A DNA stretch of 31,825 nt, taken from the IMG/VR virus record IMGVR_UViG_3300020042_002633, positions 1 to 31,825 of that record. One strand, given 5' to 3'. Shown here piece after piece: positions 1-31,825 of the stretch. The translations under genes and the position numbers were made by a program. The notes beneath the pieces were generated by a model that saw only the letters and a list, made by a program, of their open reading frames with translations, did no database searches and was not told where the DNA came from. The stretch is from a virus. Taxonomy: Duplodnaviria > Caudoviricetes. The stretch's first letter is position 1. Each line of letters begins with the position of its first letter.

Positions 1-722
1 AAATCCCGTCCATGCTCTACACCGGAGGCAAAGACTACAGTCTTTCTTGGCCCACCAAATATTTGGTTGGTCTTATTAATCCACTCATCAACTATGTCGC
101 CGGTAATCTTCATGCCACGGGTGCTTGCCTCGTCCTGCGACCATTCCCCGGCAACCTTTGCGGCTCCGTCCATGTCAATCTCTTTGGATATAAAGATCTT
201 GAGCGGAACCAGCCATTTATCCTCGATAAGCTCTCCGGTAGGCTTAGCCCCCACTACGTTGGTGTAGGTGTCTCCTAGGCCGGTTGTGAAGGGCGTAGCA
301 GTCAAGCCAATGACGCGGATCTCTGGGTTGTCTTGGATGTACTGGATGATCTGCTTGCGCTGGACATGGCACTCATCAATTATCAGGAGGCTAACATCTG
401 GGAAGTCTGAGCGGCTCTCCAGAGTCTGTGCGCTGCAGACCTGGATCCTCTCGTAGGGGCGGTATCGCCAATGACCTGCCTGCATGACGCCGTGGGGGAC
501 GCCGTACTTAGACAGGCGCGTACTGGTTTGGTTGACCAACACAATCCTGTCCAGAACCATCGCTACCTTGGTTCCTTTCTTGGCTTCCTCCATCATCATG
601 TGCATCGCTACTTCAGTTTTTCCAAAACCTGTAGGCGCGTACAAGAGTTGGCAGCGGTGCTGTAAAAAACCTTGGTCGAGTTTGCTCACAACATCCGCTT
701 GATGCGGTCTTAAATTGATCAT
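1..722 (-). CDS. Superfamily II DNA helicase (DExH type), 3' end outside the window
   Basis: Absent from the ORF track and translated by hand from the ATG at 722: MINLRPHQADVV...YAPTGFGKTE (Q motif and Walker A), LIIDECH (motif II), IGLTATP (motif III). SD AGGAG at 728-732. Confidence 0.93.
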   Translation of the reverse strand, partial: MINLRPHQADVVSKLDQGFLQHRCQLLYAPTGFGKTEVAMHMMMEEAKKGTKVAMVLDRIVLVNQTSTRLSKYGVPHGVMQAGHWRYRPYERIQVCSAQTLESRSDFPDVSLLIIDECHVQRKQIIQYIQDNPEIRVIGLTATPFTTGLGDTYTNVVGAKPTGELIEDKWLVPLKIFISKEIDMDGAAKVAGEWSQDEASTRGMKITGDIVDEWINKTNQIFGGPRKTVVFASGVEHGRD

Positions 723-758
723 GCTATCTCCTGCTGGGAAACCGCCCAGCTTCGGTGT

Positions 759-1559
759 TTACTTCTCTGCCTTCTTTTTCCAATAGTTGATCTGCTTGAG
801 CATCTCAGCGTTCTTGGACATGAACTCGTCCCGACTTTGGGTCATGGACTGTAACCGTGCTTCCAGGTCTTTAACCTGTTCGCGCAGTGAATCAATCGTC
901 TGCTGCACTTCCGCTTTTGCCTCTTCTGATACAGGCATAGACCCGACTGCAAGCAAATCTTTGAGCTTGGTATTCTCTTCTGAGATAACGCCAAACTCTG
1001 TTGCGAGCTCATTTATTTTGTCATCATCATCCGGCTCTTCATAGGCTGGTTCTATCTTGGCTCTCCTGCCAATGTTGGTAGTGTCTCGGCGCTTTCCATC
1101 TTTGCCAATGGTAGAGTTCTTCTCCAGGCCAAGCGCCTTGCGAACTCTGGATACGGTCTTACTGCTTATGCTGCAAATCTCACCTAGTTGGTTGTCTGAC
1201 AACTCTCCTAGCTCCATATCCTCTAAAGCCAACTGGACTACATAGCGCGCTTCCTCTGGGCTGCGCTGTTTGCCGTGATTGGCATTGGCCTTCAATGAGG
1301 CGAGCCAAGCATCGCGCTTAGTTCCCTTGATGACATTGGCATAGATCTCTTTGTAACCCGCCTGCTTGTGAGAGTGGTAGCGGTGGAAGCCGTCAGAGAG
1401 CCAATAGAACTTGCCATCAAAATACAGATCCACATTTGGAAACTGCACCCCATCTAGGAGACACTCCTTGTAGTGCTGGACAAGAGTAGTGTCCAACTCC
1501 TTGCGTGGCTGAGTTCCACCATCCAGGCGGATTCTTTCTAGAGAAATTTTTTCAGTCAT
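759..1559 (-). CDS. ParB/Srx-like N-terminal domain protein with HTH and C-terminal coiled coil
   Basis: TQPR box and LSDGFHRY (GxxR) motif; HTH-like LSDNQLGEICSISSKTVSRVRKAL; heptad-rich C-terminus. Confidence 0.82.
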   Translation of the reverse strand: MTEKISLERIRLDGGTQPRKELDTTLVQHYKECLLDGVQFPNVDLYFDGKFYWLSDGFHRYHSHKQAGYKEIYANVIKGTKRDAWLASLKANANHGKQRSPEEARYVVQLALEDMELGELSDNQLGEICSISSKTVSRVRKALGLEKNSTIGKDGKRRDTTNIGRRAKIEPAYEEPDDDDKINELATEFGVISEENTKLKDLLAVGSMPVSEEAKAEVQQTIDSLREQVKDLEARLQSMTQSRDEFMSKNAEMLKQINYWKKKAEK

Positions 1560-1722
1560 TTTTTTCCTTGATTAGTTTTCTAACTTGCACCATTGCGTCT
1601 TTGAGATCACCTTGCAATTGCATGATTGCCTCTTGCTGATCCTGCATCCTTCTATAGGATTCCTCTGCAAACTTGGCTAAATTTTCATTACTCCAAGCTG
1701 CGAAGTTGGGGAGACTGTTCAT
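1552..1722 (-). CDS. Small coiled-coil hypothetical protein (56 aa, MNSLPNFAAWSNENLAKF...)
   Basis: Start reassigned to the ATG at 1722 behind a GGAGAAAGAAG purine tract; its end overlaps the start of the ParB-like gene. Confidence 0.75.
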   Translation of the reverse strand: MNSLPNFAAWSNENLAKFAEESYRRMQDQQEAIMQLQGDLKDAMVQVRKLIKEKND

Positions 1723-1909
1723 CTTCTTTCTCCATATTTCTTTTAGGCAAAGGCAACCAGCCAATGCACCATGTAGCGCCCCAGTACCCTACCGTGCAGA
1801 TACCGCCTTTAGATAGTAAAAGCACTTTAGTACCTAGCGGTGGTGATGCGTCCCCAGCATGGGGGTACAGGAACTCTTGTCCTCCGGCAAAGTAGCGCTG
1901 CTCAACCAC
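1688..1909 (-). CDS. Hypothetical protein, DUF551-like
   Basis: GTG start with GGGGAG SD. The PPLGTKVLLL...GWLPLP pattern resembles DUF551-like phage proteins. Confidence 0.7.
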   Translation of the reverse strand: MVEQRYFAGGQEFLYPHAGDASPPLGTKVLLLSKGGICTVGYWGATWCIGWLPLPKRNMEKEDEQSPQLRSLE

Positions 1910-1943
1910 GGCTCCCCCTTGCTCTATTTTTTACTCTGGTCAT
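1902..1943 (-). CDS. Possible 13-aa minigene (MTRVKNRARGSRG)
   Basis: AAGGAG SD, ATGA overlap with the upstream stop, and its own stop lies just inside the next gene. Confidence 0.3.
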   Translation of the reverse strand: MTRVKNRARGSRG

Positions 1944-2383
1944 TTTGTTTTTCTCCTTGAGCCTTTCATGGTATTCCAATCGGTATCGGAATTGCGGTTG
2001 CTATATGCAAGTGTGCTCATGCCTACTTTGAGGCGGTTTCTTTTATATCGGCCCTTCTCGTTATCCATTTCTTTGTCCGGGTTTGTGTTCGTCGTAGAGA
2101 CATCGTAGTTTGATGTTTGCAACTTTTTTAAAAGCAATACATCTTTTTCGGGTGGTTGATCCCATAAACGTGCGCTGATTTTTTCCAGACGCGCCGCCAT
2201 ATAAGCGCGGACATAAAGACCCCACGGCACACCCTTTGGCGGTACACGCAACAACGGTTCATCCATTTCCCAAAAATCTTTGCCAACAATGCTTTTGAAC
2301 ATCCGTATTGCATCAAACAGTTGGCCGTGGTTGCGCCATGTTTTGATAAGACAAGCATCCCAGTATTCTTGTGGCGTGCTCAT
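1940..2383 (-). CDS. Hypothetical protein (147 aa, MSTPQEYWDACLIKTW...)
   Basis: The ATG at 2383 forms an ATGA overlap with the stop of 2380-2634. Confidence 0.75.
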   Translation of the reverse strand: MSTPQEYWDACLIKTWRNHGQLFDAIRMFKSIVGKDFWEMDEPLLRVPPKGVPWGLYVRAYMAARLEKISARLWDQPPEKDVLLLKKLQTSNYDVSTTNTNPDKEMDNEKGRYKRNRLKVGMSTLAYSNRNSDTDWNTMKGSRRKTK

Positions 2384-2634
2384 GCTTGTCCCCTTGCTCG
2401 GATGGCAATTTCTATCTCGTAACATTTGTCTAGTGCAAAATCATCAGGTCTTGTTGCATTAGCGACTTTTCTAGCAATTTTTGCACACGCCTCACGCTCG
2501 TCGGCACGGATGAGGGCTTCAAAGGATTTGAGTTCTTCGGTGTAATCGCCGTCTCGGTCAAAGCCGTGGATTTTTCCTTTAGTGATCATCGTTTCAAAGC
2601 CTGCTTCACGGGCCATGTCTATCGTGGTTTTCAT
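2380..2634 (-). CDS. Phage hypothetical protein (MAREAG...EREACAK...AIRARG type)
   Basis: AAGGAG SD, ATGA coupling at both ends, and motifs recurrent in small phage proteins. Confidence 0.85.
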   Translation of the reverse strand: MKTTIDMAREAGFETMITKGKIHGFDRDGDYTEELKSFEALIRADEREACAKIARKVANATRPDDFALDKCYEIEIAIRARGQA

Positions 2635-2903
2635 GTGTTCTTCTCCTTGAGTTTGGCCTGCACCGCCCGTCCAAATATCACCTGCCCTTGCGGCATTGGC
2701 GCGCCTCGGTGTACGTTTACCGTTTCATAGTAGATGGTCTCTATTTGCGAATCCCTTAAGTCTACCCACGGGCGCTGTGCCTTTGTTTGCCAGTAATGCA
2801 CATCACAAAAACCGCCTTGGTCAATGCCATCCTTGTATAAATTAAATTGGTAGCTGCCACAATTCCAATCGCCGCATTTAAACGTGCATCTCCGCTCAGC
2901 CAT
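2631..2903 (-). CDS. Hypothetical protein with Cys-rich N-terminus and RPW...KLKEKN module
   Basis: AAGGAG SD; four Cys plus His in the N-terminal half; C-terminal module shared with 2896-3207. Confidence 0.8.
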   Translation of the reverse strand: MAERRCTFKCGDWNCGSYQFNLYKDGIDQGGFCDVHYWQTKAQRPWVDLRDSQIETIYYETVNVHRGAPMPQGQVIFGRAVQAKLKEKNT

Positions 2904-3207
2904 AGTTCTTCTCCTTCAAGGCGGCTTCAATGGCTCGGGCAAAAAGAAATCCTACCGTTTCTTTTTGTGGTCGATCATTGGGCGCTAATTTCATTTGATT
3001 TAAATCGCAGTAAAGTTGTGACCAAGTGGTTTTAATCTCCTCCTCCGTTAGCCCCGCCCACGGGCGCTTTTTCTTTCCGTCGTAAAGCCCGCTCATGTAA
3101 GCAATGGTCAGCTCGTCCGACTCCTGCGCTGGCTGTGCGTAGACTTGAATGTCGTCGTCATCTAGTCTGTCTAACGCAATTCTGCGCTTGCTTGTGTATC
3201 CAGTCAT
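2896..3207 (-). CDS. Hypothetical protein with RPWxGLTEEE...FARAIEAALKEKN module
   Basis: ATGA coupling with 3204-3368; module shared with the neighbouring gene. Confidence 0.8.
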   Translation of the reverse strand: MTGYTSKRRIALDRLDDDDIQVYAQPAQESDELTIAYMSGLYDGKKKRPWAGLTEEEIKTTWSQLYCDLNQMKLAPNDRPQKETVGFLFARAIEAALKEKNYG

Positions 3208-3368
3208 AACTCATCCTTCCAGCCCCAGCCAAGTAGCTGCTCGGTGTTTTTGATCTGCTCATCCGTTGGCTTGTAGTACATAGCGAACTTTGTGTGCGGA
3301 GTTCCTTGCGGGTACAGCACCCAATAGCCGACAGGCTTTGGTGGTTGAATAATTGTGTATCCAGTCAT
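3204..3368 (-). CDS. Hypothetical protein (54 aa, MTGYTIIQPPKPVGYW...)
   Basis: AAGGAGG SD, ATG at 3368, ATGA overlaps at both ends. Confidence 0.75.
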   Translation of the reverse strand: MTGYTIIQPPKPVGYWVLYPQGTPHTKFAMYYKPTDEQIKNTEQLLGWGWKDEL

Positions 3369-3610
3369 TTCTTCCTCCTTGTGGGTTGAGGGCAATCTTC
3401 TGGTGGAACAACTACGCACCAGATAGCCTGATAGGGTCGGCTCTGACCTGCCTCAGTCCACCTATCAACATAGGTGTCAGGCATTGAAGTAAGTGCAGCC
3501 GCAATGGAACTCTTTTGGGCTGCTAGGCGATCTGCGAGCTCGGCAACGGTACAGCCGTCTTCTTCTTTACGCAGGATTGCTCGGATAAGGATGGGCCATT
3601 TCGGGCTCAT
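3365..3610 (-). CDS. Hypothetical protein, possible winged-HTH (81 aa, MSPKWPILIRAIL...)
   Basis: The ATG at 3610 overlaps the stop of 3607-3777. CTVAELADRL...SIAAAL looks HTH-like. Confidence 0.7.
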   Translation of the reverse strand: MSPKWPILIRAILRKEEDGCTVAELADRLAAQKSSIAAALTSMPDTYVDRWTEAGQSRPYQAIWCVVVPPEDCPQPTRRKK

Positions 3611-3777
3611 ATCATCACCCGATACCAAATAAAGCCGAACGTGAAGCACATGACGGCGATGACGCCGATGACAACAGCTAGGGTAACGATCCCCTCCATG
3701 ACATCCCAAAACAAATCGCGCTCTTTCAGCCTGCAAATGCAAGTACGGCCTTGGTCGCAGTTGTTGTTACAGATCAT
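3607..3777 (-). CDS. Small membrane protein with N-terminal Cys cluster (56 aa)
   Basis: Below the ORF-track cutoff. Hand translation: MICNNCDQGRTCICRLKERDLFWDVMEGIVTLAVVIGVIAVMCFTFGFIWYRVMI. GGAGG SD and ATGA overlaps at both ends. Confidence 0.8.
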   Translation of the reverse strand: MICNNNCDQGRTCICRLKERDLFWDVMEGIVTLAVVIGVIAVMCFTFGFIWYRVMI

Positions 3778-4109
3778 TTCACACCTCCCAGCTTCTCAGC
3801 CTTCCTTCTAGCGTAGCTGGCGCGGGCGTACTCTCGCGTCTTGGCTTTCTTGAACTCTCCCATAGTCATAGTTGCAACTGGGTTGGGGTTCTGTGTGCAT
3901 AGTTCCTGCAGGCGAGTCTCCAAGGCTGAGAGCCAATGGGATTGCACCGCGAGCTTGTGTTTTAGTTCTGCGAGGCCAACAACTAAGTCGCTGTTACGGT
4001 TGACTTCAGAGCTGAGTAGGCGCTCCAGCTCGGCTATGCGCCCGTAAAAGTTCCATTTTGTTTTTTGTTTAAAAGGGCTCCAGTCCATTTCGTCTCCTTG
4101 TGAGTTCAT
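3774..4109 (-). CDS. Coiled-coil hypothetical protein with basic C-terminus; two possible starts (4109, 4088)
   Basis: Each start has an identical CACAAGGAGACGAAATG initiation region. Confidence 0.75.
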   Translation of the reverse strand: MNSQGDEMDWSPFKQKTKWNFYGRIAELERLLSSEVNRNSDLVVGLAELKHKLAVQSHWLSALETRLQELCTQNPNPVATMTMGEFKKAKTREYARASYARRKAEKLGGVK

Positions 4110-4123
4110 TTCGTCTCCTTGTG
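4086..4123. repeat. Tandem 17-bp direct repeat (period 21) containing SD and ATG
   Basis: catttcgtctccttgtg at 4086-4102 and 4107-4123. Confidence 0.9.
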
Positions 4124-4300
4124 TTGCGCGATGTGAGCTTCCAGGCGTTTGATCCTGGCGTTGTTGTAGTCAACTATGGACTTGGCATAGTCCACAGCTG
4201 TCTCTGCCTCTAGCTTAGCTAGGTGGGCTAGGGCCAATTCCCTAGTGATCATCTCTAGCGCCGTAGGTTGGCGGTAGCGTTCTTTCAAGTAACTAATCAT
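4106..4300 (-). CDS. Helical hypothetical protein (64 aa, MISYLKERYRQPTALEM...)
   Basis: AAAGGAG SD before the ATG at 4300; first gene after the 4319-4348 promoter. Confidence 0.8.
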   Translation of the reverse strand: MISYLKERYRQPTALEMITRELALAHLAKLEAETAVDYAKSIVDYNNARIKRLEAHIAQHKETK

Positions 4301-4318
4301 CTTGTCTCCTTTGTCTAA

Positions 4319-4348
4319 ATCATAGCACATGAATTCTAGCAATGTCAA
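4319..4348 (-). promoter_or_regulatory. Sigma70-type promoter for the leftward operon
   Basis: TTGACA (4348-4343), 18-nt spacer, TATGAT (4324-4319) with an extended TGn, directly upstream of an SD and ATG. Confidence 0.75.
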
Positions 4349-4370
4349 CTGTTATATCATCATTGCCGAG

Positions 4371-4399
4371 CCCTCTTACCCGTTGACCCTCCCTCCCCC
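4371..4399 (-). other. G-quadruplex consensus motif
   Basis: The minus strand reads GGGGG-A-GGG-A-GGG-TCAAC-GGG-TAAGA-GGG. Confidence 0.55.
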
Positions 4400-4690
4400 T
4401 GGCTGTTACGGCTGTTGGGGCTAGGGACAATCTACGACTCTTTATCAAGATGCGGATGACTGGTTTTTACACAGTCTACGGCAGGCCATGCCGCCCTCCC
4501 CTGGAATCCCGATGAAGCTAGTTCTCACCAGCTAGTCGATCATATCCCAGCGTACTTGGGTTTGTACCATTTCTGGCAATCTTGTTTATTCCTTTTGGCT
4601 TGCGCTACTTCGGAGGTGCGGGTCACACCGAGGTTCTGTCTTTTCTTCCACGCTGGCGATACAACCACTTACTACGGATGGAGTCCGGTG

Positions 4691-4794
4691 GTCGTGGAAA
4701 ACGAAAAAAGCCGTTAACCATGCACTGAGTGGAAACCTCCCAGTAGGAGGCCAATGCATGAGTAACGGCTTTCATAGTTGCTTTCCACGACAAC
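4691..4794 (-). ncRNA. Structured leader RNA with nested hairpins and a terminator-like U-tract
   Basis: Complementary arms at 4691-4700/4782-4791, 4707-4716/4763-4772, 4719-4724/4755-4760 and 4736-4740/4746-4750. G-U wobbles work only on the minus strand, and a U6 run follows the stem. Confidence 0.65.
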
Positions 4795-4801
4795 AGTGCT
4801 A

Positions 4802-4846
4802 ACTATACACGAATTCCTGCGCGTGCAAGAACTTTTTTTAAAATTT
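4802..4846 (-). promoter_or_regulatory. Probable promoter for the structured leader
   Basis: AT-rich UP-like tract at 4831-4846, TTGCAC (4828-4823) and TATAGT (4807-4802). The spacer is only 15 nt. Confidence 0.45.
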
Positions 4847-5000
4847 GTTGGTGGTGGGTGCTGATTTCCCACTAGTGCATAAAGGTGACCAATAGCATGA
4901 AGGCATGGACAACGGGTTCTGCGCATTCACCAACACGGCTGGGGACTGCCTTGCAAGGATGGTTCTAGTAACGGCGAACCACAATCCCCATGCGTGTTGG
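4847..5000 (-). ncRNA. Multi-stem structured RNA-like element
   Basis: Arms at 4930-4937/4993-5000, 4941-4948/4982-4989 (U-G pair on the minus strand), 4960-4965/4976-4981, 4854-4858/4868-4872 and 4847-4853/4928-4934. Confidence 0.6.
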
Positions 5001-5001
5001 A

Positions 5002-5021
5002 ACTAAGACAGGTGTCTTAGT
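5002..5021. promoter_or_regulatory. Palindromic operator/parS-like site ACTAAGACA-GG-TGTCTTAGT
   Basis: Perfect 9-bp inverted repeat with a 2-bp spacer; near-identical copies at 19789-19808 and 19810-19833. Confidence 0.6.
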
Positions 5022-5022
5022 C

Positions 5023-5050
5023 AAAAAAGCCCCCCAGTTTCCTAGGGGGT
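5023..5050 (-). terminator. Intrinsic terminator
   Basis: The minus strand reads CCCCCTAG-GAAA-CTGGGGGG-C-TTTTTT, downstream of the 5080-5394 gene. Confidence 0.8.
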
Positions 5051-5079
5051 AAATGGCCGTCAAGACCAAGGAGACGAGC

Positions 5080-5394
5080 TTATTCTATCGGAATAATTTT
5101 GACTTGCCAACGGTTGTCCTTCTTTTGCCAACCATGTACCTCTATCTTTATGCCGGAGTCTCGGACGATGCCCAGGTTCTCATGCTCTAGGATCTTCTTT
5201 ACCCTAGCGGATGTGTTAGTCCAGCTAGTGGTCTGTACTCCTATCACCGCATCCTGGCCTAGGCACAAGATGTCTATGAACCCGGCAAAGTCGTTCTTGC
5301 GCTTAGTGAAGGAGTTGTACCGCTCCACCACCTCTGCGTAGAAGCCGTTCTCCCTCATATGCTTGAGGCTCAGCTGGGTCGGGGATGCGGCCAT
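5080..5394 (-). CDS. PD-(D/E)XK-fold nuclease, Holliday junction resolvase-like
   Basis: GFYAEVVE...DFAGFIDILCL...GVQTTS pattern. Start reassigned to the ATG at 5394; no clear SD. Confidence 0.7.
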   Translation of the reverse strand: MAASPTQLSLKHMRENGFYAEVVERYNSFTKRKNDFAGFIDILCLGQDAVIGVQTTSWTNTSARVKKILEHENLGIVRDSGIKIEVHGWQKKDNRWQVKIIPIE

Positions 5395-5415
5395 AAATTT
5401 ATTTTTCGTTAATGC

Positions 5416-5445
5416 TTGCAATACATGATAAGATATGGGTACAAT
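5416..5445 (+). promoter_or_regulatory. Sigma70-type promoter for the rightward operon
   Basis: TTGCAA, 18-nt spacer, TACAAT in the AT-rich divergent gap, upstream of AGGAG and the ATG at 5481. Confidence 0.6.
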
Positions 5446-5480
5446 GTGTTGCCCCACCCTTAATTTTACAGGAGAAAACT

Positions 5481-5690
5481 ATGAAAGAACCAGCGTTTCC
5501 AGAAGGTAGGTATCACGGCATGACCCTGCGCGACTACTTTGCCGCTAAGGCGTTAAGCGCATTACTTGAACAGTACGACTTCACGTTTTTTGCAGAAGAT
5601 GAAGCCAAAAAAGCGGGCGACACTTTTGCGTCTGCTATTGCAAAAGATGCCTACACAATGGCAGACGCCATGATGGAGGCGCGCAAATGA
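5481..5690 (+). CDS. Phage protein of the PAFP...GMTLRDYFAAKA family
   Basis: Signature GMTLRDYFAAKAL...AYTMADAM; AGGAG SD. Confidence 0.88.
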   Translation: MKEPAFPEGRYHGMTLRDYFAAKALSALLEQYDFTFFAEDEAKKAGDTFASAIAKDAYTMADAMMEARK

Positions 5691-5980
5691 AAGAAGACAT
5701 ACAACTCACCAAGATCAACAAAAGCTACAAGGAGATCTGGGGAAAAATTACTGTGCTGCTTAATGAGTGCATTGACGAGCACGGAGAGCTGCTGACCGCC
5801 AATGTGGCGCGAAATCTTGCCATTGAGATGGGCGGGCGGTACATTTTTGCCGCCACCGTAGTATCGCAAGAAGACTTACAGGACGTACTTGAAGTTTTTA
5901 TTTGTTCCGTCCATGAACGCTCCGAGCAATTGATTGAAGACGCCGTGAAGCTTGGCCTTATTAAGGAGGGTGACGAATGA
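5687..5980 (+). CDS. Hypothetical acidic protein
   Basis: GGAGG SD and ATGA overlaps at both ends. Confidence 0.75.
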   Translation: MKEDIQLTKINKSYKEIWGKITVLLNECIDEHGELLTANVARNLAIEMGGRYIFAATVVSQEDLQDVLEVFICSVHERSEQLIEDAVKLGLIKEGDE

Positions 5981-6855
5981 TCCTTACCAACAAGCACAAC
6001 CTGCCGCAGACGTTCGTTAACGTACTGCGCCGCCCTACCTACTCCAAAGGTAAGGCCAACATATCGGCTACAGAGCTGATCTCTTCCCCCCGTATCGTCC
6101 AGCTGCGGAAGATGCACGCAGACGAGATAGAGCAGGACGTAAGCGATATGGTCTGGTCTATCTTTGGCACGGCCATACACGGCGTCTTAGAACATGGTAG
6201 AGATGACCACCACCTTGTGGAGGAGCGCCTGCATACCGTGGTTGATGGCTGGTCTATATCAGGTGCTATAGATCTGCAGATCGTCAACGAGGATGACACC
6301 ATCACCGTCAACGACTACAAGACTGTTGGGGCTTGGTCGGTGATGAACGAGAAGATCGACTGGGAGCTGCAGCTAAACATCTATGCATGGCTTGTCCGCA
6401 AGGTAAAGAAGGCCGATGTAAGCAAGCTGGAGATCGTAGCCATCATCCGCGATTGGAGCCGCCGAGACGCAGCAGTCAAGGCCAGCTACCCAGACGCCCC
6501 AGTGAAGGTGATCCCCATTCGGCTCTGGTCTTACGAAGAGCAGCAAGACTTTGTAGAAGGCCGTATCTCGATGCACTCCAACGCATTGTTTGATATGGAT
6601 ACAGGAGATGAACTACCGCACTGCACCCCTACAGAAACTTGGGAGAAGCAGACTACCTATGCGGTCAAAAAGATTGGTGGAGTTAAGGCGCGCAACGTCT
6701 GCGACACCAGTGAGGAAGCTCAAACCAAGGTGGCTGAGTACGGAAAAGAGTACGAGATTGAGGTGCGTCTAGGTGAACGGACGCGCTGCGCCAACTTCTG
6801 TTCAGTCAGTAGATGGTGCAATCAGTACCAAGACTATCTTAAAACCAAGGAGTAA
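5977..6855 (+). CDS. PD-(D/E)XK exonuclease (RecB/Cas4-like fold)
   Basis: ISATEL, GTAIHGVLE, SGAIDL...DYKT, QLNIY motifs and a C-terminal CxxxCxxxxxC. Confidence 0.88.
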   Translation: MILTNKHNLPQTFVNVLRRPTYSKGKANISATELISSPRIVQLRKMHADEIEQDVSDMVWSIFGTAIHGVLEHGRDDHHLVEERLHTVVDGWSISGAIDLQIVNEDDTITVNDYKTVGAWSVMNEKIDWELQLNIYAWLVRKVKKADVSKLEIVAIIRDWSRRDAAVKASYPDAPVKVIPIRLWSYEEQQDFVEGRISMHSNALFDMDTGDELPHCTPTETWEKQTTYAVKKIGGVKARNVCDTSEEAQTKVAEYGKEYEIEVRLGERTRCANFCSVSRWCNQYQDYLKTKE

Positions 6856-6857
6856 GT

Positions 6858-7025
6858 ATGGAAGATTTATGGGCGCCAGCATTGGTCATCTGGATCATTG
6901 CGTCGTGGCTGACGCACATCGTAGTTTGTCTCAAGACAGCGTCTTGGGGCTTTCTTATCGCAGGGGCCATTGTGTTTCCAATCGCTTGGATCCACGGAAC
7001 AGGCATCTGGTTTGGATTTTTTTAA
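6858..7025 (+). CDS. Small integral membrane protein (55 aa)
   Basis: Below the ORF-track cutoff. Hand translation: MEDLWAPALVIWIIASWLTHIVVCLKTASWGFLIAGAIVFPIAWIHGTGIWFGFF. AAGGAG SD; fills the gap between two genes. Confidence 0.82.
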   Translation: MEDLWAPALVIWIIASWLTHIVVCLKTASWGFLIAGAIVFPIAWIHGTGIWFGFF

Positions 7026-7034
7026 AGGAAGAGA

Positions 7035-7763
7035 ATGATACATAACAAACTGATGGTGTCCCGCATACGGCTGCAGGGAACCGAGTTGAGGAAGACCGGG
7101 CAGAACAAGTTCGCCGGTTATAGTTACTTTGAACTGGGGGACTTCCTCCCAGCGATCCAGACCATCATGGCTGAGGTTGGGATCTGCGGCGTTGTCTCTT
7201 ACACGAATGAGTACGCTGTACTCACTCTCACTGATATAGACGATGGCACTCAGATCATCATCACCAGCCCTATGTCTAAGGCAGAGTTGAAGGGAGCCCA
7301 CCCTATCCAGAACCTGGGGGCAGTGGAGACTTACCAGCGCCGCTACCTATGGATGACGGCTATGGAGATCGTAGAGCACGATGCACTGGACTCATCTAAA
7401 CCAGCAGACAAAGTTCCTCAAGAAGACGATGAGGAAGTGGCTGCGCGCTTGTCTGTGGCTGAGCCCCCCAAGAAGCCTAAGTTCACGGCTCGCGTAAGGG
7501 GTGATGTACTGCCTCCGCCCTACGTTGAAACGTCCCCAGAGTGGACTATAACAATCCACGCTGAAGACCCAGTAGCTCATAACGAGCTACTGATTGCCGC
7601 CACAAAACTGAAGCTCACCTTTGCCAAAAGCGAAGATGATGTGACAGAGATGTTCAAGGTTAACCGACCTTTGTATGGCGCGGCAAAACTGGATTCCCCA
7701 GAAACGTATGGCGAGCTCATGGATATGTTTAAAGAAACAAAGAAAAAATTTAAGGATCAATGA
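7035..7763 (+). CDS. erf: ERF-family single-strand annealing protein
   Basis: N-terminal GQNKFAGYSYFELGD and the ERF motif GAVETYQRRY...EHDALD; adjacent to the exonuclease gene. Confidence 0.88.
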   Translation: MIHNKLMVSRIRLQGTELRKTGQNKFAGYSYFELGDFLPAIQTIMAEVGICGVVSYTNEYAVLTLTDIDDGTQIIITSPMSKAELKGAHPIQNLGAVETYQRRYLWMTAMEIVEHDALDSSKPADKVPQEDDEEVAARLSVAEPPKKPKFTARVRGDVLPPPYVETSPEWTITIHAEDPVAHNELLIAATKLKLTFAKSEDDVTEMFKVNRPLYGAAKLDSPETYGELMDMFKETKKKFKDQ

Positions 7764-8017
7764 TGGATTACCCAAATAGTGGTTTGTTACTTACCAACAC
7801 CAAAAAGACTGCAGACAATCAGCCGGACATGACAGGCGACATAAAGATGGAGCGTGACTATCTACTGGACTTGATTGACAGGGCCGAGGATGAAGTCATT
7901 GTTATCAAGCTTGGCGCTTGGCTGAAGAAAGACAGGAACGGCAATCGCATGGTTTCCCTTAAAGCGGATGCCAATGCAAAACCAAAAGCAACACAGAAGG
8001 ATCCTTGGGATGACTAA
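7760..8017 (+). CDS. Small SSB-like protein
   Basis: NSGLL.TN..K...QPDMTG...AWLK...SLK pattern with an acidic/aromatic tail (DPWDD); follows the ERF gene. Confidence 0.65.
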   Translation: MMDYPNSGLLLTNTKKTADNQPDMTGDIKMERDYLLDLIDRAEDEVIVIKLGAWLKKDRNGNRMVSLKADANAKPKATQKDPWDD

Positions 8018-8282
8018 AGTTAAAAAACCTACGACTGTTGCAGAGTGGGAAAAGGTTTGCAGCAACCTGAATGCGGCGCTTACTCAATCAATTGCGCATG
8101 AGGATAGGCTCAAAGAGGAGATTGAAGAGCTGGAGCGGCAGCTTGAAGTTTGCGATGAGGAGACTGATGTGGAGGTTGAGCAACTTGAGGAGCAGTTAAC
8201 TATGTCTGTTGGCGTAATCAAGTACTTGGAGATGAAACTTGAACAGGCTACGCAGCTCAAAATATCTGGGGGCAAAGATTGA
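8010..8282 (+). CDS. Acidic coiled-coil hypothetical protein
   Basis: The ATG at 8010 overlaps the end of the previous gene; heptad pattern. Confidence 0.75.
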   Translation: MTKVKKPTTVAEWEKVCSNLNAALTQSIAHEDRLKEEIEELERQLEVCDEETDVEVEQLEEQLTMSVGVIKYLEMKLEQATQLKISGGKD

Positions 8283-8701
8283 CCGAACCAATCCAGTTTG
8301 AAGGCATCAAGACTGGGTTGAAACAGTCCAAGGACGGCTATGTGTTAACGATGGCCGTCCATCCTGATGACCTGCCTGACGACCTAATGCGAGACTTTGT
8401 TGGCTCGCGTTATGTAGTGGTCATGGTTCGACTTGGCGATGATGAGAGGCCAATGAACCGCGACAATGAGTTTCCGGGCGACCATGCCGTAAAGATGGCT
8501 GGAATGCTCTGCCGAGATCCTGAGTTCTGGGAATGGCTGCACCAGAAGGATTTGCTGATGACCAAGAGCGAGAAAGAATGCGCTACCTGGCTCAGTGAGT
8601 ACTTAGGCATAGAGTCCCGCAAGGAGCTCAAGCTTAATGAGGACGCCCGAGATTTATTTAACAGACTCAAGGCAAGCTTTGAGGCATGGAGGAAAACATG
8701 A
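8279..8701 (+). CDS. Hypothetical phage protein
   Basis: TTG start in a TTGA overlap; globular composition; coupled to the next gene. Confidence 0.78.
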   Translation: MTEPIQFEGIKTGLKQSKDGYVLTMAVHPDDLPDDLMRDFVGSRYVVVMVRLGDDERPMNRDNEFPGDHAVKMAGMLCRDPEFWEWLHQKDLLMTKSEKECATWLSEYLGIESRKELKLNEDARDLFNRLKASFEAWRKT

Positions 8702-8970
8702 AAAAATTAGTACCGTACAGCGTCTACCTGCCGATTGAGCACTACGAAAAGATCAAGGTACTTGCGTCTCAGCGTAAGGCTTCTGCAATGGTGCGTGATG
8801 CCATCTGCATGATCTTAGATGGCAACGATGCCTACAAGGCTGGATACAACAAAGCCTTGCGAGACTGCGTAAAGCGCATTAATGAGGTAAAGGAGATCGA
8901 GCACATTGCAGTCCAAGGAAAGTACCTTAGCACCCTTCTATCGGAAGACATTGAATCAATGGAGCTCTAA
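8698..8970 (+). CDS. Ribbon-helix-helix-like DNA-binding protein
   Basis: PYSVYLP strand followed by two helices (EHYEKIKVLA, ASAMVRDAI). GGAGG SD, ATG at 8698. Confidence 0.65.
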   Translation: MKKLVPYSVYLPIEHYEKIKVLASQRKASAMVRDAICMILDGNDAYKAGYNKALRDCVKRINEVKEIEHIAVQGKYLSTLLSEDIESMEL

Positions 8971-9182
8971 TGGAAACGTTCAAACAAATGCAGGATGCCA
9001 TCTATGCATCTGTCGCAAACACCCCTTGCGATGATCCTATGGACGCCGTAATGGCCCTTTGCTGCGTTATGTGCGACATCTTGGTACAGATCAAGATGGA
9101 CGATAACCAACAGGTCTGCGGCGCCGTTATGAAATCCCTGGAGATGGCTAGGGAAGCATACAAATCACAGGAGATCCACTAA
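8970..9182 (+). CDS. Hypothetical helical protein
   Basis: TAATG coupling and GGAG SD. Confidence 0.75.
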   Translation: METFKQMQDAIYASVANTPCDDPMDAVMALCCVMCDILVQIKMDDNQQVCGAVMKSLEMAREAYKSQEIH

Positions 9183-9376
9183 TGACTGAGCACGAAGAGA
9201 ACCTACGCGACTTGGCTGCGATGTTTGCAATGACTGGACTATTAATGCGGGGTGATCACGACTACCAGATTATTTCTACTGCATTTGAAATAGCCGATGA
9301 GTACATGATTGGACGCAAGCCTGAAGGCGGTATAGCTGCAATCAAGAAGCGCAAAAAGAATGTACCGGAATCGTAA
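9182..9376 (+). CDS. Hypothetical protein, LRDxxAxxAM type (distantly like 5481-5690)
   Basis: LRDLAAMFAMTGLL...AFEIADEYM; TAATG coupling; AGGAG SD. Confidence 0.78.
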   Translation: MTEHEENLRDLAAMFAMTGLLMRGDHDYQIISTAFEIADEYMIGRKPEGGIAAIKKRKKNVPES

Positions 9377-9647
9377 GCTACTAGACGCTGCGCGAGAGTT
9401 GCCCTGCCAACACTGTGGTATCCAAGACGGTACGGTAGTGGCTGCTCATAGCAATCAGATGCGCGATGGCAAGGGCCGCAGCCTTAAAGCGAATGATTAC
9501 AGGATTGCGTCACTCTGCTTTAAGTGCCACTCCGAACTAGACCAGGGAGCACAGATGAGTAAGGCCGAGCGTCTTGAGATGTGGGAGGAGGCACACCGCA
9601 GGACTATCGGCCAACTCTTTGAGAACGGAATCATTGGCGTTTTATAA
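9360..9647 (+). CDS. DUF1364/YbcO-like zinc-binding HNH-type nuclease
   Basis: PCQHCG...VVAAHSN...GKG...K.ND...LCFKCH..LD pattern. Confidence 0.8.
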   Translation: MYRNRKLLDAARELPCQHCGIQDGTVVAAHSNQMRDGKGRSLKANDYRIASLCFKCHSELDQGAQMSKAERLEMWEEAHRRTIGQLFENGIIGVL

Positions 9648-12600
9648 CGTCCCTGTTGAAGGCTTCCATTATTTCTTTGATGCGCTCATCCTTTCGTTTA
9701 ACTTGGGCGTCTGGTGAGTTCTTCTCTATCAGCGCCTTCTTCTCTTTCTTCAAGCGCGAAACTTCATTCTCGACATAGTTGGCTCGATGCCGTAACTGAG
9801 CTGCAGGGTTTTCTTTAATGTACTCAGCTACGCCTTTGCCTTTCATGTCCCTGATGATGTTCTCATGCCTAGACATCTCAATGACGTTATCGTAGAACTT
9901 ACCGGCGATAGCAGCTGGCGCATTGATATCGCCGTATACCTTTCCAACAACCGGCACTTGGTAAGCCTGGACATCCTCACCCACTATTTTTGACTTTGCA
10001 TACTCGTAAGTTTGGATGCCAAGCTTTCCAACGCCGCCAGTATATTGGGCTGTAATGTAGCTAAGCTGATCGGCTGTTGGGCTAACTAAGCCAATGTCTT
10101 TCTCTCCTCCACCAGTGATGTAGTTCAAGCCATAGGCAATTGCTTGACTCAAGCCATTAGCAGAATCCCGGCTCCGCATATAACCTGGGGTAGGTGAGAG
10201 CGCTATGGCTTCTTTGGAGATGGGACGACCAAATGCATCTTTGTTTTCTGCAACTGCAACAAATGGATCAACAGCAGTAGGTGCTAATGTTTGAGCAAAC
10301 GTGCTTGATCCAAGAGGGTTAAAAGCTGTAAATATTGCAGCGCCAACGTAGGTAACAGTCTTCTTAAGATCACGTTTACCTTTCATTGCGCCAGATTGAA
10401 CCATCATGTACTCAGACACAACGCGCCCAATATTGGGAAATACATTTAATCCCAAAGGCATAGGAACCGCGATGTACTTCCCGTCCCCGGTAGGGAAGAT
10501 AAAGTTCTTAGACTTGATCCACTCAGGAGGTTCATCTGGCCCAAAACCAGCCATAGCCAAGAAAGCCGTTTGGGCTACACCAATCAACATGCCTCCAGCA
10601 ACAATCTTCTTGCCGGTAGGGCTCAAACGCATCTTGCCGTTTGCATCCTTGGTAAACAGGGTTTCAATCAACCTAGCTGTACCTTGAACGCTCGCGTTAA
10701 AGAAGGCATACAAAGCACCAATTGATGCAGTGTTTGCCCCTTTGCGGTTAAAGTTGACGGTAATGTTTTTGGCTAAGCTTGCAGCACGGTCTACACTTAA
10801 ACCCTCATCCAACGCGGCTTTGAATGCAGCCAGACGCACTGCGTTTTCTAGCGCATCGTTGTAGGCTGACAGTTGATCAAATACAAAGTACGCCCATTTT
10901 TTAGCAGTGCCACGGTCTAAAGTTCCAAGCTCGCGGGCAACAATTGTTTCTTTGCCTTTGCCTTTGCTGAATTGATCTCGGAATCCTGTTTGACCACCAG
11001 CCTGCTGGAATTGCTCAAACAAATCCATCCACCCTTGCATCTCTGGGCTAGTTGCACTTTTACCATTCAACGCCCGGAAAATTGTTCTAGGAACAAGGCC
11101 AGCTTTCTTTGTGGCATCGTTGACAACTTGGAGCTTACGGTCAGCAATAGGTGTGCTGGACAAGTTGATTGCAGCACCCTGTATGTCACGCACAAAGTTG
11201 AATGCGCCAAACACTGGGTTGTACTGCGTACTTGCAGCCGCAATGAATCGAGTTACTTCAGCCACAGTGCTAAGAGCTTCATCCATTTGCTGGACATCAA
11301 GGTTCTTCAGCGACTCCACCATGCGCTTGGCATTTGGGTTGCCTGGGTTAAAGAACACAAAGCGGTCTTCACCATTGATACGGACAGGGAATACGTTAGC
11401 CGAGTTACGCAGCGCAGCATTCACCTCGTACTTCACCAGACCCGTTGTCTTATCAATCCGGCCAGTCTTTGGCTCTTGGATGATGTTATTGGCATCAGTT
11501 GGAGATATCCCTAGGCCAATCAATTCAGCAACAAGCTTCTTCTTGTTTTTGATAGCGTCAGGATTGATAGCCATCCAGAAGTTGGGATTGGGGTTTGTAA
11601 TAGCCAGAGCGTATATAGCACGGCCAACGCGGGCTTTCTCTGCTCGCACAATGGCACGCTCACGCTGGAGAGCGATGTTGCCAAAGATATCGGTAACAGT
11701 CTTAAGAGAGCCTATTGCCAGTTTTCCAGATGGCCCTTTAACAGCAAACCCTTGGCCCATACCACTTGTCGCATTGACATAGTCGAGCTCATCAGGATCC
11801 CGATTAAGAGGAACATAGAACGGTAGGTTCTTGCGCCAGCCATCAATGGTTTCTTGTTTATCAAGGCCAGAAGAAACCAGCAACTCTTGGGTTTCTTTAA
11901 CAAACTTATCAGCCGTTTTTGCAAGTTCGTCGTACTTATCCTTAGTTTCTTTACTCAGCGACTTCATGTAGTCGCGTGCTTCTTGCGTAAAGATACCAGA
12001 GCCACCGTCAGGCATTTCAGGGTTGCGTAGAGCAATGAACTCGTTGCGGGTTTCCGCGTGTCGGTTGTGCAAGTACTCTTCAAAGTCTTGCAACTTAACG
12101 CCCATGTCAACCATCTTTTTAAGGAAAGGACGCAGCTCGTTCTTCAAGAAATCTGTAGTCTGCTTAGCAGTCCTGCCGTGGAACAACTCTTCTTGCAGGT
12201 AAGGATCCCAGGCATCTTCAATACGGCCTACTTCATTGGTGATGGCCTCTACGACACGCTTGGTATCAACGTGCTTATCTTGCAGGCGGTAGAGCCAGTA
12301 ATCTATTTTGGACTCACTGGCTGCTTGCCATGTAGCTAACGGTGCTGCCCCACCTTTGTAGTTACGGCGCACGTTCTGGTTCAGCAGCGAGAAGCTTTCT
12401 TGAAGAACGTAGTCATTCAATACTTTGTTTGTATTCCTGTCGGTGGTTCCATTCATCACTTGGCTAAAAGCTTTGTGGATAGCCGACTGGTTATCAAACC
12501 CAAACATATCTTTCAAGGCTTCTAAAAGCCCCTTAGCGGACAGCACAAAGCGATCCCAGCCAGAGCCAAGCTTGCGGGCCATCAGCTTCTCTGCGTTGAC

Positions 12601-15600
12601 TGCCCAGTACTCGGAAGGGTTTAGGTACTGGTAGTAGGAATAGTTTGGTAGCAGGCGAATAGCTCGCTTGAAACTTTCTTCATTTGGATCTTCAAAGAAG
12701 TCCAGTACGGCGCGGAAGTATCCTTGAGCCTTGAGAGATTTTTCTTTCTTGATGGCTGCGCTTAGCTTTTCTTTCCAATCCTTAACGATGGATTGAGCGG
12801 CTTCAGGACTCATCATCTGCTCAAGAGAGTGGGTTATCTCATGGCGGATAGTTACTGGGTCAGAGGTTCCAACTGTACCTTTGTACAAACGCACAATGCG
12901 AGGCAGAGCAAAGAACTGTCCTGATGCACCAGGGTTATCTGCATTCATGCGAACAGAAAACTGCAGCCCCTCAAGCACCTTTGGATGGCGCTGGTACAAG
13001 GTTTGGATGGCCGAGTAAACGTCATCATTGATCTCACTCGCATCCCAAGCCTTGGTTGCATCAGCAAAGAAGTTCTTAGCACTACGGCGCTCTGGCTTGG
13101 TAGCTTTAATCAGGGCACTCAGTTCATCAGCCGTCTTATTGAGAGAGCTAATGGCTTCTTGCTCGTTAAGGCCAGCTTCACCCTTGGCAAACTTGTTAAT
13201 TAAGCCAGTACGCTTTTGACGCAAGCTTTGGAATTGCCGGATCAACTCTGCCCGATCCATAAACCGGTTCTCATCTAGGTTCAAGCGCTGGCTAATTGGC
13301 CCATCATTAATATTAACCATCGGAGGAGTGAATGGCTTGGGAGCAAACAACTTCCTGGCTTCTTCTTTGTTGTTGGCTGCTATTAGCGTGACGCCTTTGT
13401 CTACCAACAGATATTGAACCGCACGCTCCATATCGCCCGAGCCGACATAGGTAACTTTCATTACAGAGCCAGCTTGGTAAAAGTCTCCAATAATGCGGGT
13501 TAGACCTTTATCAAGGAAATAATTACCGCCTAATTTCTTGGAGCTTGCAGTAAAAAAGTCGTAAGCATTGCCTCGTTTAACAATGCGTAAGTTGCTGTCT
13601 TCTGTAATAACAGTGCCATTCCCAAAACTTTCAAAGAAGTTGGTTGCATCATTAACGCTCTTAAGCTTGACCGGTGCGTCCTTCTTGGTCTTCTCAAAGT
13701 CAAAGGTACGCGGCATCAAGATACCTTGGCCTGTAGTTCCATCGTCTTTGGTATAGGACATGATCTGCCCCATGTTGTTGACGGCAGCGTAGCCAGCTAA
13801 GATGTTTCCTGTCACCATCCAGCGCTTCTCACGGCGAACGGTGGCGCCTTTGTCAAATAGATCCATCAGTTGGATGTACTCGCCCTTAACTGTTTCAGGG
13901 TTGAGCCAGTTGATTTCATTTTCCCGCTTGAGGGTATAGGAGCTACCAATCTGAGAAAAGGACAGAGTTATAGTCTTAGCGTCACCATTAGCCAAGGCAA
14001 TCTGCATCTTCCAGTCAGAGCCCGCTACTGGGTTCTTGGTCTTCTTGCTGTTGGTAATGTTGGTGATAGCACCATAGATAAACACGCCGTTGGTGTTCTT
14101 GATTGAGATGCCAGACCCAATGGGGAATGCCTCTATAACAGACCGGACATGGCTGGCCTGAGCGCTGATCTGGCTGTTGATAGTGTCAGCTTTAACAGTG
14201 TCTTCACCAATAACGGCTCCAACGCGCTCGTCAATGTACTCGCGGACACGTTCATTTAAACCTTGAAACAGGTTCTTGCCAAACTCGCTAACTGTCTTAC
14301 CGTCCAGGTTGTCTTTGACCTGCTCTTTTACTTCGTTTTGAGAGAACGGCTTAACAGTACGCTTAACGTCGACCTTTTCCATGTAGGCAGGCTTACCAAA
14401 GTCTGACTGAGTACCCTTGTCTTCAGTGATGGCCTCAGAAGACATGGTAAAGGCATCAAGATCAGAAGCTTTGGATTCCAGCTTGTTAGTTCCCATGCTT
14501 TCCTCGCGGGCAACCAACTCGTTGTAACGCTCAATCAGGTCTTTGTAAACCTCTTCCTGCTGCTTGATAGGCAAGATAGGGATGTAACCCGTCAAGCGGC
14601 GAATATCGTTTTCAGTGGCTTCTGTTGGGTCATCCATCAACTCAACGATCCGCTTGCCGCCAATGTCTTCATAAACCTCTGGGTTGTCGCGCAAGTATTC
14701 TTGAGCCACTTGACCACCGTAGTCATTCATAAAGTCAACTGCGCCTTCAGCAGATACAGCCGATTTACGAGAGCCGGTAGTGTTGGCGTTCAAGGATGCC
14801 ATCTTCTTCAACAGGACGGCAGCAGGGCGCATCTCGGCAGGGATGTCAGCCATCATCTGCGAGTAAGCGGGCGGCATGACTTGACCAGTGCGGTGAACAC
14901 GGCCCAGCATCTGCATGTGTGTGTCAATGTTCTTCTCTGGCTGAACAATGATCATGTGACGCTTGCGCTGATCTTTTACCTTGTTGGAAGCATGGAGCGA
15001 CAGACCAGTAGAACCAGCTTGGTTTAGGATGATTACATCAACTGTGCCTTTGTTAAAGTTCTTTACCGCATTAACACGTTGCTTAATGTTGGCAGAGCGA
15101 GAGGTCAACAATGGCTTACCGCTTGAGTAATTCAACGTCAGGGTGCGGCCAGTAATTTCTTCTGTTTTGTAACCAGCTTTATTCAACTCGTTGTGAAGGT
15201 AATCAATGGGAGAGATGGGGGCCGAACCAAATCCAGCTTCATCAATAAACTCTTGGATTGCATTGAACTGTTCAGTCAAAGTTTTACCAAGATCGTCATC
15301 TGTCAGGCGGTACTCTTCTGCTACACCGCCCGGCTTCTTGATCTTAATGATGCGCTGTTTTTCCAGGTAGCGTTGGTACAGGTCTGCAAACGAAAGATTT
15401 ACTGGATCACCAGTTGCAATGCCCATTTCTTCTGCGTAACTCTGCAGAAATGATCCCATCGTGTTAGAGACGGTCATCACTACTTTTTCACCAGCCTTCA
15501 GCCGTTCAATAGCATGATTAACTGAGTTTTGTACCTTAAGAGATAACAGCATCTGGTCAATCAAGTTATGCATGATTGAGCCAAAGTTGGCGGATTGAAG

Positions 15601-18600
15601 TTGAGTCTTCTCACCGCCTTCACTGGTTTTAGCACCCTGCTTATCAAGATCCTTTTGAAGGCTCTTGACAACTTCCTCTTTAGCGCGAGAGAAAGCCAGA
15701 ATCATCCGCATGGACGATGCCATATTTTCAGCAGTTTCTTTGTCTACTTTGGTTTCCACTGTGTCATAAGACACTCCGGCAAAGGTACGTTCCCGGCGGA
15801 TGTACTGTCCCACCTTAGCAAGCATAGTTGCCACAGTCTGCTGCATGGGGATACCGCCATTCTTGATGGCATCAGAAAGGTCAGCTAACTTATCCACAGC
15901 CAGCTTCATGTCTGTGCTGGAGTACAAGTCCATCACATCGGGGCGCTTTGCGTAAGTGGCAGAAGAGAAGAAAGTGCCGTAAGCATTTTGGACTAAATTG
16001 CGTACAAAGGCAGCGCGTCCTTGAGCTAAACCTTTACCTTCTTTTTCTTTCTCACGCTGTTCTTTTGTACGAGCCTGGGTTTCGCCAGCGCCACCAGCAT
16101 TGTGGCTCTCGTCAAAGATCATGTAGTTGCCAGCACCAAACTGTTTGATAAAGTTTTGGCGCTCAGTTGTTTTACCTCTGACGGTTTGCAATTGGCTGTA
16201 GGTGGTAAAGATGACCTTAAAGTCCCCAAGATCTTCGTTTTCCTGCATCTCCCGCATCATTCCATCTAGCTTAGCGCCAGACTTGGGAGCTTTAAGGGTT
16301 AAATTGTTTTCAGTAATTTCCCCGTTGACCGTACGCAACAGTGTGTACGGAATGGATTCAGTACCATTGGTAATAAAGATCTTAGGTTTGGCTGTATCAA
16401 GGCCAAGCTCATCAGTCATGCCGATATCATCCAAGTCACGGATCATGTCCGAGTATAGGTTAGGCTTCTCTGTAACAAAGATTGGGATCTTGTCGTTGAT
16501 TAGGGCGTACTTAATCATGGCTGCAACAACGCGGCCTTTACCTACGCCGGTCTGGTCGCCAATGATGAAGCCCTTGCCTTCTTGGGCATTGCGGATAGCT
16601 AAAACCAAAGCATCAACTTGCTCAGCGGAAAAGTTCTCACGCAGGGTTTCTGGATCCATCTCCAAAGACTCAGCCACAAATTCATCTACATTGCCTACTT
16701 GGCTTTCAATACGGTCTATGGAGTCTTGTATAGACTGAGCCATAGCTCTTGGTGCAAGTGTGCCGACAGCCGTAGCGTTTGACTTTGGCGTGTAAGTAAC
16801 TTGAGAAGAAGTTTCCTCCTCTTCCCCAGCACGCGCCTTTAATCCAGATTCGACTCGTTCACCTGAGACAATGCTAACTCCACCCACTCCTCCAGGTTGA
16901 CCTCCTTCATCGCCTCTTTCGCCGGTTGGCTTTCCTCGTCCACCTTCACTGGGAACTGGTCTTTGATTTGTACCGAGTTCAGATACGTCAGCAGGTTTAG
17001 GTTTTCCTTCACCAGTGCGTTCCCCGCCTGGTTTGCGTTGTCCACTGGAGGTAGATCCATCCTCTGACACGCCTGATTTGCCATCTCCAGCGGGTTTTCC
17101 TCCTGCAGTACTAGGTTCATCACCCTGTCGCTTAGTGCCTCCACCCACTGTCCCTGGCTTAGTTCCCCCTTCGGTACTAACACTGCCGTCAACTCCGGTG
17201 GCGCTACCATCTCCGCTGGATACCATGCGATCATTTAGTTTCTCCTTCAGTTGTTCGTAAGATGTAAAGACTTGAGGCAGGTTTGAAGCAGGAAGATCCC
17301 GCTGAGATTTACCCCAGCCATTAATAACGATTACGTCTACAGGGTAAGTAGTTCCCTGTTTTGCATACAAGTTGCCACCCACGGTGAAATGGTCAACTAC
17401 GTTGTACATGTTGTACAGCTTGTAGTAGAAGTTACGCTTGGCATTGCCACGGTATCCTTCTCGCCGTCCTTCATCCGTATTGGATTGAACGCCGCCTAGG
17501 ATAAGTACAGCACGGCCATCTTCTTTAAGTGCGATTAAAGATGCAGATGCAATGTCGTGATCAATGTTGCTGATATCCCCAACTTTGCCAAAGGGAGGGT
17601 TCTCAATGACAACATCAAATGAGTTGTTCTCAACTTCATTGTTAAGCGCATTACCTTCAGTAACAGTACCGCCTTCCAAAATGCGCTGAAGCATCTGGAA
17701 GCGATCAGCATTCAACTCATTGGCTGTAACCTTGTTAGCGTTGGCGCCAATCGTCAGCATACCGTTGCCACCAGTTGGTTCGTACACCGTCGTTTTACCG
17801 GTGATGCCAGCCAGCTCAGAGGCTACATAAGCCAAAGGTGAAGGCGTGGAATAGGCTTGGTTAGCTACGCTCGTAGAAGAACGCACAGACAGGTTTGGCT
17901 GGCGTCCATATAGGTCTACCAGCTTGTCGTAGATCTGGCCGCTATTAAGGCCATCCTTGCGCCCCTGCTCGATAATGTTGCGCGAGGCAAGGACTACGCC
18001 TACCTCGATAGCTTCGTCGGCTTGTTTGGCTGACTCTGTACCTGCCTCAATCTTCTGGCCGGTCATCTCTGCAATGGCTTTACGTGCCTCAACAATGTTG
18101 ATAAAAGCTTTGCCACTGCCAAAGAGGTCTGCTATCTTTTGAGCAACAGCAAACTTGCCATCGGGCGTAGATAGATCGGCTTGTACGGTAGCTTCCGTAG
18201 GAGCGTTAACTTCGTACTTCTCAACTACATCTGCAACGTCCATGTCTTGGACTAACGTCTCAGCGCGAGGGTCATAGCGTATAGCCATGTACCAGGATTT
18301 CAGGAACGGCTTAACACCATCACCCAGGTCATCAACCATTGCTTTGGCGTAAGCAGCGAATGTGCGTGCGCCCTTTTCAATGTGATAGCCAGCCAATGTA
18401 AGACCGGCCATCTGTATCTCAGGGTCAAAGCCACCGCTATACAGTTTTTTGCCAATCTTCTCACGCAGGATTTTGCGTGCTTTTTCAGCAGCATCTTCAG
18501 TAAAGATAGTGTTTTGACCTACTACCGGAGCAGATGGCGTTACTACCGGAGCGCCCAAAACTCCTTTCAAGAAATTGTTTGGTGATTGCTCTCGCTTGGT

Positions 18601-21378
18601 TTTAAGATCCTCGTTAACCATCGCACCAAGCTCTTGCTCAGCCTCTAAAAATTGATTAGCGTCAGCATTTTTGTACTCACGTTCTACCCGCTTGCGCGTA
18701 TTTGCATAACGTACAAATTGACCTCTCAATTCGCTATCGGCTTTTTTTAGATCTTGCAAAGCTTTTGGAAACCGGGAATCAATATTCTGCAGATTGATGC
18801 CCAAGTCCGCTGCTTGCTTGACGTAAGCATTGGATTGTTGGAGGACTGAGTTGGTAACTTCCGGGGAAACAGCTAAACCCGATTGATCTTCATATTTACC
18901 CTGGTACAAGTCAGCCAAAGTGCGATATACCGGGGCAATAGGAGGGTTTGTGCCCTTCTGGGCACCTTTAATTAATTGATCCTCTGCAATTATCCTGGGG
19001 CCGTACTCTTCCCAGAACTTTACATTTTCCTCATTAAAACCTTTGCTTGCCCCGTTTTCAACCATACGAGCGTTCTCATCCAAACCAGCATTTTTTAGCT
19101 GCTGAATGACTGCATCTACGCGTGGGCGTAATGGGTTTACTGAAGCTGCTGGCGCTTGTTGCGTAAGCTCATCCAACCGATTCTCTAGGAAGTCACGCTG
19201 AGCCATTGAGATGCTGGTATCACTCAACAAAGCTTTAGTGCGGGCAATTTCTTGCTCCGGTGTCTCCGCTAATTTTGGTGGCTTTACTGTGGCTGGAGGC
19301 GTTGCCGGGGCTGGAGGTTTAGGCAACACTTGCTCTATAAGCTGTGTAGACGGAACTTGCGCGTCTGGGGCTGCGGGCGCTTGTTTGCCAATAACAATGT
19401 ATTCTGGCCCATTGGTCGTTGTAAATATCACGCCGTCGTGACCAGCATCGCGTGCGGCATTCACCAAATCAGGCATAGTTGCTGACTGCGGAAGACCAAG
19501 TTTTTTCTTAGCGTCTACCCACGTTTGGGTTTGCAATGGATTGCTAAATGAATGAATTTCTTCTGATACCGTGCCATTTGTCCCTGCGTAATCTGCCGCA
19601 ACTTTTTTATTGGGCGACATAAACAATGCGCCACCTACAGTATCACGCCCCTCTTGGCCTTGGGGAACTCCTCTATAAAGCGTTACGCCGGTTGTGGGCG
19701 CTTGTTGTTCTTGCGGCGCTGCTTGCTGGGCTTGAGGGGCTTCATTGACACTAGGGACTCCTTGAGGTGAAACAATCTTTGGCTCGTCAACTAAGACAGG
19801 TGTCGTAGATGGAACTGCGACAGGTGTCTTAGTTAGAGTTGGTTTTCCAAGAATAGCATTTGCCTCATCTAGCAATGCTTGTTGGTCTTGCGATGCAATA
19901 GTTGCGTTTGCCTCATCAATCAATGCCTGTTGGTCTTGCGTTTGAATTGCAGGGGTGACTGGAGGTGCGAGCGAGGCTATGCCTCCTGCTGGCTCTGCTG
20001 CAAGAGAGATAGGAGGGATTGGCGTAGTAAGTGCAGCTATACCAGCAGGAGCGGGTGGAGTAGGTGCATTTGGATCTTGGGCAATTGCCTGCTCACCAGG
20101 TTCTATGTTGCGATTAGTACCAGCTTGGAATCCGCGATCTGGCTGCATAGCACGGATTGCTTGCTGGTTACCAACATTTGTATTTATGCTGCTACCCTTA
20201 ACTGATTCATTCATCAGGTCGGCAAATACCCGAGCGCGCTGTTCTTGTGGTGTTTCATTAACACGCACGCCGCTCACTGCTCCAGGGCCTACACCACCCA
20301 ACGCTCCAAGAATAAGGTTGGCGGCAGAGTCTTCGCCAATTTCTTTGGTAGGCAAGACGCTGGCAATGCCAATATCTGAAGCAACACCCTCAGCCGTTTC
20401 TTGTGCAGCTTGCTCCCCAGCGCTAATAGCTCCACCAGCAACAGTTCTTCCAAGCCCAGTTTTAGCAACTTTTTTTAGGGTGTTGTTAAAGGCACCAGTG
20501 ACTAAGCTACCGGTAAACCTATCGCCAAACGTAGCAACCAAGCCTTGCAACACCGCTCCAGACTCAGCAGCTTTTTTGATTGTTAACTCTCGCGCCTCTT
20601 TGGGTGTAGCGCCTCCAGCAACCATCTGTGCATAAAATGGGCTTTGCTCAAGCAGCTGCTTATTAGATAGCTTGCCAAACTCTTCTGCCGCATTTTGCCC
20701 AGCTTCGCTGGATGCCATAGAGCCGCCAACAAGTCCACCAGCGGTAGGGCTTTTTGTTATTATTGCCGTAGCAATAACAGGAACCATTGATCCAAATACG
20801 TTTGCTACTTGTAGCGCATAACCCATTGCAGTTGGGTTCTTTCCAAATTCCACTTCACCTTTAAAGATGTTGCCAGTAATTTTGGATTCTTCTAAAGCTT
20901 GCTTACCCCTATCGGACAAACTTTCATAAATACTTTTTTGTACGTTGCTTCCAATATCCGCAAGATACTTTGTACCAGGGATAGATGGCATAGCAGCAAC
21001 TGTGCGTTGAGCGCCAAGTTTTCTGCGTGCTTTTTGGGCATCAGTTTCAGGGCCAAACAATGCTTCTTCTGTATCAACTCCAGGCGAATACACTGAAGCA
21101 GGCATAACTGCACTTGGCTCACCTTCTAACGACTGGCGAGCTAATCCCTTAGCAGCAAGCTCAGCCCCATAAGGAGCTTGAAGAACACCAGAAATTGCTG
21201 GAGATACTGTTTGCTTCAGTAGATCAAGTATTCCAGAGCCAATGGTATACGGCGCTTGTTCTGGCGGTTGTGGTGGAAGCTTAAAAGGATTATCTATTAA
21301 CTCAAAACCTTCTGGTAAATTTGTTTCTTTCTTATCAAACGGAGACGCAATAATTTCAAATCCAGATGGTAATGCCAT
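9631..21378 (-). CDS. Large polyvalent virion protein (DarB-like): ART-like, N6-adenine MTase, strawberry-notch SF2 helicase, HExxH metallopeptidase, LPD38-like
   Basis: TLYRG/FMSP/NPL/GHDGVI/EYIV (about 19390-19685); YSTP, EPTGGNG, NPPFG (about 17300-17880); GDQTGVGKG, DESH, SAT, GSTGLSLHA, QMLGRVHRTGQ (about 14870-16600); HEITH...EYWA (about 12600-12850); NKDAFGRPI and YTGGVG near the C-terminus. Confidence 0.9.
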   Translation of the reverse strand: MALPSGFEIIASPFDKKETNLPEGFELIDNPFKLPPQPPEQAPYTIGSGILDLLKQTVSPAISGVLQAPYGAELAAKGLARQSLEGEPSAVMPASVYSPGVDTEEALFGPETDAQKARRKLGAQRTVAAMPSIPGTKYLADIGSNVQKSIYESLSDRGKQALEESKITGNIFKGEVEFGKNPTAMGYALQVANVFGSMVPVIATAIITKSPTAGGLVGGSMASSEAGQNAAEEFGKLSNKQLLEQSPFYAQMVAGGATPKEARELTIKKAAESGAVLQGLVATFGDRFTGSLVTGAFNNTLKKVAKTGLGRTVAGGAISAGEQAAQETAEGVASDIGIASVLPTKEIGEDSAANLILGALGGVGPGAVSGVRVNETPQEQRARVFADLMNESVKGSSINTNVGNQQAIRAMQPDRGFQAGTNRNIEPGEQAIAQDPNAPTPPAPAGIAALTTPIPPISLAAEPAGGIASLAPPVTPAIQTQDQQALIDEANATIASQDQQALLDEANAILGKPTLTKTPVAVPSTTPVLVDEPKIVSPQGVPSVNEAPQAQQAAPQEQQAPTTGVTLYRGVPQGQEGRDTVGGALFMSPNKKVAADYAGTNGTVSEEIHSFSNPLQTQTWVDAKKKLGLPQSATMPDLVNAARDAGHDGVIFTTTNGPEYIVIGKQAPAAPDAQVPSTQLIEQVLPKPPAPATPPATVKPPKLAETPEQEIARTKALLSDTSISMAQRDFLENRLDELTQQAPAASVNPLRPRVDAVIQQLKNAGLDENARMVENGASKGFNEENVKFWEEYGPRIIAEDQLIKGAQKGTNPPIAPVYRTLADLYQGKYEDQSGLAVSPEVTNSVLQQSNAYVKQAADLGINLQNIDSRFPKALQDLKKADSELRGQFVRYANTRKRVEREYKNADANQFLEAEQELGAMVNEDLKTKREQSPNNFLKGVLGAPVVTPSAPVVGQNTIFTEDAAEKARKILREKIGKKLYSGGFDPEIQMAGLTLAGYHIEKGARTFAAYAKAMVDDLGDGVKPFLKSWYMAIRYDPRAETLVQDMDVADVVEKYEVNAPTEATVQADLSTPDGKFAVAQKIADLFGSGKAFINIVEARKAIAEMTGQKIEAGTESAKQADEAIEVGVVLASRNIIEQGRKDGLNSGQIYDKLVDLYGRQPNLSVRSSTSVANQAYSTPSPLAYVASELAGITGKTTVYEPTGGNGMLTIGANANKVTANELNADRFQMLQRILEGGTVTEGNALNNEVENNSFDVVIENPPFGKVGDISNIDHDIASASLIALKEDGRAVLILGGVQSNTDEGRREGYRGNAKRNFYYKLYNMYNVVDHFTVGGNLYAKQGTTYPVDVIVINGWGKSQRDLPASNLPQVFTSYEQLKEKLNDRMVSSGDGSATGVDGSVSTEGGTKPGTVGGGTKRQGDEPSTAGGKPAGDGKSGVSEDGSTSSGQRKPGGERTGEGKPKPADVSELGTNQRPVPSEGGRGKPTGERGDEGGQPGGVGGVSIVSGERVESGLKARAGEEEETSSQVTYTPKSNATAVGTLAPRAMAQSIQDSIDRIESQVGNVDEFVAESLEMDPETLRENFSAEQVDALVLAIRNAQEGKGFIIGDQTGVGKGRVVAAMIKYALINDKIPIFVTEKPNLYSDMIRDLDDIGMTDELGLDTAKPKIFITNGTESIPYTLLRTVNGEITENNLTLKAPKSGAKLDGMMREMQENEDLGDFKVIFTTYSQLQTVRGKTTERQNFIKQFGAGNYMIFDESHNAGGAGETQARTKEQREKEKEGKGLAQGRAAFVRNLVQNAYGTFFSSATYAKRPDVMDLYSSTDMKLAVDKLADLSDAIKNGGIPMQQTVATMLAKVGQYIRRERTFAGVSYDTVETKVDKETAENMASSMRMILAFSRAKEEVVKSLQKDLDKQGAKTSEGGEKTQLQSANFGSIMHNLIDQMLLSLKVQNSVNHAIERLKAGEKVVMTVSNTMGSFLQSYAEEMGIATGDPVNLSFADLYQRYLEKQRIIKIKKPGGVAEEYRLTDDDLGKTLTEQFNAIQEFIDEAGFGSAPISPIDYLHNELNKAGYKTEEITGRTLTLNYSSGKPLLTSRSANIKQRVNAVKNFNKGTVDVIILNQAGSTGLSLHASNKVKDQRKRHMIIVQPEKNIDTHMQMLGRVHRTGQVMPPAYSQMMADIPAEMRPAAVLLKKMASLNANTTGSRKSAVSAEGAVDFMNDYGGQVAQEYLRDNPEVYEDIGGKRIVELMDDPTEATENDIRRLTGYIPILPIKQQEEVYKDLIERYNELVAREESMGTNKLESKASDLDAFTMSSEAITEDKGTQSDFGKPAYMEKVDVKRTVKPFSQNEVKEQVKDNLDGKTVSEFGKNLFQGLNERVREYIDERVGAVIGEDTVKADTINSQISAQASHVRSVIEAFPIGSGISIKNTNGVFIYGAITNITNSKKTKNPVAGSDWKMQIALANGDAKTITLSFSQIGSSYTLKRENEINWLNPETVKGEYIQLMDLFDKGATVRREKRWMVTGNILAGYAAVNNMGQIMSYTKDDGTTGQGILMPRTFDFEKTKKDAPVKLKSVNDATNFFESFGNGTVITEDSNLRIVKRGNAYDFFTASSKKLGGNYFLDKGLTRIIGDFYQAGSVMKVTYVGSGDMERAVQYLLVDKGVTLIAANNKEEARKLFAPKPFTPPMVNINDGPISQRLNLDENRFMDRAELIRQFQSLRQKRTGLINKFAKGEAGLNEQEAISSLNKTADELSALIKATKPERRSAKNFFADATKAWDASEINDDVYSAIQTLYQRHPKVLEGLQFSVRMNADNPGASGQFFALPRIVRLYKGTVGTSDPVTIRHEITHSLEQMMSPEAAQSIVKDWKEKLSAAIKKEKSLKAQGYFRAVLDFFEDPNEESFKRAIRLLPNYSYYQYLNPSEYWAVNAEKLMARKLGSGWDRFVLSAKGLLEALKDMFGFDNQSAIHKAFSQVMNGTTDRNTNKVLNDYVLQESFSLLNQNVRRNYKGGAAPLATWQAASESKIDYWLYRLQDKHVDTKRVVEAITNEVGRIEDAWDPYLQEELFHGRTAKQTTDFLKNELRPFLKKMVDMGVKLQDFEEYLHNRHAETRNEFIALRNPEMPDGGSGIFTQEARDYMKSLSKETKDKYDELAKTADKFVKETQELLVSSGLDKQETIDGWRKNLPFYVPLNRDPDELDYVNATSGMGQGFAVKGPSGKLAIGSLKTVTDIFGNIALQRERAIVRAEKARVGRAIYALAITNPNPNFWMAINPDAIKNKKKLVAELIGLGISPTDANNIIQEPKTGRIDKTTGLVKYEVNAALRNSANVFPVRINGEDRFVFFNPGNPNAKRMVESLKNLDVQQMDEALSTVAEVTRFIAAASTQYNPVFGAFNFVRDIQGAAINLSSTPIADRKLQVVNDATKKAGLVPRTIFRALNGKSATSPEMQGWMDLFEQFQQAGGQTGFRDQFSKGKGKETIVARELGTLDRGTAKKWAYFVFDQLSAYNDALENAVRLAAFKAALDEGLSVDRAASLAKNITVNFNRKGANTASIGALYAFFNASVQGTARLIETLFTKDANGKMRLSPTGKKIVAGGMLIGVAQTAFLAMAGFGPDEPPEWIKSKNFIFPTGDGKYIAVPMPLGLNVFPNIGRVVSEYMMVQSGAMKGKRDLKKTVTYVGAAIFTAFNPLGSSTFAQTLAPTAVDPFVAVAENKDAFGRPISKEAIALSPTPGYMRSRDSANGLSQAIAYGLNYITGGGEKDIGLVSPTADQLSYITAQYTGGVGKLGIQTYEYAKSKIVGEDVQAYQVPVVGKVYGDINAPAAIAGKFYDNVIEMSRHENIIRDMKGKGVAEYIKENPAAQLRHRANYVENEVSRLKKEKKALIEKNSPDAQVKRKDERIKEIMEAFNRDVIKRQ
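16839..17234 (-). CDS. Candidate nested (+1 frame) acidic protein, 131 aa
   Basis: AAGGAG-N7-ATG, globular composition, and an extent that coincides with the low-complexity linker between the MTase and helicase domains. Confidence 0.65.
   Translation of the reverse strand: MIAWYPAEMVAPPELTAVLVPKGELSQGQWVEALSDRVMNLVLQEENPLEMANQACQRMDLPPVDNANQAGNALVKENLNLLTYLNSVQIKDQFPVKVDEESQPAKEAMKEVNLEEWVELALSQVNESNLD
19683..19751 (-). CDS. Candidate nested (+1 frame) basic peptide MSMKPLKPSKQRRKNNKRPQPA
   Basis: AAGGAG (19763-19758)-N6-GTG, with an in-frame ATG at 19745. The stop falls at the start of the ART-like domain. Confidence 0.4.
   Translation of the reverse strand: MSMKPLKPSKQRRKNNKRPQPA
19789..19833. 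repeat. Two tandem copies of the 5002-5021 palindrome
   Basis: 19789-19808 matches 5001-5020 at 19/20, and 19810-19833 matches 4998-5021 at 22/24. Confidence 0.85.
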
Positions 21379-21381
21379 TGA

Positions 21382-22974
21382 TTATCTCCCGCCAGTAAGT
21401 GTTCGATTAACAGGTTTATGAGTTGCAAAATTATCATAGGAGACAATTACCTGCCCAGTTACTTTATCTTGAGCATATTTAGGCGTCCCACTTGCATCGG
21501 GTAAATTAAGCTCTGGATGTTCTGCAATAATTTGTTTCCTATATTGATCTATTTTATCCATGATAATATTATATTCTTCGCTATTAACTGGAATAGGATT
21601 GTCTCTATCTCTAAGTTTTGCTTGAAGTATTTCAATGCGAGGATCTCTATCTAATGCATCATACATTTTCCCGCGAGCTTTTACGGCTCTATCGTCGGTT
21701 CTGTTTTCTTTCATTAGCTTCAACTGTTCAGCTTGATTTGCGGCTGATGTAGCTCTACCACTTGCTTGGTCAGCATAGTTTTGTTTGGTAGCCGCAAGCT
21801 GCGCCGCTTGATTGGCTTCACTTGCCGCGTAATGTTTTCTGGTAATGTCCTGGCTTTCTCTCTTAATGCCAAGATCAATACCGTTATTAGCGGCTGTAGT
21901 TTGAATTGATTCAATCTTAGCTTCACGCTCTGCAACAGCCTTGTTATAGTTCATTATCCCGTTAACATCGTTAGTTGCGTAGGCGCGTTGTAAGCTCTCA
22001 ACATCATTCTGTAGCTTAGCCGATTCAACTTGGTATTGACGCTGCAAAGCCTGTTGCGCCTCATCTCGCTTAACAGATTCCTCGGTGTACCTTCCGTAGT
22101 TCTTGCCAAACCCTCCAAGAGCCTCCCCCAGAGCCATACCCTTATGGCCGCGTGTAGCTTCTCCGGCAGCGATCAAGGCATTAGACAATCCAGCAAGGCC
22201 AAGGCGCCCTTCGTTTGCTTTAAACTTTTCTTGTCCAGCTGCGTTTTGCTTATCCAGTTGCTCAATCAACTTGGTGAGCGATGCTCCTGGAAGTGAGTTC
22301 AAAATGGGAGCTAGTTCGGGGCGTTGCTTGATAGCTTCTGCCTTAGCTTCGGCTGGACTCATTACCGGCTGGATGTTTGTCTGACCAGCAACCTGTCGTC
22401 TCAACACTGCCTCTGAAGCATCACTAAGACTAAGGGGAGCTGGAGTAGGTGGCCCTTGCATACGGTTAGACATGAGAGCCGTAGCCTCATCTTCACCAGC
22501 ATCTTCTTCCTCGATGAGCTCACCACCTGGGCCCATAACCAACTTGCCTTTAGCAAAAGCAACTATACCGCCGGGTGCATAGTTGAACATATTATCAGGA
22601 ATAGGAAGCCCAGCCAATCCACCACCGGCCATACCTTGTGGCTGTTGAGGCATCTGTGGGCCTGGAGGCATTCCTTGGGGCTGCTGAGGCTGTGCTCCAG
22701 GGAGCTGAGCTATCCCCTGCGGGCCTTGTAACATTGGAGCGCCCTGAGGAGCTTGAGGCATATCTTGTGGAGGCTGCTGACCTACCTCGGCCTCCAGCTG
22801 ATCTTTAACAGACTGGGTTGGCGGTTGGGCAGCGCGCTGCTCCATAGACTTGCGGCGGTTTAACTCGCTCAGCGCCATGTAGGGAGGAACTTCTGGGTTG
22901 CTGCCATTGGCATAGCCCATGATTGCCTGAGTAGGAAGATCCTTCAGGTTTTCTTGAATTTGTACAAGATTCAT
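21382..22974 (-). CDS. Probable internal virion/ejection protein
   Basis: P/Q-rich segment, MAGGGLA and YAPGGIVAF motifs, long A/Q helices; lies in the virion module. Confidence 0.7.
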   Translation of the reverse strand: MNLVQIQENLKDLPTQAIMGYANGSNPEVPPYMALSELNRRKSMEQRAAQPPTQSVKDQLEAEVGQQPPQDMPQAPQGAPMLQGPQGIAQLPGAQPQQPQGMPPGPQMPQQPQGMAGGGLAGLPIPDNMFNYAPGGIVAFAKGKLVMGPGGELIEEEDAGEDEATALMSNRMQGPPTPAPLSLSDASEAVLRRQVAGQTNIQPVMSPAEAKAEAIKQRPELAPILNSLPGASLTKLIEQLDKQNAAGQEKFKANEGRLGLAGLSNALIAAGEATRGHKGMALGEALGGFGKNYGRYTEESVKRDEAQQALQRQYQVESAKLQNDVESLQRAYATNDVNGIMNYNKAVAEREAKIESIQTTAANNGIDLGIKRESQDITRKHYAASEANQAAQLAATKQNYADQASGRATSAANQAEQLKLMKENRTDDRAVKARGKMYDALDRDPRIEILQAKLRDRDNPIPVNSEEYNIIMDKIDQYRKQIIAEHPELNLPDASGTPKYAQDKVTGQVIVSYDNFATHKPVNRTLTGGR

Positions 22975-22983
22975 TTTCTTTCC

Positions 22984-24906
22984 TTAGGGGCCAGTAAAGT
23001 AACTGGCTACTTCATCATCAATACTTGTTGTTCCGCCAAGAAGACTTTTTCCGCCGCTGTAAAGATCTTTAAGTAGATCACTAACATTGCCGTAGCCTCC
23101 AGCGCTTGCAATAGATCCAGCTCCACCCAGCGCAGCCAATAAGGATCCCAGGTCGCTCATCTGGCCCGGTGTGTTGGTAACAGCGGCCATTGGCAGGCCA
23201 GACAACATAGCCTGCTGGAACTTTAACTGCTCATAGGGGTACAGTCGTTGCTTCTCAAACTCAGCCCTGTCAGCCGCAATTCCTTCTGAGGTAATCCCGC
23301 GCTGTTGAGCTCCACCAGCAAGCTGAGCATTGATGTTGCCCAGTCCCACTTGGTTCTGCAGACTAGCCAAATTAGCCTGGGTCTGAGCGGCCTGTAGCGC
23401 AGCTTGTTGAGCTTGGATGCCATAGTTGGCGCCAAACTGTTTTGAAGCTTCCGTAGCCTGCTGACCAGATAATCCAAACTGCGCCGCTAACTGGGATGCC
23501 GTCATACCCTGTTGAGCTCCAAATTGTTTAGATGCCTCTGCAGCTTGTTTTTCAGCAAGGGCGTATTGGGCAGCAGTCTGAGCGCCTGCCATACCTTGTT
23601 GAGAGCTAAACTGTTTAGATGCCTCTTCAGCCTGCTCCGCACTCAATCCAAACTGGGCCTGTAGTTGGGCTGCAGTCATTTTTTGTTGGTTTGCGTACTG
23701 TTTAGACGCCTCTGTAGCTTGCTGACCGGAAAGGCCATACTGAGCAGCCATTTGGGCGGCAGTCATTCCCTGCTGAGATCCAAACTGTTTTGCAGCCTCT
23801 GTAGCCTGATCTGCGCTTAGTCCGAACTGAGCTTGCAATTGGGCCGCAGTTGCCTTCTGCTGAGCTCCAAACTGTCGAGAGGCTTCTGTGGCTTGTTGAC
23901 CAGCAAGTCCATATTGAGCTGCTAGTTGAGAAGCGGTCATACCTTGCTGGGCGCCAAACTGTTTAGACGCCTCAGCAGCTTGTTCTGCGCTCAAACCAAA
24001 TTGAGCTTGCAGTTGTGCCTCTTGCACCTTACGCGCTTGCTCAGTGTTAAATTGAGATGCAGCATTGGTAAACGCCGTGTTGTATCCCTGGCCGGTAATG
24101 TTAGCCAGATTAGTTCCAAGGTTACGCTGAGCCTCTGCGTCCATGATGGCTTGTCGAGATCCGCCAAACGCACCAGACTGAGCCAACTTTGAGGCGCTCT
24201 GCATTTGGCTAATTTGCGCTTGGCGGCGAGCCTCTGCTATCTGCGGGTCAAGTGCAGCCTGCAAGTACGGGTTCATGTACTTTTGAGCCTGAGACGCAGT
24301 AAATTCCTGACCTACTGGAGCTGCATATTGGTTATCAAACCTTGTGTTTTGGTAGCTTTGAGGTGCAGCAAATTGGTTTTGAAAATTACCAGTTTGGTAA
24401 TCGGTGGGAGCTTGATACCTGTTTTGAAACTTATCGGCCTGATACGCCTGTGGGGCGGTGTATTGACTGGTAAAGTTGGTTGACTGGTAATCAGTAGGAG
24501 CTGCATACTGGTTTTCAAATGTCCCAGCTTGGTACGCTCCGGGCTGTTTATAGCTATCTGAAAAGCTTGCGTTTTGGTAGGCTGCTGGAGCAGAGTACTG
24601 ACTGGTAAATGTTGTTGGGCTGAAGGACTGTCCAGCCAAATTGGTCGCAACATTGCCAGCTGTCGTAGTTGCATTCTGGATACCTGCAGGTACAGTCAAG
24701 CCAGCCAAGCCTTTGAATGCATCGGTCTGTAGTTGCGATTCGCCTGAAGTAAGTGGGCCTGGAGCTACTGCATAATCTTCCTTAGCAAGTGCCTGGGCTT
24801 GCCCTAGCATTCCCGTGACATAAGGTGCTACCCAATTGGACAGACCTTGGGAGTTTGTTCCACCAGTTGATAGGTTGTTGTCAAGCGTAGATGCAGAAGT
24901 TGCCAT
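22984..24906 (-). CDS. Probable DNA-delivery (ejection/pilot) protein with two repeat arrays
   Basis: YMNPYLQ and GAFGGSRQA motifs; Q/A-rich helical repeats; Gly-rich hydrophobic C-terminal segment. Confidence 0.72.
   Translation of the reverse strand: MATSASTLDNNLSTGGTNSQGLSNWVAPYVTGMLGQAQALAKEDYAVAPGPLTSGESQLQTDAFKGLAGLTVPAGIQNATTTAGNVATNLAGQSFSPTTFTSQYSAPAAYQNASFSDSYKQPGAYQAGTFENQYAAPTDYQSTNFTSQYTAPQAYQADKFQNRYQAPTDYQTGNFQNQFAAPQSYQNTRFDNQYAAPVGQEFTASQAQKYMNPYLQAALDPQIAEARRQAQISQMQSASKLAQSGAFGGSRQAIMDAEAQRNLGTNLANITGQGYNTAFTNAASQFNTEQARKVQEAQLQAQFGLSAEQAAEASKQFGAQQGMTASQLAAQYGLAGQQATEASRQFGAQQKATAAQLQAQFGLSADQATEAAKQFGSQQGMTAAQMAAQYGLSGQQATEASKQYANQQKMTAAQLQAQFGLSAEQAEEASKQFSSQQGMAGAQTAAQYALAEKQAAEASKQFGAQQGMTASQLAAQFGLSGQQATEASKQFGANYGIQAQQAALQAAQTQANLASLQNQVGLGNINAQLAGGAQQRGITSEGIAADRAEFEKQRLYPYEQLKFQQAMLSGLPMAAVTNTPGQMSDLGSLLAALGGAGSIASAGGYGNVSDLLKDLYSGGKSLLGGTTSIDDEVASYFTGP
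23410..24018 (-). repeat. Seven copies of a 29-aa (87-bp) coding repeat
   Basis: Units of the AQLQAQFGLSAEQAAEASKQFGAQQGMTA type, counted by hand. Confidence 0.9.
24300..24609 (-). repeat. About seven copies of a 15-aa (45-bp) coding repeat
   Basis: FxxQYxAPxxYQxxx units; the last one is partial. Confidence 0.88.
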
Positions 24907-24915
24907 GATATTTCC

Positions 24916-27900
24916 TTAAGCAGGTAAGTACTTAGCCGCATTAGTATTAGCGGCAACATTTTTAGTCTTACGGCGAGTTTGCTGAACTCGCTTCATCATT
25001 TCATAAAGGCGTTGGGCGCCCGCCTCCGTAGAGCCGTTTCCAAGCTCAGAAACAATCCTGGCTGGGATAACAAACTCACCCGTTGCAAGACGAGCTGGTT
25101 GCTTTCGTCCGATTATGGCAGGAATGGAGTCGGAAACGCCATCTCCTGGGCCTTTTAACAGACGCCCGCCGTCAGAGTAAGAGCCAAGGTTGTATTGCCC
25201 TGGAACTGCTCCGCCGCGTGCCATACCTACATTAGGTTGGTCTTGCATATTTGAATCCAACGAATGCCCGCCAGTTGTGTACTGAGGAGGTAGTGAATTT
25301 GCGCCTCCATACAGCCCGTTAATTCCACTTTGATTCATGCCTTGGGCCATTAATGGATTCCCACCAAGCGAACCTAGTCCTGCAAACTGAGGTAGAGCTC
25401 CTTGGGGGGCAATCCCGCCTTGACCAATTGCTCCTTCTCCGCCGTATCCATAGCCACCTTCCCGCGAGGGATAGTTCATGCTCTGGTTTCCTTCAGTAGG
25501 AAGACCTGCAGAGACTTGACCGCCTTCAGCCATAACCACTTCCGACTCTACCGCTGACTCTGCAACAGGATCAGGAGTTCTGTTGTAGTTGACTGGGGTG
25601 AAGTAGGTAATCCCACCTTGGCCTGGACGGTAAGGCGTTGCGGCAGAACCCGGCCTTGTTTGGCTAACAGGAAGTTGCTGCCTTGCTGCTGAGTAAATAG
25701 GAACGGTTCCGGTGTAGGTATTGTTGTCTGTAGCTTTACCTTTATTCATAGACGCAAGCAACGCAGCGAGTCCAAGTGTTCCGCCAACAGCTGCAGTTTT
25801 ATTTTTCAGTAGGTCTGCTGCCTTTTTAGCGTCTGCTGCTTTTTTAGCTGCATCTAATAGGCTTATTCCACCTTTATTGATTCCAGCGGCTGCAGCCAAC
25901 TCTGCTGCTGTCAAAGTTCCTGCGGCGGCTTGTGCTGCACCAGCAGATCCAGGCCCAAGTCCAGAGGCTACAGCTTCATTAGCGGATGCTGCCAACTTGG
26001 CTGCTGCGGCATCTGCACCGGTAGCTGCGCTAAGGCCAGCAAGCCCTGCAGCAGCAAGAGTTTGTGTTGGTGTTAGCACCCCAGCTGCGTTTGCGATTGA
26101 TCCAACAGAGCCAGGAGTAAACGCGCCTGATGCAACTGCCTCATTTCCTACGGCTGTATTAAGTGTTCCACCGGAGGAAGTTCCACTAGCAACTTTATCA
26201 GCAGCGTTTAAAGCTGTATCAGTTCCGCCCGGCCCGCTAAATCCGCTTTGTGATGATCCGCCTGCGTCAATGTAACTCTTAGCCCCCTCCTCGGCGGCTG
26301 TGACCAAAGCTGGAGTAGCACCAGCTGTAACTACGCCAGCTGCTGCTGCCAAATCTGCTGCTGTTAAGGCGCCCGCTGCCGCGCCAGCAGCACCTGCAGC
26401 GCCAGGAGTAAACGTGCCTGAGGCAATCATCTCAGGGATAGATGCTAATCCTCCTTGGGTAGCGGCCCCAGTTGTTCCTCCGGCTAGTGCTCCTTCTGCA
26501 CCAAGTGTTGCTCCAGTTCCACCAAGAGAAGCAAGACCTGCCTCGGCAGGGATTGAGCCAACAATACCGGAAGTGGGATATGCCGCTAAGTCTGCAGCAG
26601 CTATTTCTGCGGCAGTAAGACCACCGCCCGTTGCTCCTCCGGCTAGTGCTCCTTCTGCCCCAAGGGTTGCTCCAGTTGCTCCAAGACCAGCTAGATACGC
26701 GCCCGCGCCTGAACCAGCGCCTGCAGCCGCACTTGCTCCGTATCCGGCAGTACCAATCAACGACTCAAGCGCAGCGGGAGTAAGTGCCGCCGTAGTAGCG
26801 CCAGCAGCACTAGCCAATCCTGGGAGGTTAGCTATCTGGGAGGCAGTAAGAGCGCCTTCCGCTGCTCCAAGAGTTCCTGCAGCACTAGCTCCAGCAGCGC
26901 CTAAACCAGCCGCCTCTGTAAGCATGGGGATGCCATAGTACATAGCGGCTACTGTTGCCGCCTCTTTTACACCTGGATTTTCAAAAAACTGTGTAGTTGC
27001 TTTTGAAGGATCCGCAATGAAATCGCTAACCCCACTGCCTATCTTGTTTAATATTCCACCAAGAAATCCACCACCGCCACTTTGTCTTTCAACTTGCCCA
27101 GTTTGCTTCCCTGATAAATCGTAAGTGTAGTAAGAGCCATCAGGGCCGTTTGTAGTAAAACCAGTGATTCCGCTAGGTGTATCTTCTTTATCGCGTCCAG
27201 GGCCAGTTTGTACTGTTGAATACTGAGGAAATAACTCACCAGAAGTAATCTTTGCCTGAATATCGGCGGGTAGTTGGTTAATCTGCGATTGTAGTTTTGC
27301 TCCAGCTATTTCTGAAGTATTTGGAGCTCTCCAAAAATCACCATATTCTTGGTTGCCACTAAGCGGTACATACACAGCCCCTGGAGTGTCCTCCGTAATT
27401 TTCATTGTTGGACGATCTTCACCGTCCCTACTCTGCTCGTAAGCGTCAAAATCAAAAAGTAAGGCTGAAGTGCGGGGGTCTGCTTTGGTTGCGGGTAATG
27501 CCGCAGAAGCTCCATTATCGCCATATTCCTCCAAATTTCTATTGGAAGAAGTTTCTGCTTGAACAACATTAGAACCCGCTGCGGGCGTAGTGTTTAAGCT
27601 CGCAAGACCATCTGAAGACCCCGTCTGCAGGGTATTTGGAAATTCTGGAGCGGTGCTTATCAATGACTGAAGCGAGTCTGGAAGAACTATAGGGCTACTT
27701 GGTAGGGAGAATCCCATTGTGGGTAGAGAAGCTGCTGCAGGCGTAGCGCTTAAGCTTGCAAGACCATCCAGGCTAGTGCCAATTCCCGCTGCGATTGCTG
27801 CTGGAGCCGCCTGTGTTTCTGTAGCCTCTAGCGCAGGAAGACCGACAATCTCGCGCATTTGGCTTGTAGCAAGATCCTTGTCCCCAGCTTTGAGGGCAGC

Positions 27901-29091
27901 TATGGCATCTGTCATAGTTGCTGGCTTAACTTCTTCCAATGGAGGAAGCCCAACGATTGCTCGCATTTTATTTTCTGCAGATGTCTTGTCTCCCGACTTG
28001 AGGTCGGCTATCGCATCTTGCATCGTGACTGGTTTTTCAGCCTCTAGCGGAGGGAGCCCCACAATCGCCCGCATCTTGTTTTCTGCCGCAATCTTGTCTC
28101 CAGTTTTGAGGTCAGCTATTGCATCTTGCATCGTGACTGGCGCAATTGAGGCTAATCCTGCTGTAGCAGGGGTATCTCTAGACGACGGAGTAGTTGTATC
28201 GCCGCCGCCATCTACATCGTAGTTGTCATTACTAGAAGTTTCAGGAGCTAACGGAGGAAGGCCAACAATCTGCCTCTGTAAGTTGGTAGCAAGCTCTTTA
28301 TTTCCAGCTTTAAGAGCAGCCATGACATCTGCCATAGTTGGCTCTGCTTTTGCAGGCGCTAGGGAGGCTAGGCCAGCAGACTGAGCAAGGGCATTGGCTT
28401 CACCAGATGTCTGTAAATTAGCCGGAGCAGCAGGGCCAACCTCATCTGCTGCAATAGTAGTTGGTACTTTTGATGCTGCAAGAGAGCCAAGACCTTCACG
28501 CATTCCGCCGGATTTGTCCGCATACTGAAGGATAGGGCCAACTTCTTTTGGCGGAACAGGCCCAACGGGCATAGTAGGCATAGTAGGCATAGCGGGCTGA
28601 ACAGGCATAACAGCCTCAACAGGCATAGCAGGCTGAACAGGCCGAACGGGTTCATTAGAACCAACAGGCTGAGATGGTTGCGGAGAGGCCCCAACCGGTT
28701 GAGATGGTTGGGGAGGTTGCGGAAATTGAGGAGACGGCGGAACAGGTGTGTTTAGCAAAACATTGCCAGAAGCGCTGTCTTTTATGTACGCTTCAGCAGC
28801 CGCAGTTTTACTTGGGTATTTTAATCGGTAAGTTTTAAACGTAGTTGCATCAGGAAAACCCCAGGCCCTAGCTGCTTTATCTGTTTCAAAAGCCGTAAAG
28901 TCATCGTTATATTTTTCTTGAGTTGCAGCATCAGGCCAGCCAAGATTCTGTGCAATCTTGTCCGGGGTAAGGTATTTCATCGTCTCATACCTATGAGCAT
29001 CTCCACTATATTGTTGCCATGTAGCATAGTCAGGAAACCCGGCATTTTTTGCCATATTTTCTACATAGGCTTGAGCTTCTTGTGGCGTCAT
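24916..29091 (-). CDS. Large Ala/Gly/Pro-rich probable internal virion protein
   Basis: Several internal repeats. The C-terminus has MAEGGQV, MARGGAV and GGRLLKGPGDGVSDSIPA...RLATGEFVIPA, a motif type seen in tape-measure and virion proteins. Confidence 0.7.
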   Translation of the reverse strand: MTPQEAQAYVENMAKNAGFPDYATWQQYSGDAHRYETMKYLTPDKIAQNLGWPDAATQEKYNDDFTAFETDKAARAWGFPDATTFKTYRLKYPSKTAAAEAYIKDSASGNVLLNTPVPPSPQFPQPPQPSQPVGASPQPSQPVGSNEPVRPVQPAMPVEAVMPVQPAMPTMPTMPVGPVPPKEVGPILQYADKSGGMREGLGSLAASKVPTTIAADEVGPAAPANLQTSGEANALAQSAGLASLAPAKAEPTMADVMAALKAGNKELATNLQRQIVGLPPLAPETSSNDNYDVDGGGDTTTPSSRDTPATAGLASIAPVTMQDAIADLKTGDKIAAENKMRAIVGLPPLEAEKPVTMQDAIADLKSGDKTSAENKMRAIVGLPPLEEVKPATMTDAIAALKAGDKDLATSQMREIVGLPALEATETQAAPAAIAAGIGTSLDGLASLSATPAAASLPTMGFSLPSSPIVLPDSLQSLISTAPEFPNTLQTGSSDGLASLNTTPAAGSNVVQAETSSNRNLEEYGDNGASAALPATKADPRTSALLFDFDAYEQSRDGEDRPTMKITEDTPGAVYVPLSGNQEYGDFWRAPNTSEIAGAKLQSQINQLPADIQAKITSGELFPQYSTVQTGPGRDKEDTPSGITGFTTNGPDGSYYTYDLSGKQTGQVERQSGGGGFLGGILNKIGSGVSDFIADPSKATTQFFENPGVKEAATVAAMYYGIPMLTEAAGLGAAGASAAGTLGAAEGALTASQIANLPGLASAAGATTAALTPAALESLIGTAGYGASAAAGAGSGAGAYLAGLGATGATLGAEGALAGGATGGGLTAAEIAAADLAAYPTSGIVGSIPAEAGLASLGGTGATLGAEGALAGGTTGAATQGGLASIPEMIASGTFTPGAAGAAGAAAGALTAADLAAAAGVVTAGATPALVTAAEEGAKSYIDAGGSSQSGFSGPGGTDTALNAADKVASGTSSGGTLNTAVGNEAVASGAFTPGSVGSIANAAGVLTPTQTLAAAGLAGLSAATGADAAAAKLAASANEAVASGLGPGSAGAAQAAAGTLTAAELAAAAGINKGGISLLDAAKKAADAKKAADLLKNKTAAVGGTLGLAALLASMNKGKATDNNTYTGTVPIYSAARQQLPVSQTRPGSAATPYRPGQGGITYFTPVNYNRTPDPVAESAVESEVVMAEGGQVSAGLPTEGNQSMNYPSREGGYGYGGEGAIGQGGIAPQGALPQFAGLGSLGGNPLMAQGMNQSGINGLYGGANSLPPQYTTGGHSLDSNMQDQPNVGMARGGAVPGQYNLGSYSDGGRLLKGPGDGVSDSIPAIIGRKQPARLATGEFVIPARIVSELGNGSTEAGAQRLYEMMKRVQQTRRKTKNVAANTNAAKYLPA
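27817..28341 (-). repeat. Three tandem 36-aa (108-bp) repeats plus one separated divergent copy
   Basis: PVTMQDAIADLKTGDKIAAENKMRAIVGLPPLEAEK-type units start at 28140, 28032 and 27924, with a divergent copy near 28341. Confidence 0.88.
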
Positions 29092-29139
29092 GTTAGACCT
29101 TCACTTTCAATACGTTATTAGCGGTGGTTATAGGGCTTC

Positions 29140-29772
29140 TCATGGCAGTGCTGAGACAAAGCTTATAGTAGCTACCACAGACTGCGTGGATGGCTTGGTT
29201 GGTGTACCAGAGGCAGCAATGTGTTGAATAGATACTGCTGTGCTAGGTATAGACCAGTAAATTTCAACATGGTCATTTGCCGCCATACTTATAAAATAGT
29301 TCCAGCCAATAATTGTGTGTCCATTGGTTCCGGCGTGTCTGTTTGGAACAGATACAAAACCAGTCGAGCCCGATATATCTACTCCGTTTTGGCGTAGCCA
29401 GATGTAGACATCTTGAAAAGCTGTGTCCGTGTTTTGAAACTGGGCGCTGAACTGTAGGTTGTATATACCGGCAGTGGCTACTGTAATTTCAGAAGCTGCA
29501 ATACTCACACCATTGGCAAAATCCGTGGTGTTCAGCGTCATTAACGTGGCTGTGTTTGCTACGGCGGTCTGATCTTGATCGCTTGAAAACGCTCCATACG
29601 GAACTGACAGGGTATTTAACTGACCAATGATCTTATCAAGCTGGTTGAAGTACAGCCGCAGGATGTTGTTCAGTTGGTTAAGATACTGGGGTTTATAGTC
29701 ACCGGGAGCGTTGGGTAGCCGTGGGGCTACCACTCGGCTTACCTCGTTGGTAGACGTGACGATCAATGTCAT
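29140..29772 (-). CDS. Tail-associated protein with C1q/TNF-like beta-sandwich domain
   Basis: N-terminal PRLP.AP..Y...L...LRLYFNQL helix, then YGAF...ITVATAGIYNLQFSAQF...DHVEIYW. Confidence 0.7.
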   Translation of the reverse strand: MTLIVTSTNEVSRVVAPRLPNAPGDYKPQYLNQLNNILRLYFNQLDKIIGQLNTLSVPYGAFSSDQDQTAVANTATLMTLNTTDFANGVSIAASEITVATAGIYNLQFSAQFQNTDTAFQDVYIWLRQNGVDISGSTGFVSVPNRHAGTNGHTIIGWNYFISMAANDHVEIYWSIPSTAVSIQHIAASGTPTKPSTQSVVATISFVSALP

Positions 29773-29774
29773 GC

Positions 29775-31825
29775 TTATCTCCGTCCGTCAGGGCGAATAT
29801 CAATCCTAGGGCTACCTAGCTGCCATTGCGTACCTAACTGGTTAGAGCTAATCTTCATAGACATCTGGCGCCCGCGAACCCGAATGTCTACTTGGCCGTT
29901 GTAGGTGTCCAGGTCAATGGGGTAAGTCTGAGTGGCTGTAACCGCCTGAGATGCCTCTGCGTTAGTCCCACCTACGGATTTAGGTACGTTGTAGCCAGAG
30001 CCGGAGTTCTTTAAAGGAAGTAGCTGCATAGTAAGACTAGGAATTGTCCCATCCGTAGACCCCCTAAAGGTCAAGTCGGGCAGCATACGCCAGACAAACG
30101 CCATGTTATTTCCATCGTCAATGTCAAACTGTGCGCTTGTTATAGATGCCTCTATAGCCACGGGGACTGCCAATGTTCCATCGTCTACGCCAGATTCATG
30201 GTTGACAATATTCCCGGCATAGGTAGCAGCCAATGGGTAGTTCCGTAGTCCGGTATCCAGCCATGCTGTACGCGCCATAGAGCCGTAGTACCACACGTTC
30301 TCAATGTAGTTGTAGATCACATACCGGTCTATAGTGTTTGAGTTTTCCGAGCAGTAGAACCACCAGACTTCATTGAACCCCTCATTGGTGCTTGAGTACA
30401 CTTGCTCGTACTGCAAGGGGTTAATGTCGTTAAAGATATAGCGCCACAGATCGCAACTTAAAGTTTGTACTTGGCCGTCGTACTTGTAAAACTTGTCCAC
30501 ACCCATCCAGTAGGTCACGTTTGCGGCTAAGGCCATAGCATTGGGGCCTGCGATAGATACGTTGTCCGCAAGAAGCTGACTGCCCCACACAATAGGCGCG
30601 CCCAGGTATTGCATGGAGTACAGCGTTGAATCTGTCCAGACAAGTATCTCTTGCCGACTCTGCAAGACCGTTACGATCTGAGAGCCGTGAGAAAGACGAA
30701 GACTACCTGCCTGATTGGTAGCGGCTGGGCTCCACTCCACCGTTGACTCTTGGTCTGACCAGCGGACTAGCATTGGGTCAAGCACCGTGCTGCCAATTTC
30801 GTTAGTACCAAACACCAAAACAAACCGGCTGGCATCAGAGACAAGAAAACTGTTCTGATACAGCGGAACACTAGAGGCGCCGTAAAGAGCTGATACCAGG
30901 ATACCCCGTGGAGAGATGGAATGTATGCCGGACTGCGTTCCAGAGGTGTTTATAGACGCCCCGCCTGGGGTAAGAGCCAAGTTAAATGTTGTCGCTGAAA
31001 TGAACTTGGTATAGTAGGTAGTGCCGACTAACAAGCCCGTAGGCAGAGCGCCAGTAGTTTGAAACTGGATTGCAGTCTTATCCGGCAAGTTCAAGATGGC
31101 TGTCACAACTGCAGGACTTGCTATGGTTATGGTAATCGTAGAGGGGGTTACGCCGATATTGGCGTTCCAGTAGTACAGCGGCAAGCCCCGAGGGCCATAG
31201 AGCAAGTCTTGGCCGAAGTTGTCAGAGTTCCAAATACGAAGCGCGTCCGTTGTGCTGATGGTGTTGCCCCATGTACCGGAGCCCCATACGCCAGAACCCC
31301 ATCCTGACAACGGCACAGCGTACTCTGGGCCAACATTAACTTGGTAAACGGCATAGACGGTTCCCCCGCCCGTGGCTGTAGACGTAGCTGCTGATGCTGC
31401 AGTTATGGTGTACGTTGTAGCCCCGCTAATGTGCGTGAGCTGGTACTCCCCACTGATGGTAATCCCGCCTACAGCAGTAGCTCCAGTAAAAGTAACAAAG
31501 TCACCGTTTTTATATCCTCCTGCCGCATCTGCAACTACGACAGTGGCAGAGAGGTTAGTGGTAGTAAAGGGGTTGGTCAGCGTGACCTCAGCCCGGATTG
31601 GCGTAACGTCATAGTAGGATCCGCCGTTCTCGATGTAGAACTTTAGGTTAGTGCCCACACCCAGCAGGTTCTGCGACCCAAGAGTCACCCAGTTCCACAA
31701 AGAGCGGCAAACCCCTAGAAACGTAGATGCGGAAATGCGCTGCCAGCCACCGAGTTTCTCAGGTGTGCCTTGGCGAAACCGAATCTTGTCAGACTCGTAC
31801 CACCCGTTCTCATTGGTATAGCGCG
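29775..31825 (-). CDS. Tail tubular / packaged-DNA stabilisation protein (P22 gp10 / T7 gp12-like); start outside the window
   Basis: The frame stays open to the window edge (RYTNENGWYESDKIRFRQGTPEKLGGW...). Beta-propeller-like W/Y-rich segments, VRWSDQE, a C-terminal RVRGRQ...RIDIRPDGRR, and Thr-rich inserted domains. Confidence 0.8.
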   Translation of the reverse strand, partial: RYTNENGWYESDKIRFRQGTPEKLGGWQRISASTFLGVCRSLWNWVTLGSQNLLGVGTNLKFYIENGGSYYDVTPIRAEVTLTNPFTTTNLSATVVVADAAGGYKNGDFVTFTGATAVGGITISGEYQLTHISGATTYTITAASAATSTATGGGTVYAVYQVNVGPEYAVPLSGWGSGVWGSGTWGNTISTTDALRIWNSDNFGQDLLYGPRGLPLYYWNANIGVTPSTITITIASPAVVTAILNLPDKTAIQFQTTGALPTGLLVGTTYYTKFISATTFNLALTPGGASINTSGTQSGIHSISPRGILVSALYGASSVPLYQNSFLVSDASRFVLVFGTNEIGSTVLDPMLVRWSDQESTVEWSPAATNQAGSLRLSHGSQIVTVLQSRQEILVWTDSTLYSMQYLGAPIVWGSQLLADNVSIAGPNAMALAANVTYWMGVDKFYKYDGQVQTLSCDLWRYIFNDINPLQYEQVYSSTNEGFNEVWWFYCSENSNTIDRYVIYNYIENVWYYGSMARTAWLDTGLRNYPLAATYAGNIVNHESGVDDGTLAVPVAIEASITSAQFDIDDGNNMAFVWRMLPDLTFRGSTDGTIPSLTMQLLPLKNSGSGYNVPKSVGGTNAEASQAVTATQTYPIDLDTYNGQVDIRVRGRQMSMKISSNQLGTQWQLGSPRIDIRPDGRR

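Follow-up and report, generated by a model that had tools for sequence, protein, structure and literature searches.

Small acidic proteins of phages and plasmids, Ocr and ArdA among them, act as DNA mimics on HsdM-type methyltransferases (MTases). Genes hidden inside other genes are known from lambda Rz/Rz1, in which, according to the accessible part of the source, a small gene missed by gene callers lies wholly in the +1 frame of a larger one and encodes the binding partner of Rz, the two products forming a complex (PMC6139136). In phage methylases, a stop-free 'loop' of the methylase frame can hide an out-of-frame gene, whose product in ShiLan is an HNH homing nuclease (available text of PMC11855218). 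Phage P1 DarB is the archetype of the polyvalent MTase-helicase dyad (available text of PMC5512222), and the 17-kDa P1 protein Ulx, encoded next to darB, 'aids DarB localization' (available text of PMC9024508). An overlapping gene in a polyvalent-protein dyad goes unmentioned in the available text of PMC5512222, which uses 'nested' solely of a hairpin. We examined a putative small gene in the +1 frame of a DarB-like giant, at the linker between its MTase and its helicase.

The window, which is the whole 31,825-nt stretch analyzed, is a virus record that is about half complete. In it a giant gene, preceded by a virion structural gene and further large ORFs, has a DarB-like PHROG match and adenine MTase, AAA_34, Helicase_C_4 and LPD38 matches. 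As in other polyvalent MTase-helicase proteins, an NPP(Y/F) adenine MTase is fused to a SWI2/SNF2-related helicase, and the top folds for the MTase (7eew, 2okc, 3ufb, 7vru) are HsdM-like. The locus is laid out as follows:

9631..21378, minus strand: host gene, a polyvalent DarB-like protein of 3915 aa with N6-adenine MTase, strawberry-notch-like SF2 helicase and LPD38
17236..18126, minus strand: MTase region (giant residues 1085-1381, with NPPF at 1260), similar in fold to type I HsdM subunits
17242..17247, minus strand: Shine-Dalgarno (SD) AAGGAG, read in the giant's frame as Lys(AAG)-Glu(GAG), with 7 nt between it and the nested ATG
17235..17237, minus strand: in-frame TAA that abuts the nested ATG upstream and closes the +1 frame from upstream
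16839..17234, minus strand: nested +1-frame gene, 131 aa, ATG start, acidic, predicted alpha/beta fold
16807..17235, minus strand: Gly/Ser-rich linker, giant residues 1382-1524, of which 1385-1496 are predicted to be disordered
14389..16806, minus strand: strawberry-notch-like helicase, AAA_34 at giant residues 1581-1883 and Helicase_C_4 at 2072-2296
9946..10536, minus strand: LPD38 domain match, giant residues 3615-3811

A preliminary description had reported a same-strand ORF with AAGGAG-N7-ATG at 16839..17234 without giving the strand, and this is borne out on the minus strand, where AAGGAG spans 17247-17242 and the ATG begins at 17234. The ORF covers giant residues 1382-1514 at an offset of +1; nowhere else does the giant's +1 frame run so long without a stop (132 codons here, 81 in the next longest run). 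The earlier hand count of about 22 D/E, 8 K/R and three Trp in its product proved exact on recount, and the protein has a single Cys, at position 56. Over the same span the giant's own frame is indeed of low complexity, its 133 residues including 36 Gly and 16 Ser. Of the giant's 279 Lys, 150 are coded by AAG, and of its 267 Glu, 121 by GAG. No sigma-70 promoter or terminator was found within 16700-17900, and an internal promoter leaves no sign: of 70 conserved codons upstream, just 3 have a fixed synonymous choice. All four read runs consist of contigs, and the RNA run covers only two 151-nt pieces, both outside the ORF. In relatives from runs X1 and X2, one base is inserted and another deleted six bases away (window 16960-16966, inside the nested ORF); this pair may keep both frames open, or may be an effect of alignment.

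We then asked how much of this could arise by chance. Stops in the +1 frame arise solely after L, I, V or M codons of the giant's frame, and the linker has no such codons. The +1 frame stays open in 10% of 500 random synonymous recodings of the window's linker, and recoding over 50 homologues leaves a median of 7.4% open, with 3.6 of 50 expected to be open by chance. The open +1 frame is therefore not beyond chance by itself, and the case for a gene rests on homologues.

A protein search returned 62 homologues of the nested protein among 283 candidates, at 36-85% identity and nearly all of 129-135 aa. At 70 of 74 loci fetched with the nested protein (duplicates included), the ORF is intact inside an open main frame; the other four comprise two cut by contig ends, L067 with a broken main frame, and L073 with an early stop in both frames. 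To avoid picking for the nested gene, loci were selected by the helicase only, and 47 were fetched, of which three without upstream DNA were left out. All 44 that remained (36 distinct) carry a +1 ATG ORF of 129-134 aa with the ATG at SD spacing, often with a stop directly before it, and AAGGAGAA is present at 43 of the 44. Further, an SD of 5 or more nt precedes the start at 90 of 126 loci, a slightly generous count in that the best of several starts per locus was accepted, against 2.6% of 2950 control +1 ATGs. The invariance of the SD at 50 of 50 loci is circular, these having been chosen by the SD motif, and we rely on the 43/44 and 90/126 counts.

A wider sample of 196 helicase-selected loci drew on viral contigs and bacterial genomes; it includes the best 80 of 284 and the best 80 of 519 matches, and so leans to the window's kin. 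After removal of 28 duplicates and of 14 loci without an MTase motif in the open frame, 154 were left, and 153 of these have a +1 ORF at the linker spot among the matches listed. An iterated HMM matched the +1 segment at 126 of the 154 and the +2 frame at none; 22, all BS-TP4 relatives, have a conserved +1 ORF of their own (103-144 aa), five have short +1 ORFs of ~90-100 aa from the MTase end, and only Acinetobacter L076 has none (all among the matches listed). Nested ORF length across types runs from about 90 to 230 aa. Named carriers include records from Cyanobacteriota, Pseudomonadota, Thermodesulfobacteriota, Bacillota, Planctomycetota and Bacteroidota, and the gene is single-copy in five of five complete phage genomes. 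MTase-to-helicase spacing is much longer, at ~485-555 codons, in L179, L188, L197, L200, L216 and L245, and L197 and L200 have a further domain after the nested gene. A tblastn search of GenBank phages with the nested protein and a single-sequence viral scan each gave no match.

Across 50 distinct loci, the nested frame has an amino-acid identity of 0.58 and the linker frame one of 0.45. When nucleotide identity is split by codon position of the giant, the linker gives 0.60/0.69/0.76, and the two flanks give 0.74/0.82/0.42 and 0.76/0.85/0.44. In 21 disjoint pairs, sites that are silent in the giant and alter the nested protein differ at 0.103, sites that alter both at 0.106, and nested-silent sites, which alter the giant only, at 0.248; for giant-silent sites the two flanks give 0.485 and 0.461. 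The Bacteroides-phage type has the same pattern (0.085 vs 0.278 in 8 pairs). From these site-class rates, a simple count and not a tree model, we conclude that the nested frame is under purifying selection and that the linker frame has no detectable purifying selection of its own on this test. The earlier proposal that selection acts on the nested frame and that the linker is its by-product thus agrees with both the substitution pattern and the predicted disorder of the linker; the checks it had named on homologous giant genes come out the same way, with a conserved SD (43/44) and an open +1 frame (44/44) at the helicase-selected loci and a pattern across the pairs that is specific to the nested frame. 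The conserved start, SD and stop and the substitution pattern exceed chance, unlike the open frame alone.

These data bear on two accounts in which the ORF is not a separate gene. That it is no gene at all, its open frame being an effect of the Gly/Ser-rich linker, draws on the ~7-10% chance of an open +1 frame per linker; given the frame-specific substitution pattern, the SD, the fixed start and stop and the confident predicted fold, we consider it exceedingly improbable. An SD could also stimulate ribosomal frameshifting, so that the nested frame would be decoded as the C-terminal domain of a short MTase product or the N-terminal domain of a helicase product, and fused forms do occur (P0061/L067 and three cyanobacterial loci with broken frames). 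However, these fused cases resemble single indels, all 44 close loci have the ATG at SD spacing, often right after a stop, and no slippery heptamer is conserved across 50 sequences (no site has one in more than 3 of them), which makes frameshift decoding very unlikely. The nested ORF is almost certainly a real, conserved protein-coding gene.

AlphaFold2 predicts a compact product of three short strands and six helices, with a pLDDT of 95 and a pTM of 0.89 from a 137-row alignment, whereas giant residues 1385-1496 have a pLDDT of about 28 between two confident domains; the description of the nested frame as a folded protein therefore fits the prediction. The protein has no match at E 0.01 in Pfam, PHROGs, NCBIfam or PADLOC, and its best E value in a PDB sequence search is 0.23; of 137 members of the family, 1 has a weak match to Pfam GAS. 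ESM Atlas yielded no usable match for it or for P0076, a fold search of PDB and BFVD gave 0 matches at E<=0.001, and the VIA fold search reached a best Z of 3.2, with several ORC/Cdc6 winged-helix rows at Z 2.0-2.9 that we do not trust. The absent matches do not prove a new fold; the predicted fold is one for which no match was found here. Conserved columns are W4, P6, V18, L34, R37, N78, P95, L114 and W117, the R37 column being K/R in 99%. The window also has, in a region of small genes, a 111-aa ORF (3774-4109, minus strand) with a 28-residue match to the family's signature helix (W..AL..R...L....NP); its HMM E value against the nested family is 2.7e-4 in the window's six frames, and hhalign gives 58%. 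No relatives of this ORF were found, nor a second match in the five complete phages, and the resemblance may be chance or a partial mimic.

Because the preliminary description had suggested a DNA mimic as one possible product, we considered the acidity of the family. Although 133 of 137 members are net acidic, the family's median is a mere -0.07 or so in net charge per residue, and D/E occupies no single column in more than 67% of the 137 homologues, so the mimic reading has little support. Counter-defence genes are usually patchy in distribution. The nested product could nonetheless be an independent counter-defence or host-binding protein, an Ocr/ArdA-like mimic included, that uses the linker only for co-expression. 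Its small size and acidity would suit this, as would the fusions of its domain and the captured copy described below; its modest, non-positional charge and its fixed place across phyla speak against it, and we regard it as unlikely.

Outside the giant, ~20 of 75 representatives are longer proteins that contain the nested domain, either at the N-terminus of a ~330-aa family (P0076, P0085, P0095, P0102, P0103, P0111, P0120, P0128, P0130, P0135) or at the C-terminus after T5orf172, ankyrin or membrane segments. A word-index search found no longer fused forms, the ~20 having come from the other search. The ~330-aa family has a conserved C-terminal domain without a Pfam match, which by eye we take to resemble YbjN/type III chaperone-like folds, and a viral scan for this family gave no match. 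In the 305-aa protein P0065 / P0140 the domain occurs twice in tandem, and each copy has a charge close to neutral. At L286:5443-6384 (G060:C57), a 313-aa fusion ends in the nested domain after a poly-D/E tract, and the MTase and helicase flanks are absent. Its -1 frame runs open over 150 codons and shares 33% identity with giant linkers (E 1e-15); because this old linker frame is still open and similar to giant linkers, the domain was evidently captured from a nested gene. On one side of the fusion is a PLD-SNF2 helicase (PADLOC 1e-126) and on the other a PD-T4-3-like GIY-YIG gene, with toprim-DUF3987 and integrase genes beside them, in a satellite-like, defence-like island; from this one locus we infer that it may serve defence. 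Another candidate, L285 (E 6e-5), among the 4/401 matches of an order-wide genome search, is a LacI-like gene and was rejected as chance. The nested gene had been called genetically inseparable from its target; with its domain in other proteins and at one locus without the giant, this does not hold strictly.

The gene also occurs beyond phages. Seven of 195 plasmid matches were opened, and Gloeobacter plasmid pGMOR1 carries it (E 2e-19; RefSeq hypothetical protein WP_230844304.1). The annotation of this Gloeobacter morelensis plasmid (L288:2399-2848) calls the nested gene, starts the helicase after it and splits the main frame, which is nevertheless open from the MTase through the helicase. 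A Thalassospira plasmid has a 128-codon +1 ORF without an HMM match. Because it is present on a cyanobacterial plasmid, the gene is not virion-specific, and the action 'during virion assembly' proposed earlier is too narrow for a gene that plasmid and many bacterial-genome versions carry. The expectation that standard annotation would miss it holds in part: it is unannotated in Bacteroides phage BS-TP4, and RefSeq calls it once, as the Gloeobacter hypothetical protein. In BS-TP4, a cultured phage (PQ571277), the ORF is a 119-aa +1 frame at the same linker (L075:3803-4162), with a start context, AAGACAAATG, that is conserved in most relatives. An hhalign comparison of this Bacteroides-phage type with the main family gave 0.1-0.5%, not above 40 column shuffles, and homology between the two is suggested by layout only.

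Some relatives, several conjugative-plasmid versions among them, lack the gene. It was not found in Paracoccus L290, Cupriavidus L291 or P. putida L292, which have MTase and helicase, nor in Bosea and Rhizobium plasmids, which have the helicase and no MTase visible upstream; no frame of P1 darB matches the nested family. In a quick helicase tree, six loci without the nested gene fall on one side of a branch (support 71). The main-frame linker of Acinetobacter MD-2021a L076 is strongly acidic, and those of Cupriavidus L291 and P. putida L292 are also D/E-rich; judging by composition, such linkers could be in-cis substitutes for the nested protein.

This distribution also bears on a selfish homing insertion like the out-of-frame HNH endonuclease that ShiLan carries in a phage methylase, a case of the same design, in which a methylase-frame loop hides an out-of-frame gene (available text of PMC11855218). 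However, nuclease Pfam families, HNH included, match 0 of 137 members, and the family's columns hold no conserved His/Cys and no invariant acidic catalytic set; the absence of a catalytic His/Cys set argues against a nuclease. No empty allele occurs inside the clade among 153 loci (among the matches listed), the loci without the gene being confined to their side of the branch. A homing origin is thus already largely refuted, and we hold it to be highly improbable.

A further alternative is that the nested protein is a required subunit, delivered with the giant, that completes or activates the enzyme as an MTase-helicase adaptor or a stand-in for an HsdM partner. It lies right after an HsdM-like MTase, where the giant's frame has only a disordered linker, it is retained near-universally in the clade, and its R37 column is almost invariably basic. 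Yet its net acidity is unlike that of a DNA-recognition domain, relatives without it show no folded replacement at that place, and both length (about 90 to 230 aa) and sequence vary, so that a required subunit seems improbable to us.

The best explanation, held tentatively and at somewhat less than an even chance, is that the nested product is a cognate chaperone or inhibitor subunit that would bind the MTase-helicase module of the same giant. Ribosomes on the giant's mRNA would also initiate at the internal SD, so that enzyme and partner would be co-produced at a constant ratio and would move as a single unit. The partner would keep the giant inactive or deliverable in the producing cell until the giant is packaged or transferred with the DNA and set free in the new host. 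The small gene would be the constrained and probably older frame, and the linker a read-through across it. Because the gene occurs in phage, plasmid and bacterial-genome versions, it is tied to the enzyme and not to the capsid. Its fixed position right after the MTase, across phyla and whatever the sequence type (153/154 among the matches listed), its single copy and the analogues Rz1 and Ulx speak indirectly for a partner role. Mutual-information coevolution over 86 paired rows was dominated by phylogeny and singled out neither MTase nor helicase. As counterpoints to the cognate partner, relatives with MTase and helicase work without the nested gene (P1 darB, L076, L290, L291, L292), the domain may have a function of its own, occurring as it does in ~20 longer proteins with unrelated partners, and the fixed position could reflect a linker that is the sole place tolerating a second frame. 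An extended form of the cognate-partner reading, more doubtful than the partner role itself, takes in the whole clade of phage and plasmid MTase-helicase giants. In this version the read-through that fused MTase and helicase would have engulfed an old small gene, whose fold is not yet in PDB; its product would now be the enzyme's off-switch, and bacteria would have taken its domain into defence islands as a means of sensing or blocking the injected giant.

How, then, does this locus compare with the described systems? As in lambda Rz/Rz1, a small gene is wholly embedded in the +1 frame of a larger one. The Rz1 product is a 40-aa Pro-rich lipoprotein (accessible part of PMC6139136), whereas the embedded 131-aa product here is predicted to be folded and is the constrained one, and its complex with the giant is only proposed. 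The outer frame is the disordered linker of a 3915-aa cytoplasmic enzyme, with no lipoprotein or lysis context; the host is an MTase-helicase and the guest has, by inspection, no signal peptide or lipobox, which sets the pair apart from spanins. The ShiLan insertion likewise has a stop-free methylase-frame loop over an out-of-frame gene, but its product is a homing nuclease (available text of PMC11855218), whereas the nested gene has no nuclease match or motif and is fixed between MTase and helicase, with neither an HNH product nor a patchy presence with empty alleles among close relatives. The window's giant shares the MTase-helicase dyad with P1 DarB, its helicase being of the strawberry-notch-like type, and it also has a phage-type LPD38. 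Ulx, a small protein from a gene beside darB (available text of PMC9024508), is the closest functional analogy, but it is a separate gene, hhalign gives 0.1%, and Ulx is near-neutral (24 D/E, 20 K/R). The giant's MTase folds like Ocr-bound MTases, yet the acidity of the nested family is weaker than that of Ocr/ArdA and non-positional, with no family match; Ocr/ArdA are not among the listed fold matches of the nested protein, an absence compatible with a likeness. In phage P1 (L273:26577-26975), iddB is annotated as a nested gene within ddrB, a further gene of the Dar system, on its opposite strand.

Like known embedded genes, the nested gene leaves both frames open in homologues (44/44; 153/154 among the matches listed), has its own start signal and, by the site-class count, is under purifying selection. 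The nested gene is undescribed in the literature we searched, which was largely open-access article text; embedded +1 genes are already known, and this family, its predicted fold and a linker-as-by-product in a DarB-like giant appear undescribed. Together, they point to a so far unrecognised part of the DarB-like anti-restriction giants, about whose mechanism little is known, and they offer a large natural dataset on the origin of overlapping genes. If the product is a cognate inhibitor or chaperone, it would explain how a DNA-modifying translocase stays harmless in the producing cell, and why a giant expressed without it might misbehave; a direct test is possible, in that one start codon can be removed with the enzyme domains untouched. 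Set beside the systems above, this is an unusually clean cross-phylum gene-in-gene, in which constraint falls on the hidden frame and the annotated one is carried along as a passenger.
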